Assembly (NCBI GenBank): GCA_963708185.1
Contig: OY970195.1
Span: 576,001-640,000 of the forward strand
Length of the DNA: 64,000 bases
DNA from: Candidatus Peregrinibacteria bacterium
Lineage (GTDB): Bacteria; Patescibacteriota; Gracilibacteria; UBA1369
Reading direction: 5' to 3'
The translations under genes and the position numbers were made by a program. Positions 1-64,000 of this stretch are shown here, in pieces. The notes beneath the pieces were generated by a model. It was not told the DNA's origin. It did not search any database and saw only the letters and a list, made by a program, of their open reading frames with translations. The first letter of the stretch is position 1; the number at the start of each line of letters is the position of its first letter.

Positions 1-196
1 CGGATCCGCCGCATCCCTGGGAAAGCAGCCCCATGCTGATACCCGCAGCCGCAAGAAATTTAAGTACCGCTCCGCGGGCCTGATGACGTTTTGACGTAAA
101 GTTTGGCGTCGAAACTCCGCTTGTTGCCGCAGATTCAGGATGAGGGATCGCATCCGGCCGTGAAAAAACCGCTTCAGCCTGTTGTGGGTGAGACAT
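1..196 (-). CDS. 5' part of putative lipoprotein (runs off left edge)
   Basis: Manual translation from ATG 196: MSHPQQAEAVF...RHQARGAVLKFLAAAGISMGLLSQGCGGS; open to window edge; hydrophobic stretch + lipobox-like SQGC; no SD upstream. Confidence 0.55.
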   Translation of the reverse strand, partial: MSHPQQAEAVFSRPDAIPHPESAATSGVSTPNFTSKRHQARGAVLKFLAAAGISMGLLSQGCGGS

Positions 197-309
197 AGGT
201 TTGGGGGTTAGGGATATGAAAAAAGGGTGTTGTGAACGTGATTGACATATTTCTGAAAACTTTAATGCAAACTCCGGCAGGTTCATTACAAAATACAGGT
301 TGCATAGAT

Positions 310-355
310 AAGGAAAAGGGCCGTCCTCGTAGCTTGTAAGCTTTGAAGACGGCCC
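310..355 (-). terminator. Intrinsic terminator ending GC-rich cassette 1
   Basis: GGGCCGTC (318-325)/GACGGCCC (348-355) stem with inner AGCTT/AAGCT, followed on minus strand by TTTTCCTT. Confidence 0.7.
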
Positions 356-426
356 CTGATCCTGTTCTGATTGTCTTTGGCCTCCGCATAGCGGGGCTGT
401 GCACCGTGACCGTGAGGTCTTGGCGC

Positions 427-442
427 AATCCGGTTCATGAAA
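427..442. repeat. 3' arm of long-range inverted repeat (pairs with 4787-4802)
   Basis: AATCCGGTTCATGAAA is the exact reverse complement of TTTCATGAACCGGATT at 4787-4802. Confidence 0.9.
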
Positions 443-547
443 TATCCATTCTGCCTTACTTTCCGCGAAGGCTTGCGTGCTTCGATGAGAGTCGAAACCG
501 CTCTTGCCCGAATGCAGTCGGACGCTGTGTGCGAATGTAGGGCCTAC

Positions 548-2884
548 TCAGTAGTTGAAGACGAAATAGGCCCAGTTGGACGGACAGTCCGCGCTCACCG
601 AGAACGATCCGGGGTTGGTCTTGAGAAGGACGTACCCCGTCGTGTAGATCGCTCCGTAGAGATCGGGTTCCAGCTTCGGCGCCGGTCCGGGAGAAGGAGC
701 CGAAGGAGCGCACTTGAAGTAGACGCTCAACGGCCCCGTTCCCGAAGCGAACGTGAAGTCGACGGTCTGTCCGGGAGTGAGGTTGATTGCGACCCCGACA
801 TCGTCATTCGGTGAAGTGTTGACGGTGAAGGGGGTGCTCTGGCAGGTAGTGTCGTCCGATGACGAATCTCCGAGGATGACTCCGTAGTGGAGATGAATCA
901 CCTTGGTACAGGTGCCCGCTTCGATGCAGGTACCCGTGGTAGACGAGCAGGGACCGCCGGCATCGCTGCCGCCGCTTCCTCCCGAACCCGAGCTACCACT
1001 GGAACCGCCGGAACCGCTGGAGCCGGAGCTCCCGCTCGTTCCACCGGAACTGGTACTTCCGGCTGCACCACTGCTTCCGGCAGTGCCTCCGCTTCCGCCG
1101 CTTCCGGCATCTGCAGGAACACACATGTCGGTTGCAATGTCGCAGACCGTACCTGCTCCGCAGGCGCCTCCACAAGGAAGGCCGCCATCAGAGCCGCCCG
1201 CACCACCACTACCGGATGCGCCCCCACTGCCGCCGCTGCCGGCGTCAGATGGGACACACATGTCGGTCATGGTGTCGCAGACGGTGCCAGCTCCGCACTT
1301 TCCGTCACACGGCAAGACGAGGTCGCACAACCCCGTCATCGTGTTACAGACCGTACCGAGACCGCAGTGACCGCCGCAAGGATCTCCCCCGCCGCTGCCA
1401 CTGGACCCCGAACTGCCGCTGGAACCGCTGGAGCCGGAGCTCCCGCTAGATCCAGCACTGCCACTCGTGCCGCCGCTGCCTCCGGATCCGGAGGTGCAGA
1501 CACCCAGGGTGACGTTGCACGTCGTCCCTGGGCCGCATGCGCAGCTGCACGGATCCATGGCCGGGGTGCACGAACCGGCATCGCTGCCGCCCGCGCCTCC
1601 CGTTCCGGATGAACCAGATGAACCGGAAGAGCCGCCGCTGCCGGAGCTTCCCCCGGTGCCGCCGCTGCCTCCAGATCCGCCGGAGATATCGCACAGCCCC
1701 GTCATGGTGTTGCACACCGTGCCGGGGCCGCACTTATTCCCACAGGGATCGGTTCCTCCGCCGGAACCGCCGCTTCCGCCGCCACCCATATCCCGGTAGC
1801 AGTCGTTGTCGACGATTCCGTCGCAGTCGTTGTCGATGTGATCCCCGCACTCCTCCGGGCCCGTAGGCACGCAGATGCAGAGCGGAAGACCGTCATCAAC
1901 CTTGTTGTTGCAGTCGTTGTCGCGACCGTCGCAGACTTCGGGCATGGGCGAGCCCGGGATTGCGTCGCAACGGGTTGCCCAGGGCCCGTCGCAGATCACC
2001 TTGCCGAAGGCAAGGCAATCCCCAACGCCGAGAGTGCAGGGAAGGTTCGTCCCCCAGCCCTCGTCGATGAGGCTGTTGCCGTTGTTGTCGATACCGTCAC
2101 ATTTCTCGGCAACACAGAGCTTCGTGACGGGGTTGCAGACGGTGGTGCTTCCACAGACGCCGCCGCAGGGATCGCTCCCCGAGTCGCCGCCGCTTCCGCT
2201 GTCACCGCCAGTTCCGGAGTCGCCCCCGGTGCCGGCGTCGGACCCGCCCGTTCCTCCATCGCTGGATTCACAGGTGCAGGTCGACGTGTTGCAGTGGGTT
2301 CCCTGGCCGCAGTGGTTGTTGCAGTTGTTGCAACTCCCGCCGTCGGTGTTGGGAACACACTGTCCGTTGAGGCAGGTCGTGCCGGAGCCACAGTGGCCCC
2401 CGCAGTCCCCGCCGCCGTCTCCGCCCGGTACGCATTGCTTTGTATCCGGGTCGCAGACGGTAAGGGGTGGAGCGCAATGCCCTTTGCAGGGATCGCCTCC
2501 GCCGCCGGTCTCGCACTTGCCAGTATCCACGTTGCACGTGGTCCCGGAGGCGCAATGACCGCCGCACGGATCTCCACCACCCGCGACGCACTTGTCGGTC
2601 GCGACGTCGCAGGTGGTTCCGGGAGCGCATTTGCCGTTACAGGGATTGCTCCCCGGCGGCAAACACTTTCCGGTGTTTTGATCGCAGACGGTTCCGGGGC
2701 CACACGTGCCCTCGCAAACGTCCACGCCGCCCTCTCCGGTTCCGGAGCTTCCTCCGGTTCCGGGAGGGCATTGCCCGTTGAGGCAGAAGGGATGGTCTCC
2801 CTCGCTGCTGCATCCCACCGCGATAGCGATGGGGGCGAACAGTGAGAGTACCACCCACTTCCACCGCCTACGCGGTGAATACAT
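548..2884 (-). CDS. Cys/Gly/Ser-rich repeat lipoprotein with MopE-like (CDGxDNxC) motifs, myxobacterial style
   Basis: Signal peptide + AVGC lipobox; many DPCGGxCGxGTxC-like repeats, GGSGG linkers, three ExCDGxDNDCxGxxDxG-like motifs; start set at ATG 2884 because GGAG lies 6 nt upstream. Confidence 0.8.
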   Translation of the reverse strand: MYSPRRRWKWVVLSLFAPIAIAVGCSSEGDHPFCLNGQCPPGTGGSSGTGEGGVDVCEGTCGPGTVCDQNTGKCLPPGSNPCNGKCAPGTTCDVATDKCVAGGGDPCGGHCASGTTCNVDTGKCETGGGGDPCKGHCAPPLTVCDPDTKQCVPGGDGGGDCGGHCGSGTTCLNGQCVPNTDGGSCNNCNNHCGQGTHCNTSTCTCESSDGGTGGSDAGTGGDSGTGGDSGSGGDSGSDPCGGVCGSTTVCNPVTKLCVAEKCDGIDNNGNSLIDEGWGTNLPCTLGVGDCLAFGKVICDGPWATRCDAIPGSPMPEVCDGRDNDCNNKVDDGLPLCICVPTGPEECGDHIDNDCDGIVDNDCYRDMGGGGSGGSGGGTDPCGNKCGPGTVCNTMTGLCDISGGSGGSGGTGGSSGSGGSSGSSGSSGTGGAGGSDAGSCTPAMDPCSCACGPGTTCNVTLGVCTSGSGGSGGTSGSAGSSGSSGSSGSSGSSGSSGSGGGDPCGGHCGLGTVCNTMTGLCDLVLPCDGKCGAGTVCDTMTDMCVPSDAGSGGSGGASGSGGAGGSDGGLPCGGACGAGTVCDIATDMCVPADAGSGGSGGTAGSSGAAGSTSSGGTSGSSGSSGSGGSSGSSGSGGSGGSDAGGPCSSTTGTCIEAGTCTKVIHLHYGVILGDSSSDDTTCQSTPFTVNTSPNDDVGVAINLTPGQTVDFTFASGTGPLSVYFKCAPSAPSPGPAPKLEPDLYGAIYTTGYVLLKTNPGSFSVSADCPSNWAYFVFNY

Positions 2885-3136
2885 CGTTTTCTCCATGTGC
2901 CGGTCGTCACCGGCGTCGAAATTCCTCCGCAGGTGCGATCGTCATCGCAGCGGATTCACACTTTGCGCCGACCGTATTGTCTGGCGCGATGTTCTTGTTG
3001 GTAAACGATCGCGCCATAGTCGGCGACGTTGGTTGAGGTTGAGGTTTTGCATTCCCCGCGGGTGACGGATGTCGAATCCGTAAACCCGCGGGGTGCGCGA
3101 GGTGCCGTCTCAATTCCTTGCGGAAGAGCCGGCGGA

Positions 3137-4276
3137 TCAGAAACGGGCCCCGAGCGTACCGTGGGCATCGATGGCAGCGGCGTAGACGTTCTTGTCGCCG
3201 CCGTCGATGTGGTAGGACTGCATGAACGGCAACTGGGGAGAAGTCCCCAGCCCGAGGTAGACGCCGCGCCTCTCGTCTCCCGTCAACATGAAGTTGACGC
3301 CGAGATTGAGCGCGAGGCCGCCCTCGATGTCGTTCTTGGCGTGGTTGTTCCAGACCGTACCATCGGCCGCCTGGCCGATGTTGGTGTCGGGAACGTGAAT
3401 CCAGCGCATGAACGGGCCACCACCCAGGACGACGTCCACGCGGCTCCCCACCGGGATGCCCGCCTGGAACATGACGCCCCACCAGGTGATGTCCTGCCAC
3501 ACGCTGGGCTCGGTGAGCGGAACGCCCACCACGCCGCGGTTGTCGATGCGGCCGCGGGCATACCCCGCGAACGCTGCAACCTCGAAGGCCGTCTCGTTCA
3601 CCGGACCCACGTGGTACGTGAACTGTCCCTGCACGCCTCCCGCGACATCGAAGCCGCCGGTACGGAAGTACGCCATCGGCTCGAGGTCGAGCCTGGTGCG
3701 TCCGTCCGAACCGAAATGGGCACCCAAAGGCTCGTACCTCGAGTCGGATTCCGGCCTGGTGTAGGAGTCGCCGATGTTGGCCTTGCCGACGAGATCGCTC
3801 TTGTCGGCCTTGCCGTCGAGCTTGCCGTTGACCGCGTCGATGGCCGGCTGTTCCACGAGCTTGTCCTTGCCGTAGACCATCACGGTGAAGGTAGCACCGC
3901 TACCGTCCGTGAAGGTCAGCGTCTTGGACGCACCCGGGTCGACCGCCACCTCGCCCTCGAACTCCGCGAACGCGGAGACGAGGACGACAGTGGTGCCGCT
4001 CTTCGTTTCCGACACCTCGGGCTTCGTCAGCGGAGCCGGGAAATCAGAAGAAGTGACCTTCCCCTGGGTCCCGTTCTTGCAGTACAGGCGAATCCGAAGA
4101 CTCGCCGAACCGCGGACCACCACACCGGAGGTGTTGGTGGTGCCGACGTAGTCCTGGATGCCGTCCTTGAAGATGAGCGGCTGCCGACAATCGGCAGCGA
4201 ACGCGGTCTTGCCCACCACGATGGTGGCGAGCGCGAACACCAACCCGACGAACCCTTTCATGAGCTTGTGAGACAT
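3137..4276 (-). CDS. Secreted protein with probable C-terminal outer-membrane beta-barrel
   Basis: Signal peptide ending AFA-A; alternating beta-strand pattern in C-terminal half; ends AIDAHGTLGARF (terminal Phe); GAAAGGTG SD-like 6 nt before ATG 4276. Confidence 0.7.
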   Translation of the reverse strand: MSHKLMKGFVGLVFALATIVVGKTAFAADCRQPLIFKDGIQDYVGTTNTSGVVVRGSASLRIRLYCKNGTQGKVTSSDFPAPLTKPEVSETKSGTTVVLVSAFAEFEGEVAVDPGASKTLTFTDGSGATFTVMVYGKDKLVEQPAIDAVNGKLDGKADKSDLVGKANIGDSYTRPESDSRYEPLGAHFGSDGRTRLDLEPMAYFRTGGFDVAGGVQGQFTYHVGPVNETAFEVAAFAGYARGRIDNRGVVGVPLTEPSVWQDITWWGVMFQAGIPVGSRVDVVLGGGPFMRWIHVPDTNIGQAADGTVWNNHAKNDIEGGLALNLGVNFMLTGDERRGVYLGLGTSPQLPFMQSYHIDGGDKNVYAAAIDAHGTLGARF

Positions 4277-4786
4277 GTTTTTCACCTTTCATCTGACTGT
4301 TGAACTCTTGTGTCCGAGCCGCGCTATGGGAGCAACGAACCGGACGAACCTATGATACTCCGCCTTATGGGCGGTGGCCGCCTACGGCCCAACTTTTCCT
4401 TTGAATCGTAAGGCCGATACGGCCTAAACCGCCCGCCACCACAGCGGAGCGGTTCGCCCTTAGTGCATGTAACTACCCTTTCGGGGCTGCATGCACATAG
4501 GGCCGAGGCGGTGGTGTGGGCGCCTCTTGCGGAAGCGCTTCATACTACCTTTTCCTTTCCTCTACCCTCTTGCTCTTACCTTAACTCACCGAAGTGTGAG
4601 TATGTCGGCGAACTCGAGAGCTCATAACTACTCTCCAGGGCTGGGCCCTATTAAGCAGACCCGTCAAACGGACCTGCAGAAAAGCAGCTTTGAGCTCTCG
4701 AGTCACCAAAAAAATTTTAGAATGTTTTGTACACACGAACTTGCGTTGGCCCGCTCTTAAGGAGCTAGCACACTCGCTTCTTCGTG

Positions 4787-4802
4787 TTTCATGAACCGGA
4801 TT
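4787..4802. repeat. 5' arm of long-range inverted repeat (pairs with 427-442)
   Basis: 16-bp perfect complement to cassette trailer. Confidence 0.9.
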
Positions 4803-4812
4803 TTCAAAGATC
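4801..4812 (-). promoter_or_regulatory. boxA-like antitermination motif
   Basis: Minus strand GATCTTTGAAAA resembles rrn boxA (E. coli TGCTCTTTAACA). Confidence 0.5.
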
Positions 4813-4985
4813 CATCAGTACAGGAAGCCCAAACAAACAATTTCGTTCTGTTTGAGCTTGTAAAAGACACTTAAAATCGAGCCCTTCCAGCCTTTTCCTT
4901 TGCCGGAATCAGTAGCCCGATGTTCAATTTGTGTCTTTTATAAGCCCAAAAGAGTTGAGGGGTAGGTAAATTTTTAAAGGAAGTA

Positions 4986-5015
4986 ATTATAACCACAAAA
5001 GTCTATTTTTGTCAA
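4986..5015 (-). promoter_or_regulatory. Sigma70 promoter of cassette 1
   Basis: TTGACA (5015-5010), 18 nt, TATAAT (4991-4986). Confidence 0.85.
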
Positions 5016-5169
5016 TACATTTCGGGTCATATTTCTCCCTTTACCCTCGTAAATGCTTTTTGGCTTCGGGTATTACAAAACTGCGGTTTGAAATTTTGAA
5101 AAATTATGATGCAATCTTGAAGAGATCTTCTCTTTCGCGTGAAAGCTATTTTTGGGCTACAATACAATC

Positions 5170-6303
5170 ATGAAGCAAACACCTCATTTTGTGATTTGCG
5201 GAAATTACGGCGCCACCAACATTGGTGACGAAGCTATTTTGCAAAGCATTTTGCAGTTTTGCCGCCACGCTTTTCCGCATGCGGACATTACCGTCATCAG
5301 TTCGAATCCCGCACGCACCGCCGAGCAGTACGACGTCAAAACCGTTCCGATGATGCCCGCTGGCCTTCGCTCCTACGTCAAAGCTTTTTTCAGCAGAAGC
5401 ATGCGAAAAACACTCCATGCCTATAAACGCGCCGACGCCGTCATTTTTGGCGGAGGAGGCCTTTTTACCGATGAAAGACCACACGCCATTTTCATCTGGC
5501 TCATGCAAATTCTTCCCGCTTTCCGATATAAAAAGCCAGTAATGAGTCTCGGTCAAAGCGTCGGTCCGCTCATGAACAGATGGAGTCGCTGGGTCGTGGG
5601 GAAAATTTTCAGGAAAATGAAAATCGTTACCGTCCGCGATGAAGCCTCGCAACTGCTGCTCAGAAAACTGAACGTCCGCAACATCCACGTTTTGCCTGAC
5701 CCTGTTTTTGGCTTTCACCTGAGGAAATCACACGAATCTCCAGCCCCACGCGAACGCAAACCCTACATTGTTTTTTCGTTGAGGCCGTGGATCAGAAATG
5801 CCGAAAAAATCCGCGGAATTCTCGCGCAATTCGTTGACTGGATTTTTGAAACGTACCATCTGCGCACCTACTTCGTTCCCTTCCAGTCGCTCCATGATGA
5901 TGACGAAAATGAATGTCTCCAGGTTCTTCTCAAACTGGAACATCGAAGCGTCTGCGAGGTTCTTTCGCACAATGAAGAGATGCGTGACACCCTCAAATTG
6001 ATGGAAGAGTCCACGGCGGTTATCGGGATGCGTCTTCATTCCATTATTTTTTCTGCGATAACGCATACCCCGTTTTTAGCGCTTTCCTACAGCCTAAAAG
6101 TAGCAGAGGTTGCCAAACAGCTTGGGATGGAAGACTTCCTGGACGAGTACCGGTTCGTGGATCTGGATACGTTGAAAAAGAAATTCGAAAAACTTTTCAG
6201 TGAGCGAACGCACGTGGAAAAATCTCTTGAGGAAATGCATAAAGAGCTGGAGCACAAAACCGAACAGTATGCTCACATGATCAAACAGCTTGTGGATGCC
6301 TGA
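5170..6303 (+). CDS. csaB: Polysaccharide pyruvyl transferase (CsaB-like)
   Basis: GNYGATNIGDEAI, FGGGGLF, GQSVGP, TVRD, GMRLHS motifs. Confidence 0.85.
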   Translation: MKQTPHFVICGNYGATNIGDEAILQSILQFCRHAFPHADITVISSNPARTAEQYDVKTVPMMPAGLRSYVKAFFSRSMRKTLHAYKRADAVIFGGGGLFTDERPHAIFIWLMQILPAFRYKKPVMSLGQSVGPLMNRWSRWVVGKIFRKMKIVTVRDEASQLLLRKLNVRNIHVLPDPVFGFHLRKSHESPAPRERKPYIVFSLRPWIRNAEKIRGILAQFVDWIFETYHLRTYFVPFQSLHDDDENECLQVLLKLEHRSVCEVLSHNEEMRDTLKLMEESTAVIGMRLHSIIFSAITHTPFLALSYSLKVAEVAKQLGMEDFLDEYRFVDLDTLKKKFEKLFSERTHVEKSLEEMHKELEHKTEQYAHMIKQLVDA

Positions 6304-6319
6304 GCGTTCTGAGCGCACG

Positions 6320-6946
6320 TCATTCAATCGTCATCTGAAGAAGATTGTGCACCGGAGAGAAACTTTTGCGGTGGATCGGGCAGGCTCCGTGTGTTCTGAG
6401 TGCTTCCTGATGCTCTTTTGTGCCGTAGCCTTTGTGACCGGCAAAGCCGTATTGCGGATATTTTTCGCCGAGTTCGCTCATGAGCCGGTCACGGACAACT
6501 TTTGCCATAATGGAAGCGCAGGCGATAAGTTTTACCTTTTCATCGCCCTTGATGAGGGTCTTCCACGGATGCGGAAGACTCATGCGGTCCCTGCCGTCCA
6601 CGAGGATGAATTCAGGCACATGCCCCTTTTGTTTGAGCTCTTTCAATGCCCTGATGAATGCCAGGTTATTGGCTTTTAAAAGTCCAAAACGATCGATTTC
6701 ATCGACTTCCGCCCTTCCGATGCCGAACGCCGCTTTCCGTTCAAGAAGCTCGTAAAACTCCTCTCTTTGGGCTTCAGAAAGGTGTTTGGAATCCTTCAGA
6801 TGGGCCAGGCGCAGTGACTGGGGGAACATCAAGGCACAGGCCACGATCGGGCCGGCCCATGGTCCCCGTCCGACTTCGTCCAGACCGCATACCAGATGGT
6901 CGTCTACCCCTGGGGGAACAAGTTTATGTATCGGAAGAAAAGCCAT
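6320..6946 (-). CDS. rnhB: Ribonuclease HII
   Basis: GLDEVGRGPWAGP, DSKHL, LVDG, KGD, ASIMAKVVRD, HKGYGT, HRKSF. Confidence 0.95.
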   Translation of the reverse strand: MAFLPIHKLVPPGVDDHLVCGLDEVGRGPWAGPIVACALMFPQSLRLAHLKDSKHLSEAQREEFYELLERKAAFGIGRAEVDEIDRFGLLKANNLAFIRALKELKQKGHVPEFILVDGRDRMSLPHPWKTLIKGDEKVKLIACASIMAKVVRDRLMSELGEKYPQYGFAGHKGYGTKEHQEALRTHGACPIHRKSFSPVHNLLQMTIE

Positions 6947-7002
6947 GCCAACACTGTAGCTCCGTTTTGAATTTTTGTGTTTTACTCCGGCTTGCAAAAT
7001 AC

Positions 7003-7030
7003 AAAAAAATCCAGCATACGCTGGATTTTT
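7003..7030 (-). terminator. Intrinsic terminator after rplS
   Basis: AAAAAAATCCAGC-ATAC-GCTGGATTTTT. Confidence 0.8.
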
Positions 7031-7055
7031 GACAGTTCGGGTTGAAACTTCTCGA

Positions 7056-7661
7056 TCAGTCCTTCTTCTCTTCTTTTTTCGCTTCAGCCTTGGTTTCCGT
7101 CTTTTCCGGAGCTTTTGCTTCTTCGGTTTTGACTTCCGGCGTCTGAGGAGCGGTCGTTTCTTCGGCCTCGCCTTTTGGCGCGCCTTCGGCTGGAGCCTCC
7201 ATCATGGATTCCATTTTTTCAGCTTCAGCGGCAGCCTGGGCTTTGTGGTCGACACCCATGGATTCCATGAGATCAGCCTTCTTTTTGCTGTACTTCTCGT
7301 CTTTTGCAGTCAGACCCACGTGAGCGCGGAGGCGGGTTGCCTTACCGGAAAGTTCACGCATGTAAAAGAGCTTGGCTCTGCGAACCTTTGGCGTCTTGGT
7401 AATTTCAATTTTCGTCACGAGCGGTGAATAAAGCGGGAAAGTCTTTTCCACGCCGATTCCCTGGACCATCTTGCGGACCTTCATCATTTTGCTTCCGCCG
7501 TGACCTGCATTAAAGCCCATCACCAGGCCTTCAAAAACCTGTACGCGTTCCTTTTCACCTTCACGGATTTTCTGATGGATGCGAACGGTGTAACCCGGAC
7601 GGATCAACGGAAGTTTCTTGATGAACTTCTTTTCGATGTCTTGGAGTAAGTGGTGCGTCAT
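7056..7661 (-). CDS. rplS: 50S ribosomal protein L19 with long charged C-terminal tail
   Basis: PGYTVRIHQKIREGEKERVQVFEG, GIGVEKTFPLYSP, KVRRAKLFYMREL. Confidence 0.95.
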   Translation of the reverse strand: MTHHLLQDIEKKFIKKLPLIRPGYTVRIHQKIREGEKERVQVFEGLVMGFNAGHGGSKMMKVRKMVQGIGVEKTFPLYSPLVTKIEITKTPKVRRAKLFYMRELSGKATRLRAHVGLTAKDEKYSKKKADLMESMGVDHKAQAAAEAEKMESMMEAPAEGAPKGEAEETTAPQTPEVKTEEAKAPEKTETKAEAKKEEKKD

Positions 7662-7741
7662 TGCTTTAAAACTAAAAATTTGCCTTTGTAGTGTACGGAT
7701 TGGATGCTGAAAAATCAAGAGCAAAAGCGCTCTCAATCCTG

Positions 7742-8299
7742 TTATTTTTTCTCAAGGTGGTTCACGGCCACGATGTTCTCGGGATCATCGACGAGATCGG
7801 ATAAAAACTTGTCCTTACACTGTCGGCGGTAAATATAATCGTCGCGGGTCAAGACGGAATAGCGCACGGGACGTTCGGTTTCGAGCTCATTATTGAGGTA
7901 GTTTTCGAGGGTGTTGCGGTCGATTTTCCCCACAATCAAAAGGTCCAGCGGGCTTTCTTTTTCAACGAAAAATCCCGAAAGCACCATGACGTCAATCGTT
8001 CCCATCTGTGAAATTTTCTTGATGAGGGCGTCTTTATCCCCCATGGCTTTGAGGATGATACTTTTGAGCTCGTGGAAGATGACAAAATTTTTATTCACGA
8101 TATAGTACTTCTTGCGATTTTTCTCCTTGCTCTTCAAAAGGCCCATTTTCTTGAGATTATCAAGCTCGCGGCGGATGGAATTGATCTGTTCGTCGAGGCG
8201 TCTGGTGAGCTCGCGAATAAAGAACTCTTCGTCGGGGTTTAAAAGAAAGAGCGTGAGGAGTTTTATACGCGTATTTGAGGTAAAGAGCCGTTTAAGCAT
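7742..8299 (-). CDS. Winged-HTH protein with degenerate nucleotidyltransferase-like C-domain
   Basis: LFTSNTRIKLL...FIRELTR...NSIRRELDNL HTH; LSGFF...LDLLIVG. Confidence 0.7.
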   Translation of the reverse strand: MLKRLFTSNTRIKLLTLFLLNPDEEFFIRELTRRLDEQINSIRRELDNLKKMGLLKSKEKNRKKYYIVNKNFVIFHELKSIILKAMGDKDALIKKISQMGTIDVMVLSGFFVEKESPLDLLIVGKIDRNTLENYLNNELETERPVRYSVLTRDDYIYRRQCKDKFLSDLVDDPENIVAVNHLEKK

Positions 8300-8425
8300 G
8301 AGCTGGTGAGACGCTTGATGTATACATATTTTATACAAGCTGCCTGCACTGTATAAGTTTTTTTTTCAGATTGCAAGGTAAAAAAGCAGCGTCTGCGCTC
8401 AATTCCTCTTTATTTGGATAGAAAT

Positions 8426-8677
8426 TTATTCGTTTTCGATATCGGAACCGTTCGTATCCCTCTTTTCCTTGATCAGCTGCAAGAAGAACAAGGTATAAAA
8501 AGCCCCGGTTACAGCTCCTAAAGCCGCAAGGATAAGAACAATGAAAAATGCCGGAATGCTATCGGCAGGGACCAGAAGAAACAGAAAATACAAGGTTTTT
8601 GCTCCGAGATTTTCGAAAGCCAGGATCAAAACCAAAAAGCTGAATAAGATCGCTATGCTGAGAGAAAAAAACTTCAT
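8426..8677 (-). CDS. Small 2-TM membrane protein (LapA/DUF1049-like)
   Basis: Two hydrophobic helices, ILAFEN motif. Confidence 0.65.
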   Translation of the reverse strand: MKFFSLSIAILFSFLVLILAFENLGAKTLYFLFLLVPADSIPAFFIVLILAALGAVTGAFYTLFFLQLIKEKRDTNGSDIENE

Positions 8678-8742
8678 ATCAATATTTATTATACCATATT
8701 CATTTTGCATATGCTATAATATAGAAAAGTAATCATGAAGCC

Positions 8743-8988
8743 ATGAAAGGTTTTTACTTCGGTGTTTCAATCTTCCTGACCGTCGTCATCCTCATCATCG
8801 CATTCGAAAACATCAATGCGATGCTCAACAAATGGCTATTTTTTTTCGGGGCTTTCGGTCAGTTTGACGGATTTTTCATGGTTTTAGAAATCACCTTCAT
8901 TGGAGCGGTTATCGGTGTTTTCGGCACTTTGTTCCTGGCTAATCTCATGAGTAATGATGAAGAAGAGCCGGGCGGAAATGAATGGTAA
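8743..8988 (+). CDS. Small 2-TM membrane protein (LapA/DUF1049-like), paralog of divergent neighbour
   Basis: IIAFEN motif, two TM helices, acidic tail. Confidence 0.65.
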   Translation: MKGFYFGVSIFLTVVILIIAFENINAMLNKWLFFFGAFGQFDGFFMVLEITFIGAVIGVFGTLFLANLMSNDEEEPGGNEW

Positions 8989-8992
8989 TTCG

Positions 8993-10273
8993 TTACTTCC
9001 CGAGAAATCTTTCAAACAGTTTGTCCATCTTCATCTTGTTTTCCAGACGGCGCAGAAGGTAGCTGCCCTCTTTATATTCCTTGCGGACCTTGTACTGCTC
9101 GTTTTTTGGATACAGTTCGATGATGTGTTCCATTTCCTTGTTCAGTTCATCCTTGGAAACGTCGATCTTTTCCTGTTCAAAAAGTTTCTGCAGGCCGAAG
9201 CGCAGGGTCAGGCGTTTGACGGCTTCCTTGCGGCGTTCGTTGCGCAGATCCTTGAGCTCTTTTTTATTCTGCTCCAGGAACTGTTCAAGGGTTACGCCGA
9301 TCTGCTGGCCGAGCTCGTTCTTGAACTCTTCGACCATGGCGTCGATCTCTTCTTCTTCCAGAATTTCAGGAATGTCCACATTGGTGTGTTCAATAACTTT
9401 GTCCAGGAAGGCGTTTTCACGGCGAACCTTCTCGGCTTCCTGCTTGTCGCGCAGCAGGTTCTGGCGGACCACTTCCTTGACCTGATCGATCGTTTTTTCT
9501 TCGCCGGTGACCTGTTTGATGAATTCCGGCGTCCATTCGGGAAGCGTCGTTTCCTCGATGCGGTTCAGAGTGACCTTGAACTCGACCTTTTTGCCTTGGA
9601 ACGGCTTATGGAAGTAGTCTTTGGGGAACGTCACCTTGAACTTTTTTTCTTCGCCTTTCTTCATGCCGACTAATTCATCTTCAAAACCCGGAACCAGCGT
9701 GTTGTCGCCGATGACAAGCGGATGGTTCTTGCTGTTGGTGTTGTCCAGGGGAGCTCCTCCTTCGTCAAAACCCTGAAAATCAATCTCCACACGGTCCCCT
9801 TTTTTGGCTTCACGGTCAACGTCCTTGTAGGTGGCGTGGCGCTTGCGGATATCTTCCAGCACCTGGTCCACGTCCTTTTCCTCAACCTTTGGTTCCTCTT
9901 TTTTGATGGAAATCTTGTCGTAACCGGTCACGCTCACATCCGGGTAGATTGCGACCGTGGCTTCGTAGACGAGCGGATTTTTGGTCTTGATATCCACCTT
10001 GGGGCGGCTCACCACCTGCAGTTTTTCCTTCATCACGGCTTCGGTATAGGTTTCGGGAAGGGCGATATCAAGCATATGGGCTTCAATCCCCTGCTCGTTG
10101 ACGTGCTGTTTGAGGACGTCCAAAGGAACGTGGCCGGGGCGGAAACCCGGGATCTTGAAATGCATGGAAACCTGTTCGGCGGCCTTTTGCATGAATTTTT
10201 CAACCCGTTCGGAAGGCACTTCGATCGTCAGCTTCACCTGCGACTTGGGGAGTTTTTGAACGGTAACTTTCAT
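8993..10273 (-). CDS. tig: Trigger factor
   Basis: IPGFRPGHVP signature, FKBP-like domain (GDRVEIDFQG, LVPGFEDELVGMK, VTFPKDY). Confidence 0.95.
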   Translation of the reverse strand: MKVTVQKLPKSQVKLTIEVPSERVEKFMQKAAEQVSMHFKIPGFRPGHVPLDVLKQHVNEQGIEAHMLDIALPETYTEAVMKEKLQVVSRPKVDIKTKNPLVYEATVAIYPDVSVTGYDKISIKKEEPKVEEKDVDQVLEDIRKRHATYKDVDREAKKGDRVEIDFQGFDEGGAPLDNTNSKNHPLVIGDNTLVPGFEDELVGMKKGEEKKFKVTFPKDYFHKPFQGKKVEFKVTLNRIEETTLPEWTPEFIKQVTGEEKTIDQVKEVVRQNLLRDKQEAEKVRRENAFLDKVIEHTNVDIPEILEEEEIDAMVEEFKNELGQQIGVTLEQFLEQNKKELKDLRNERRKEAVKRLTLRFGLQKLFEQEKIDVSKDELNKEMEHIIELYPKNEQYKVRKEYKEGSYLLRRLENKMKMDKLFERFLGK

Positions 10274-10354
10274 TGGGATACAGTTAAAATGCCCATAAAG
10301 CTTAGCGGGAAATGGCGGGTTTATCAATGGTTACTTAAATATTTTTAGGTGAAG

Positions 10355-12337
10355 TCACTTTTTCAAAAATTTCTTTTCTCTGTTTCCAAATTGTTTTCGA
10401 AATTTCATATTCTCCTGAGCCAGTGATTTCAAGTCGTTTTGTTCATTTTCACATCGAGCTATTAGGGTTCGATAGTTTTTTTTAGCTTCACTTAATTTCC
10501 CTAAGAGTTCAGATGTTAGCGCTGCCCCGTAATGGTTCCATATAGTTGTTTCATGTGTTTCAATACCTTTACAAAATCTTCGATAGGCTACTTCAATATC
10601 ATCAATACTTTGTGCCTTCGATAGACACTTCAAGCCATCTTCAAAACACTGTCGAGCTTCATTCTTTTGACTGTTCCTGGTTAACTCAACAAGTTCAACA
10701 AGTGATTCATTTGTTTTTTCGATGGAATCAATAATTGATTCTCCTATTCTGAGAACTGTTTCATCAATTCGGCGCAGTTCAGCGACTACCGCCGTTCTAG
10801 ATATTATCATTTCCATTTGAATGTTAGAAAGGGTCTTGTGGATGGATTCCAGTCTCACATTTGCTAATCTCATTTCGCTGGCGACACTCCCAATACTTTG
10901 GTCGATTTTTGTTAGTCTTTGGTCAACACTTCCTAATATTGTGATAGTAGCTCCAAATCCTCTTTGTAATGTCCAATTCACTTGTTCAAATCCCTCCTCT
11001 ACCATATCGGCGAAAACTCCGACAATTGATCCAAGATCAATCATTCCATCTTTTATTTCGGCCAGATTTCCGACGATGGATGTGAGATGGTAATTTGATA
11101 CGTCTCTTTGCCGGATTCCGATATCGCCTTGTTCAACCATTCTCTCACGCTGTACTATGGCCGCTTGATTCTGCCCAACCATAGTGTCCAGTTTGTGAAG
11201 TCCTTCTTTACGCTGGCGGTTCCCCACTTCCAGATGACTTACGGCTGTTTCCCCTTGACGGTAGAGTTTTTCTTGCTGTTCAAGCGATGCCGCTCCCAGG
11301 GCTGCTAGGACGTTCCGCTGGCCGATCGCCGTACGTGTATCTCTAGCGATATCGAGCAAGCTGTAATTGATGGTCGTCAGGGACGCATCATCTCTTGTTT
11401 CGGGAAAATATTTTAACACTTCGTGTTGGTTCGAGGGTGCAAGGAGGTGTTTTTTTCCCAAACTTACAAGCATTTCCTGAGGTACCGGCGTCTGTTGAGC
11501 TCTTCGGTAAGTCTCAAAAAAGCGATCTACAAAATCGACGACGCTTTTAAGCAACGGAAGGTTATATTGTTCTGCCGTCTTGAGAGCGGTTGCCAAATGG
11601 TCATACACTTTTCCCCGGTCTGAAGTTAGAAGTCCGAGAGGATTTCTAAAAAGATTAAGAGAGTCTCTGATTTCAGGAAAATCAAAGATCGTTTTGAGCG
11701 GAGGGATGGGAAGTTCTGTTTCTTCATTTTCCTGCTGGACTTGCTGATATCGAATCATCTGCTCTTTTTGAATTTTCGTTTCAAGTTCTCTTTCTATGTG
11801 CGGCACCACATTTTTGATTGGTTGCATTTTTTCCTGGAAAAGCTGCTGAAATTCTCCTATAGCATTGCGATTGAGAATTCCTTTGCTGTAAGCGCACATT
11901 GCGGCAAAAAAATCGCCATTTTTTTCGATCATAGCGGCTAGATTTTCGTGTGGATACGGAGGTCCCTTGAGGTCATTCAAATCACCGTGGAGCTGACCAA
12001 ACCCCTCTGAGGTCGCGTGTCCGAGTGCTTCGAGTTCCTGAGCACTGCGTTCGTGGGCGTTGTAGGCATTTTGCATTTCATAAGCAAGGTCCCCGAGAAT
12101 GCGTGCGGTTTCAGTGGCGCGAAAATCGCCAGCGGGTATTGTCATTGATCCGCCGTGAGCTTGAGCCAGCCTGTCGATAGCCTGTTCCTGGAAAGAGATC
12201 AGCTTTTGCTGAAAATCCCGATTCTCTTTTCTCCCTCTGTGGAGTTCGGCGACAATTCTCCCGTCCGGCGTATGGCTGGCCGGATACATGGGAATATCAT
12301 GGACCAAATTTTCCAGGAAACGGGAATTTTTAGCCAT
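10355..12337 (-). CDS. Hypothetical helical/coiled-coil protein with C-terminal TPR-like helices
   Basis: 660-aa ORF; heptad-like region, ARQCFEDG...WNHYGAALTSELLG. Confidence 0.7.
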   Translation of the reverse strand: MAKNSRFLENLVHDIPMYPASHTPDGRIVAELHRGRKENRDFQQKLISFQEQAIDRLAQAHGGSMTIPAGDFRATETARILGDLAYEMQNAYNAHERSAQELEALGHATSEGFGQLHGDLNDLKGPPYPHENLAAMIEKNGDFFAAMCAYSKGILNRNAIGEFQQLFQEKMQPIKNVVPHIERELETKIQKEQMIRYQQVQQENEETELPIPPLKTIFDFPEIRDSLNLFRNPLGLLTSDRGKVYDHLATALKTAEQYNLPLLKSVVDFVDRFFETYRRAQQTPVPQEMLVSLGKKHLLAPSNQHEVLKYFPETRDDASLTTINYSLLDIARDTRTAIGQRNVLAALGAASLEQQEKLYRQGETAVSHLEVGNRQRKEGLHKLDTMVGQNQAAIVQRERMVEQGDIGIRQRDVSNYHLTSIVGNLAEIKDGMIDLGSIVGVFADMVEEGFEQVNWTLQRGFGATITILGSVDQRLTKIDQSIGSVASEMRLANVRLESIHKTLSNIQMEMIISRTAVVAELRRIDETVLRIGESIIDSIEKTNESLVELVELTRNSQKNEARQCFEDGLKCLSKAQSIDDIEVAYRRFCKGIETHETTIWNHYGAALTSELLGKLSEAKKNYRTLIARCENEQNDLKSLAQENMKFRKQFGNREKKFLKK

Positions 12338-12506
12338 AATTACTCGTTAGAAGATAGCAGTACTATCATGAATTTCACGAAAAAGTCAACTCTTTGTCTT
12401 GCTTATGCCTTTTCTTGTCATTTTTTTGTTACAAATCCAGCCTTTTTTGTAATAAGGAACTATGGTATAATATTTAGATTAAAAGAATCTAAAAAATTCA
12501 TTAAAT

Positions 12507-15500
12507 ATGTCCGGAAAAGAACACCACAGACCGCTTACCCTCGAGGAAATGCAGGAGGAAGAGGAACTGAAAGCCGCCGAGCACCTGCACGAAGGCATTA
12601 AAGGCTTTTATTTGACCGATCCGTTTGATGGGGATATTGAACCGGAACGTCTTGGTGTTCGTGACGATATCGCCCATGCGCTTGAGCACGACTATCACGG
12701 GAAACGCGTTCAGGATGTCCTCCTTGATGCCCGGGTTACTGAACAGCTGCGACAAAAGATAAAACGAAAAAAATCCCATGAACACAAAACATGGAAACGG
12801 CTTGTTCCAGGCAGTGAGGAGTGGATGGGCAATAGAAAGCGAGAGATAAAGAATGCTGCTCGTACTTTAACAAACCCGATGCGTTGGTTCAGAGACGATT
12901 TTGATGAATATGCAGAAGAGATACAAAAGGAGTTCTGGGGAGATCCGGATTCTAACAAAAAAATCCGGAATGATCTTATTCAAGCGGTCAACCTCAATGC
13001 TCTTCCGCAGGATATTCAGGATAAAATCAAAAAATCTTTTGGAGCAATAAAGCCTGGTTCTCCGTCATTAGATCAACTCTTTTCCAGCGCTGACAACAAA
13101 AAACTTCTAGAACTTCTGGGAAGCATTAAAGACAATGGAGGTAAAAAATTTTTTGAAGGAAATGCAGCTTTTCAAAGACTTCTTGCGGCCAGTATACCTG
13201 AAGAACCTTACGCAAATGAGTTGATGCTGCATTCCCGTGACCGTTTGTATTTTTTTACCAAATATGAAATAGGAGCGATTTCCGATCAGAATGAACAAAA
13301 AAGGGTTGTGGGCACAATAAACAATGTTTTTGGAATACAAAGTGACACCACTTTGGCTGACTTTGACCATTTTTTAAAAGCTACCCCTGATCAACTTCAA
13401 AAACTTTCGAAAACATTTGATGCTATTTTTGTAGAGGGAAAAGCAAAAATCGGAAAACAGCACATTGAGAGAATCAGAGAAATTGAAAGAATTATAGCTA
13501 TCGAAAAAGCAAAAATTTTAAGCGTACAGATTTATGATCCACATCGACTGCAAGATCAATTTGTACATAAAATTTCTGAATCTACAGCCTCCGCCGAAGA
13601 TAAAGATCTAAAAGAAAAACTCGAAAAACTTCTCGGTGGTCATTTTGATCGACAGATGGAACAAGACCACAATTTACAGGCTTTATTGGCAGAACTTGAG
13701 TCTCAAAGAGCAACGAATATTACTCAACTTAATGAGCATCTTGAAAATGTATTGATTGATTACCCGGTCGAAAAAAGGACTGTCGTAAAAAGAGAGCTCT
13801 CTGAAGATGAAAAACAAAACAATCAGAAACTTGATGAATACGTTGAAACCATAAATAATGTCGCAATAAAACTCGATGAAAAACTCGATGAAAAACAAAA
13901 AATTAACAGTTCATTCATAGATATTGGAAGGAAAAGGAATGATTTGGAAAAAACCAGAGGAGCTAAAAAACAACAAGAACATGAGGTAAAAATGAAGATA
14001 GGAAATGTACGCGAAGAGCGTAAAAAAGCTATTATAGAAATTGACTCAACCCAGAGCAATCTTACTGAAAAAGAACTAGAGATTAATACAGCAAAATCTG
14101 AATGTGATCGTATTGAACGTGAATTACGTGATGAAAAAAAGAAAAACAATCCTGACCAAAGTGTGACTAGTAAACTTGAAAAAGATTTAAGTGATAGAAA
14201 GGAAGAACTCGAACATTTAAAAACAGATGCCAAAGGTTTAAGAGCTAAACTTCAGGAAAAAAAGGCTCTTAAAACAGACGTCGATCAAGATCTTGAGAAG
14301 CTGGAGAAAGAACTTCGGGAAATCGCGACGCTTGATGAATTTGCAGATTTGAAGACAAAAAATGCTGAATTTACAAACCGTGAAAACGAACTTAAAAAGA
14401 GGTTATTGGAACTCAACAAAGAAATCGTTGAGGCAGAGCGTGAGTTTAAAAAATCCGCAAACAGTTTTGTGATGTTTGTCGAAAAAACAATGAAGAAAGA
14501 GATTAAAGGCACAGTCCTGACAAATGACGTAAAAATCAAAATGATCAAAGATACTCTAACCACATTGAACCCTTCGTTTGTGAAACAAATCGCTACTGAC
14601 CTTGTGTTTAAAAATGAGTTTAATCAAGAAATTAACGTGCTTAAAGCTGTAGGAACTGAGGTCAAAAGTCTTTCACCAGATAATTTACTTTTTGAATTAA
14701 AAAAGCAACAAACATTGGCTATACAAGAAAATGGCCACTCAAAGTATACTGATGAGCAGGCAAACAAAATAGCCCGTATGGCTACTTCATTTGCTGAAAT
14801 TGACGCCAAGAACGTTGAGCTCTTCCGTGCCGGGAACCGCGAGATCGCCGAAAGCAAAGTTAAGGGATGGCGTGGAATTGAAGGGGTATGGAGAAAATCC
14901 AAACAGCAGGCGGCTTCCAGGTTTTTTGACAGTGAAACCTTCCGGGCGCGTGATATTATTGAACATATCGCCGGGCTTGATCATGCCTTTGAATGTTTCA
15001 AAGACCTTCCTGCCGACGCTTCTCTTACGGATATCCGCAACGCCATCAAACACCACGGCGGCATGAGTACGGAAAATCTCATGAAGTTCTACCTGCATCT
15101 CCAGGAAGCTTTGAAGTCTTTTCAGGTCGGTGGACATCGTATCGTGGAAATTGCCGATCACGACTGGCCGATCGAACAGGTCGCTCTTTTTGCCGAACGT
15201 ATCCATGCGGAGATCGAGGCCCGTGAATTCTGTCATAAGATTGAACATCCGGAAACGGAAGAAGACAAGAAACTTTCCAAAGATAACAAAGCCGCGTATT
15301 TCCAGAAACTTCTTAACCAGCGCGACGAAAATCTTAAGAATCTCGAGCAGCAACATCTTGAAGAGATGCGCAATCCGAGCAGTCTCTGGCAGACGAGTTT
15401 TTTGAAGAGCCTGATGAAGGGCAAATTCGGTGAAGCTTATGACAAAGCGCTCAAAGCCGCGAAAGAAAAGGGGCTGAAAGGACAGGCGATGAGGGACTAT

Positions 15501-16034
15501 CTCCAAAAGGAAACGAGTGCACCGAAAACCATCCTGAAACATCTCATGACCGGCCTTGCCCTGAAAGAGGCCTTGGACATCGGCAGCGGCATCGTGAAAT
15601 GGACCGGCAGCAAGCTTGGGAAAGCCTGCAGCAAGGCCGCGAAATTCGGCGTCAAAAAAGGCGGCGGCATCGTGGCATCGGTCTGGCAGAAGCTCGGCAA
15701 ACCCGCATTAAAAGGGACCGGCAAAGGCATCGCGTACGTTGGGAAAGGCGTGGGCAAGGGAGTGTACAAAGCCGGAAAATTCACGGTCTGGACCGCCCCG
15801 AAATTCTTCTTCTGGGATGCCCCGAGGTGGACGGCAAAAACGACTGCAAAGGCTTTATGGTGGCCTTTCAAGACCGTGGGTCGCGGCGCCAAAGGATTCT
15901 GGAATTTCTTCCATTATTCCGATGAAACACGCGCCAAAGACGCGGCCTGGTATGCCCAGAAAAAGGCTCATTCCGGAGGCCATGGCGGTGGTGGCGGCCA
16001 CGGAGGTGGCGGTCATGGCGGTGCCCATGGCTGA
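12507..16034 (+). CDS. Large coiled-coil hypothetical protein
   Basis: 1175-aa ORF, K/E-rich coiled coil, basic Gly/Lys amphipathic repeats, Gly/His tail; TGGTATAAT upstream. Confidence 0.8.
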   Translation: MSGKEHHRPLTLEEMQEEEELKAAEHLHEGIKGFYLTDPFDGDIEPERLGVRDDIAHALEHDYHGKRVQDVLLDARVTEQLRQKIKRKKSHEHKTWKRLVPGSEEWMGNRKREIKNAARTLTNPMRWFRDDFDEYAEEIQKEFWGDPDSNKKIRNDLIQAVNLNALPQDIQDKIKKSFGAIKPGSPSLDQLFSSADNKKLLELLGSIKDNGGKKFFEGNAAFQRLLAASIPEEPYANELMLHSRDRLYFFTKYEIGAISDQNEQKRVVGTINNVFGIQSDTTLADFDHFLKATPDQLQKLSKTFDAIFVEGKAKIGKQHIERIREIERIIAIEKAKILSVQIYDPHRLQDQFVHKISESTASAEDKDLKEKLEKLLGGHFDRQMEQDHNLQALLAELESQRATNITQLNEHLENVLIDYPVEKRTVVKRELSEDEKQNNQKLDEYVETINNVAIKLDEKLDEKQKINSSFIDIGRKRNDLEKTRGAKKQQEHEVKMKIGNVREERKKAIIEIDSTQSNLTEKELEINTAKSECDRIERELRDEKKKNNPDQSVTSKLEKDLSDRKEELEHLKTDAKGLRAKLQEKKALKTDVDQDLEKLEKELREIATLDEFADLKTKNAEFTNRENELKKRLLELNKEIVEAEREFKKSANSFVMFVEKTMKKEIKGTVLTNDVKIKMIKDTLTTLNPSFVKQIATDLVFKNEFNQEINVLKAVGTEVKSLSPDNLLFELKKQQTLAIQENGHSKYTDEQANKIARMATSFAEIDAKNVELFRAGNREIAESKVKGWRGIEGVWRKSKQQAASRFFDSETFRARDIIEHIAGLDHAFECFKDLPADASLTDIRNAIKHHGGMSTENLMKFYLHLQEALKSFQVGGHRIVEIADHDWPIEQVALFAERIHAEIEAREFCHKIEHPETEEDKKLSKDNKAAYFQKLLNQRDENLKNLEQQHLEEMRNPSSLWQTSFLKSLMKGKFGEAYDKALKAAKEKGLKGQAMRDYLQKETSAPKTILKHLMTGLALKEALDIGSGIVKWTGSKLGKACSKAAKFGVKKGGGIVASVWQKLGKPALKGTGKGIAYVGKGVGKGVYKAGKFTVWTAPKFFFWDAPRWTAKTTAKALWWPFKTVGRGAKGFWNFFHYSDETRAKDAAWYAQKKAHSGGHGGGGGHGGGGHGGAHG

Positions 16035-16077
16035 ACCCATTATGTATTACTCACAATAAAAATTTAATCTCAACATT

Positions 16078-16452
16078 ATGTCTAAAAAACCACAATATTT
16101 CGATCCCACGGTCTTCGTGGACAAAGTCATGCGCGACTGCGATTTTGGCGACATTGACGATAAAACCCGTTCTGCTCTGGAGGAAGGCATCCAGCGCCGT
16201 CTGGCCGAACGCATCGTCGCTTCAATCATCGACAGTTTCAACGAACGGGAGTTCACTTTGCTCGAAAAGGTCATGGAGGACCATCCCGAACTCGATGACA
16301 TCGACTGCATCATGCTGATTTCCACCGAGGTTCCGAATCTCGAACAACGTCTCGAAAAAGCCATCATGGATCTTTATGACGAACTCACCTATGATGCGCG
16401 TCAGATCCAACAGGCCATGGATAACCGAAAACAGGCCGAACATGCTGCTTAA
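16078..16452 (+). CDS. Small acidic hypothetical protein (DUF5663-like)
   Basis: 124-aa helical acidic ORF following the large gene. Confidence 0.65.
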   Translation: MSKKPQYFDPTVFVDKVMRDCDFGDIDDKTRSALEEGIQRRLAERIVASIIDSFNEREFTLLEKVMEDHPELDDIDCIMLISTEVPNLEQRLEKAIMDLYDELTYDARQIQQAMDNRKQAEHAA

Positions 16453-16573
16453 ATAGGTTTAGGCCACCTTTTTGCCATTTGCGCAATCTTAAATACCCCC
16501 TCGAAAACGGCTCCAGGCATAGAAAAATGGGCCGTTTTTTGCTATAATATAAAGATTAATTTTGTACAAAATT

Positions 16574-19078
16574 ATGGCTCAGGGACCGATAGACCCACAT
16601 GTCGACCTCGACTATTACCGCCAGTATGACCAGAAAGAGGCGGTCAATGCCGAAAATGAACGCATTCCCCAGAAGGAAACGCTCAACGCTCGTTACGTGA
16701 GCGACTTTTTGAGGCAGCGCGGTATTACGGCCGAGAATTTCGACAAGAGCTTCACTTTAGCCACGGCCGTAGATTTGACCGCGGCCAAACATTCCAAAGG
16801 TGAAGCCGAAATGTTCAATGTCCTGAGCAAAACCAAGGCTTACCTCGACCAGCGCAATCTGGGCAATCTTCTGGAAAGCACCAACGAAGCCATGGTGAAA
16901 TCCGACATTCACAAGGAACTCAACGATCGCAATGAACTCAAAAATGAAGCTGATCTGCAGCGTGGGTACTATACCTACCGCGTGGTCCGCGATTACTGCG
17001 ACCGCATGTTCAAGATCCGCGAACAGTTCAGCGAGACCCGCGAAAAAGAAAAGACCAAGGTGGAAAAAGGGGTCAAGGAGGAGTTTGCCGGGGTCATGGA
17101 AACCGCCAAAAAGAATTTCGGCAATCTCGACGGCAAAGAAAAACTGCTTGTGGTTGTCGGCGGAATCATCGGAGCCGCCATGCTCATGGGTTCGGAAAGT
17201 CCCCGCGTGGCAAAGATCAAAGAAACGATGTGGACGTGTTTAAAAATCGGCGGGTTCGCCTGGTTCGGTAACACGCTCTTCAAAGTTTTTACCGGAAAAA
17301 CCGCGCTCGATACGGTCAGCGACTGGAGCAAATCCAATGTGGCCACGGAGAGCTTCTGGACCAAGACCTATAAGACCAACGCCGACCAGGCGGAAATTCT
17401 TCGTGCCAGCACCATCTATCTTGGCGACAAGGATTTTATGTATCTGGCTTCAGAATATAAAAAAGCACGTGATCTTGGAAAAAACGAGATCGTGCTCCCG
17501 ACCGTCATGCAAAAAGATATGGATCCGAAACAGATCTATACGTCGCTCGATGTTTTCTTCAAACGTTATCCGGTGGAACAGCTCATGCGCAAATATGCCC
17601 AGGTCACGCCAAAAGCGACCTGGCGGGAAGTCGTGGGATCGGAAATGATCGAAGACAAGAGCATTGAAATGCAGGACAGTCTCGTCAGCCGTACCGTTGA
17701 CGCCGTTCACGGAACCGTGGACAGGGCCTATAACTATATGGCTCCGCGCGCCGCCGCTGCCGTCGACTACGTTTCTTCCGGCAAGTTTGCCGAAGCAGCA
17801 GCAAAAACCGGTGAGAAAGTCGGCGGCGCCGTCAATGAAATCGGCCATGGCATCGGCAGAGGCGTTAAAGGTCTCGCCATCGGTGTCGCGGCTGGTGCCG
17901 GCGGCATTGCCAAAGGTGTCTACGAGGGCGGCAAAGGTGTCGCCAAAGAAGCCATCGGAGGGGGACAAGAGGTCGCCAGCGATGTAAGCGAAGCCGCCAA
18001 AGAAGCCTGGGCCTGGGCCAAAGATCTTTACCATAAAAATTTCGGGAAAGAAGGTACCGACGACCAGGTTCTTGAATGGTCCCAAAAATCATTGAAGAAC
18101 TGGGATGAAAGCAAGAGCGGAGACCTGGAAAAATTCATCCGGGAAAACAATGCCGAAAAAATGAAAGCGGACGGTTACATCGAAGCTTTCCGCAACGGCA
18201 GTTTTGAACGTATAAACGACGTCGATGTGAAATACGCCGTGCGCGACAATGATTCGATTTATGTATCAGCGGGATGCCGCGTCCCAGGCGTGATCGGCAA
18301 TGAAGCCGGAGTTCTTGAAGCCATGAAAAAATCCGACAGTGCCGCCCGAGAATTTTTAAAGAAAAAATATCCCCAGGTCGGTGACAAGATCGACCAGTTC
18401 GTCGAGTTTGGACAGGGCGTCTATGTGGTCAACGACAACAGTTATAAAGTGTTCGTCCGTATGCCTTTGCCGGGAACGGTGGAGTTCAACGAGCGCAATG
18501 CCGGACGGTGGGGCCAGCAAGAGATGAAGTCCCGTAAAAACATTGAAATTTTCGGGACTGACAACAAGATTGAATACGGCAAACTGGAACCTTGGCAGCA
18601 GCAAAACCTGCGTCTTCGTTTCTACCTCGATGCAAGTCAGACGACTGAACTTGAAGCGGTCTGCGACAAATATACCCGCATATACAACACGAAAGGAAAG
18701 TCCATGGCCGAGGTCATGGCCCGCCTGACCGAAAACAATGAAGACCGCGACGCCGTGGTCAAGGCGCTCAAAAACAGTATCCAGCTCGACCAGAAACTCT
18801 ACGCGCACCGCGGCGTTCTGGAAGCCAATGAAAGCAAGATCGAATCCATCGAAACTGAAGCCGCCAAGAAAGTGGCGGGTTCGGACAAGGTCAAACATGA
18901 TTTCCAGGAACGGATGAACAGAACCCTCGGTTCTTCACTTCGTCTTGCGCTGCTTGGAGACAAACCTTCAATGGAGTTGTTTCATTTCGATCCTGCCACG
19001 AAAAGCGTGGACCAACTACTCAAGGAATACCAACATAAACTCGAGGATTTCTCCAAACAGGCCAACGTGGAATCGTAA
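16574..19078 (+). CDS. Hypothetical protein with hydrophobic hairpin and Gly-zipper-like region
   Basis: Long ORF; LLVVVGGIIGAAMLMG and IGGFAWFG segments; GxxxG repeats; TGCTATAAT upstream. Confidence 0.8.
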   Translation: MAQGPIDPHVDLDYYRQYDQKEAVNAENERIPQKETLNARYVSDFLRQRGITAENFDKSFTLATAVDLTAAKHSKGEAEMFNVLSKTKAYLDQRNLGNLLESTNEAMVKSDIHKELNDRNELKNEADLQRGYYTYRVVRDYCDRMFKIREQFSETREKEKTKVEKGVKEEFAGVMETAKKNFGNLDGKEKLLVVVGGIIGAAMLMGSESPRVAKIKETMWTCLKIGGFAWFGNTLFKVFTGKTALDTVSDWSKSNVATESFWTKTYKTNADQAEILRASTIYLGDKDFMYLASEYKKARDLGKNEIVLPTVMQKDMDPKQIYTSLDVFFKRYPVEQLMRKYAQVTPKATWREVVGSEMIEDKSIEMQDSLVSRTVDAVHGTVDRAYNYMAPRAAAAVDYVSSGKFAEAAAKTGEKVGGAVNEIGHGIGRGVKGLAIGVAAGAGGIAKGVYEGGKGVAKEAIGGGQEVASDVSEAAKEAWAWAKDLYHKNFGKEGTDDQVLEWSQKSLKNWDESKSGDLEKFIRENNAEKMKADGYIEAFRNGSFERINDVDVKYAVRDNDSIYVSAGCRVPGVIGNEAGVLEAMKKSDSAAREFLKKKYPQVGDKIDQFVEFGQGVYVVNDNSYKVFVRMPLPGTVEFNERNAGRWGQQEMKSRKNIEIFGTDNKIEYGKLEPWQQQNLRLRFYLDASQTTELEAVCDKYTRIYNTKGKSMAEVMARLTENNEDRDAVVKALKNSIQLDQKLYAHRGVLEANESKIESIETEAAKKVAGSDKVKHDFQERMNRTLGSSLRLALLGDKPSMELFHFDPATKSVDQLLKEYQHKLEDFSKQANVES

Positions 19079-19161
19079 GCTCTTTCACTTTTGAGGATTA
19101 TCTTTCTCCAAGAGGAGCGTTTTTTCGTCATACCTCCTCCGTGTTTGAGGAGCTCCACGCA

Positions 19162-19190
19162 TTGACAAATTTGATAATTTATGGTATACT
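19162..19190 (+). promoter_or_regulatory. Sigma70 promoter of cassette 2
   Basis: TTGACA-17-TATACT with extended -10 TG. Confidence 0.9.
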
Positions 19191-19217
19191 CCTCAAGCTT
19201 TTACTGCGCATAATTTT

Positions 19218-27596: not shown

Positions 27597-28274
27597 ATGA
27601 TCAATATTGAAGCAAGCAGGAAAAAATTTCCCGACATGCTCAAACTTCTGAAAAAAACATATCCTCAGGCCAAGACGGCACTGCATTTCCGCACGCCGAT
27701 CCAGATGCTCGTTTCGACGATCCTTTCCGCGCAGTGTACGGATGAAAGGGTGAATAAAGTGACCCCGGCGCTGTTCGCACAATACAAAACCGTCGAAGAT
27801 TTCGCCACAGCCAAAATGCCCGAACTGCAGACCATGATCCGCTCCACGGGATTTTACCGGAACAAAGCGAAAAACATTCAGGGCGCGGCCAAAACGATCG
27901 TGGAAAAATTCCACGGCAAGGTTCCGCGCACCATGGAGGAGATGCTGGAACTTCCAGGCGTGGCCCGTAAAACTGCCAATGTGGTCCTGGACAACGCCTA
28001 CGGCATTGTTGAAGGCATCGTGGTCGACACCCACGTGGGCAGACTTTCGCGAAGACTGGGCCTGACCAAACAGACCAACGCCGTGAAAGTCGAAGAGGAT
28101 TTGATCAAGATCGTCCCGCGAAAGTCGTGGAGTGAAATTTCCTATCTGTTGATTGACCACGGGCGTGCGGTCTGCAAATCGGTCAAACCGAACTGCTCGG
28201 CGTGCGTGCTCAACAAACTTTGTCCGTCAGCCTTTGATTTTGACGCCAAAGGAAAATGGAAGGGCGTGAAATAG
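27597..28274 (+). CDS. nth: Endonuclease III
   Basis: LSAQCTD, LPGVARKTANVV HhH, VVDTHV, C-X6-C-X2-C-X5-C FeS motif. Confidence 0.96.
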   Translation: MINIEASRKKFPDMLKLLKKTYPQAKTALHFRTPIQMLVSTILSAQCTDERVNKVTPALFAQYKTVEDFATAKMPELQTMIRSTGFYRNKAKNIQGAAKTIVEKFHGKVPRTMEEMLELPGVARKTANVVLDNAYGIVEGIVVDTHVGRLSRRLGLTKQTNAVKVEEDLIKIVPRKSWSEISYLLIDHGRAVCKSVKPNCSACVLNKLCPSAFDFDAKGKWKGVK

Positions 28275-28288
28275 GTTAAGAGCGCCTT

Positions 28289-28984
28289 CTACTGTTTTTG
28301 ATACAGCCCAACAAGCGTGGTCTGGGCAATAGCATGCGGCTGCATGGCTTTTTCGAGGGCGTCTTTGTCGGTCGTTTCCGGAAGGTTGAGTTCAGCGTCG
28401 AGCGCGTAGAGCATAAACTGGTAGTGGTGAATGCCCGACGGCGGACAAGGCCCGGTCCATCGGCTGTTTCCCGCTCCGTTGTGTCCCTGAACGGCGCCCT
28501 GCGGTACGGTATTTTCGGGGATCTCCGTTGTTGAAGCCGGAATGTTCCACATGACCCAGTGTGTGAATCCTCCGGCGCGGGGGGCGTCGGGATCGTGGAC
28601 GATGAGGGCGAGAGTTTTGGCTTCCGCCGGAACGTCGCTGATCTGCAGCGGAGGACTCATCCCCTGGCCGTCACAGGTGTATTGTGATGGAATGTTTCCG
28701 TTATTCTGGAAAGCGGAACTTGTGATGTTCATGGTGGTTGATGGTGATGGAATAGAAGTTGTTGTGGAGACGACCTGCGTTGGAGATCCTGAAACCTGCT
28801 GGCTAAGATTTTGAAGATTTTGGGTCAACCCGTTAAAAAACTGATCTCTGGCTTGAGGGCTGACAAAAAACACCATAACAAGAATAAAAAGCACGACAAA
28901 TATCCAGACAACAAACGCAGCTTTATTATAGACGCCTGCTATTTTGTTCCAGATGATTTCGAGAATTTTCAAAAATTTTTCCAT
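28289..28984 (-). CDS. Membrane-anchored YbhB/YbcL (PEBP) family protein
   Basis: YTCDG, SPPL, HDPDAP, FTHWVMWNIP, GPCPP, HHY. Confidence 0.9.
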   Translation of the reverse strand: MEKFLKILEIIWNKIAGVYNKAAFVVWIFVVLFILVMVFFVSPQARDQFFNGLTQNLQNLSQQVSGSPTQVVSTTTSIPSPSTTMNITSSAFQNNGNIPSQYTCDGQGMSPPLQISDVPAEAKTLALIVHDPDAPRAGGFTHWVMWNIPASTTEIPENTVPQGAVQGHNGAGNSRWTGPCPPSGIHHYQFMLYALDAELNLPETTDKDALEKAMQPHAIAQTTLVGLYQKQ

Positions 28985-29072
28985 ATTCCGATTATAGCAC
29001 CACCAAAACTTCATGGGAAAATGAAGAAGCTGTGGTATACTCCGAGATAGTTCATTTTTTGACTTCCTTCCC

Positions 29073-30086
29073 ATGAAAAAAACTACTTTCACAAAACTTT
29101 TCGCTTTGCTGGCGGGCATCGCCTTGATTGTTCCGGGTCTTACACTGGCTTCCGAAATCCGAGCTGGCGCCAATGAAAACGTCGACCAGACGGAAACCAT
29201 CAATCAGAATCTCTACCTCGCGGGTCCGAATCCGATCATCGCCGGTACCGTGCAGGGAGACCTGCTGGTTTGGGGCAGCAACATTAACATGAGCGGCACG
29301 GTTTTCCAGGACGCCATGCTGGCAGGAGCCGCTATCAATATTACCGGGCACGTCGGCGGAGACCTGAGGGTCGCAGCCGGGAACATTGTCATTGACGGTC
29401 CCGTGGACGGGGAACTCATGGCGGCCGGCGGAAATGTGAACATCGGCCCGCATGCCGTGATCCGTGGAGACGTGAACATTGTCGGGGGACAGGTCAACGT
29501 AGATCCTTCGGCCCAAATGCTCAGTTCAAAAATCAACATCCAAAACGGTGAAAAAGATCGCCAGACGGCGCCTCGCCCGTTGTTGATGGATACGAATAAA
29601 TTTTTAACCACAGCGTTCTGGGTCGGACAACTTTTGATGCTTCTGGGAATTTTCGTGGTGGTGGCGATCATGCATCTGCTTTTTCCGGGCTTCACCAAAA
29701 AGTTTGTGCTGGAAAGCTCGCCAAAAAATTTCTGGAAGAGTTTCGTGCTTGGACTTGTGCTGTTTATCGTGATGCCGATTGCGGCCATCATCTCTTTCGT
29801 AACGATAATCGGCGGATTCCTTGGCGGGCTTATTTTGATCGCCTATGTGGCCATGATCATTGTCAGCGTCATTTATGGCGGCGTGGTCCTTGGTGTGCTG
29901 CTTTATGATTTCATTAAAAAGCCCAAACGCTATGCTTTTGGCTGGTGGTGGCTCATCCTTGGTATCGTGGGACTCCACGTGATTACCTGGATCCCGATCG
30001 TGGGTTGGATCATTGGCTTTGTGTTCTTCCTTACCGCGTGGGGAGCTTTGCTTTCGCTCAAATGGAAGCAAATGAAGGCGATGTAG
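29073..30086 (+). CDS. Beta-helix (bactofilin-like repeat) membrane protein
   Basis: Signal peptide, repeated I.G.V.GD units, 4-5 C-terminal TM helices. Confidence 0.8.
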   Translation: MKKTTFTKLFALLAGIALIVPGLTLASEIRAGANENVDQTETINQNLYLAGPNPIIAGTVQGDLLVWGSNINMSGTVFQDAMLAGAAINITGHVGGDLRVAAGNIVIDGPVDGELMAAGGNVNIGPHAVIRGDVNIVGGQVNVDPSAQMLSSKINIQNGEKDRQTAPRPLLMDTNKFLTTAFWVGQLLMLLGIFVVVAIMHLLFPGFTKKFVLESSPKNFWKSFVLGLVLFIVMPIAAIISFVTIIGGFLGGLILIAYVAMIIVSVIYGGVVLGVLLYDFIKKPKRYAFGWWWLILGIVGLHVITWIPIVGWIIGFVFFLTAWGALLSLKWKQMKAM

Positions 30087-30196
30087 TTTTGAACAGGTTC
30101 TTTATTGCAAAGCCAGACAACCGGCTGGTCCGAACTCGGCTGTTTGACTTTCGCATGGGTTTTGTTAGAGTTTACCCCGCTGAATATTGCGCATAT

Positions 30197-30276
30197 TGGG
30201 GCGTCGCCCCCGAAGGGGTAAACAAGTGGTAAGGCACCCCATTGGGGCATTCGAAGGTTCATTCTTACCCCCGGCA
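30197..30276 (+). pseudogene. Remodelled tRNA-Gln-like copy
   Basis: Three blocks identical to downstream tRNA-Gln (12, 14, 13 nt) with inserted and replaced hairpins. Confidence 0.75.
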
Positions 30277-30278
30277 TC

Positions 30279-30521
30279 ATGTATCATGTTTATATATTGC
30301 GAAGCGAAAAAGACGGAAAGCGGTATATTGGCCAGACAGGTAATCTTGAACAACGATTGAGCAGACATAATGAAGGAAGAGTTCCTTCGACGAAATACCG
30401 GAGGCCACTTCACCTCATTCATTCTGAAGAATACGAAACAAGAGCAGACGCGTTAGCAAGAGAAAGATATCTTAAATCACCTGACGGATATTACGAACTG
30501 GAAGTGATCACCGGAGATTAA
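30279..30521 (+). CDS. Small stand-alone GIY-YIG nuclease
   Basis: HVYILRS...YIGQT.NLEQRL.RHN.G...STK...A..RE..LK. Confidence 0.92.
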   Translation: MYHVYILRSEKDGKRYIGQTGNLEQRLSRHNEGRVPSTKYRRPLHLIHSEEYETRADALARERYLKSPDGYYELEVITGD

Positions 30522-30596
30522 TGGGGCGTCGCCAAGTGGTAAGGCAGTGGCCTTTGGAGCCACCATTCGAAGGTTCGAATCCTTCCGCCCCAGCCA
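30522..30596 (+). tRNA. tRNA-Gln(UUG)
   Basis: TGGGGCG/CGCCCCA acceptor, GTGGC-CTTTGGA-GCCAC, GGTTCGAATCC, CCA. Confidence 0.97.
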
Positions 30597-30815
30597 AGTG
30601 ATTCAGTTTGTTCAGCTATGATCCACCTCCATAGGGTTGTGATAATTTGAAATGGTGCTCTTTTTGATGCTGAAAAGGTCCTTGTGGACTTGTTTATGGT
30701 ACTAGACCCACGTCCCATAGGCGAAGTAGTCATTGGAAAGTTTTCATTCTTGCTATGTACGTTTCCCGCCGGCTATAATTGGTATTTAATTATAAGATAC
30801 CTTCATTTTTTCTTT

Positions 30816-31274
30816 ATGAAACATTCTGTCAGTACCGCGGTGAAAAAATTTTTCGAGGATTATGAAACAAACATCAACGCCGGTGGGTCTGAATTCATTA
30901 CCAAGGCGTACGGCGATCCGGTCATGATCGCGATGCCCAAAGGTTCGTACGCTTTCACGAATGAAGCTTTCCGGAAAATGATTCCAAACCGTAAACAGTT
31001 CTTTGACGCTACCGGGTTAAAGTCTTCATCCATTTCGTCACTGGAAGAGCTGAGCGGCGACGAAAGCTTTTTCATCGTAAAGACCGTCTGGAATTTTCAT
31101 TTTGAAAAGAATCCCGGAAAACCGTTTGATGTTCGGACGGCTTCGACCTATGTCTTACGGAAAGAAGGCGATTCACCCCGGATCATTTTTCAGCTGGACC
31201 ATGAAGATCTCAAGGAGAAAATCCAGGGACATGCAGAAACCGTGACGCATGATGGAGTTGAGGCTTCTTCGTGA
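30816..31274 (+). CDS. NTF2/SnoaL-like protein
   Basis: FFEDY...Y...; C-terminal STYVLRK...RIIFQLDHE pattern. Confidence 0.65.
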   Translation: MKHSVSTAVKKFFEDYETNINAGGSEFITKAYGDPVMIAMPKGSYAFTNEAFRKMIPNRKQFFDATGLKSSSISSLEELSGDESFFIVKTVWNFHFEKNPGKPFDVRTASTYVLRKEGDSPRIIFQLDHEDLKEKIQGHAETVTHDGVEASS

Positions 31275-31312
31275 ATCCGTTATAATCGAACGTAAGCGAT
31301 TCAAAACAAACC

Positions 31313-31804
31313 ATGCAAATAAACATCTTCATGTGGATCCTGTTCATTGTCCTGTGCGAGGCCGTAGGGCTGGTGGGTTCGTTTTCCGTTACGCAGGCCA
31401 TTCCAACGTGGTATGCCAAACTAAAGAAACCTTCCTTTAGTCCGCCGAACTGGGTGTTCGGGCCTGTGTGGACGATCCTCTATTTTTTGATTGGGATTTC
31501 CGTTGCCATGCTGTGGGAACAGCTTCCGGTGACTTCCCTGGCATTCCTTTTATTTGTGATGCAGTTGTTTTTGAACGGGATCTGGACTCCCGTATTTTTT
31601 GGTCTGAAAAATATTGAAAGCGCTTTTTATATCATTGTCACTCTCTGGATTTTTACGTTATTGACAATTATCGCGTGCTGGACGGTCAGCCTTGCCGCGG
31701 CTGTCCTGCTTTTGCCTTATTTTGCCTGGATTTCCTTTGCCGCTTTGTTGAACTTCAAAATCTGGCAACTGAATAAAAAGTCCTGGTTCCCTTTCCATTT
31801 TTAA
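31313..31804 (+). CDS. tspO: TspO/MBR tryptophan-rich sensory protein
   Basis: WYAKLKKPSFSPPNWVFGPVWTILY, LNGIWTPVFF, LLPYFAWISFA. Confidence 0.95.
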   Translation: MQINIFMWILFIVLCEAVGLVGSFSVTQAIPTWYAKLKKPSFSPPNWVFGPVWTILYFLIGISVAMLWEQLPVTSLAFLLFVMQLFLNGIWTPVFFGLKNIESAFYIIVTLWIFTLLTIIACWTVSLAAAVLLLPYFAWISFAALLNFKIWQLNKKSWFPFHF

Positions 31805-31814
31805 AGAACGGTCT

Positions 31815-32519
31815 ATGGATAGATTCATCAAGGTCGGGTATTTTCTGGGTTTTGCCGTCGTGGCCATCGGCTCGTTTTTTGCACTGTTCATGAGACCGCA
31901 GATTCCGCCGATTGAAAGTTCTCAGCAGCAGACGCAAGTCTTTACGCAGTATGCGTCAACGGTTACGGAGCAGACACAAGCAACGATCCAGCCGACCCAA
32001 CAAGTTACCGTTCAACCCTTGCTGAGTCCCCCACTTCCAGACGCTCTTTCTCGCGTTACCAAAAAGACGTTCGGCTTGTATGTATCGCCGGGAAACTCTC
32101 CGGTGAGTCCGGAAAAATTCCAGGGCTATCATACCGGCGTGGATTTTGAAACTTTTCCCGACGAACAGGAGGTTGACGTTCCCGTGAGCGCGGTCTGCAG
32201 CGGTCCGCTCGTGATGAAAAAGGTCGCGACCGGCTATGGCGGCGTCGCCGTCCAGCAATGTACGCTCGACGGCCAGGATGTCACCATCGTCTACGGTCAT
32301 CTCCGTTTTACCAGCATCAAACCCGCGGTCCACGACCAGCTCCAGGCCGGTCAAACGTTCGCGGTTCTGGGGACGGGCTACAGCAGCGAAACCGACGGTG
32401 AACGTAAACATCTTCACCTGGGAATTCACAAAGGCACGACCATCAATATTCTGGGGTACGTTCAAACCAAGGCAGCTTTAAGCCAATGGCTGGACGCGAC
32501 GAAGTACCTTTCATTTTAG
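31815..32519 (+). CDS. Membrane-anchored M23 peptidase
   Basis: YHTGVD, GYGG, YGHL, HLHLGI. Confidence 0.88.
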   Translation: MDRFIKVGYFLGFAVVAIGSFFALFMRPQIPPIESSQQQTQVFTQYASTVTEQTQATIQPTQQVTVQPLLSPPLPDALSRVTKKTFGLYVSPGNSPVSPEKFQGYHTGVDFETFPDEQEVDVPVSAVCSGPLVMKKVATGYGGVAVQQCTLDGQDVTIVYGHLRFTSIKPAVHDQLQAGQTFAVLGTGYSSETDGERKHLHLGIHKGTTINILGYVQTKAALSQWLDATKYLSF

Positions 32520-32549
32520 TGCCTTGCGTGTTGAAAGTGACACTTCACA

Positions 32550-34325
32550 CTACGGAGTTAATGACTCGGGCGGGGGTGGAGTGCTCGATTGGTTCGAAGA
32601 TGACTGAGGAGCTGTTTGATTCGACGGTGCGCTTGGAACAATTTCCGAAGGGGGTGGAGCAGACGTCGATGTGTTTGATGTTGATGTTGTCGATGACGTT
32701 GGAGTTGTCGACGAAGGCTGTGACGGGATCACCGGATCCTGAGGGGATGATGTGTCAGTCGGGGCCGCCGGCTGAGGCTGCGGAGAAAACTGATCTTGAG
32801 GTGCGTTTGGCGGCGGCTTAGAACTGTCCGAGGAAGGCGGCTGGGGAGCCGGAGCTATCGAGATTGTTTCCTGCGGTGTGCCGGAGGCATGAACTTTCAC
32901 TTTCGGGTGTGTTTCCTGTGTCGGCGTCGACTGTTGAGAGAGGCCGTCAACGGGACAATGGAGCATGTAAAAATCACGGGTAAAGAGCTGGTCCAGGGTG
33001 ATCGATGAAAGATCCGGCTGGGTGCTTGCCTCCTGGGTCGAAGAGAGCGCGAGCTGCTCCTGGGTCGAAGCCTGGGTGTGCTGTTGGGAAGCTTGAGCAG
33101 TCGATGTGGACGAAGTTCCTAGCAGCGGCGCCGTGGATACCTGGCCGGGCTGTGAAAGGATTGCCACCGTATTGTCTCCGTAGATCGTCTTGAGATCCAT
33201 GCAAAGATTTTCAACGTTGTAGCATGCGGTGTTGTTACCGAGATCTTCCTCAAGGGAGGCCTGTTTATCCTTCAGAGTCTGAAGCATGTCCGGCGTTGTT
33301 CCGGGATCTTTTCCGGCTTTGTCGCGCAGGTCATTGAGGAAAAGAAGCTGCCATTTGAGCGAATCGCAGGTTGAGAGTGTACGTCCGCAGGTTTTGTCTT
33401 CGGATTTCTGGACGACGAGATTAAAATATTGGTCCCAGGTTTTGGTTTGCTGTGCCTGGGCTATGCGATCATCATAGACCGCGCAAGGTGAACAATTATT
33501 TTGTTCGGCAACTGCCTGGAGCTGTGTTTTCTTGCTAATATCAGCGGGGTCAATACTCTGACCGAGGGTGAGGATCTGATCGCTGAGCTGGGCACACGTC
33601 GTACACTGTACCGGTTGGATCCCTGCCGTCGGCTGAGTATATGCATCCGGCAGATTCAGGTCAAAGTAGTTGTTGTTGATGTCGCATGCGCAGCGGCTGC
33701 TGATCGGGTCCATTACCTGTCCGGTCGGGCAGGCGTTGAGGGTAATCTGGGTGATATTGGAAAGATCCGTGATTTGAGATGTCTGCTGGCTTTCGGCCCG
33801 GGTTTGTTCCTGCGTCGGAGTAACGGCAGGGGTTTCAAGGTTCGACGGTTGTTCAGCGGCACCCTTCAACTGTTCAGGATTCTGCGGCGGTGGATTGAAA
33901 ACCCCGCTGGAGTACAAACCGATGGCCGTCCCTGCAAGCATCAAGACCACGACGCCGGCCACGATCCATTTCATGGAACCAGAATGAGCCTTTTGGAGCG
34001 GTGCTTCAACGGATTGAGAAGCAACGGCTTCCACGGAAGCGGGTTCGCTTGCAGGAGCCGGCTGGGGAGGTTCCGGGTGAGCTTCAGATTCGGGCGGGGC
34101 CTGTGGTTCCAGTACTTTATCTGACTGTTGAGCCTCTTGTGGTTGGACAGGAGTCGGTTCACTGACCGGGGCTTGTTCCTGAGGCTGAAGGGTTGCCGGC
34201 TGGGATGTTGTCGCCGGCTGGCTGTCATCAAGTGAAAAGACCTTCACCTGCTGTTCTTGAGGTTGAGGAGCTGAAGGCTGGGACGGTTCCGTCTGCTGCA
34301 TTCCTGACTGTTCTTCGTTCTCCAT
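32550..34325 (-). CDS. Single-pass Pro/Gln/Ser/Thr-rich protein with Cys-containing extracellular core
   Basis: Disordered N-terminus, TM WIVAGVVVLMLAGTAIGLY, paired Cys motifs. Confidence 0.8.
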   Translation of the reverse strand: MENEEQSGMQQTEPSQPSAPQPQEQQVKVFSLDDSQPATTSQPATLQPQEQAPVSEPTPVQPQEAQQSDKVLEPQAPPESEAHPEPPQPAPASEPASVEAVASQSVEAPLQKAHSGSMKWIVAGVVVLMLAGTAIGLYSSGVFNPPPQNPEQLKGAAEQPSNLETPAVTPTQEQTRAESQQTSQITDLSNITQITLNACPTGQVMDPISSRCACDINNNYFDLNLPDAYTQPTAGIQPVQCTTCAQLSDQILTLGQSIDPADISKKTQLQAVAEQNNCSPCAVYDDRIAQAQQTKTWDQYFNLVVQKSEDKTCGRTLSTCDSLKWQLLFLNDLRDKAGKDPGTTPDMLQTLKDKQASLEEDLGNNTACYNVENLCMDLKTIYGDNTVAILSQPGQVSTAPLLGTSSTSTAQASQQHTQASTQEQLALSSTQEASTQPDLSSITLDQLFTRDFYMLHCPVDGLSQQSTPTQETHPKVKVHASGTPQETISIAPAPQPPSSDSSKPPPNAPQDQFSPQPQPAAPTDTSSPQDPVIPSQPSSTTPTSSTTSTSNTSTSAPPPSEIVPSAPSNQTAPQSSSNQSSTPPPPESLTP

Positions 34326-34382
34326 TATTTTTTATTTTAGGTATCGTTAAATTATAACATAAAATATGCTTTTAAACAATTT

Positions 34383-34408
34383 AAAAGGCCCTGATGTTCA
34401 GGGCCTTT
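34383..34408 (-). terminator. Terminator of pilin/PKD operon
   Basis: AAAAGGCCCTGA-TGT-TCAGGGCCTTT. Confidence 0.75.
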
Positions 34409-34431
34409 CGTGTTGTATTGAAGCCATTTTT

Positions 34432-34548
34432 CTAAGCTTTCACTCCGAGGCTCAGATACGGGAGGATAGCTGCCAAAAGGATCATGAGAATCGTGGCGAT
34501 TCCCACGGCTTTAATGATCTTCTTTTGTCTCCTGGTGTGCGTGCTCAT
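34432..34548 (-). CDS. 38-aa single-TM microprotein (not in ORF track)
   Basis: MSTHTRRQKKIIKAVGIATILMILLAAILPYLSLGVKA*, 11 nt after upstream stop, before terminator. Confidence 0.65.
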   Translation of the reverse strand: MSTHTRRQKKIIKAVGIATILMILLAAILPYLSLGVKA

Positions 34549-34559
34549 GCTTGTTGAGG

Positions 34560-36911
34560 TTACTGAACAGTACCGGTGACCAGAATGTCCATGGTGAAGC
34601 TATCAACGACGTTCTGGTTGTCGGCCACCTCCAATTTTACAGTATAACTTCCTGCGTTGGCAAAGGTATGGGTCGGCTTTCGGGTTCTGGAGGTCTGTCC
34701 ATCGCCGAAATCCCAATTGTAACTTGCAACAGTGCCGGTCGAACAGCGTGGATCAAAATCCACGGTCAACGGTGCTGCACCCTGTGTCGTGCTTGCTTCA
34801 AAACAGGATTTTAAAGGCACCGGGCGTACGTTGACCTGTGTTTGAGCGGTTGACTTGGACCCGTCGGATGCGATGGCTGTTACCTTCGCGGTAAATGTTC
34901 CGATCTGATTGTATTTGTAGGTAACCTTGGAAACGTCGATGCGTTTCGGTGTACCGTCGCCGAAGTCCCATTCATAACTGACGATCTGTCCAGTTGGATA
35001 GCTCGATCCCGAAGCGTCGAAGGTCACGGTCAATGGAACGACACCCTCAATCGGATCCGCGACCACGCGGGCCTGAATTCCCTGAGCAGCGACTTTCACA
35101 ACCATGACCGTACTTGCGGTTTTATTTTGAGCATCATAAACGGTGAGGGTCGCGTTGTAGGTTCCGGCCGTGTTATACACGTAGCTTACCTGTTTTCCTG
35201 AATCGTCGATCTTGCCGTCTCCGTCAAAATCCCATTTGTAATCGACGATGGACCCGTTGTCTTCCTTGCTCGGGGAGCCGTCGAAATTCACCTGGAACGG
35301 AACGGTGCCGCTGATATAGCCGTCTCCCTGTTTTGCTTCGGTTGGAACGGTCGTAAAAGACGCGATCGGTGCTCCGGTCGGTTTTTCAAGCGTAAGGGTT
35401 TGCGTCGTCTGGTTCTTGGTTCCTTTGGCGTCAGTAACGGTCAAACTTACGACGTAATCGCCCGGATCTTTATAAACGTGCGTTGCGGTACGGGTGGTGG
35501 CGTGAGGAGTCTGATCTCCGAAATCCCATTCGTAACTGTTAATCTGACCGTTCGGGCTGGAAGATTTTTCACCTGAAAAATTGTATTGGGTTCCGGTGTA
35601 GTAGTGCCCGTCCTGTGTGGGAACATCAATCACCGCTGTCGGAAGGTTCGGTCCCTGGACGGTGATGTCGTGGGAAATTACCGCGTACTGTCCGGTGTTA
35701 TCGGTTACGCGAAGGTTCACGGTGTAGGTTCCGACTTTGTCAAAAGTGTGCTGGATGGTCGCCCCGGAACCGCCGTTAAAAGTATTGGTATTGTCAAAAT
35801 CCCAATCGTAAGCCTGAATTTCACCGGCGGGAGCACTCGATGCGGAAGCGTCAAAACTGACGTTCAACGGTGCGGGACCGGTATCCGGTGTCGCCGTAAA
35901 GTCGGCGTTCAGTTTCACGTTGGAAATGGTGACGATGGTACTGAAAGTCTGGGTCGTCTCTTCTCCGGTAGCTGAGTTTTGAAGGTCGACGTTCACCTTA
36001 ACGTCAAAGCGTCCGTTGTTTTTTCCGCGGTCTTTATAGGTATGGGACGGAGACTGGACCGTGGAAGTTTCCCCATCGCCAAAATCCCACAAAAAAGCCA
36101 AAATCTGGTATGTCCTTGTATCGAGCGGAAGTTTGGTCCCGTCAAACTTGATGGTTACGGGAGCGGTGAGTCCGAGTGTTGTCGCGGGGTCGGTAACGAT
36201 TCCGACCTGTTGCGTCTGTTGAGGTATGATGACTTTTTTGGAACTCATGTAGAGATAAATTCCAACCCAGATGAAGACCATGAAAATAAGGAGCAAACCC
36301 GAAGCACCAGCCAGGGTCAAACCTCCTTTGCGGCCTTCCTTGTCTTCTTTTCTGGCCATTGCCGCGCGGAAAATACCCACGATGGCAATGATGAAAAGGA
36401 TGATCGAGAAGAATCCAAAAATAACATTCACCAGGGTGATGAGCGAGTTGATGAATGTTGCAGGGTCAAGGCCGAGTGATCTTGCCATGGCGTTATCCCC
36501 TGTCGGCGAAGTTTGGGCTACGAAAATAAGTACAAAAAGAACAAACAATAAAATCGAACATCCAAAACATCCAACAGTCCAATACAAAAGCCTTCTGGCG
36601 CTTGGCGGTTTCCGTACGCCGGGTTTTTGTGCGCCGGGCTGGCCGGGACGCATTCCCGGGCGCATTGGTTGGCCTGGGCGCTGCATCTGTGGCTGCATAG
36701 GGCGCTGTTGATATTGCGGCTGTTGCATGGCCGGCCTTTGCATTTGCTGTTGTGGCTGCTGCTGCATTGGTTGAGCAGGCCGCTGCATTTGCGGCTGCAT
36801 TGGTTGCTGCGGCTGCATCCCCGGCTGTTGGGGTTGTTGGGCACCGCCGCCTGTGGATGGCACTCCGCCTGAACTTTGATTGCCGGGATTATTTGGATTT
36901 GTTTCTGGCAT
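34560..36911 (-). CDS. 3-TM membrane protein with multiple PKD domains
   Basis: Q/P/M-rich N-terminus, 3 TM, six WDF(G/D)D-type PKD repeats. Confidence 0.9.
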   Translation of the reverse strand: MPETNPNNPGNQSSGGVPSTGGGAQQPQQPGMQPQQPMQPQMQRPAQPMQQQPQQQMQRPAMQQPQYQQRPMQPQMQRPGQPMRPGMRPGQPGAQKPGVRKPPSARRLLYWTVGCFGCSILLFVLFVLIFVAQTSPTGDNAMARSLGLDPATFINSLITLVNVIFGFFSIILFIIAIVGIFRAAMARKEDKEGRKGGLTLAGASGLLLIFMVFIWVGIYLYMSSKKVIIPQQTQQVGIVTDPATTLGLTAPVTIKFDGTKLPLDTRTYQILAFLWDFGDGETSTVQSPSHTYKDRGKNNGRFDVKVNVDLQNSATGEETTQTFSTIVTISNVKLNADFTATPDTGPAPLNVSFDASASSAPAGEIQAYDWDFDNTNTFNGGSGATIQHTFDKVGTYTVNLRVTDNTGQYAVISHDITVQGPNLPTAVIDVPTQDGHYYTGTQYNFSGEKSSSPNGQINSYEWDFGDQTPHATTRTATHVYKDPGDYVVSLTVTDAKGTKNQTTQTLTLEKPTGAPIASFTTVPTEAKQGDGYISGTVPFQVNFDGSPSKEDNGSIVDYKWDFDGDGKIDDSGKQVSYVYNTAGTYNATLTVYDAQNKTASTVMVVKVAAQGIQARVVADPIEGVVPLTVTFDASGSSYPTGQIVSYEWDFGDGTPKRIDVSKVTYKYNQIGTFTAKVTAIASDGSKSTAQTQVNVRPVPLKSCFEASTTQGAAPLTVDFDPRCSTGTVASYNWDFGDGQTSRTRKPTHTFANAGSYTVKLEVADNQNVVDSFTMDILVTGTVQ

Positions 36912-39900
36912 GTTTCTTTTTGTTTAAGGTATTTATAATAAATATACCAAAACCGCCTACAGATACAAGCAGGAGCGGCCAATCGACCACTTCATACCCG
37001 GAAAGCACGAACGCCTGGAGTTGGTTCGCAGGTTGTCCTCCTCCGCCTGTTGGTGTTGGCGTTGTTCCGGCCGGTGCCGGCTGCGGATCAAAGACGATGC
37101 TTTTGTCCACGGTTTTTTTATTGCCGGCGGCATCAACGACAGTAAGCCTTACGCTGTCAACACCGTAGCTTCTAAAAAACGGCGTCGTCCAGCTTCCCGG
37201 CTTATCGGTCTTGTAATCTTCATCGTCGGCAGGATTTCCGTTGCCGTTGGAATCGTAAAAGATGTTTTTATCAATAATATAGGAGGTGATGTTTCCCTGT
37301 GATCCTGAAAAATCCAGGGTAACGTTCGCACTGTCCCCTTGCAGGTGGACCTTCCCGTCCGCCACACTCGTTGCCGGCGTGGTAATCAAACGGGCATCCA
37401 GAGGTGCGGCCTGTTGTGTTTGAACAGCAACCGGAGCTTTCACATTCACGAAGTTCGTGACGGAGTTGCTGCTGCCCTGATCGTCGGTGACGGTGAGTTT
37501 TACCCTGTAAATACCGTAATCGGGATATTCGAAGGTCGGTGCGGCGTCACTGGACTGGATATCGTTGTCCTTGATGCCGTCTCCGTTCGAATCAGTATTG
37601 ACGTCAAAATCCCAGGCGTACGTTTTCAACGTTGCGCCGTTTTCAGTATCAGCCTTCGAGTTGTTGGTGAACTGGATTTTCTTGCCGTCGAGCTGAGTAG
37701 AGGTGAAGGCGGCGACCGGCGGTCCTGATGCGGCATCAACGAAAATCGTTACCGGATCGGAAATCGATTCGGCACCATTGTTGTCGCGGACCTTCAAACG
37801 GACCTTAAATCCGTTTTTGTTCGGATTCTTGAAGGTATAGCTCACATTGGCCTTGTCGTAAGTCTGGTCTCCCGGATCGGTATATCCCTGACCTTCAAAA
37901 TTCCACATATAACTGACGATCTTGCCGCCTTTGTCCGGATCGGTTGAACTTGAACTGAAGTTCACGCTGTCTCCGACAAAAATGTTGGTATGATCCACGC
38001 TGAATTTGGAGATCGGAGCTTTGTTCGGACCATTGGTAACGTCGATACTCGGAATCAAAGCTTCATTGAAATCTTTGCTGGAATCAAATTTGTCGTTTTC
38101 GTTGTCGGTGGCGATCACCCCGAATTTATAGGTTTTTTTCTGACCTTCTTCACCGTTGGTTCCGATGGTCATGGTCACGCTCGGGTTCTGGTTGATCTGG
38201 ACACCAAGCTGGGTCCCGGGATCGTTCACGTCATAATACCACCACTTGTAACTGACGATTTTCCCGTCGGGATCTATCGCTCCCTGAGCTGACACATTGA
38301 CTTGTAGCGGAGTCACAAGGTTGGCACTTATCGGAATAGCACTTATGCCACTGATGACCGGAGGCAGTCGTTTGATGCTGATCGTCACGGTGTCTTCCGG
38401 TGAAGATTTTCCAGTATCGATATCTGAAACTTTCAATTTAACGGTAAAATTTTTGGATTTCTGGTCACCGATATCTTTAAAGGTATGTGTTACGGTTTTC
38501 TTGTCACTCTTCGGACTGCCGTCACCGAAATCCCAACTATAGTTGAGGTTGCGACCGGTACCATCGATATTCAAAGATTTACCGGCGTCAAAGGTAAAGA
38601 CCGAGGTACGATTTCCTTCGATTGTACTGCTGGTATCGCTGATATTCTGGCCATCCATATTGACGCTGATGGCGGCGATGGCACTGTCGGACGAACCTAT
38701 GAAGACTTTGCGATATGTTGCATTGCCATTATCCTGCGTATCGTAAACGGTGAGTTTCGCCTTGAATGCTCCGGCCTGGGTGTAGGTGTGCTTAACGACC
38801 GCGACGCCACCTGTGATATTCCCTTCTTCTTTGCCATTATCACCGGTATCGATTCTGTAAGCGACCCCATTGTCACTTTTTACGTTAAAAGTCACGTCAG
38901 CGCTGCCATCCACAAGCTGAGCTGTCAGCGGAGATCCATCATCGCTCCAACCGACATCGAGATCGTTGGTAACAGTTAGCTGCTGTTCCTGTGGAACGCT
39001 GTTGTTCGGATCCGCAGGATCCTGGACGTCGAGCGTTACGGTGTAGTTGCCTTTCTTGAGTTTGATTTGGATACGGCCGTCGGCATCATTGTAACCGTTT
39101 GTTCCTTCGTTGCCGAGCTGGATACAATCGCTTCCGGTGGTTTCGTAGCCTCCAGTGCCACCCGTATTTGCTTTATAATAGGTGCAGTCGCCGGGAGCGG
39201 CATTTACTTCCCATTTATACTGAAGTTTTTCATCAGGAGTTCCGTCAGGGTCGTAACTCCCCGTACCGTCGAGGCTGTAAAGGTTGGGATGGGTCGGATC
39301 CGTGTTCTTAGCAATGAACTGTGCGACCGGAGGTTTGGATTTCATTTTGAGCGGGATGTCGGTCGTGGCAGTAGTACTGCCGTTATCGACTGTAAGCCCC
39401 ACATCGTAGCTTCCCGGTGCGTTGAAGGTATAATTGAAAGCGTCGGCCGTTTGGACCGGAGGCGTGAAATCTGTCGGAATGGTTCCTTGGCTGTTTTTGA
39501 GCGTCCAGTCGTATTTCGTAATCGGGCCGCCGTCGCTGGCCGAGAGAGACTGGAACTGGTACTGGTCACCAAGTTGGCCGAACTGTCCCGGCGTGACCTG
39601 GATTCTGGATACGAGCGAACTGACGATGACATTAAAAATCTTACGGTCAACGATGCCGCGATCGTCGGTCACTTCCAAAGTGACGCGGTAGGTTCCTTCT
39701 TTATTATATTTAACGCCCTGGACGGTGGACTTGCTGTCGGGCGGACCTTCCTGAGTATTATCGGGGTTGGTTTTATCTCCGAAATCCCATTTTACTTTGG
39801 CCTGGCCTCCGGCATTTTTGAGAAGGATATCGCCTTTGGCGCCGACTTTCGTATTTGAAGCGTCAAACTTGATGCCCTGCTGTGCTTCGGTCAATGTGAT

Positions 39901-41613
39901 CGGAAGATTCTGCATGTTGGTTGTCTGTACTCCGTTGGTATATGCGGATAATATTAACGGTTCCTGGACGTCTGAAACATTTGCCGTCAATGCAATCTGT
40001 GCGACGGCCGGTTTCACAATGATGGTCTGATAGGCAATGCCGTCTGCCGGCTGCTGTTCTCCTTTGCCCTGATCTGCTTTCGGTGCTTTGATGCTGAGTT
40101 TAACAATGTAGGTGCCAGGGTTCTGGAAAACATGGGTCACTCCTGCACCGATTGCCGTGTTGTCGGCACTACCGATATCACCAAAATCCCACTGGTAACA
40201 TCCGTTCTGTGATCCGCTGTTACAGTTGGCGTTTGCCGCCGGATCGATGGTGTGGTTGTTGGGATCAAGTGACTTGAGACCGTCGAAGTTGACCGGCAAC
40301 GGGGCGTTGCCTTCGGTCTTGTCCGCGGTAATAACGGTATAAACGAACTGGAGATCTTTCACGAGGTCGTACAGTTTGCTGAGATCGTTCACGACCTGGA
40401 GAATTGCCGCATTGTTCGGTGTTCCTGCAATGGTATAGGCTGGCGTAGCCTGGGCAAATGCCTTATTCACAAAAAGTTGCATCCATCGAGAAGGATTCAC
40501 GAATGCAGTTGCCGGAAGATTCGGCACGAGCTGTTTGAGGTCTCCCAGGACGATCGTGAATTGATTGTCCACCGCCGGAAGAGCCGCCGCCTGTTTGATC
40601 TGGTTCTGTAATTTCAAGAGTGTATCGTTGGCTTTGACCACAGCCTGGGCGAAATCCTGTTTGTTGGCCTCAGTCATACCGGCAGTCCCGAATTGTGCAT
40701 CAAACTCGCTTTTAATATTGTCGTAGTTCACTCCCAGGTCTTTCCAAAAAGAAGACCAGTCTGTGGTTTGTTCTTTGCTGTTAGCGATCTGATCCAGTGC
40801 CGAGTTGGAGAGATTGATGTATTTATCGATCAAGACAAGTCCGGCCTGTCCCTTTTCCGCGATCTGGCTTAAGGCACCGGCTTTCGTGATGATATTAATC
40901 AGAATCTGGCGTTTTTGCTGGAGATTTGACTTAAAGGAATTCGCGTCACTGGTTCCGAGAATGCTCGAAAAAGCATCGACATTGGAAAGTGTCGCGAGAT
41001 CTGTATTGATTTCACTGTAGTTCTGGTACGCGGTGACGAAATCACGTGCGACCGTCTGGACCACGCTGCCGGCATACGCGAAGAGTGCCTGACGCTGTGC
41101 GTTCTGGTCTCCCGTTCCGCTCGGTGCTGAACCGTTATTTGCTCCCTGATCTGTTCCACCTCCTGCGAGAAGTACGGTGTTCACCAACGCAAACGATGAC
41201 AGGATGATCAAAATACCGATAATGGCATAGGTCAGAGCTTTTTTGCCTTTCCCTGCCTGTTCTTCCTTCCCGGCTGCGGTAACGTAGAGAAAACCTCCGT
41301 AAATCACCACCACCACAGCGATGATGCCGAGGAATCCGAGTCCGAAGTTCACGACGTTCTTGATGTACTGGCGCAGGTCTGTGTTCTGGGCCAGGCCCGG
41401 AGCGTACTGTGACGCTTCAGGAGCGGAAAGTGTTCCGCTGAATTCGGTAAAACTGGTGGTTTCGGTTCCGCAGGAGAAGAACCCTCCAGTACTTTGGGAG
41501 ATGTCGCCGCAAAGATCCGCGAAAGCGAAACTCGGCAGTGCGAGGGACAGGAATGCCGTCAACGACAGCAGAATTGCCAGTATTTTGTGTTTGTATGGTG
41601 TGGTGGTACCCAT
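36889..41613 (-). CDS. VirB2/TrbC-like pilin domain fused to many PKD domains
   Basis: Signal peptide, IYGGFLYVTAAGKEEQAGKGKKALTYAIIG hairpin, repeated WDFGD / G.Y.V.L.V.D units. Confidence 0.88.
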   Translation of the reverse strand: MGTTTPYKHKILAILLSLTAFLSLALPSFAFADLCGDISQSTGGFFSCGTETTSFTEFSGTLSAPEASQYAPGLAQNTDLRQYIKNVVNFGLGFLGIIAVVVVIYGGFLYVTAAGKEEQAGKGKKALTYAIIGILIILSSFALVNTVLLAGGGTDQGANNGSAPSGTGDQNAQRQALFAYAGSVVQTVARDFVTAYQNYSEINTDLATLSNVDAFSSILGTSDANSFKSNLQQKRQILINIITKAGALSQIAEKGQAGLVLIDKYINLSNSALDQIANSKEQTTDWSSFWKDLGVNYDNIKSEFDAQFGTAGMTEANKQDFAQAVVKANDTLLKLQNQIKQAAALPAVDNQFTIVLGDLKQLVPNLPATAFVNPSRWMQLFVNKAFAQATPAYTIAGTPNNAAILQVVNDLSKLYDLVKDLQFVYTVITADKTEGNAPLPVNFDGLKSLDPNNHTIDPAANANCNSGSQNGCYQWDFGDIGSADNTAIGAGVTHVFQNPGTYIVKLSIKAPKADQGKGEQQPADGIAYQTIIVKPAVAQIALTANVSDVQEPLILSAYTNGVQTTNMQNLPITLTEAQQGIKFDASNTKVGAKGDILLKNAGGQAKVKWDFGDKTNPDNTQEGPPDSKSTVQGVKYNKEGTYRVTLEVTDDRGIVDRKIFNVIVSSLVSRIQVTPGQFGQLGDQYQFQSLSASDGGPITKYDWTLKNSQGTIPTDFTPPVQTADAFNYTFNAPGSYDVGLTVDNGSTTATTDIPLKMKSKPPVAQFIAKNTDPTHPNLYSLDGTGSYDPDGTPDEKLQYKWEVNAAPGDCTYYKANTGGTGGYETTGSDCIQLGNEGTNGYNDADGRIQIKLKKGNYTVTLDVQDPADPNNSVPQEQQLTVTNDLDVGWSDDGSPLTAQLVDGSADVTFNVKSDNGVAYRIDTGDNGKEEGNITGGVAVVKHTYTQAGAFKAKLTVYDTQDNGNATYRKVFIGSSDSAIAAISVNMDGQNISDTSSTIEGNRTSVFTFDAGKSLNIDGTGRNLNYSWDFGDGSPKSDKKTVTHTFKDIGDQKSKNFTVKLKVSDIDTGKSSPEDTVTISIKRLPPVISGISAIPISANLVTPLQVNVSAQGAIDPDGKIVSYKWWYYDVNDPGTQLGVQINQNPSVTMTIGTNGEEGQKKTYKFGVIATDNENDKFDSSKDFNEALIPSIDVTNGPNKAPISKFSVDHTNIFVGDSVNFSSSSTDPDKGGKIVSYMWNFEGQGYTDPGDQTYDKANVSYTFKNPNKNGFKVRLKVRDNNGAESISDPVTIFVDAASGPPVAAFTSTQLDGKKIQFTNNSKADTENGATLKTYAWDFDVNTDSNGDGIKDNDIQSSDAAPTFEYPDYGIYRVKLTVTDDQGSSNSVTNFVNVKAPVAVQTQQAAPLDARLITTPATSVADGKVHLQGDSANVTLDFSGSQGNITSYIIDKNIFYDSNGNGNPADDEDYKTDKPGSWTTPFFRSYGVDSVRLTVVDAAGNKKTVDKSIVFDPQPAPAGTTPTPTGGGGQPANQLQAFVLSGYEVVDWPLLLVSVGGFGIFIINTLNKKKHARNKSK

Positions 41614-41674
41614 AGGTGAGTTTTAAATTTTTATTTATCTAAGTATTTTAGCACACAAACGGCCTTTTGTTCAA

Positions 41675-42706
41675 TTACGGACCGACGGTGCCGCTTGTGG
41701 GAAGTCCGACCGGCGCGCCTGTTCCCGCCGGCGTTGCCCCTGTTGAAGGGCCGATCTGGTTTTCCAGCTTGACGGTCGTGTTGACGATGCCGAACGCGGC
41801 CATGGCCAATAGTAAACCGATCGTTGCTTCGATAATGACTTTTTTCGCTTTTCCCGTAGCTTCTTCGTTTCCGAAAGCCGTGACATAAATGTAACCGCCA
41901 TAGACATACATGACCGCGGCGATGGTCGTCAGGAATCCTGAAATGAAGTTGGTGATGTTGATAATGAGCATTTTGGTTTTTTCCACGTCCGGAAGCTGGC
42001 TTCCCTGTTGCGGGAAGAGCACGTCTTTGACGCCGAATTCGGCGACGCCGATAAGCATGAGGCCCAGGACGGCATAAATGATCTGACGTTTTGATTTCGC
42101 CATAACTTCTTCGTTTCCACCGCTGCTGAGGTAACGAAAACCTGCAATCACGATCATCAATACAGCAACGGCACCCGAGAAATAGGCCATGACTTCATAA
42201 ATACCCTTGATCTGTGCTGAACCGGCCTGAGCAGCCTGTTGCAGTGTCGACTGACTGCTGAAAATTTCGCCCTGCTGCCCGAAGAAAACCTGGGTCACAA
42301 ACTCATTGGCGACGATAATAACGATCAATCCGATAATAGCGAATTTGATGTGATTTTTCTGTTTTTGCGCTTCTTCTTCGGTTGCTTTTCCGCCTGAGGT
42401 CACCAAACGCACTCCGGATATGATAATGGTAACGACCGCCACCGTTCCCATGGCGTATTTCGCAAAGTCCACGGCGTAGTAGATGGCACTGGTGATTCCG
42501 CTCGCTCCCGCTTCAATCGATGCGTTGGCGTGACCGGATGTTTCATAGCCGGGCAGGCTGGTCTGGTTTCCGACGTTGCGGATAATATCCGAAGCCGTCT
42601 GCGCGTTGGCCGGCACCACCAGCGTCAGCGCAACGCTCGTGGTGACCACGAAGAGCAACAGCGGTGCAAAAACGTATTTCCAGATTGAGGTGAGTCGGTT
42701 TTTCAT
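41675..42706 (-). CDS. Triple VirB2/TrbC-like pilin-domain protein
   Basis: Signal peptide (ANA-Q) + three G..Y/L..S.GNEE...K.K..I..A.IGL hairpins. Confidence 0.85.
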   Translation of the reverse strand: MKNRLTSIWKYVFAPLLLFVVTTSVALTLVVPANAQTASDIIRNVGNQTSLPGYETSGHANASIEAGASGITSAIYYAVDFAKYAMGTVAVVTIIISGVRLVTSGGKATEEEAQKQKNHIKFAIIGLIVIIVANEFVTQVFFGQQGEIFSSQSTLQQAAQAGSAQIKGIYEVMAYFSGAVAVLMIVIAGFRYLSSGGNEEVMAKSKRQIIYAVLGLMLIGVAEFGVKDVLFPQQGSQLPDVEKTKMLIINITNFISGFLTTIAAVMYVYGGYIYVTAFGNEEATGKAKKVIIEATIGLLLAMAAFGIVNTTVKLENQIGPSTGATPAGTGAPVGLPTSGTVGP

Positions 42707-42732
42707 TTTCGTTTGTTGTTTGTTGAGTTTTT

Positions 42733-43755
42733 TTATTGACCGGTGGGCTGGGTGACGGTTCCCACTCCACCCTGGAAGCTTCCGGAAATGATGGTACTTA
42801 CGATGGCGAAGGCGGCGTACATGATCAAGATCCCGGCGATGACGGCGAAAATGAGGCGTTTGGCTTTCCCCTGGCGCTCTTCGTTGCCTGCTGCGGTAAT
42901 GTACATGAATGCGGCATAAAGAAGCATCAGAATCGCCACAGGAGTGGCAATGGTGACGACGAGATTGGTGAATCCCGTTATTTCACTTACGCCCTGTGCG
43001 GCGTCGAAGCCGGGGGCGGCGCCGCCGACGCTCGGATATTTACTGAGATCGATCTTGTAAAAGACGGTATTGATGGCGGAATCTGCCATGATGATGAAAA
43101 GCAACCCGAGAATTCCGTAAAAAAGCGACTTCTTGTCCTCGGCAAGTTTTTCCTCGTTTCCCGCGGATGTGATCAAACGAAGACCGCTTCGGATAACCGA
43201 AAACACGGCGACGCTTCCGATGAGATACTTGATGAAGGTGATGATGAACTGCGTGCGTTGGTTGAAGAGCGTCGCGGAACGGACGATGGCGTTCGGTCCG
43301 TTCAAAAATCCTCCCTGCGTACAGGGCTGCTGGGTAATAAAATCTTTTCCAGTGCTTGAGCATCCCACGTTGAAAATTCTGGCAAGGTCTCCCGCGAAAC
43401 CCACGACGGCAAGACCAATGATGGCGTACATGATGTTTCTTTTCTGGGTCGTATATTCTTCTTCGTTTCCCTGCGCGATGACCAGACGTATACCCGCGTA
43501 AACCAACAGTGCGACTGCCACGGCTCCGATGATGTAGCGAACGTTATTCACGACCGCCACCATGAGGTTGTCGAATTTTTCATCGGCGGTGCTCCCGGCG
43601 ACCTGGGGAAGATTCGCATAATTTGAAGCGTCGGGAATAGGAAGAAGCGACGTGCTGTCCTGCGCCTGAGCACTGACGAGTACCGGAGCCGACAAGCTTG
43701 TCAGCACGGCGGCCATCAGAGCGAGTGCGAGAAAAAATTGTTTCAACGTCTTCAT
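42733..43755 (-). CDS. Triple VirB2/TrbC-like pilin-domain protein
   Basis: Signal peptide (VSA-Q) + three A.GNEE hairpins. Confidence 0.85.
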   Translation of the reverse strand: MKTLKQFFLALALMAAVLTSLSAPVLVSAQAQDSTSLLPIPDASNYANLPQVAGSTADEKFDNLMVAVVNNVRYIIGAVAVALLVYAGIRLVIAQGNEEEYTTQKRNIMYAIIGLAVVGFAGDLARIFNVGCSSTGKDFITQQPCTQGGFLNGPNAIVRSATLFNQRTQFIITFIKYLIGSVAVFSVIRSGLRLITSAGNEEKLAEDKKSLFYGILGLLFIIMADSAINTVFYKIDLSKYPSVGGAAPGFDAAQGVSEITGFTNLVVTIATPVAILMLLYAAFMYITAAGNEERQGKAKRLIFAVIAGILIMYAAFAIVSTIISGSFQGGVGTVTQPTGQ

Positions 43756-43876
43756 ACGCGCTTACAAAAATACAAAAATATCTTTTAATTATAGCAGAAA
43801 AAGGTCATTTTTGCAAAGGTGGTTTGGCGGATGATGTATAATATTTTAGAAAGTTTCCTTCAGCTCATTTGAAGTT

Positions 43877-44137
43877 ATGTCTCCCATCAAAATTCTTGTT
43901 TTCATGCTCTTCGTCATCTTCGGACTGGCAATTTTCCCCATGATGATTTCTGTTTTCTTGTTCCTTGAAACCGCCATCGGCAATCAGGATCTGGGAATCG
44001 TCGCTTTCCTGAGGGAACAGTACTGGTACGTCGTCGCTGGCGTGTGGATATTCGCAGCTGCCGGAATAGCGTTCGCTTTGCCCGCGATGCTCAAGAGCGG
44101 TTTTTTTAACGACATCGACAGCGATGATAAAAAATAA
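43877..44137 (+). CDS. Small 2-TM membrane protein
   Basis: 86-aa hydrophobic ORF, TATAAT upstream. Confidence 0.65.
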   Translation: MSPIKILVFMLFVIFGLAIFPMMISVFLFLETAIGNQDLGIVAFLREQYWYVVAGVWIFAAAGIAFALPAMLKSGFFNDIDSDDKK

Positions 44138-44238
44138 AATTTTCCAGGCACAATTTCCTTGCCATAAGAACAAATCCGCTGTATATTTCTCTCGTTTCGG
44201 GGGCTTTTTAACTGCACACTTTTTTTCTACTTGTAACC

Positions 44239-44619
44239 ATGTCAGAACCTAAGTCAGAATCCAAAAAATCCAAAAAAAATCCCATCGTCGCATACTTTCA
44301 GGACAGCTACGAAGAACTGAAAAAAGTGACTTGGCCTACAAGAAACCAGGCGATAAAGCTTACATTCATCGTTATCGGTTTTTGCGTGGTACTCGCATTT
44401 TTCCTTGGAGCTCTCGATTTCGCATTCAACTACGGCTATCGCGCGCTCGTGGATTATTCAACCAAGGTCGCTCCGCCGACAACCACCCAAACTCCCGTGA
44501 CGAACCAGGTTGCTACCGGCGAACCGACTTCGACCGTCGATCTTTCCAAGTTAAAGGTTGAACCGACTTCTGCTCCGGTCAGTGATGTCACCGTTACTCC
44601 GGGTTCGACTCAACAATAA
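44239..44619 (+). CDS. secE: Preprotein translocase SecE with T/P-rich tail
   Basis: ELKKVTWPTR motif, TM, upstream of nusG. Confidence 0.95.
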   Translation: MSEPKSESKKSKKNPIVAYFQDSYEELKKVTWPTRNQAIKLTFIVIGFCVVLAFFLGALDFAFNYGYRALVDYSTKVAPPTTTQTPVTNQVATGEPTSTVDLSKLKVEPTSAPVSDVTVTPGSTQQ

Positions 44620-44638
44620 TCTTAATTTCGTCCACACT

Positions 44639-45184
44639 ATGCCAAAACAAGCACCCGGTACAGGCCGCCATTGGTATGTTGTCCACACCTACTCTGGGTA
44701 TGAAGATGCGGTGAGGGAAGCACTTCTCCAGCGCGTTGAATCTTTGGGAATGCAGGATTTGATTTTCGATGTCGTCGTTCCGAAAGAGACTCAGATCGTC
44801 ATTAAAAAGGGAGAACCAAAGACTGAAAAGAAACGCATTTTTCCGGGTTACGTTCTTGTGGACATGATCGTGACCGATGATTCCTGGTATGTTGTCCGCA
44901 ATACTCCGAACGTCACAGGATTCGTCGGTGCTGGAACCACTCCGGTTCCGGTTTCTCCAGAAGAGTTCCAACTCGTAAAAAAACACATGGGTGAGGCCGA
45001 ACCCAAGTTCAAGATCGATTTTGCTGTCGGTGACCATGTGGTCATTCTTGACGGTCCTTTCGTCAACTACGACGGCGTCGTGAACAAAGTCGATGAGGAG
45101 AAAGGCAAAATCAAGGTACTCATTACGATTTTCGGTCGTGAAACGCCCGTGGAACTTGATTTTACCCAGGTCAAGAAAAAATAA
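44639..45184 (+). CDS. nusG: Transcription termination/antitermination factor NusG
   Basis: WYVVHTYSGYE, FPGYVLV, VRNTPNVTGFVG, IFGRETPVEL. Confidence 0.98.
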   Translation: MPKQAPGTGRHWYVVHTYSGYEDAVREALLQRVESLGMQDLIFDVVVPKETQIVIKKGEPKTEKKRIFPGYVLVDMIVTDDSWYVVRNTPNVTGFVGAGTTPVPVSPEEFQLVKKHMGEAEPKFKIDFAVGDHVVILDGPFVNYDGVVNKVDEEKGKIKVLITIFGRETPVELDFTQVKKK

Positions 45185-45243
45185 ACTTCCGGAAGATCAG
45201 AGCACCGCGAATCTGGAGCTTTGTTTGGCTTTTAACCTCCGGC

Positions 45244-45867
45244 ATGAACAAATTTACTCTTTTCACACTTTTTCTTTCTTCGATCATCATCGTGATCGTC
45301 GCGGAAATTCTTGTGAACGAATATTTGCGAACTCCCTACAGTCTTGAAGGTGCCGCAAATATTTTTCAGGCCCAACAGGCGGATTCCCCTTCCCAACAAA
45401 CCGCCACGGCCGCCCAGGGTTCAAGCCAGGCTGTTGCAGCTTCTTCGGGCTCGTTAAGCATTGAACTCCTTCAAAAATCCGGTCTTCAGGACTATACCCT
45501 TCAATCCCAACCATACGGAGGCGAGCTACTGGACAAGATTCCTTTCACCGATTTGAACTTCATTCCAACCTTTGAATCCCACCTGATGAAAAACCAGGTG
45601 GCACGGGTGGCAAGTTTCTACGAGTTCCAGCCCGGTTCGATCCAATCGGCCCAGGAAGTTTACAACCTGCTGAAACAGAAAACTTCAAGCGAAGTCGGAG
45701 TCATTCTCAACGAGACGAACAGTTTCGAAGACCAGTCCTTTTACGTGAACTATTTCGAGTATCCAGACAAGGTGTTTTTGGTCTTCCGCAAAGGCACAAA
45801 TGTCTTCGCCTATACCTACAGCAAGGAACTGCACCCGCAGATCACGAAACTGATCGGACTTTTATAG
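45244..45867 (+). CDS. Membrane-anchored hypothetical protein
   Basis: N-terminal TM; 207-aa ORF. Confidence 0.75.
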   Translation: MNKFTLFTLFLSSIIIVIVAEILVNEYLRTPYSLEGAANIFQAQQADSPSQQTATAAQGSSQAVAASSGSLSIELLQKSGLQDYTLQSQPYGGELLDKIPFTDLNFIPTFESHLMKNQVARVASFYEFQPGSIQSAQEVYNLLKQKTSSEVGVILNETNSFEDQSFYVNYFEYPDKVFLVFRKGTNVFAYTYSKELHPQITKLIGLL

Positions 45868-45993
45868 CTTGAATCAGGCCAAATGCACTTGCTTTTGGCA
45901 TTAAAAATCATTAGAGTGTTTTGGCAAAAACTGTTACGCTTTGCTTCAAAAACGCTTCTTTTCATTTCATAGTTTTTAATCCCCGAAAAGGTT

Positions 45994-46419
45994 ATGGCAA
46001 AAGAACTACTTACCGTCATCAAACTCCAGATTGCCGCAGGGAAGGCAAATCCGGCACCTCCGATCGGCCCAGCTCTCGGTCAGCACGGCCTGAACATTCC
46101 CGATTTCTGCAACAAATTCAACAACGCGACCAAAGCCATGGGAGACACCATCGTCCCCGTTGAAATCTCTGTCTTCAAGGATAAGAGTTTCACCTTCATC
46201 ATGAAGACCCCTCCGGCTTCGATACTCATTTTGAAGGCTCTCGGCCTGCAGAAAGGTTCCGGCGAACCCAACAAGAATAAGATCGGCACGATCACCAAAG
46301 CCCAGCTGCGTGAGATCGCCGAGAAGAAAATGCCCGATCTCAACTGTCACGATGTTGAAGCGGCTATGCGCACCGTTGCCGGTACAGCCCGAAATATGGG
46401 CGTGAAAGTCGAAGAGTAA
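45994..46419 (+). CDS. rplK: 50S ribosomal protein L11
   Basis: [36 protein letters not shown]. Confidence 0.98.
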
Positions 46420-46437
46420 TCTTCTTTCTATTTTTCC

Positions 46438-46890
46438 ATGCCAAACGTCAAAGCACAGCAAAAACCCAAAGGTGGCGCCATGCGGATCATCCGCAACGTC
46501 TATCTTTATCTCGTCACCCTTATCGGGCTGATCACTTTCATTTTCGGCTCGGTCGGGATCATCAATAATGTGCTGCAGCGCTACGTTTTCCAGGTTGATC
46601 AGGGCAGTATTTATACCGCTCCGGTCTATCCGGGATACCGGGACCAGTGTTCGTCCTCTTATCCGGACCCGAATGATCCACAGGGGAAAATGATGATCTC
46701 GCCAACCACTCAGGAGATTACTGACTGCAGAAAATCCCAAGACGAACAGAACAAGCGTATCAACGATTCAAATTTCGGACGTGACCTCTCGATTTCTCTG
46801 GCTCAAATTGTCATCGGTCTTCCCATCTGGCTCTTCCACTGGGGCATTATCCAGAAAGAGTACCGACGGAGGGAAGAACATGAAGTATAA
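46438..46890 (+). CDS. 2-TM membrane protein (DUF5671-like)
   Basis: IRNVYLYLVTLIGL ... IVIGLPIWLFHW. Confidence 0.75.
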   Translation: MPNVKAQQKPKGGAMRIIRNVYLYLVTLIGLITFIFGSVGIINNVLQRYVFQVDQGSIYTAPVYPGYRDQCSSSYPDPNDPQGKMMISPTTQEITDCRKSQDEQNKRINDSNFGRDLSISLAQIVIGLPIWLFHWGIIQKEYRRREEHEV

Positions 46891-46905
46891 TTTTTCATTA
46901 TCACA

Positions 46906-46935
46906 GTGGGAGGCCCCGAAGGCCGTTATCACCAC
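46906..46935 (+). promoter_or_regulatory. L1 autoregulatory mRNA binding site
   Basis: GTGGGAG-GCCCCGAAGGC-CGTTATCACCAC just upstream of rplA, resembling known L1-binding leaders. Confidence 0.7.
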
Positions 46936-46951
46936 GCAATCACACTTTATT

Positions 46952-47656
46952 ATGTCCAAACACGGTAAAAAATACGAAGCAGCGGTCAAGCTGACCGAAG
47001 GAAAAACTGCTTACACCATTGATGAAGCAATCGGGCTTTTGAAGAACACTTCCACGACGAAGTTTGATCCGAGTTGCGAAATCCATATCCGCCTCGGAGT
47101 CGACCCGACCCACGCCGACCAGATGGTTCGTTCCACGGTCGCTCTCCCTCACGGGACCGGTAAAAAAGTCCGGGTGATCGCTTTCGTCGGCGAAGATAAG
47201 GTCAAGGAAGCAACGGCTGCCGGAGCATCACGAGCCGGAATGGAAGACCTGATCAACGACATCAGCAAAGGGTTCCTTGATTTCGACGTTGCCGTTGCGA
47301 CGCCTGACGCCATGAAAAATCTCGGAAAAATCGCAAAAATTTTGGGAACCAAAGGTCTCATGCCAAATCCAAAAGCCGGGACCGTAACCGTTGAAATCGC
47401 TAAAACCATCGGTGAGATCATCAAGGGTAAGGTTGAGTACCGCACCGACAAACAGGGACAAATCCACCAGATCTTCGGAAAAGCTTCCTTCAACGAACCA
47501 GATCTGAAAGCGAATTTCATCACTTTCGTCAAAGCGGTTACCGACAACAAACCGGCCGCCGTGAAAGGAACGTACATCAAGAACATCAGCGTCGCCAATT
47601 CCATGGGGCCGGGCATCACGCTGGATGTCAGCGACGTTATGTCAGCCGTAAAATAG
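46952..47656 (+). CDS. rplA: 50S ribosomal protein L1
   Basis: LGVDP..ADQMVR..V.LPHGTGK, LGTKGLMPNPKAGTVT, SMGPG. Confidence 0.98.
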   Translation: MSKHGKKYEAAVKLTEGKTAYTIDEAIGLLKNTSTTKFDPSCEIHIRLGVDPTHADQMVRSTVALPHGTGKKVRVIAFVGEDKVKEATAAGASRAGMEDLINDISKGFLDFDVAVATPDAMKNLGKIAKILGTKGLMPNPKAGTVTVEIAKTIGEIIKGKVEYRTDKQGQIHQIFGKASFNEPDLKANFITFVKAVTDNKPAAVKGTYIKNISVANSMGPGITLDVSDVMSAVK

Positions 47657-47670
47657 TGTTTCAATTGAAG

Positions 47671-47702
47671 AAAAAAGAGCCCGACATATCGGGCTCTTTT
47701 TT
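47671..47702. terminator. Bidirectional intrinsic terminator
   Basis: AAAAAAGAGCCCGA-CATA-TCGGGCTCTTTTTT between convergent genes. Confidence 0.9.
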
Positions 47703-47719
47703 GATCTCTTCATTGAGTT

Positions 47720-48022
47720 CTACTGTACTTGTTGACTGACGCTTACCGCGCCTTCCGATCCGCATTTATCATAGACCAAATTATCGTAACTGGTCTGACC
47801 GGGCGGATAATAGATTTCATAGCTTTCACCGTTCTTGCAGTTGACGATGATGGTGTTGTCGTCTTTGGTCTGTACGTTTTCGACCGTAGAGGATTTCTCA
47901 AGATCGCGAATGTTATTGTCGAGGCTGCTGTGTCCGCTTCCGAAATAGTATATCGCCGCGATCAGAGCAATTCCAAGAGCGATAAACAAGGGAAGATATT
48001 TTTTCAATTCATCTTTGTGCAT
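47720..48022 (-). CDS. Small membrane-anchored protein
   Basis: N-terminal TM, two Cys; extended -10 6 nt before ATG. Confidence 0.7.
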   Translation of the reverse strand: MHKDELKKYLPLFIALGIALIAAIYYFGSGHSSLDNNIRDLEKSSTVENVQTKDDNTIIVNCKNGESYEIYYPPGQTSYDNLVYDKCGSEGAVSVSQQVQ

Positions 48023-48122
48023 GATAGAAGTTTACCATGCGAGGTTTTCACCACCAATGAAAAAATTTTCGTGCAATATTGCTCATTGTACGCTAAGGTG
48101 GATGAAGATTTTTTCGTTCTCC

Positions 48123-48563
48123 ATGAAAGTGAAGATTCATCGCGTCGACAAAGGCCTTCCACTGCCGGTTTATGAAACCGAAGGTGCGGTCGGTTTTGAT
48201 ATCCTTGCCCGAGAAAACGTCACCATACCGCCACGAAACGTCGCTCTTATACCAGGAAACATCATCGTGGAGGTTCCCGAGAACTACATGCTTGTCGTGG
48301 CATCGCGCAGTTCAACACCCAAAAAAAAGGGCCTCTTAACGCCTCACGGCATCGGCATCATCGATCATGACTACTGCGGTCCGGAGGACGAAATTAAGAT
48401 CCAGGTTTATAATTTTCTGGACCAGGGTGTTATCATCCAACGTGGAGAAAAGATTGCCCAAGGGGTTTTCGTCCATATTGATAAGTTTGACTGGGACGAG
48501 ACGGAAGCCATGCAAAAAACCAGCCGAGGCGGTTTTGGGAGCACAGGAGGACATGCTGAATAA
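48123..48563 (+). CDS. dut: dUTP diphosphatase
   Basis: AVGFDI, SRSS, GIIDHDYCG, GEKIAQG, RGGFGSTG. Confidence 0.95.
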   Translation: MKVKIHRVDKGLPLPVYETEGAVGFDILARENVTIPPRNVALIPGNIIVEVPENYMLVVASRSSTPKKKGLLTPHGIGIIDHDYCGPEDEIKIQVYNFLDQGVIIQRGEKIAQGVFVHIDKFDWDETEAMQKTSRGGFGSTGGHAE

Positions 48564-48593
48564 TTTTCTTATACTTGTATAATATTTTTATAC

Positions 48594-49199
48594 ATGAGGA
48601 AAGGCCTTTTTATAGCAGTATACGGGGTAAATAATATAGGAAAATCTACACACTGCAGAATTCTCAGTGAACGTTTAAAACGTGAAGGGTACGACGTCGT
48701 CACGCTTAAATATCCGATTTATGATCTGGAACCGACTGGTTCCCAGCTCAATGCCATTTTAAGGGGCGGAGAGAAGCAGGATATCCTTGAAGAAGAGCTT
48801 CAAAGGCTTTTTACACAAAACCGCAGGGATTTTGAACCTCAACTCAGGAAATACCTTGATGAAGGTAAAATCGTCGTGGCCGAAGACTACACGGGAACAG
48901 GTATTGCCTGGGGTATGGCGAAGGGCCTTTCACTGGAAATGATGGAGAAATTGAATGAAGGACTGCTCAAGGAAGATTTTTCGCTGCTCATGATCGGTCA
49001 TCGTGATGTTCACGCAACGGAAAAGCATCATATCCATGAGCAAAATTCTGAATTACTTTCATCTGTGAGTAAAATTTTTGTTCAGCTTGGAGAGCGTTAC
49101 CATTGGCATTTTATCCAGCTCCAACAAGGCATACCTGACACCGCGGACCTGATCTGGAAGAGCGTTCACGATTTTCTTCAGCAGCACCATCGTCAATAG
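48594..49199 (+). CDS. tmk: Thymidylate kinase-like protein
   Basis: KGLFIAVYGVNNIGKST P-loop, KYP, next to dut. Confidence 0.8.
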   Translation: MRKGLFIAVYGVNNIGKSTHCRILSERLKREGYDVVTLKYPIYDLEPTGSQLNAILRGGEKQDILEEELQRLFTQNRRDFEPQLRKYLDEGKIVVAEDYTGTGIAWGMAKGLSLEMMEKLNEGLLKEDFSLLMIGHRDVHATEKHHIHEQNSELLSSVSKIFVQLGERYHWHFIQLQQGIPDTADLIWKSVHDFLQQHHRQ

Positions 49200-49298
49200 C
49201 ATTGGTTTTTCCCTCAGCTTTCCTTGAAATTCGCACCTTAAAGTGTTAGCATTGCAGCGCTTTCTCTTTTTGAGATCTCTTCATTTTTTCGTTTCTCC

Positions 49299-50165
49299 AT
49301 GCAGCTCCTGGATGGAAAAAAGGTCGCCTCGGAACTTTACACTAAACTCCAAGGGAAAGTTGCGGCCTTACAAGAGAAGGGACTCACTCCCAAACTGGTT
49401 ATCGTTTTAGTCGGAGACGACCCGGCATCTTTATCGTACATCAAACAAAAACGCAAAGCGTCGGAACTGACGGGAATCGTTTCCGAGCTCATGCATTTAC
49501 AACCGGATGAGGTTGATACCGAGAGTATGATCGAACTCGTCCAAAAATTGAACAATGATCCTGATGTCAACGGTTTTATCGTGCAGCTTCCCCTTCCCAA
49601 ACATGTGGATACGCCGAAGGTTCTCAAAGCGGTGGATCCCAAAAAGGACGTTGACGGTTTTACCGCCTATAACCTGGGAAAAATGTTTTTGAGCACAGAA
49701 TTTGAAGACCTGGCTCCCTGCACCCCGCTCGGGGTCATCCGCCTACTGGAATACTACGATATCGCCGTACGGGGCCTTGAAGTGACGATGGTCGGAGCAA
49801 GCAATACTGTGGGAAAGCCTCTTGCGATCATGCTTCAAAACCGGGGAGCCACGGTGACGATATGCAACAGCAAAACCAAGGACCTTGCATCTCATACCAA
49901 GTCAGCGGATCTTTTGGTTGTGGCCGTCGGTAAAGAAAAACTTATCACCAAAGATATGGTCGCAGACGGAGCCGTGGTCGTCGATGTCGGGATCAACCGC
50001 AACAAAGAAGGGAAACTCGTCGGTGACGTGGATTTTGATGATGTGTCGCCCAAATGTAAATTTATTACTCCGGTTCCGGGAGGCTGCGGGCCAATGACGG
50101 TCGCCTGTCTCATGGAAAATGTCGTTCACGCGGTTCTCAAACAACATCCGCATTTTGATTCTTAA
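49299..50165 (+). CDS. folD: Methylenetetrahydrofolate dehydrogenase/cyclohydrolase
   Basis: VGDDPAS..Y, VQLPLP, KDVDG, PCTP, DVGINR, TPVPGG.GPMT. Confidence 0.97.
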   Translation: MQLLDGKKVASELYTKLQGKVAALQEKGLTPKLVIVLVGDDPASLSYIKQKRKASELTGIVSELMHLQPDEVDTESMIELVQKLNNDPDVNGFIVQLPLPKHVDTPKVLKAVDPKKDVDGFTAYNLGKMFLSTEFEDLAPCTPLGVIRLLEYYDIAVRGLEVTMVGASNTVGKPLAIMLQNRGATVTICNSKTKDLASHTKSADLLVVAVGKEKLITKDMVADGAVVVDVGINRNKEGKLVGDVDFDDVSPKCKFITPVPGGCGPMTVACLMENVVHAVLKQHPHFDS

Positions 50166-50175
50166 CCTTCGCTGT

Positions 50176-51690
50176 ATGTGTGGCATTATCGGTGTTATCG
50201 GCAATAAACAAGCGGCTCAGGAGATTTTCGACGGTCTCACCGTACTCCAGCATCGCGGCCAGGATTCAGCGGGAATCATGACCTATGAGGATCATTTTCA
50301 TTTGAAGAAGGGGAACGGCCTGGTCCGTGACGTCTTCCATACCAAAAACATGATCCGCCTGCGTGGGAATATCGGCATCGGCCACGTGCGTTATCCTACG
50401 GCGGGAAGTTACGATGCCGCTGAAGCGCAACCGTTTTTTGTCAACTCCCCTTTTGGCATCGCTTTGATCCACAACGGGAATCTGACCAACTACAATGAAC
50501 TGAAAAAAGAGGTTTTAACCGTTGACCTGCGCTACCTTAATACCACGTCCGACTCTGAACTCCTGCTCAACGTGGTGGCCCAGTCGATCCGCGATACCCT
50601 GCGGGCGCAAAAAAGAAAATCGCTGAGTCCGGAGATCCTCTTTGATGCCATGAAGCTTGTTTATGCACGTCTGAAAGGAAGCTACTCGGTTATCATGCTC
50701 ATCGCGGGCTACGGATTGATGGCCTTCCGGGATCCTTACGGCATAAGGCCGTTATCTTTCGGAATGCGTAAAGAAGGCATCCTCCCGGAGTATATTTTCG
50801 CTTCTGAAAGCGTCGCGCTGGACACCTTGGGTTACGATCTGGTTTCCGACGTGCAGCCCGGGGAAGTAGTTTTTGTCGACAATCAGCGGAACGTTCACAG
50901 GGAACAGATCACGAAGAAACACTGGGCACCTTGTATTTTCGAACATGTTTACATCGCCAGACCCGATTCGATGCAGGACGGAGTGAGCGTCTACAAGACA
51001 CGTCTTCGCATGGGCATCAAACTGGCCCAGAAGATCAAGAAAGCGAAACTGAAGATCGACGTGGTTGTTCCCGTTCCTGATTCCGCGCGAAGTTCCGCAC
51101 TTTCCCTTGCGCAGGAGCTGGGCATCAAATATCGTGAAGGCTTGGTAAAAAACCGATATATCGGACGGACGTTCATCATGCCGGGCCAGGAGATCAGAAA
51201 GAAATCCATTCACTACAAACTCAACCCCATCAAACTCGAAATCGAGGGACGAAACGTGCTTCTCGTCGATGATTCGATTGTCCGTGGAAACACTTCGAAG
51301 AGGATTATTGAGATGATACGTGAAGCCGGTGCGAAGAAGGTTTATTTTGCTTCCGCGGCTCCTCAGATCGTCAGCCCCTGCGTTTACGGGGTCGACATGC
51401 CGACGAAAAAAGATTTTGTGGCCAATGGCCTGACCGTCGATGAGATATGCAAGGTTATCGGTGCTGACGGACTGTTTTACCAGGATATTGATGATCTCAT
51501 TGAATCTGCTAAAGAGGGTAATCCCAAAATCACCAACTTCTGCTTTGCCTGCATGAGCGGGAAATACCCCACTCCAGAAGTTACCAAGGAGCTTCTTGCC
51601 CATGCCGAATCAGCCAGAGGCAACGTGCATCAGATTGATGCTGAATTGGGAGATGACGCGTCAAAAGACGATCAGCTTTCCCTGATCTAA
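50176..51690 (+). CDS. purF: Amidophosphoribosyltransferase
   Basis: MCGIIG, LQHRGQDSAG, GHVRYPTAG, HNGNLTN, VDDSIVRGNT. Confidence 0.98.
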   Translation: MCGIIGVIGNKQAAQEIFDGLTVLQHRGQDSAGIMTYEDHFHLKKGNGLVRDVFHTKNMIRLRGNIGIGHVRYPTAGSYDAAEAQPFFVNSPFGIALIHNGNLTNYNELKKEVLTVDLRYLNTTSDSELLLNVVAQSIRDTLRAQKRKSLSPEILFDAMKLVYARLKGSYSVIMLIAGYGLMAFRDPYGIRPLSFGMRKEGILPEYIFASESVALDTLGYDLVSDVQPGEVVFVDNQRNVHREQITKKHWAPCIFEHVYIARPDSMQDGVSVYKTRLRMGIKLAQKIKKAKLKIDVVVPVPDSARSSALSLAQELGIKYREGLVKNRYIGRTFIMPGQEIRKKSIHYKLNPIKLEIEGRNVLLVDDSIVRGNTSKRIIEMIREAGAKKVYFASAAPQIVSPCVYGVDMPTKKDFVANGLTVDEICKVIGADGLFYQDIDDLIESAKEGNPKITNFCFACMSGKYPTPEVTKELLAHAESARGNVHQIDAELGDDASKDDQLSLI

Positions 51691-51874
51691 TTTTTACTGA
51701 GTTTCCTTTTCCAGAGCCGTAAACACGGGTCTGTTTTGAGATGGATTGTTTTTTGAACTGTAATAGTTTTCATCTGAGGGAGTTAAACACCATGCAAACT
51801 ATAAATTTGCTAATCTGTAACTTTTTTGTTATAATAATAAGATTAAAAAATTCTCATTTTCTCCACTCATTTTT

Positions 51875-53452
51875 ATGAATACAGCACCAAAGCTCCAGCC
51901 AGGCGCAGACGATGAACTTCAGCGAAAAGGATCGGTTCAGCAGCCTGCTGAACAAGAAATTCCGGCAGAAGAGGAAGTCAGTGGCGTCTATACCACCGCT
52001 CCGACAACCAAGGCTCTCAAGAAAAAACTGGAAGCCGAAAAAGCTTTCATGGATGAAATACGCAGTAAAACCGGCTACTTCGACCGAAAAGCGGAAGCAA
52101 TGGAGTACGCCAAGACTCTTGCCGACGATCGGGGCCAGGATGCGTCCGAAAAGTACATGAGGGAATTCGAAAAAGAAGAAGGAGACAAGATCAGAGAATA
52201 CGCCAGAAAAGAAGCTGAAAAATCTCTCGGAGGTAAAGAAGTTTTCTCTTATGAACATGCCGAAGTTCCCCTTTCTCCCGAAGAAAAAGAGGCGAGATCA
52301 AAGAATATCGGTGCTTCGCTTGAAGCATCGATGGGAGAAACCAAAAAATCAATTTTTGAGGTCATTCAGCCTCTCGAAATTGACGCTGCGGACGTACTTA
52401 CCAAAAGCGGCAAAGAGATTCTCGGGGAGAAGCTTGAAAAGAATTTCCTGGGGATCATCGAAAGCGGCGGGAAAAAACCGGTCGCCTATAAAGCTCTTTT
52501 CAATAAAGGTGAAATTGTCGCCATGGGGTCTCCGGGTCTTAAGAAAGCAAACGGAGAGTACCCTGAAAATCGTGACGGGATGGTCATCATGAAAACGAAA
52601 GACGGTCAAGGTCTGCAGATGATCATGACCCACGGCGTGAGCGAAGGTCCTGAGTCAGCGGCTCTGGCGAATACCGCTGCGGTATCTGCCGGATTCGACC
52701 TCAGCAGGATGCATCCTCCGCATCTGACCGACGTCTTCGACCGCACCAACGACATGCTGAACAGCATCAAGCGTGAGCTCAATGTTCCAAAACAGCGTAC
52801 GGCCATTATCGGAGTCACCCTTACCAAAGCCAGCGACAACATTCCGCTCTATAATGTGGAAATCCTCAACGCAGGAGATGCCCACTGTTTTGTCATCGAT
52901 ACCTTAAGCGGCAAGATCGTTCAATCAATCCCAGCGACGGTGGGGGGCGAATTCCAGAAAGCAAAGCTTTCGATGCGAAGACGCAAAGAAATTCTCGACA
53001 AACGGTCGAAACAAACCGGAGCAACTCCCAAACAAATTGAGCAGGTCTTGAGCATGTCCGCAGGAGTCACTTCCGAATTCTTCGACCCAAGGGAAACCGA
53101 CATCCAGGCCGGCCCCGGAGAGATTGTCGTCGTTGCCAGCTCAGACTTCATGAAAGCTTTCGGCGGTCACGAATATTTCCAGGACGGAACCATGGGAAAG
53201 CTTCTCACTGAGAGACTGAAAAAGGGTCAATCATTCGAAAAGATCATGACTCAGATCATGAAAAACGTTCTCCGTCGTCAGAACGACGGAAAGATCGAAG
53301 AACACCCGCTTTCCGTCATTGCTTTCCAGGTTCCCGGGAGTGTCGTTTCGACGGGAAAAACGAAAAAACCGGAACTTACGGTTGAAGAGGTTTTGGGGAA
53401 GACCGTTCGGCCCCTTGAGCTCGATTTTGAAGACCTGAAAGATACAAAATAG
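51875..53452 (+). CDS. Hypothetical protein with degenerate PP2C-like domain
   Basis: ENRDG, THGVS, NAGDAH, VASSD spaced like PP2C motifs. Confidence 0.65.
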   Translation: MNTAPKLQPGADDELQRKGSVQQPAEQEIPAEEEVSGVYTTAPTTKALKKKLEAEKAFMDEIRSKTGYFDRKAEAMEYAKTLADDRGQDASEKYMREFEKEEGDKIREYARKEAEKSLGGKEVFSYEHAEVPLSPEEKEARSKNIGASLEASMGETKKSIFEVIQPLEIDAADVLTKSGKEILGEKLEKNFLGIIESGGKKPVAYKALFNKGEIVAMGSPGLKKANGEYPENRDGMVIMKTKDGQGLQMIMTHGVSEGPESAALANTAAVSAGFDLSRMHPPHLTDVFDRTNDMLNSIKRELNVPKQRTAIIGVTLTKASDNIPLYNVEILNAGDAHCFVIDTLSGKIVQSIPATVGGEFQKAKLSMRRRKEILDKRSKQTGATPKQIEQVLSMSAGVTSEFFDPRETDIQAGPGEIVVVASSDFMKAFGGHEYFQDGTMGKLLTERLKKGQSFEKIMTQIMKNVLRRQNDGKIEEHPLSVIAFQVPGSVVSTGKTKKPELTVEEVLGKTVRPLELDFEDLKDTK

Positions 53453-53552
53453 TATTTCCTGAAGCCGTTGCCAGGCTATTTTAAAGATTATTTGACGTGT
53501 TTAGTGTTTTATGCTATTCTTTGAGACCTTTCCTCTTAAAAGATGGTCTTTT

Positions 53553-54155
53553 ATGGCTAATCCTGAATCTGTACGACCGGGTGACAATGAGGCGGAAGCG
53601 GTTGATGTTGGATCCGTTGTTGAAAGTGGGACCATTCCGCGTCATGAAGAACAAGCGTTATTTTGTTCTCCCGGAGTACGATCACCTCTCATCGATCGAA
53701 TTATGGGTGGGCACTTTGAGGTCAGTGACACGAACGTGAAAGGTTCCGTGGCGAAATGCGGTCACGATGAATTCTGGGATCGCCTCAAAATCTTCAGCTG
53801 CGAGGACGCCAGTATCGTCAACATTCATCAGCGCGCCAGTGAATGCGGTTTGCCGATGCTTTTTCTTGAAGACAAAATCAATTCCAATCCAAAGTCCCTT
53901 CAGGTGGATTACTACAGATTTTTAGGACAGCTGATCGATCTGGTTCTTTTTTATGCTGAAAAAGAACAGGGACGTCAGGAAGCCGTGCGTCCGTTTGGTC
54001 TTTCCAATAAGGAACTTATCGAGCGCGCCCGTGAAGTTGCTGCGATTCTGGGAAGGAAACCCGAGATCCTGGTCAAAATCAAGACTCTAAAACTTGAAGT
54101 GGAATTGCGTATTTCTCAACCCGGGAACGACTCCTCAACCCCAGAGAAAGTTTGA
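53553..54155 (+). CDS. Hypothetical protein
   Basis: ORF with own TTGACG...TGCTATTCT promoter. Confidence 0.7.
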   Translation: MANPESVRPGDNEAEAVDVGSVVESGTIPRHEEQALFCSPGVRSPLIDRIMGGHFEVSDTNVKGSVAKCGHDEFWDRLKIFSCEDASIVNIHQRASECGLPMLFLEDKINSNPKSLQVDYYRFLGQLIDLVLFYAEKEQGRQEAVRPFGLSNKELIERAREVAAILGRKPEILVKIKTLKLEVELRISQPGNDSSTPEKV

Positions 54156-54249
54156 CGTAATAAGGTTTTATCCTATATCTTTCCGTTGAAGTCTGCTATG
54201 GCTTCTTTTTTGTTATCATTTTTGTTATCATTTTTTAATTCCTTGTCCT

Positions 54250-55473
54250 ATGGTGAAAAACTTTACAAAAATCTTTGGGATTGCGGCTATCGGACTTGTT
54301 CTAGCATCAACCCTCAGCGCGTGCGCCGATATCGGCGACGAAGGCATGTCATCCACGCAACAGGATGAAAATATGACCCAGATGCAGACGGTGTCCGACA
54401 GCCAGGCAATGCCTGCCACATCGGAAGGTGATACCATTCAGGTCGGCGCCATTTTTCCGCTCACCGGTGACGGCGCGGCTTACGGCGAACCGATGCAGAA
54501 AGTCGCCCAGATCGCTTTGGATGAAATCAACGCCAACGGAGGCGTCAACGGCAAGAAGCTCGAATTTTTGTGGGAAGACGGGAAATGTAACGGTAACGAT
54601 GCTTCCGCCGCCGCCAACAAACTTATCAATGTGGACAAGGTCCAGATTATTTACGGCGGTTTCTGCAGCAGCGAGACGCTCGCCGTAGCACCGATCGCAG
54701 AGGCCGCGCACGTGGTGGTTCTTTCTCCTGCATCTTCCAGCCCGGACATCACCAATGCCGGCGACTATATCTTCCGCAACTACCCATCCGATGCCACACA
54801 GGGCAAAGTTTTAGCTGAGGGAGCTCAAAAATCCGCCTTCAAGAAGGTCGGCGTCCTTGCGGAACAGAACGATTATACGCTTGGCATCCAGAAGGTTTTC
54901 GAAGACCAGTTCAAACAACTCGGCGGCGATGTTGTCGTCGAAACCTACCTTCCCGACAACAGCGATTTCAGAACTTCCCTCCTGAAACTGAAGTCCGACG
55001 GCGTTGATGCATTGCTTGTCGATCCGCAAACTCCGGCCAAAGCCGACCTCATCTTCAAACAGCTCCAGGAAATGAGCTGGGACGTTAAACTGATGGGGAA
55101 TGACGTTGTTGCCGGATACCAGGATCTCATCAGCAAGTATTCAAAACTTGTTGAAGGGATGATCGTGGCTGAATTCACCTATGACAAAGAAAATCCCGAC
55201 TTCAAAAAACTCGCTTCAAAATATCAGGACATAACGGGCAAAGAACTTCCCTACGGAACCTACGCCAGCACCAGTTACGATGCCGTATACATCGTCAAAG
55301 AGGCGCTTGAAAGCGTTGGAAACAACGCCGATGCGATCAAGGATTATCTCGCCGGCATCCATGACCGTCAGGGTCTCGGAGGCAACCTGACCTTCGATGA
55401 GAACGGTGATCCGAAAGCGGGTCACTCGCTTGAAATCGTCAAAGACGGCAAGGTCGTCGCCTACCAGCAGTAG
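54250..55473 (+). CDS. livK: Branched-chain amino acid ABC transporter substrate-binding lipoprotein
   Basis: LSAC lipobox, IGAIFPLTG-like, EINANGGVNG, FCSS, FRNYPSD. Confidence 0.9.
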   Translation: MVKNFTKIFGIAAIGLVLASTLSACADIGDEGMSSTQQDENMTQMQTVSDSQAMPATSEGDTIQVGAIFPLTGDGAAYGEPMQKVAQIALDEINANGGVNGKKLEFLWEDGKCNGNDASAAANKLINVDKVQIIYGGFCSSETLAVAPIAEAAHVVVLSPASSSPDITNAGDYIFRNYPSDATQGKVLAEGAQKSAFKKVGVLAEQNDYTLGIQKVFEDQFKQLGGDVVVETYLPDNSDFRTSLLKLKSDGVDALLVDPQTPAKADLIFKQLQEMSWDVKLMGNDVVAGYQDLISKYSKLVEGMIVAEFTYDKENPDFKKLASKYQDITGKELPYGTYASTSYDAVYIVKEALESVGNNADAIKDYLAGIHDRQGLGGNLTFDENGDPKAGHSLEIVKDGKVVAYQQ

Positions 55474-55496
55474 TCCCGTCCAGAAAAAAGCTTTTC

Positions 55497-55536
55497 AAAA
55501 GAGCCCTTCATGTCCATAATGTGAAGGGCTCTTTTT
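55497..55536 (+). terminator. Intercistronic hairpin/terminator after livK
   Basis: AAAAGAGCCCTTCA/TGAAGGGCTCTTTT. Confidence 0.75.
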
Positions 55537-55560
55537 CTGTATCTTCATCCACAAAGACCC

Positions 55561-56463
55561 ATGCTCGATATTCTTCCCCAGGTCGTCTGGTATTCGTTGT
55601 TGGCGACGGCCATCTATACGCTTATTTCGATCGGACTGACGATGACGTTCGGCGTGCTTGGATTCATCAACTTCGCACATGGTGAGATGGCCCTGCTGGG
55701 AGCATACCTTCTTCTGGCTTTCTTGACGTGGCTGCAACTTCCCTTCTGGGTCGCTTTCATTCTTGTGACCGTGATCATGGCTGGCTTTGGCGTTGTCCTT
55801 GAAAAGGTTACGTTCAAGCCGGTGCGAAAAAGCCATCCTTTTAAACCCCTCGTGATCTCGATAGGGATCAGCGCTTTTTTACAATCGTTGGTCATTCTCA
55901 TTTTCGGTGCCGGAGTGACGTCGTATTTTCAGGCGGGGCAAAAAGAAGCCCAGACCTTTTCTTTTTTCAACGGAGATCTCGTCATTACCGACCATCAAAT
56001 CTTGCTGATGGTTGTGTCGGTCATCCTGCTCGCGGCACTTGCCCTTTTTCTTCAATACTCCAAAACCGGGAAATCTTTGCGCGCCGTCGCCGACAATCGT
56101 GAAGTCGCGTCGATCCTGGGCATCAATGTGGACAGAACCGTATCGATTATTTTTGCCATCGGCACCGGCATCGCGGCGATCGCAGGCATGCTCATCGGCG
56201 GGGAACAGAACCTGAATCCCACCATGGGGCTGGAACTCGGCATTTATGCATTTTCCGCCGTCGTGCTTGGTGGAGTCGGCAATGTCTGGGGAGCGCTCGT
56301 GGGAAGTCTCATCATCGGGTTCGCCGAAAACTTTTTGATCGGTTTTACTCCTGTCCCTGCAAGCTATCGTTCCGCGCTGGTTTTTCTTCTTCTGATTATC
56401 GTGCTCATGTTCAAGCCCAACGGGGCCATGGGTGCCACCGCGGACGCCGAAATCCGTAAATAA
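55561..56463 (+). CDS. livH: BCAA ABC permease LivH
   Basis: GLTMTFGVLGFINFAHGE, GKSLRAVADN, VLGGVGN. Confidence 0.93.
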   Translation: MLDILPQVVWYSLLATAIYTLISIGLTMTFGVLGFINFAHGEMALLGAYLLLAFLTWLQLPFWVAFILVTVIMAGFGVVLEKVTFKPVRKSHPFKPLVISIGISAFLQSLVILIFGAGVTSYFQAGQKEAQTFSFFNGDLVITDHQILLMVVSVILLAALALFLQYSKTGKSLRAVADNREVASILGINVDRTVSIIFAIGTGIAAIAGMLIGGEQNLNPTMGLELGIYAFSAVVLGGVGNVWGALVGSLIIGFAENFLIGFTPVPASYRSALVFLLLIIVLMFKPNGAMGATADAEIRK

Positions 56464-56470
56464 TTTCGTT

Positions 56471-57349
56471 ATGCTCGATTATCTCATCCACATCGCCATC
56501 ATGTTTGTCGTCCTGGGCATGCTCACGCTCTGTCTGGATATCATCATCGGTTTCGTGGGCTATCTGAACCTCGGACACGTGGCATTCTGGGCGATCGGTT
56601 CGTACACGTACGCCCTGCTGATGCTTCACGGTCAGTCCTTTTTTGTCTCTATGCTGGCGGCAGGTATCGCCGCAGGCCTGGCCGGCCTAATTCTTGGATT
56701 TCCGACGCTTCGTCTCAAGGGTCACTATATCGCCATCGCTTCGCTCGGGTTCATGTACATTACGACCGCCCTGCTGACCAACCTCAGCGATATCACCCGC
56801 GGCCCTTTGGGGCTTCCGGGCATTCCCCGTCCGGTCATTTTCGGCATCAGTTTTGAAAGCGACTTTTCGTTTCTTCTTCTGACCGTCGGGATTTCTATCG
56901 TCGTCGGAGTTATTCTATATAGAATTCTCCATTCCCCTTTCGGAAAAATCCTCGAAACCATCCGCGAAGACGAGGTCGCCTCCAAAGCCCTGGGCAAAAA
57001 CACTTTTTCCTATAAACTTCAGGCCAATGTTTTGAGCGCTTTCTTTACAGGCATCATCAGCGCTTTGACGGCTTCGTTTTTTCAATACATCAGCCCCACG
57101 GGATTCGGCGTTCCACAAATTATTTTTTTCCTTGCGGCGCTGATGGTGGGAGGTGCCGGATCTTTTTGGGGAGGAATTCTCGGCGCCTTCATCGTTCAGG
57201 GACTGGAGGAAATGAGCCGTTTCGTCCCACTTCCTCCAAACGCCATCGGCCCCGTCCGCACAATGATTTACGCTTTGCTGCTCATCGCCATCATGCTTTA
57301 TCGCCCGAATGGAATTCTCGGCAAGAAAATAAAAACTTTTGACCGTTAA
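56471..57349 (+). CDS. livM: BCAA ABC permease LivM
   Basis: LGHVAFWAIGSY, LRLKGHY, IREDE, GGAGS, RPNGILG. Confidence 0.93.
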   Translation: MLDYLIHIAIMFVVLGMLTLCLDIIIGFVGYLNLGHVAFWAIGSYTYALLMLHGQSFFVSMLAAGIAAGLAGLILGFPTLRLKGHYIAIASLGFMYITTALLTNLSDITRGPLGLPGIPRPVIFGISFESDFSFLLLTVGISIVVGVILYRILHSPFGKILETIREDEVASKALGKNTFSYKLQANVLSAFFTGIISALTASFFQYISPTGFGVPQIIFFLAALMVGGAGSFWGGILGAFIVQGLEEMSRFVPLPPNAIGPVRTMIYALLLIAIMLYRPNGILGKKIKTFDR

Positions 57350-57354
57350 CGTTC

Positions 57355-58107
57355 ATGAATATTATCCGCGTACAAAATCTGCATAAATCTTTCGGGGGGC
57401 TCCAAGCCATTGATCACTGCAGTTTCAGCGTCGAACGCAACAGCATCACCGGCCTCATCGGTCCGAACGGAGCCGGAAAAACGACAATGTTCGACCTGCT
57501 GAACGGGCTGATGTTTCCGGACGAGGGTCACGTTTTCATCAAGGACCGCAATGTGACCCGTTGGCCGACCCATAAGCGTGCGCGGCTGGGCCTGGCACGG
57601 ACTTTCCAGGCCATCCGGGTTTTTCCGGAACTGACGGCTTTGGAAAATATCATGGTGGCTTTCCGTGAACATCCCGAAAAACTTTACCAATCCTTTTTGC
57701 CGTTCAAAAAGAAACGCCAACAACTCGAGGAAAAGGCAATGGGGTTCCTTCATAAGGTGGGCATCTCCGAAAAAGCACATTTGCTGGCCAGAGATCTTTC
57801 CTACGGACAGCAGAAACTCCTAGAAATCGCCCGATGCATGGCGACCGACGCCGACATTTTTTTACTGGACGAACCGGCGGCGGGCGTCAACCCGACACTT
57901 TTGAATAAAATCAAAACGCTTGTTCTTGATCTTCACAAACAAGGCAAGACGTTATTGATCGTGGAACACAACATGCCCTTTTTGATGTCGATAGCCCATA
58001 CAGTGATCGTTCTGGATTTCGGGAAGGAACTGGCCGTCGGCAAACCTGAAGAAATTCAAAACAATCCGCGCGTCCTCGAGGCCTACCTCGGAAAAAAACA
58101 CGAATAA
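57355..58107 (+). CDS. livG: BCAA ABC ATPase LivG
   Basis: GPNGAGKTT, RTFQ, LSYGQQK, LLDEPAAG, EAYLG. Confidence 0.95.
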   Translation: MNIIRVQNLHKSFGGLQAIDHCSFSVERNSITGLIGPNGAGKTTMFDLLNGLMFPDEGHVFIKDRNVTRWPTHKRARLGLARTFQAIRVFPELTALENIMVAFREHPEKLYQSFLPFKKKRQQLEEKAMGFLHKVGISEKAHLLARDLSYGQQKLLEIARCMATDADIFLLDEPAAGVNPTLLNKIKTLVLDLHKQGKTLLIVEHNMPFLMSIAHTVIVLDFGKELAVGKPEEIQNNPRVLEAYLGKKHE

Positions 58108-58118
58108 TCATTTTGAAT

Positions 58119-58823
58119 ATGCTCACGATTCAACATCTTACCGCAGGATACGGAGGACCGAATATCCTCCATGACATCAATCTTAACGTTCAAGAAGGTG
58201 AGATCGTCACGATTATCGGCCCAAACGGAGCCGGAAAATCCACGATTCTCAAAAGTATTTTCGGCATGACGAAGATCGACAACGGGACCATGCATTATTT
58301 CGATGAAGACCTGAGCGATCTGCCGACGTCTGAAATCATCGAACGCGGGATCTGCTATGTCCCGCAAGGCCGCACCGTGTTCCCCTCTTTAACGGTTGAG
58401 GAAAACCTCGAAATGGGGGCTTTCATCCGTAAAGACAAGCAGGTTGTCAAAAAAGATCTGCATTCCGTCTATGAAAAATTTCCGCGACTTTATGAACGGA
58501 GACACCAGCATGCCAAGACGCTTTCCGGCGGAGAGCAACAAATGGTAGCAATCGGACGGGCTCTGATGCTCCAGCCGCGGTTGCTGCTCCTCGACGAACC
58601 GTCGATCGGTCTGGCGCCGAAGATCGTCCTCGAAGTTTTTGAAAAATGCCGGGAAATCAAAGCCACCGGGACAGCCATCCTCATGGTGGAACAAAATGCC
58701 ACGCTTGCCCTCGAATATTCCGACCGTGGATACGTTCTCGAACTTGGACGGAATCGTCTCGAAGGTTCTGGAAAAAAACTGCTGGCCGACAAACAGGTCG
58801 GGGAACTTTACCTCGGGAAATAG
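58119..58823 (+). CDS. livF: BCAA ABC ATPase LivF
   Basis: GPNGAGKST, LSGGEQQM, LLDEPS.GL.P, VEQNA. Confidence 0.95.
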   Translation: MLTIQHLTAGYGGPNILHDINLNVQEGEIVTIIGPNGAGKSTILKSIFGMTKIDNGTMHYFDEDLSDLPTSEIIERGICYVPQGRTVFPSLTVEENLEMGAFIRKDKQVVKKDLHSVYEKFPRLYERRHQHAKTLSGGEQQMVAIGRALMLQPRLLLLDEPSIGLAPKIVLEVFEKCREIKATGTAILMVEQNATLALEYSDRGYVLELGRNRLEGSGKKLLADKQVGELYLGK

Positions 58824-58932
58824 TCCTATATTTTTGTTGAGATATTCAACTTTTTTGCGTTTTTTTTGTTCGACGGCACCTGTTTACATATTTACCTTAA
58901 AATATTATAATAATCGACCATAAACAGCCACC

Positions 58933-59775
58933 ATGTCATCAAAAATGCCAAACAAAAACGGCAAGCCGGAAGATACGGTTGAAGACGAATTTGACCGACT
59001 GTTTGATGCAGCGATCGAGCCTTCCGACCGTCCAACGCCCCTTGTTCCCGAACCTCTCCCTCTGAAAGTTGTCAGCGAATCGAATAAACCGACCATTCCA
59101 GCGGACGGCATTGACGTAAAAAGACTTTTTGAATTAACCGATCCGGGCGAAGCCCTCTCTTCAGCACAGAAACAATTAGCTGATGAGGTTCATGGAGTTC
59201 TTTCCGGAACACTCCCGGGACTGAAACCTTCACCAATACCGAGATTTTATGGCCGTAAAGAAGCTAAAAACGGTTCTTCCGATGACACTCCAAGCATCGA
59301 GATCACAGGATCCGATGAAATACCGCTTGCCGATATCGAAGATTCTGATAAAAAGTCTCGAGAAGCTTTGAGCCTGGCGGTTGAGCAGTGCATATCCATC
59401 TATCACGAAATGGACATGAATTTTTCAGCGATCTATGGGCTTTTTCTGCAATTCCGGTGGAAGGACAGGGCCTTAACCGTTCTCGAAGAAAAGCGCGTCG
59501 CTTTCTACTTTTTGCAAGAGCTGACAAACTACCTTTGGGCGTACATTTCGGAGCATAAGACGAACGTGGTTCAGAGCAAACTGGGACTTTTCGCTGAACG
59601 GTGTCTTTATAAAGTGGCGACCGTCCGTAAAGAGAAAATTATCTGCGATGAAGCCGACATTGAACGGCTGACCCTGATCAAAATGATTCTTGATAGCGTC
59701 TCCCCCGACCCTGCTTATCTTCCTATAGCGGAAGCCTTTATTGAAAAAGTTCATATTCTCGGTATTCTCTCCTGA
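58933..59775 (+). CDS. Hypothetical protein, acidic disordered N-half
   Basis: 280-aa ORF with TATAAT upstream. Confidence 0.7.
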   Translation: MSSKMPNKNGKPEDTVEDEFDRLFDAAIEPSDRPTPLVPEPLPLKVVSESNKPTIPADGIDVKRLFELTDPGEALSSAQKQLADEVHGVLSGTLPGLKPSPIPRFYGRKEAKNGSSDDTPSIEITGSDEIPLADIEDSDKKSREALSLAVEQCISIYHEMDMNFSAIYGLFLQFRWKDRALTVLEEKRVAFYFLQELTNYLWAYISEHKTNVVQSKLGLFAERCLYKVATVRKEKIICDEADIERLTLIKMILDSVSPDPAYLPIAEAFIEKVHILGILS

Positions 59776-59842
59776 GTTTCGTCTTGTTTCAGGAGGTTTG
59801 TTTGCCTACACTGACGGTGTATTTTTTAACGAGGTTTTCTCT

Positions 59843-61156
59843 ATGAAAAAAGTTTTACTTGTCGGAAACGGAGCGAGAGAACATGTCGTCGGGGAGACAC
59901 TCAAAAAAAGCGGTGCTCAACTTTTTTGTTATGGGAAAGCCGTAAATCCTGGACTCCGTGAGCTCGCCGAAGACTACCAACAAGGTTCTTTGGACGATTT
60001 TGCGAACATCAGGGAACATGCTTTGAAGATCAAACCCGATTTCGTTTTCATCGGGCCGGACGATCCCATCGGCAACGGTCTTGCCGACGTACTGCTCGAA
60101 GTCGGCATTCATTCTGTCGCGCCGTTGAAAACCGTTGCACGTCTTGAATCTTCCAAGGGTTTCACGCGTGAACTCGTCGACAAATACGGAATTCAGGGCA
60201 ACCCGCGTTTTCAAGTTTTCTTGAACGAAAACGGCATGAAGGCATTTCTGGAGGAGCTTGGGGAACATTTCGTGGTGAAGGCCGACGGTCTCATGGGCGG
60301 GAAAGGAGTGAAAGTTTCCGGCGACCATCTGGCCAATCATGAAGAAGCTCTCGATTATGCCAAAGAATGTTTAGATGCAGCGGGAAGAGTGGTCATCGAG
60401 GAAAAACTCACGGGGCAGGAGTTCAGCCTGATGAGTTTTGTTGATGGGACTCATACGGTTGAAATGCCTGCCGTCCAGGATCACAAACGCGCGTACGAAG
60501 GAGACAAAGGTCCAAACACGGGAGGCATGGGATCGTATTCAGACGTAAACCACCTGCTTCCATTCCTCAAACCTTCAGATATCGATGAAGCGCGATCCAT
60601 CACCCACAAAGTTGCCTCCGCTCTGTTTGAAGAAACCGGCGCTCTGTTCAAAGGCATTATGTATGGAGGATTTATCGCCACGGCGAATGGCGTAAAGCTT
60701 ATCGAGTATAACGCCCGCTTCGGTGATCCGGAATCGATGAATGTTCTTCCTTTATTGAATACAAATTTTGTTCATGTTTGCGAGGCTATCCTTCAAGGAA
60801 ATTTGCATGAACTTACCGTCGATTTTGCGAAAAAAGCCACCGTCTGCAAATATATCGTTCCCGAGGGCTATCCCGACAAACCGGTGAAAGGACAAAAAAT
60901 CGAGGTCGGGACCATCCCTGAAGGTGTGAAAATGTACTATTCTTCCGTGGATCAGACCGCTGAAGGATTGATCCTCAGTTCCTCGAGAGCCGTGGCTTTC
61001 GTGGGCATCGCCGATTCGATCGTTGAAGCCGAGCAGCTTGCTGAAAAAGCCTGCGGAAGCATTCACGGGCCGGTTTTTCATCGCAAAGATATAGGGACTG
61101 CCGGGCTCATCGCCAAACGTGTGGCCATGATGGAAGCTCTCCGCCCAAGGACATAA
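59843..61156 (+). CDS. purD: Phosphoribosylamine--glycine ligase
   Basis: VGNGAREH, LESSK, KADGLMGGKGV, QDHKR, GPNTGGMG, EYNARFGDPE. Confidence 0.97.
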   Translation: MKKVLLVGNGAREHVVGETLKKSGAQLFCYGKAVNPGLRELAEDYQQGSLDDFANIREHALKIKPDFVFIGPDDPIGNGLADVLLEVGIHSVAPLKTVARLESSKGFTRELVDKYGIQGNPRFQVFLNENGMKAFLEELGEHFVVKADGLMGGKGVKVSGDHLANHEEALDYAKECLDAAGRVVIEEKLTGQEFSLMSFVDGTHTVEMPAVQDHKRAYEGDKGPNTGGMGSYSDVNHLLPFLKPSDIDEARSITHKVASALFEETGALFKGIMYGGFIATANGVKLIEYNARFGDPESMNVLPLLNTNFVHVCEAILQGNLHELTVDFAKKATVCKYIVPEGYPDKPVKGQKIEVGTIPEGVKMYYSSVDQTAEGLILSSSRAVAFVGIADSIVEAEQLAEKACGSIHGPVFHRKDIGTAGLIAKRVAMMEALRPRT

Positions 61157-61159
61157 CGG

Positions 61160-61711
61160 TTATCCCTTTCTTTTGATGTTCACTTTCCTGGTGCGTTTCT
61201 TGGATGATGTCCGTCCGCTTTTCTTTTTTGGTTGAGAAGTGCTTTTTGATTTTGAAATCGGTTTTTTGGTGAAACCGACGTCTCCCATGAATTTCTGTCT
61301 GAAGTTCTGAAGTTTCCCGTGGACCTTTTGCCCCGCCTTGTGGATTTTATGGGTGATTTCGTCAACTTTTTCTTCGTCGAGATCAAGATATTTCTCACTC
61401 AGGTCCCTGACCTTCTGTTCCGCTTTGCTGACGTGGCCTTCCGCTTTCAGCATCATTTTATCGACCTGTTTTTTCCCTTTGACGACCTGTTCCTGGACTT
61501 CGGGCATGTTATAAACCTCTTCCGCGGTGTCGGCGATGTCATGTCCCATTTCCGTAAAGTTCTTTTTCAACGTTTCCGTTCCCATGCCCCCTTTTGAAAC
61601 CTCGTCCTTGAGCTGTTTTCGCAGTTCTTTTCCTTTACGTGGCGCAAACAAAATACCCAACAGGGTCCCCACGATTACACCAAAGAAAAGTCCTCCGCGT
61701 TTATTGCCCAT
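61160..61711 (-). CDS. YtxH-domain protein
   Basis: GVIVGTLLGILFAPRKGKELRKQL. Confidence 0.88.
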   Translation of the reverse strand: MGNKRGGLFFGVIVGTLLGILFAPRKGKELRKQLKDEVSKGGMGTETLKKNFTEMGHDIADTAEEVYNMPEVQEQVVKGKKQVDKMMLKAEGHVSKAEQKVRDLSEKYLDLDEEKVDEITHKIHKAGQKVHGKLQNFRQKFMGDVGFTKKPISKSKSTSQPKKKSGRTSSKKRTRKVNIKRKG

Positions 61712-61792
61712 ATTGGTTTTTGTTAAATAATGTATAGGCATATTATCATATTTTGAAAATGTGAACAAATTTCTCATTGTGAAAAACATACA

Positions 61793-61819
61793 GAAAAACC
61801 CCGCAAAGCGGGGTTTTTC
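61793..61819 (-). terminator. Intrinsic terminator
   Basis: GAAAAACCCCGC-AAA-GCGGGGTTTTTC. Confidence 0.85.
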
Positions 61820-61852
61820 CATGATGAAGAAGAAATTCTGGAGTTGTATTTA

Positions 61853-64000
61853 TTAGTAGAGATTCACTCCGACGCTGTTGCTTCCCGTTCCATAGTAGTT
61901 CGTTGCGGAAACTTTGACGGTATATGAACCTGTCGGAAGAACGTTGTTGCTGTCGTCGCGGCCGTTCCAAGTGACCGAGTTCGATGTGTTGGTATAAGCG
62001 GTACCGTTGGAAATGGTGCGGCGGACATTGCCGTAGCTATCGAGGACCTGGACGACGATGCTTCCGGTGATGTTGAGAGAGTAAGTAACGGTCGTTGACT
62101 GACCGTTGCTTGCGCTGAAGCTTACCGGGTTAGCGGTGATGCTGCTGACAATCGGAGAGCCGTTGTTGCTGGTTCCGTTATTATTGTTGTTGACGTAGAC
62201 GGTTGTAGTAGCTGATCCGCTGCCGTAGTTGTTGGTTCCGGTCACTCTTACCGTGTAGGTGCCGGTCGGTACGACTGAGCCGTTGTTATCGCGGCCGTTC
62301 CAGGACGTGCTGTTGTTGTAACTGTTGGTTACTCCCAGGCCTGTGATGCTGCGGCGGATGGAACCGTTGCTGTCCGTAATCTGGACCTGGACCGAATTTG
62401 CCTGGTTCACGGTGTAGTAGATGGTCGTGAAATCACCGGCGTACGGGTTGAAGTTCGAAGGACTTGCGGAAACGGAAGTCACTACCGGGTAAGAGTTATA
62501 GTTCGTATTGTTATTATTGTTATAGTTGGTTGATCCGCAATTATAGTAACTGGAGTTGAGAACACAGTTCTGGTTGGTATTGTTGTAACCGTAGACGTTG
62601 TTGCCGTTGATGTACGGGTTATTAGTCTGGTTGTACAAACCCTTGGTTTCGAACTGGTAGAATAGATCCGCAACATCTCCACGAGTCATGGCTGCGGCAG
62701 GACTGAAGCGGCCTGAGCCGTCGTCATGCATGCGCCCGTTGCTCTTCGCATAGCAGGCGTAATCGATGTACCATCGTGTATCAGCGTTGACCGGAGTATC
62801 GTTGTACGGTGCGTAGTTGCAGTAAGGGATGTTTACTCCAGAAGATTCAAGGAACACCTTGAGCAATTCAACGCGGTTGATGGTCTGGTTCGGTCTGAAG
62901 GAACCATCCGGATAACCACGGATGATGCCGAGTCTCTTCGCCGTGCGGAGGTACGGAGCGTACCATGCATTGCCATCAGTATCGAAGAAGAGCGTGCTGC
63001 CGTCGTTGGTGACAGGAATGCCGAGTGCGAGAAGAATGACTTTCACGGTTTCTGCACGGTTGATCGGATCGTACGGGCGGAATGTTCCGTCACTGTACCC
63101 GGAGAAGACTCCGTTGTCCGTCATGAGCTGAATAGCTTTGCAGTACGGACTGTTCGACGTGACGTCGATGTAGTTTCCGCAGGTGCTGCCGTTCGGGAAT
63201 CCAATGATGTTGCCGTCAGTGTTGACTTCGACCCAGGCGGTTTTTGTATCGGTCTGGCCGTTGGCGTTGGCGGTCACACGGAACTGGTAGACGTTATCCG
63301 GGACAATGTTGCCGTACACATCGCGGCCGTTCCACTGATCTCCGTAGTTATAAGAACCGTACGAAGTGTTGTATGCGTAGTTGTTGGAGTAACGAGTGAT
63401 ATTGTCCACAAGCGTGCGGATGACAACGCCGTTGCGATCCAGAACCTGGGTCGTGACCGTAGCCGTCTGGTTCAGGTTATAGTAAACGGTTGAAGTCTGG
63501 CCGCTGCGTGGATTGAAGATTTCCGGCTGAACGTACATGTTCAGGATAAGATTGCCGTTGTTGTTACCTCCGTTGTTTCCGTTGTTATCAACAGTGACGT
63601 AGGTGTATTCGGTGTCGGTACCGGAACCGTTGTTTGCGGTTACACGTGCCGTGTAGGTTCCATTGCCGACGGTGTTTCCGTACATGTCGCGGCCGTCCCA
63701 GCTGTAGGAACCGCTTCCGCTGTTGCGGCAAACATTGTCGGAAAGCGTTCTCATCAAGGAGCTGTTTCCGTTGAGGATTTCAACCGTTACGTTGGCCGAG
63801 CGGTCGAGGTTGTAGTAAATCGTCGTCGACTGGTTGTATGGATTGAAGTTCGACGGTGAAGCGTTAACGTTGGTAAGGTTCGGCGTACCGTAGTTGCTGC
63901 TGCAGTTGCCGTTTCCGTTATTGCTGGAAATGTAAACCGAAGTGCTGTTGGTACCCGTTCCGTAAGCGTTCGATGCACTCACCTTCGCGGTGTATGTCCC
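61853..64000 (-). CDS. S-layer homology (SLH) protein with repeated FlgD-Ig-like domains (5' end outside window)
   Basis: GYSDGTFRP..PINRAE, GYPDGSFRPNQTINR, MTRGD SLH repeats; four W(D/N)GRD...G.Y Ig-like repeats; Asn-rich linkers. Confidence 0.88.
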   Translation of the reverse strand, partial: GTYTAKVSASNAYGTGTNSTSVYISSNNGNGNCSSNYGTPNLTNVNASPSNFNPYNQSTTIYYNLDRSANVTVEILNGNSSLMRTLSDNVCRNSGSGSYSWDGRDMYGNTVGNGTYTARVTANNGSGTDTEYTYVTVDNNGNNGGNNNGNLILNMYVQPEIFNPRSGQTSTVYYNLNQTATVTTQVLDRNGVVIRTLVDNITRYSNNYAYNTSYGSYNYGDQWNGRDVYGNIVPDNVYQFRVTANANGQTDTKTAWVEVNTDGNIIGFPNGSTCGNYIDVTSNSPYCKAIQLMTDNGVFSGYSDGTFRPYDPINRAETVKVILLALGIPVTNDGSTLFFDTDGNAWYAPYLRTAKRLGIIRGYPDGSFRPNQTINRVELLKVFLESSGVNIPYCNYAPYNDTPVNADTRWYIDYACYAKSNGRMHDDGSGRFSPAAAMTRGDVADLFYQFETKGLYNQTNNPYINGNNVYGYNNTNQNCVLNSSYYNCGSTNYNNNNNTNYNSYPVVTSVSASPSNFNPYAGDFTTIYYTVNQANSVQVQITDSNGSIRRSITGLGVTNSYNNSTSWNGRDNNGSVVPTGTYTVRVTGTNNYGSGSATTTVYVNNNNNGTSNNGSPIVSSITANPVSFSASNGQSTTVTYSLNITGSIVVQVLDSYGNVRRTISNGTAYTNTSNSVTWNGRDDSNNVLPTGSYTVKVSATNYYGTGSNSVGVNLY

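Follow-up and report, generated by a model that had tools for sequence, protein, structure and literature searches.

A two-part leader-trailer RNA stalk of rRNA type probably encloses a surface-protein operon in Candidatus Peregrinibacteria

The window analyzed here, 64,000 nucleotides of contig OY970195.1 (positions 576,001 to 640,000 of the forward strand), carries near its beginning a two-gene operon whose features all lie on the minus strand, in agreement with an initial annotation of this DNA, and are collected in Table 1. For comparison, this genome (G000), that of a tiny and uncultured bacterium, was set beside three other species of the genus (G002, G003 and G004; Candidatus Peribacteria, a CPR lineage). 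Both genes are protein-coding, as seen from homologues, signal peptides and codon-phased indels. The product of gene 1 is a predicted secreted protein that carries a signal peptide; structure prediction (AlphaFold2 and Foldseek) gives it a beta domain at the N-terminus and an 8-stranded beta-barrel at the C-terminus. It matches no Pfam family, and only three other such proteins were found among 5.8 billion. The AlphaFold2 model, built with seven sequences, has a mean pLDDT of 63 (75-88 in the C-terminal half), and its Foldseek matches are Ail, OmpX, OmpA and OmpW, with E down to 4e-6 and TM(target) of 0.54-0.70. The product of gene 2 (782 aa) is Cys-rich (9.3%) and rich in Gly/Ser linkers, with a lipoprotein-like signal (..AVGC, the lipobox being judged by eye) and a weak MopE metal-binding motif that stays below the Pfam cut-off. 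Just downstream, the gene for a 368-aa Cys-rich secreted protein is enclosed in a second unit, where a consensus-like promoter is accompanied by a hairpin, a boxA-like motif and a leader-trailer helix of 15-16 bp; this unit is conserved in G003 and G004. The three genes enclosed by the two units are the only ones among 622 open-reading frames of at least 300 aa with a GC of at least 0.62, and they include ranks 1 and 2 in GC3 among 2405 frames of at least 100 aa; the GC3 of gene 1 is 0.86, and its orthologues keep values of 0.88-0.91.

Table 1. Features of the operon in order of predicted transcription (window coordinates; MFE, whole-transcript minimum-energy fold)
Feature	Position	Strand	Basis or remark
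Promoter TTGACA-18-TATAAT	4986..5015	-	12/12 sigma-70 consensus; invariant in the four-species leader alignment
Transcription start, predicted	near 4979	-	From promoter position
First leader hairpin, variable top, upstream of boxA-like motif	4851..4950	-	Inverted repeat I3, 20 nt at 90%
Outer helix H1, 5' strand (UCCUGUACUGAUGGAUCUUUG), holding the boxA-like core	4805..4825	-	Cofold and MFE
boxA-like motif GATCTTTGAAAA	4801..4812	-	2-nt overlap with H2 arm
Inner helix H2, 5' arm (right arm of the initial annotation)	4787..4802	-	Exact reverse complement of 427-442
Third long-range helix, 5' strand (CAUUCU)	4719..4724	-	Pairs with 447-452 in cofold and whole-transcript fold; weak
Inner leader, ~500 nt, several conserved hairpins between stalk and start codon	4286..4786	-	
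Gene 1	3137..4285	-	ORF; start 4285, 4276 or 4261 possible
Gene 2	548..2896	-	ORF
Third long-range helix, 3' strand (AGAAUG)	447..452	-	Cofold and whole-transcript fold
Inner helix H2, 3' arm (left arm of the initial annotation)	427..442	-	Cofold, whole-transcript fold, four-species pair table
Two local trailer hairpins between H2 and H1 3' strands; the second is CCCCGCUAUGCGGAGG	380..426	-	Cofold
Outer helix H1, 3' strand (CAAAGACAAUCAGAACAGGA)	360..379	-	Cofold, whole-transcript fold; block conserved in trailer alignment
Terminator hairpin (GGGCCGUC..GACGGCCC) followed by UUUUCCUU	305..355	-	Cofold; counterparts in 4/4 species

The initial annotation had drawn attention to a perfect 16-bp inverted repeat around the operon, and AATCCGGTTCATGAAA at 427-442 is indeed the exact reverse complement of TTTCATGAACCGGATT at 4787-4802. 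The placement it gave to the arms also held, one arm overlapping the boxA-like motif by 2 nt and the other lying in the trailer between the stop codon (548) and a terminator, for which a hairpin and U-run formed at ~355-305 in the cofold; a simple terminator scan missed this hairpin because the loop exceeds the limit of the scan. At up to one mismatch, the arm pair has no copies beyond these two in the whole 1,437,033-bp single-contig genome. A lone perfect 16-nt inverted repeat is nevertheless weak evidence. Genome-wide, there are 24 maximal perfect inverted pairs of at least 16 nt spaced 200-6000 nt apart, 10 of which are exactly 16 nt long, against 3, 1, 3, 3 and 4 in five order-2 Markov genomes, so that the weight of the repeat comes from its conservation and not from the repeat itself. 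The arms could be unrelated to each other and complementary by chance, never pairing; they might, for instance, be separate conserved motifs of leader and trailer that each bind something. That perfect 16-mers are common at such spacing speaks for this, as does the invariance in both arms of 10 of the 16 positions, which thereby carry no information on pairing, in a comparison of four related species.

The operon is kept with both arms in the three other species, and the arms are complementary in all four. Covariation in homologous loci, which the initial annotation had proposed as a check, was found in the resulting helix (H2): every one of the 60 cells at offsets -5 to +9 is a standard pair, both sides have changed at four positions (offsets -3, -1, +10 and +11), and one-sided changes at two (-2 in G004 and +10 in G002) give G.U pairs. 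Each variable position inside H2 thus changes in a way that keeps the pair, in what may be as few as 4-6 both-sided events because the four species are kin within one genus. When leaders and trailers were exchanged among the species (a 4 x 4 table), the cognate duplexes had a dG of -22.3 to -23.9 and the 12 non-cognate ones -15.0 to -20.5, the cognate duplex being the most stable in all four rows and all four columns. The H2 duplex of G000 has a dG of -25.0 kcal/mol, and in each of the four species none of 1500 random 85-nt genomic pieces matched the energy of H2. Leader and trailer DNA is far better conserved than the encoded proteins, with a leader identity of 65-71% between species whose proteins share 29-35%. 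The conserved pairing with compensatory change that would be expected of an rRNA-type stalk is therefore present, within the one genus compared.

Folding of the joined leader and trailer formed H2 and, in addition, an outer helix (H1) in which 4805-4825 pairs with 360-379 over 18 bp. An equivalent of 14-19 bp lies at the same relative place in all four species. The stalk of the initial annotation thus stands as the inner helix, but it is only half of the structure, the outer helix and the likeness to rRNA units having been missed. H1 is irregular, with bulges and mismatches, and its controls are weaker than those of H2, since H1 was matched by 11, 114, 4 and 20 of 1500 random pieces in the four species (the worst case, 114, is G003). 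Whole-transcript folding, which covered G000 (complete predicted transcript, 4675 nt), G003 and G004, gave both helices in the global MFE fold each time; complementary leader and trailer thus enclose the body of the predicted transcript, as in an rRNA stalk. A helix of 16 bp such as H2 would make a short RNase III site by classical standards, unless stacked on H1. The two trailer hairpins appear in the cofolds of all four species, and the second varies as CCCCGC..GCGGAGG or CCUCGC..GCGAGG. The third long-range helix has counterparts in G003 (UUCU/AGAA) and G004 (AUUCU/AGAAU) and none in the leader-trailer cofold of G002. With RNAalifold on the four species, the first leader hairpin pairs columns 97-121 with 181-208, nearly all of them invariant, and 157 pairs are predicted in the inner leader, of which 9 have changed on both sides; the leader has no Rfam match at E <= 1.

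These results leave chance complementarity highly improbable in our judgment, as every variable position inside the helix keeps its pairing, the cognate combination is best in all eight row and column comparisons, a second helix adjoins H2 in each of the four species, the helices survive competition in the whole-transcript folds, and the same design recurs in the downstream protein unit and in the two rRNA units described below.

A function of the arms as DNA must also be weighed, either as recombinase sites inverting the 4.4-kb segment, as terminal repeats of a mobile element, or as twin operators for a dimeric protein recognizing the TTCATGAA palindrome; small palindromes (TTCATGAA and CCGG) do make up part of the arm. 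A perfect inverted repeat surrounds variable surface-protein genes and the promoter lies outside, so inversion of the segment would produce surface-protein phase variation. Both-sided changes alone do not exclude such sites, because recombination cores also need identical arms, and duplex energies are not decisive: sense is favored over antisense in 3/4 species for H1 and in 3/4 for H2, and the summed energies are about equal in G000 and G003, so sense is not clearly favored overall. No recombinase or transposase was found, however, by a Pfam scan of 14 neighboring open-reading frames, ~10 kb to each side, where the matched neighbors include RmlD, RmlA, a PfkB kinase, ProRS, a pyruvyl transferase, RNase HII, L19 and trigger factor. 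In 4/4 genomes the segment is oriented alike, and the U.G pair within the arm of G004 would be a T/C mismatch as DNA. The second, bulged helix and a one-sided insert suit RNA rather than recombination sites, and rRNA genes, which do not invert, have the same design around them. An invertible segment, other than one that might invert rarely, was accordingly rejected, given the single orientation and the lack of a recombinase within ~10 kb, and so was a transposable element with terminal inverted repeats, since neither internal gene belongs to a transposase family, the flanks (TGGCGC and TTCAAA) differ and show no target-site duplication, and the genome holds only the two arm copies. With complementary arms in all four species and no hallmarks of a DNA element, the preference of the initial annotation for an RNA stalk over transposon ends is supported, and we regard a DNA-level role as improbable.

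The boxA-like motif can be compared with the boxA of the rRNA units of the organism. GATCTTTGAAAA occurs in four exact genomic copies, compared to none for a reversed control, and GATCTTTGAAA matches 9 of the 11 positions of GYTCTTTAANA, the consensus given for gamma-proteobacteria (PMC5725501). The motif keeps G2, C5 and U6, which are named as critical residues of boxA (PMC3177189). GTTCTTTAACA (11/11) stands in the 16S and 23S leaders of the organism itself, positioned alike with respect to the stalk, and the boxA-like motif of the operon differs from this rRNA boxA at 2 of 11 positions. The boxA of the 16S leader continues into a stalk of ~40 bp, and the 23S leader boxA pairs with the 23S trailer. 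The genes rnc (C1:667052-667441) and nusB are present and adjoin each other. The motif of the operon is a putative NusB/S10 site. Rho was not found in this genome, so the textbook role of boxA, its action against Rho, is missing here.

As boxA must then serve another end, the stalk might be real RNA whose job is the control of transcription, with the 3' strand of H1 (CAAAGA...) acting as an anti-boxA that strips NusB/S10 from the polymerase a few nt before the terminator and so allows a termination-resistant complex to stop. CAAAGA in this strand opposes the UCUUUG of the motif in G000 and likewise in G003, GUCUU pairs with AAGAC in G004, the strand ends at 360 with the terminator stem beginning near 355, and boxA is likewise found within the stalks of the 16S and 23S units in this genome. 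In the cofold of G002, however, H1 pairs UGGUC and leaves the UCUUUG core unpaired; resistance of a Nus complex to intrinsic terminators is an assumption in this organism, and H2 is left unexplained. We consider it unlikely that this is the purpose of the stalk, although such a role is compatible with stalk processing or end protection and does not exclude them.

Given this evidence, the arms are probably the inner helix of an RNA stalk in which leader and trailer pair in two parts and so close the entire transcript of ~4.7 kb, an rRNA-type design co-opted for a surface-protein mRNA. The start site and the presence of leader and trailer on one transcript are predictions from the DNA. From the consensus promoter, the RNA would first have ~150 nt with leader hairpins, then the 5' strands of H1 (with the boxA-like motif) and H2, the structured leader of 500 nt and genes 1 and 2, followed by the 3' arm of H2, a pair of small hairpins, the 3' strand of H1 and the terminator. 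NusB/S10 may bind the nascent boxA-like motif and hold the 5' strands near the polymerase until the trailer emerges ~4.3 kb later, upon which H2 and H1 could form. RNase III would then cut the stalk, as it does in rRNA, or the stalk would shield both ends of the mRNA, and either fate would set the lifetime of the message. Enclosing two protein-coding genes, it may work like an rRNA stalk but is not one. A broader and decidedly tentative idea is that Peribacteria possess a dedicated, stable-RNA-style expression module for major surface proteins, in which a consensus promoter and a polymerase modified by boxA/Nus, along with a leader-trailer stalk and extreme GC3 in the coding sequence, give closed, nuclease-resistant mRNAs in a Rho-less cell, and the anti-boxA strand of the trailer frees the Nus complex before the terminator, coupling stalk closure to termination. 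If true, the antitermination and processing machinery of rRNA would be put to a new use in this module, and bacterial mRNA architecture would gain a new class.

Among known systems, the stalk resembles the leader-trailer helices of bacterial rRNA, which are RNase III processing stalks, in having complementary flanks around the whole transcript body and a boxA-type motif at the 5' strand, after leader hairpins and a strong promoter. This is exactly the layout of the 16S and 23S units of the organism, which also has genes for NusB and RNase III. In E. coli, the leader-trailer helix is reported to be essential for active 30S subunits, with a smaller role for boxA (PMC10250234). The stalk described here differs in that it encloses translated protein-coding genes rather than stable RNA and is split into two helices by trailer hairpins. 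Nus factors are also reported to act beyond rRNA, on boxA-regulated genes including suhB and a ParE-like toxin gene, with the non-rRNA boxA elements within ~50 nt of the start codon and that of suhB repressing translation and promoting Rho termination (PMC5725501). The operon is like these in that its 5' UTR has a boxA-like motif ahead of protein-coding genes, but this motif is ~520 nt upstream of the start codon and joined to a long-range stalk, in a genome where Rho was not found; the parts of the suhB account drawn on here describe no leader-trailer helix (PMC5725501). Pairing between the 5' and 3' UTRs of one mRNA is described for icaR of Staphylococcus aureus and hbs of Bacillus subtilis, linked to ribonucleases (RNase III for icaR) and, in icaR, controlling translation (PMC3868564, PMC5737220). 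The likeness lies in the pairing of two untranslated ends, which here spans a 4.3-kb two-gene operon with a boxA-like motif and an rRNA-like layout. Control of the icaR type, in which the 3' UTR acts on the ribosome-binding site, was rejected, as the arm at 4787-4802 lies ~500 nt upstream of the start codon (4285-4261). In the hok mRNA of plasmid R1, a small toxin message of ~400 nt activated by 3' trimming, long-range pairing of 5' tac with 3' fbi gives a closed, long-lived mRNA, a similar pairing of the ends without boxA or the rRNA-like layout.

The perfect 16-bp inverted repeat described in the initial annotation was confirmed: positions 427-442 read AATCCGGTTCATGAAA and are matched by the exact reverse complement at 4787-4802. 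The same minus-strand operon anatomy, running from promoter and boxA-like motif through the genes to an arm in the trailer, was recovered. A search of the whole genome (1,437,033 bp in a single contig, 99% complete, 49.8% GC) that allowed at most one mismatch returned only these two copies of the arm. Genome-wide, 24 maximal perfect inverted pairs of at least 16 nt occur with arms separated by 200-6000 nt, of which ten have the minimum length of 16 nt, and the random expectation from five order-2 Markov genomes was 1 to 4 such pairs per genome. The 16-nt repeat alone is not more than chance would provide, and the case for it depends on comparative and folding evidence.

Features of the operon between the repeat arms and of other units discussed here. 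Positions without a prefix are those of the window; C1 is the single contig of this genome, and L032 gives second coordinates for the neighbouring unit
Feature	Position	Strand	Remark
Sigma-70 promoter	5015-4986	-	12 of 12 consensus positions
BoxA-like motif GATCTTTGAAAA	4801-4812	-	two-base overlap with arm
Gene 1	4285-3137	-	
Gene 2	2896-548	-	
Second repeat arm	427-442	-	in trailer
Hairpin and U-run	~355-305	-	after trailer arm
Outer helix H1	4805-4825 with 360-379	-	predicted leader and trailer cofold
Third helix	4719-4724 with 447-452		six pairs; counterparts in two relatives
Second unit	C1:573598-575200 (L032:7587-9200)	-	just downstream of operon, same strand, outside window
16S gene	C1:372254-373755		
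23S-5S unit	C1:~377800-381200		
nusB and rnc (RNase III)	C1:667052-667969		neighbours on same strand

Homologues of gene 1, at 32-38% identity by search and 29-35% in the alignment, are present in three of the other four species of the genus; a search of 36 additional family and order genomes gave none. Gene order and orientation are the same in all three species, with the two genes, a divergent pyruvyl-transferase gene, a long leader, and a trailer. The leader DNA is 65-71% identical between species, far above the figure for the proteins, with a promoter block that is unchanged across the leader alignment. This leader was detected only within the genus, in five of 36 family genomes, including the window's own, and in none of the 31 outside the genus; the fifth species, G001, has only its first 234 nt, at the edge of a contig, and a convincing trailer was not found there. 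The gene-1 alignment detected no related locus in metagenome contigs and, in genome contigs, none beyond those of the three relatives; three more homologues are known as proteins (P0005, P0006, and P0007). A scan of metagenome contigs for the motif preceding the arm gave three matches (L029-L031), which were rejected as chance occurrences in unrelated coding DNA.

Covariation, named in the initial annotation as a check on an RNA stalk, was observed between the arms. In a pair table covering four species of one genus and anchored on the unchanging GTTCATGAAA / TTTCATGAAC, all 60 cells at offsets -5 to +9 were standard pairs. The C:G pair of the window at offset -3 is U:A in the other three species, two species have G:C and two A:U at offset -1, and offset -2 is U.G in the relative G004. 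Beyond these positions, the helix is extended in the three relatives by G:C, U:A, or U.G at offset +10, and at offset +11 one species has G:C and one C:G. When leaders and trailers were swapped between species, cognate duplexes of this inner helix, H2, reached -22.3 to -23.9 kcal/mol versus -15.0 to -20.5 kcal/mol for non-cognate ones, and the cognate duplex came first in each of the four rows and four columns of the swap table. None of 1500 random 85-nt genomic pieces matched the energy of H2 in any species.

Folding of the joined leader and trailer, also suggested at the outset, produced an additional outer helix, H1, of 14-19 bp in all four species. The core of the boxA-like motif lies within the 5′ strand of H1, the 3′ strand of H1 stops five bases short of the terminator stem, and two small trailer hairpins keep the 3′ strands of H2 and H1 apart. 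Bulges interrupt H1, and it stands out less clearly from its controls, with 11, 114, 4, and 20 of 1500 random pieces equalling it; in G002, it pairs UGGUC instead of UCUUUG. Both helices close the predicted complete transcript in the global minimum-energy folds for this genome (4675 nt), G003, and G004, the three species whose transcripts were folded in full. RNAduplex runs on whole leaders and trailers were swamped by loose pairing with GC-rich coding sequence and were dropped, and sliding-window duplex scans downstream of other boxA-like sites were likewise swamped and used for the 16S stalk only. Everything past the conserved complementarity is inference, the comparison covering a single genus, and the repeat is probably the inner helix of a leader-trailer stalk of the rRNA type that surrounds a surface-protein mRNA.

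Less probably, the arms belong to a DNA-level element, either as the ends of a mobile element or as the borders of an invertible 427-4802 segment. There is no target-site duplication and no extra copy of the arms, in keeping with the original preference for an RNA stalk over transposon ends, and the neighbouring genes include no transposase or recombinase. The four genomes do not differ in orientation, and the mismatch seen at the DNA level in G004 is a G.U pair in RNA. Sense and antisense duplex energies gave no settled strand preference. No RNA run was found to contain the locus, and contigs from three DNA runs were short and of low depth, with zero depth at 250-573 and 4300-5100, and no inversion joints were present in them. 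Because the strand energies settle nothing and the reads miss the arms, a rare inversion may still occur.

The same design is found in the rRNA units of this genome. The 16S leader carries GTTCTTTAACA, a perfect match to the boxA consensus GYTCTTTAANA (PMC5725501), and this boxA leads directly into a leader-trailer stalk of ~40 bp; the 23S leader is built alike. The 16S gene is separate from the 23S-5S unit and is followed by a protein-coding gene, each unit has a promoter, boxA, and stalk of its own, and a U-rich tract lies after the 3′ arm of the 16S stalk. The second protein-coding unit, next to the operon, starts from a consensus-like promoter and has a boxB-like hairpin and AGTTCTTTGAAAA. 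Its arm pairs over 15-16 bp with a stretch 1.5 kb further downstream that adjoins a U-rich tract, and the single gene inside encodes a Cys-rich secreted protein of 368 aa. In G003 and G004 both the arms and the layout are conserved, with no covariation.

Other candidate stalks were rejected as chance, namely those at exact copies of GATCTTTGAAAA (C1:388018, 965067, and 1431169), which had no clear long-range partner or a coding 13-mer only, and a 15-mer pair at 1117307 with both arms within genes. The copy at C1:388018-388300, for which no long-range partner was found, lies behind a promoter and ahead of a 48-codon ORF with a GC3 of 0.875. A GC-rich element of ~60 nt (GAGCGCA..GCGCGAGGGCG..GUGGC..) recurs in either orientation on C1 near 373.9, 573.5, and 965.2 kb. 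It follows both the 16S unit and the second unit, and it also lies in the leader of a 1494-aa secreted-protein gene, which carries GATCTTTGAAAA as well.

Within the operon, the inner leader (4286-4786, ~500 nt) contains several hairpins kept in four species, such as GAGAGCUCAAAGCUGCUUUUC...GAGCUCUC and AAGGGCGAACCGCUCCG...GGCGGAGU, and that of G002 is without one block of ~110 nt. At 4826-4950, AGCUCAAACA can pair with either upstream UUUGGGCUU or downstream UGUUUGGGCU, both conserved, and these pairings may be alternative structures directly before the stalk. Neither window 1-5200 nor the 10.4 kb upstream locus matched an Rfam family at E ≤ 1, and at gathering scores the window has two tRNAs only.

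Gene 1 encodes a signal peptide and has no Pfam family. Its AlphaFold2 model, built from seven sequences, has a mean pLDDT of 63, rising to 75-88 in the C-terminal half (3137-3700), which ends in an aromatic residue and resembles the eight-stranded outer-membrane barrels Ail, OmpX, OmpA, and OmpW (E down to 4e-6); this half is predicted, with moderate confidence, to be an eight-stranded beta-barrel. Such a barrel would be unexpected in this bacterium of the candidate phyla radiation (CPR) if CPR bacteria lack an outer membrane. Cys makes up 9.3% and Gly 23.5% of the gene-2 product, which has Gly/Ser linkers and a lipoprotein-like signal. For Peribacteria, PMC4736985 describes Cys-rich extracellular proteins that are strain-variable and probably form a host-contacting surface.

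The enclosed genes are also set apart by composition, as the only three of 622 ORFs of at least 300 aa with GC of at least 0.62 are these genes (548-4285 and L032:7835-8941). Their GC3 values are 0.86, 0.72, and 0.875, the genome mean being 0.604 (sd 0.079), and two of them take the top two places among the 2405 ORFs of at least 100 aa, the highest being the 368-aa protein gene of the second unit. Gene-1 orthologues have a GC3 of 0.88-0.91, and neighbouring genes ~0.45-0.65. Recent horizontal transfer was rejected as the cause of the high GC because orthologues at 29-35% protein identity share the excess, which indicates a maintained trait rather than a new acquisition. Nor is ordinary high-expression codon selection an obvious cause, because ribosomal protein L19 (0.55) and trigger factor (0.66) lack the excess. 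The excess may be linked to mRNA structure or nuclease resistance.

Both nusB and rnc are present. Rho was not found with either of two family queries, although the genome is 99% complete and in one contig: Rho_RNA_bind gave no match, and TIGR00767 scored at best 48 bits, its cut-off being 509. We think that a boxA-bound Nus complex, with NusB/S10 on the candidate boxA-like site GGAUCUUUGAAAA, would help the stalk to form, and that the stalk would then be either cut by RNase III or protective of the transcript ends. As a further idea, the CAAAGA strand of the trailer could strip NusB/S10 off the boxA-like motif just before the terminator. The affected proteins belong to the Cys-rich extracellular set noted for Peribacteria (PMC4736985). 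If the proposal is true, Nus factors and RNase III could be put to new use on mRNAs, boxA would serve to fold or tether RNA where Rho is not detected and not to counter Rho, and the compositional outlier status of the surface-protein genes in these CPR bacteria would have a reason. The two helices, ~35 bp in total, would also offer a compact natural substrate for how the ends of a long RNA meet during transcription.

Leader-trailer helices with boxA are regarded as a hallmark of rRNA biogenesis, and a search of one literature library, supplements aside, listed no earlier report of boxA and a leader-trailer helix around a protein-coding operon. The 5′/3′ pairings known to us in bacterial mRNAs are short, gene-specific, and directed at the ribosome-binding site, and hok mRNA is a further known relative of the idea. 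The arrangement proposed here is most like the leader-trailer helices of rRNA (PMC10250234), the boxA elements upstream of non-rRNA genes (PMC5725501), and the 5′/3′-UTR pairing of the icaR and hbs mRNAs.

Follow-up and report, generated by a model that had tools for sequence, protein, structure and literature searches.

Analysis of a 64,000-nt window (the whole stretch of DNA that was analysed, positions 576,001 to 640,000 of contig OY970195.1 from a Candidatus Peregrinibacteria bacterium) establishes a conserved, densely structured and non-coding RNA element on the minus strand, laid out between a promoter and the gene for a secreted protein. This RNA most likely protects or tunes the message of the cell-envelope gene downstream of it, and we interpret it, with moderate confidence, as a giant 5′ leader that would act in cis on an envelope operon, either stabilising its message or setting its expression. 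A first-pass annotation of the same region had proposed a multi-domain structured leader of ~700 nt. The multi-domain description agrees with the consensus fold, which comprises 19 helices and one more ahead of the ribosome-binding site, and every helix that the annotation named was found where it had been placed.

The layout begins with a sigma-70 promoter (TTGACA-18 nt-TATAAT, 5015..4986, minus strand) that matches the consensus at 12/12 positions, keeps both hexamers without change in 5/5 genomes of the genus (alignment A1) and was recovered, again at 12/12, in all three orthologous loci scanned. Six such 12/12 sites occur in the 1.44-Mb genome and none with a reversed-pattern control; the other five lie 22-113 nt upstream of an ORF, compared with ~700 nt for this one. 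Transcription is predicted to start at ~4980, and the RNA, with a predicted length of ~650-700 nt, occupies most of the ~700 nt between the promoter and the ATG (4276). Terminator-like sites are absent within 4100-5300, no sense-strand promoter was found between RNA and ORF in 4/4 genomes, and the sole sense-strand terminator-like match in any ortholog is a domain-3 hairpin of genome G002 with a poor T tail. On these grounds the layout fits a leader: the RNA spans the distance from an invariant promoter to a start codon, with neither a sense terminator nor a sense promoter between them in any of the four genomes. From the sequence layout we infer transcription itself and read-through into the gene, and the start site and 3′ end are likewise predictions.

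The strand had been left open by the first-pass annotation, which used plus-strand coordinates and letters, and here its account needs correcting. Both the promoter and an asymmetry in G.U pairing place the predicted RNA on the minus strand, where it leads the gene at 4276..3137 and not the plus-strand pyruvyl-transferase gene at 5170. G.U pairs make up 60 of the 536 structure cells and cannot be formed by the opposite strand; the same structure is paired in 513/536 cells when read on the minus strand versus 463/536 on the plus strand. Minimum free energies are 32-42 kcal/mol lower on the minus strand in 4/4 orthologs (z -7.6 to -11.5), and covariance models score 114-212 bits there against 35-45 bits on the plus strand (model R2: 114-137 versus 35-40), a comparison that favours the modelled strand by construction. 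A plus-strand RNA, whether a leader of the pyruvyl-transferase gene or an antisense transcript tied to it, is scarcely credible. Its fold does outperform shuffles (z -6.7), as expected because the complement of a structured RNA also folds, but it would lose the 60 G.U cells and the 32-42 kcal/mol of stability in all four orthologs, no plus-strand promoter lies upstream of 4280, and the sole plus-strand promoter-like site (5139-5168) falls beyond the region.

The consensus structure contains 145 pairs, with 95.7% of cells paired, and at least 20 helices are predicted in all. From its 5′ end, the RNA opens with a variable pyrimidine-rich stretch (YYCCUU..., 4951..4980) in which the consensus fold pairs CCUUUA (4980..4975) with UAAGGG (4462..4457) as helix H1; this helix (95.7% paired, no double-sided changes) is tentative because its partner differs among single-sequence folds. 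Domain 1 (4788..4954; alignment A1 and consensus fold) holds a long hairpin, H2-H5 (4950..4931 with 4870..4851), and three segments with competing partners, namely B1 (4952..4942), B2 (AAGCUCAAAC, 4859..4850) and B3 (GUUUGGGCUU, 4834..4825), followed by hairpin H7/H8 (4822..4792) with its invariant loop UCUUUGAAAAU. The pairing noted earlier at 4861-70/4931-40 corresponds to inverted repeat I2 and to helix H2, of whose 18 pairs 17 never change. An extra hairpin (4715..4787, stem 4787..4781 with 4739..4733) appears in the minimum-energy folds of both strands. The helix proposed at 4733-39/4781-87 (ACACGAA/TTCGTGT) is real, but it sits in an insertion unique to this genome (alignments A1 and A2).

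Domain 2 (4584..4707; inverted repeat I1 and consensus fold) is dominated by the 28-pair helix H9 (4707..4679 with 4636..4607), the tip of which varies in length, and closes with hairpin H10 (4601..4584). The perfect 13 bp that had been noticed at 4612-24/4691-4703 form the core of both I1 and H9, in which 21 pairs are constant, 5 show one-sided changes and 1 is compensatory (C-G/U-A). A variable subdomain, H11-H14 (4463..4577), is present in 3/4 full-length orthologs; G002 has 5 nt in place of its 115 nt. Within it lie AGCAAGAGGGUA, the segment that pairs with B1 at long range, a GAGGAAAGGA stretch rich in purines, three compensatory pairs in H13 and H14, and a hairpin with a GNRA loop as its cap (4496..4463). 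This last hairpin is the earlier 4463-69/4490-96 pairing, identified as inverted repeat I3 with the minus-strand cap CCCCGAAAGGG.

Domain 3 (4334..4462) consists of the nested helices H15 (CGAAC/GUUCG), H16 (GCUCCGY/RGCGGAGU) and H17 (GGGCGGU/ACCGCCC), which surround two or three variable hairpins and are the same helices that had been listed at 4345-50/4451-56 (CGAACC/GGTTCG), 4358-63/4444-49 (CTCCGC/GCGGAG) and 4369-75/4428-34 (GGGCGGT/ACCGCCC). The last hairpin, H20 (GUCCGG...CUCGGAC, 4312..4345), has a variable inner stem and an outer stem common to 4/4 orthologs, in which genome G003 has exchanged one C-G pair for U-A; no U run follows this hairpin. Beyond H20, an unstructured linker (4277..4311) carries a Shine-Dalgarno-like AAGGUG (4288..4283) 6 nt upstream of the ATG. 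When the linker was folded locally together with the start region, the four genomes gave z values of +0.76, -0.66, -2.41 (G003) and +0.89. Purine-rich tracts resembling GGA or GGAGG recur in the loops of the RNA (repeat family D1, alignment A1).

As a measure of folding strength, the 701-nt region was compared with dinucleotide shuffles, one of the checks by which the structure had been proposed to stand or fall; z was -6.71 on the plus and -8.55 on the minus strand, and 0/20 shuffles folded as well. Folded separately on the minus strand, the two halves gave z -9.6 and -5.7, the latter for the 3′ half. A control piece of a GC-rich repetitive lipoprotein gene reached -5.9, so the z of the 3′ half alone is unexceptional; this half of the predicted structure is, however, supported by conservation and covariation. 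Double-sided changes occur at 10 pairs; six slid controls had 1-2 each, the mean over shuffles was 4.9, and 0/500 shuffles had as many. The alignments rest on four full-length sequences and one partial sequence, all from one syntenic genus, and with so few the covariation cannot reach statistical significance. Length variation and indels are confined to hairpin tips.

The RNA is conserved above the neutral level: pairwise identity is 68-75%, compared with 45-56% at third codon positions of five flanking genes, and its own downstream gene is 46-53% identical in nucleotides and 29-36% in protein. A small ORF or coding region was ruled out by the absence of coding signal, with variable columns spread evenly over the three positions (52/50/47 by position mod 3, no codon periodicity) and 29/43 gap runs not multiples of 3. 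The region thereby has the features by which large ornate non-coding RNAs are recognised, namely more than 500 nt, many conserved helices with some covariation and no coding capacity. These observations also bear on whether the region could be non-functional, that is, a mobile-element relic, a cluster of DNA-level palindromes or chance structure in a spacer of mixed composition. GC content is 44% in the 5′ half and 57% in the 3′ half of the RNA, the region straddling this boundary beside a 63-69% GC island, and the repetitive GC-rich coding control likewise reaches z -5.9. We nevertheless regard a non-functional origin as very improbable, since the region is conserved well beyond third codon positions, carries compensatory changes, shows a strand-specific G.U asymmetry and is structured in each half on its own, to which can be added the single-copy status of the region and the absence of phage or plasmid matches, tandem repeats, tRNA-like elements and repeats in common with the genes.

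The proposal that the RNA belongs to no known family was upheld by an Rfam 15 scan of 4100-5300 on both strands, which returned no match even at E<=10 and took in OLE (RF01071), GOLLD, ROOL, HEARO, raiA, RNase P, tmRNA, 6S, riboswitches, ribozymes and introns; over the whole window the only Rfam matches were two tRNAs, both elsewhere. Three covariance models, searched against 36 genomes of the family, 151 of the order and 151 of the class, found real matches in one Peribacteria genus only, with model R1 scoring 112-130 bits in four genomes as a single copy in each. Five weak matches of model R3 outside the genus (15-22 bits) were set aside as short unrelated hairpins, two of the five alignments having been inspected. 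Metagenome matches to the pattern of the invariant loop (9 stretches) were dismissed, as none gave an R1 match and their BLAST similarity was just the 23-30 nt of the pattern. An invariant 17-mer was found in at least 120 stretches of genome contigs; these matches are attributed to chance because nearly all of those listed come from unrelated GC-rich taxa.

Several specific identities were also considered and rejected. A mobile-element origin was rejected, phage and plasmid collections giving no match to the RNA, and the RNA contains no tandem repeats and no tRNA-like or tmRNA-like element. A diversity-generating retroelement template was rejected, the RNA and the genes having no repeat in common. 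A divergent RNase P RNA was discarded on two counts: the subdomain with GAGGAAAGG, a stretch resembling the RNase P P4 strand, is missing in G002, and a bona fide RNase P RNA, like tmRNA, is present elsewhere in the genome. The invariant palindrome UUCAUGAA was set aside as a kissing loop, since the consensus fold places one half of the palindrome in the H7 stem. A CsrA sponge of the CsrB/RsmZ type was likewise turned down: purine-rich GGA loops are present, but CsrA (PF02599) was not found in this 99%-complete, single-contig genome.

The first-pass annotation had suggested a switch, in which GAGCTT (4854-59) could pair with either AAGCCC copy (4825 or 4942). Both pairings are kept in 5/5 genomes; within the reach of sequence analysis, the suggested alternative is thus conserved. 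The predicted energies of the two are near-equal in all five genomes (B1:B2, -10.3 to -12.6 kcal/mol; B2:B3, -10.2 to -14.5 kcal/mol), and predicted occupancy flips among orthologs, from 0.999 for B2:B3 in G000 to 0.84-0.99 for B1:B2 in the other three. The long-range pairing proposed at 4562-77/4950-66 belongs to the minimum-energy fold of this genome, whereas the other three are predicted to have a different ground state; an equivalent B1:distal duplex is possible in 4/4 genomes (-8.4 to -14.7 kcal/mol). A three-way alternative is retained in all. The competition of B1 for B2 or the distant purine block, and of B2 for B1 or B3, may guide co-transcriptional folding; alternatively, the conserved three-way competition might toggle the leader between two states.

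In a separate reading, the RNA would be a sensing leader (a riboswitch, a thermosensor or a protein-titrated element) that sets the envelope operon through B1:B2 versus B2:B3 and B1:distal. The balanced energies, the retained distal duplex and the flips between orthologs fit such a device, and segments with two partners would explain helices that never vary. We still judge it unlikely: no expression platform is visible and there is no intrinsic terminator, and the ribosome-binding site lies ~400 nt from the switch segments and is locally unsequestered in 3/4 genomes. No known aptamer class was matched in Rfam at E<=10 (a scan that would miss an aptamer of a new class), the genome has no CsrA to bind the GGA-rich loops, and the alternative pairings may be mere steps of co-transcriptional folding. 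A leader-peptide attenuator was also rejected, the sole common AUG (in GUUCAUGAAA, the AUG-AAA frame after B3) opening frames 3-11 codons long that have nothing beyond Met-Lys in common and no Shine-Dalgarno or other ribosome-binding site.

The gene led by the RNA (P0001, 3137..4276, minus strand) encodes a secreted protein of 379 aa. Its signal peptide is followed by a beta-sandwich and a disordered K/D-rich linker, and the C-terminal domain, with Phe as the last residue, is predicted to be an OmpX/OmpA-like beta-barrel. The protein matches no Pfam or NCBIfam family and is confined to the same genus among 36 family genomes; three closer protein relatives (P0004-P0006, 40-47% identity) lie on other contigs. 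Omp85/BamA was not detected in the genome that encodes this predicted barrel protein. Behind it, as the second gene of the GC-rich island, P0002 (548..2896, minus strand) encodes a lipoprotein of 782 aa in which Cys-rich repeats are combined with Gly/Ser linkers. The RNA and the gene that it leads occur together and in the same order in 4/4 complete loci, a linkage that is not independent evidence because all sequences come from one syntenic genus. Searches of the genome for decay enzymes gave one match to RNase J and two to RNase Y, and RNase E/G was not found. Nor was a Rho RNA-binding domain found in the genome; a long untranslated stretch is therefore not expected to be terminated by Rho.

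Under the cis-acting leader interpretation, minus-strand transcription from the promoter at 5015..4986 would yield a non-coding RNA of ~670-700 nt, and the transcript would continue uninterrupted into the secreted-protein gene (4276..3137) and probably also into the lipoprotein gene behind it. The RNA would fold into at least 20 helices, arranged in three conserved domains and a further subdomain that is dispensable, and the helices would stop ~35 nt ahead of an exposed ribosome-binding site. Most likely, this compact fold would keep RNase J and RNase Y away from the 5′ part of an envelope-protein message that is very strongly transcribed, and such shielding from decay would set the level of expression. 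We infer this stabilising or tuning effect; stabilisation by 5′-proximal structure is known for bacterial mRNAs, ompA among them (PMC7509114). Under either a leader or a stand-alone reading, the genes behind the RNA probably encode some of the most highly expressed surface components of this uncultured lineage.

Some properties of the RNA sit less easily with shielding. Known 5′ stabilisers consist of one or two hairpins, and 670 nt with near-invariant helices far exceeds what shielding needs. The near-invariance of H2 and H9 points to sequence-specific contacts, tertiary structure or multiple partners, and fits a functional non-coding RNA at least equally well. In addition, sequence varies over the first ~30 nt, and predictions for the different genomes do not agree on the 5′-terminal pairing that a classic stabiliser should have. 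A new class of large non-coding RNA, of the size and ornateness of OLE, ROOL and GOLLD and acting in trans or as a ribonucleoprotein, is possible if somewhat doubtful; its gene would merely lie upstream of the envelope-operon transcript, or the RNA would be cut out of that transcript. Consistent with this are ~650 nt of RNA with at least 20 helices and GNRA-capped variable tips, long invariant blocks across species that are only 45-56% identical at third codon positions, conservation far above that of the adjacent gene, and a single copy with its own consensus promoter. Furthermore, the core's final hairpin ends ~35 nt before the ribosome-binding site and is followed by a variable unstructured linker, giving the core the look of a module separable from the translation start. 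Several points speak against a stand-alone RNA: none of the four genomes has a terminator-like site at its 3′ end or a promoter serving the gene downstream, no Rfam family matches, and the RNA occurs in one genus, where the known large ornate RNAs span many.

Few bacterial RNAs longer than 500 nt are this densely structured and conserved, and our literature search returned no comparable large structured RNA described for Peregrinibacteria or Peribacteria. The closest functional parallel for a leader is the E. coli ompA 5′ UTR, also a structured leader before a small outer-membrane-type beta-barrel gene whose product is expected to be abundant. The ompA element measures ~130 nt and has two hairpins, whereas the RNA described here has ~700 nt and at least 20 helices, lacks a clear 5′-terminal hairpin, shares no sequence or Rfam similarity with it, and would face RNase J/Y in place of the RNase E of E. 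coli (RNase E/G was not found here). Stabilisation of ompA by 5′ structure is independent of translation efficiency (PMC7509114). With regard to the decay system, the aprE and ermC leaders and the SD-like 5′ stabiliser of cryIIIA are closer, operating with RNase J/Y-type enzymes; the loops of the present RNA, too, repeatedly carry purine-rich tracts of the GGA/GGAGG type. These elements are tens of nt long, and nothing of this RNA's size or conservation has been described for them. For aprE and ermC, 5′-proximal structure or ribosome-binding-like purine tracts are described as blocking decay (PMC7509114). If a leader, this RNA would be several times larger than the classic 5′ stabilisers, and a reduced 1.4-Mb genome would devote 0.05% of its DNA to the control of one envelope operon. 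Riboswitch and attenuator leaders resemble it in being cis-located and structured with mutually exclusive pairings, but it is five to ten times larger and has no known aptamer, terminator, sequestered ribosome-binding site or conserved leader peptide.

In scale, the RNA is best compared with OLE (RF01071), ROOL and GOLLD, which share the ~600-nt class, many conserved helices, variable tips and a biochemical function that is unknown. OLE is encoded beside membrane-protein genes. The present RNA comes from a different phylum, occurs in one genus and has no cmscan match at E<=10, and it is laid out as a leader, unlike these RNAs, because it has its own promoter and no 3′ terminator. Several large bacterial RNAs were recently found to build unexpected RNA-only assemblies, and OLE, ROOL and GOLLD, all large and ornate, each form ordered assemblies of this kind (PMC12286853). 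As a stand-alone RNA, the element would be a new target for structure determination. More tentatively still, it might found a new class among the large ornate RNAs of bacteria and be the first such class from the candidate phyla radiation; its near-invariant helices would then reflect a defined tertiary or quaternary architecture or a ribonucleoprotein, and the RNA would work together with an unusual envelope module; if so, that module would pair an OmpX-like barrel with a Cys-repeat lipoprotein in a genome where BamA is undetected, and the RNA would be analogous to OLE with its membrane partners and not to a passive 5′ stabiliser.

The 893-nt gap (window 4277-5169) between two divergent genes, which encode the 379-aa protein P0001 (4276..3137, minus strand) and a polysaccharide pyruvyl transferase (5170..6303, plus strand; Pfam E 5.2e-48), lies in a genome assembled as a single contig of 1,437,033 bp (99% complete). 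A promoter scan returned a perfect minus-strand TTGACA-18-TATAAT promoter at 5015..4986. Both hexamers are unchanged in 5/5 genus genomes (alignment A1 of the orthologous RNAs), and the 12/12 site was found again in each of three orthologous loci scanned. Genome-wide, only six perfect sites occur (reversed-pattern control: 0), and the one preceding the RNA lies ~700 nt from its ORF start versus 22-113 nt for the other five (G000:C1, in the window's own genome, at 224482, 423861, 781349, 998724 and 1305757).

Folding of the 701-nt region was compared with dinucleotide shuffles, none of which was as good on either strand (0/20): the minus strand reached -296.4 kcal/mol (shuffles -220.7 ± 8.9; z -8.55) and the plus strand -255.1 kcal/mol (shuffles -204.4 ± 7.6; z -6.71). 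Because the region is compositionally mixed (5' half 44% GC, 3' half 57% GC), the halves were also folded separately, giving z -9.6 (5' half) and -5.7 (3' half) on the minus strand and -5.2 and -3.6 on the plus strand. Control folds gave +0.1 and +0.9 in the pyruvyl-transferase gene, -1.6 and +0.9 in the promoter gap, -2.2 and -3.6 in the P0001 gene, and -5.9 and -1.4 in a repetitive lipoprotein gene; since the last reaches -5.9, the z-score of the RNA's 3' half, taken alone, is unexceptional. The RNA is encoded on the minus strand, that of the promoter: 513/536 cells of the consensus structure (60/536 being G.U pairs) pair there versus 463/536 when read on the plus, folding in the promoter sense gains 32-42 kcal/mol over the complement in 4/4 orthologs, and ortholog z-scores span -7.6 to -11.5 on the promoter-sense strand versus -5.4 to -8.6 on the complement.

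Every helix listed in the first-pass annotation was located where it had been placed, whether by sequence, inverted repeats or the consensus fold. Read on the minus strand, the RNA opens with a variable 5' end rich in pyrimidines (4980-4951) and continues with domain 1 (4954-4788), made up of the long hairpin H2-H5 and a second hairpin, H7, whose loop UCUUUGAAAAU is invariant; a 73-nt hairpin insertion found in this genome only (4787-4715, its hairpin at 4787-4733; alignments A1 and A2); domain 2 (4707-4584), comprising a 28-pair helix, variable at its tip, and a hairpin of 6 pairs; a subdomain of 115 nt (4577-4463) replaced by 5 nt in genome G002; domain 3 (4462-4334), with variable hairpins inside three nested GC-rich helices; a final hairpin (4345-4312); and, up to the P0001 ORF, an unstructured linker carrying AAGGUG 6 nt before the ATG. 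Length variation is limited to hairpin tips, several of which are GNRA loops (A1, A2). G002 and G001 have a ~40-nt larger hairpin between B2 and B3, two segments with alternative pairings. Such insertions and deletions, in this genome, G001 and G002, are natural data for delimiting the minimal RNA. The octamer UUCAUGAA is perfectly palindromic (A1). The five available genus sequences comprise four full-length ones and a fifth cut by a contig end; in the four, the 145 consensus pairs are 95.7% paired. Ten pairs changed on both sides. Each of six slid controls had 1-2, although the consensus has over these the advantage of being derived from the same sequences as tested; shuffles averaged 4.9 such pairs and 0/500 reached 10. 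Coming from four or five close relatives, this covariation is supportive, not statistically decisive.

BLAST detected the single-copy RNA in 4/4 other genomes of the genus and in none of 36 from other genera. Compared pairwise, its aligned columns are 68-75% identical; in those genome pairs, five flanking genes are 45-56% identical at their third codon positions, the P0001 gene 46-53% over its nucleotides (29-36% as protein), and the L19 and trigger-factor genes 75-78% at the nucleotide level. By these comparisons, the RNA is conserved about as well as L19 and trigger factor and far better than the P0001 gene. Judged by its sequence, it is non-coding: variable columns have no codon periodicity (52/50/47 by position mod 3), 29/43 gap runs have a length not divisible by three, and no reading frame stays open through the RNA. 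An invariant AUG-AAA in GUUCAUGAAA (4792-4799, minus strand) starts frames that reach just 3-11 codons across the five genomes and lack a ribosome-binding site (A1).

The alternative pairing of GAGCTT with either AAGCCC copy, proposed in the first-pass annotation as a switch, proved to be a three-strand competition conserved in 5/5 genomes. Segment B2 (AAGCUCAAAC, 4859..4850) has two possible partners, B1 (UUUUGGGCUU, 4951..4942) at -10.3 to -12.6 kcal/mol and B3 (GUUUGGGCUU, 4834..4825) at -10.2 to -14.5 kcal/mol, both in 5/5 genomes. When B2:B3 forms, B1 becomes free for pairing with a block of purines that follows domain 2 (-8.4 to -14.7 kcal/mol, possible in 4/4 genomes); this duplex is the long-range closing helix noticed earlier. 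By partition-function folding, B2:B3 is the predicted state of the window's own genome (0.999) and B1:B2 that of the other three (0.84-0.99). In H2, 17/18 pairs never vary, a near-invariance that would be explained if the segments must satisfy two partners. The competition may represent either a regulated switch or a co-transcriptional folding pathway, the sequence being compatible with either.

The absence of a recognisable family, also anticipated, was borne out by Rfam 15, which gave no gathering-level match in the region and none at E ≤ 10 (4100-5300). RNase P RNA and tmRNA were located elsewhere in the genome, in which 6S RNA was not detected. Covariance model R1 (domain 3) matched 4/36 family genomes, all within the genus, and 1/151 sampled class genomes, the window's own; R2 (domain 2) and R3 (domain 1) each matched 3/151 sampled order genomes, all within the genus. 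Five further R3 matches in order genomes (15-22 bits) were hairpins judged to be chance. Since Rfam was empty, all other R1-R3 matches fall within the genus, and phage and plasmid collections gave no match, the RNA represents a new family of narrow distribution.

P0001 is a secreted protein, and AlphaFold2 predicts a long-stranded beta-barrel ending in Phe for its C-terminal half (mean pLDDT of the model 65.6; 75-90 over residues 193-378). Its nearest solved folds by Foldseek are Ail, OmpX, the OmpA transmembrane domain, NspA and OmpW (E 8e-7 to 1e-4; target-normalised TM 0.57-0.69), and its family is tiny, with 4 proteins at E ≤ 0.001 among 8000 candidates scored (database 5.8 billion). Even so, Omp85/BamA (PF01103) was not found in the genome, which belongs to a lineage usually regarded as without an outer membrane. 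The second gene encodes P0002, a 782-aa lipoprotein (548-2896, minus strand; lipobox AVGC) with many Cys-rich CGxxCGxGTxC-type repeats, Gly/Ser linkers and a sub-threshold MopE-like metal-binding motif (E 2.3e-5; 25 bits versus a cut-off of 27). The control z-score of -5.9 given above comes from 401 nt of its mRNA strand. In Gram-positive bacteria, polysaccharide pyruvyl transferases modify the wall polymer to which surface-layer proteins are anchored, and the divergent neighbour thus hints that the whole locus may be a cell-surface module. At least three of the five ORFs behind the other perfect promoters start with signal-peptide, lipoprotein or membrane-anchor-like sequence; consensus promoters in this genome seem to be set aside for envelope proteins. 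The 3' half of the RNA and two or three envelope genes form a ~4-kb island (about 550-4560) of 63-69% GC with flanks of 45-50%; as the contrast is present in all four genus genomes (the window and loci L146, L147 and L148) and the encoded proteins share no more than 29-36% identity, the high GC has persisted through long divergence and does not point to recent transfer.

The layout bears on whether the RNA is a leader or a separate transcript. The 4100-5300 interval has no terminator-like site (shuffles average 1.6), no sense-strand promoter lies between RNA and ORF in 4/4 genomes, and the sole sense-strand terminator-like match in the orthologs is a hairpin inside domain 3 whose T tail is poor; a search of the genome for the RNA-binding domain of Rho was negative, and local folding leaves the ribosome-binding region exposed. 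The genome encodes RNase J (1 match) and RNase Y (2 matches), RNase E/G not being found, and in this type of decay 5'-proximal structure is described as an established mRNA stabiliser in PMC7509114. These features favour a leader; a mere stabiliser is disfavoured, as the RNA's size and near-invariant helices far exceed shielding needs, its first ~30 nt are variable and a 5'-terminal hairpin is not consistently predicted. Weighing the two sets of points, we give an even chance to a cis-acting 5' leader of the P0001 gene, hold a stand-alone or processed large non-coding RNA to be possible yet rather unlikely, and consider a leader with a sensing role improbable. Among known systems, long structured 5' leaders are closest to the RNA in kind, OLE-type RNAs are closest in size and ornateness, and, because P0001 is a predicted OmpX/Ail/OmpA-like barrel, the stabiliser in the ompA 5' UTR offers a natural parallel.
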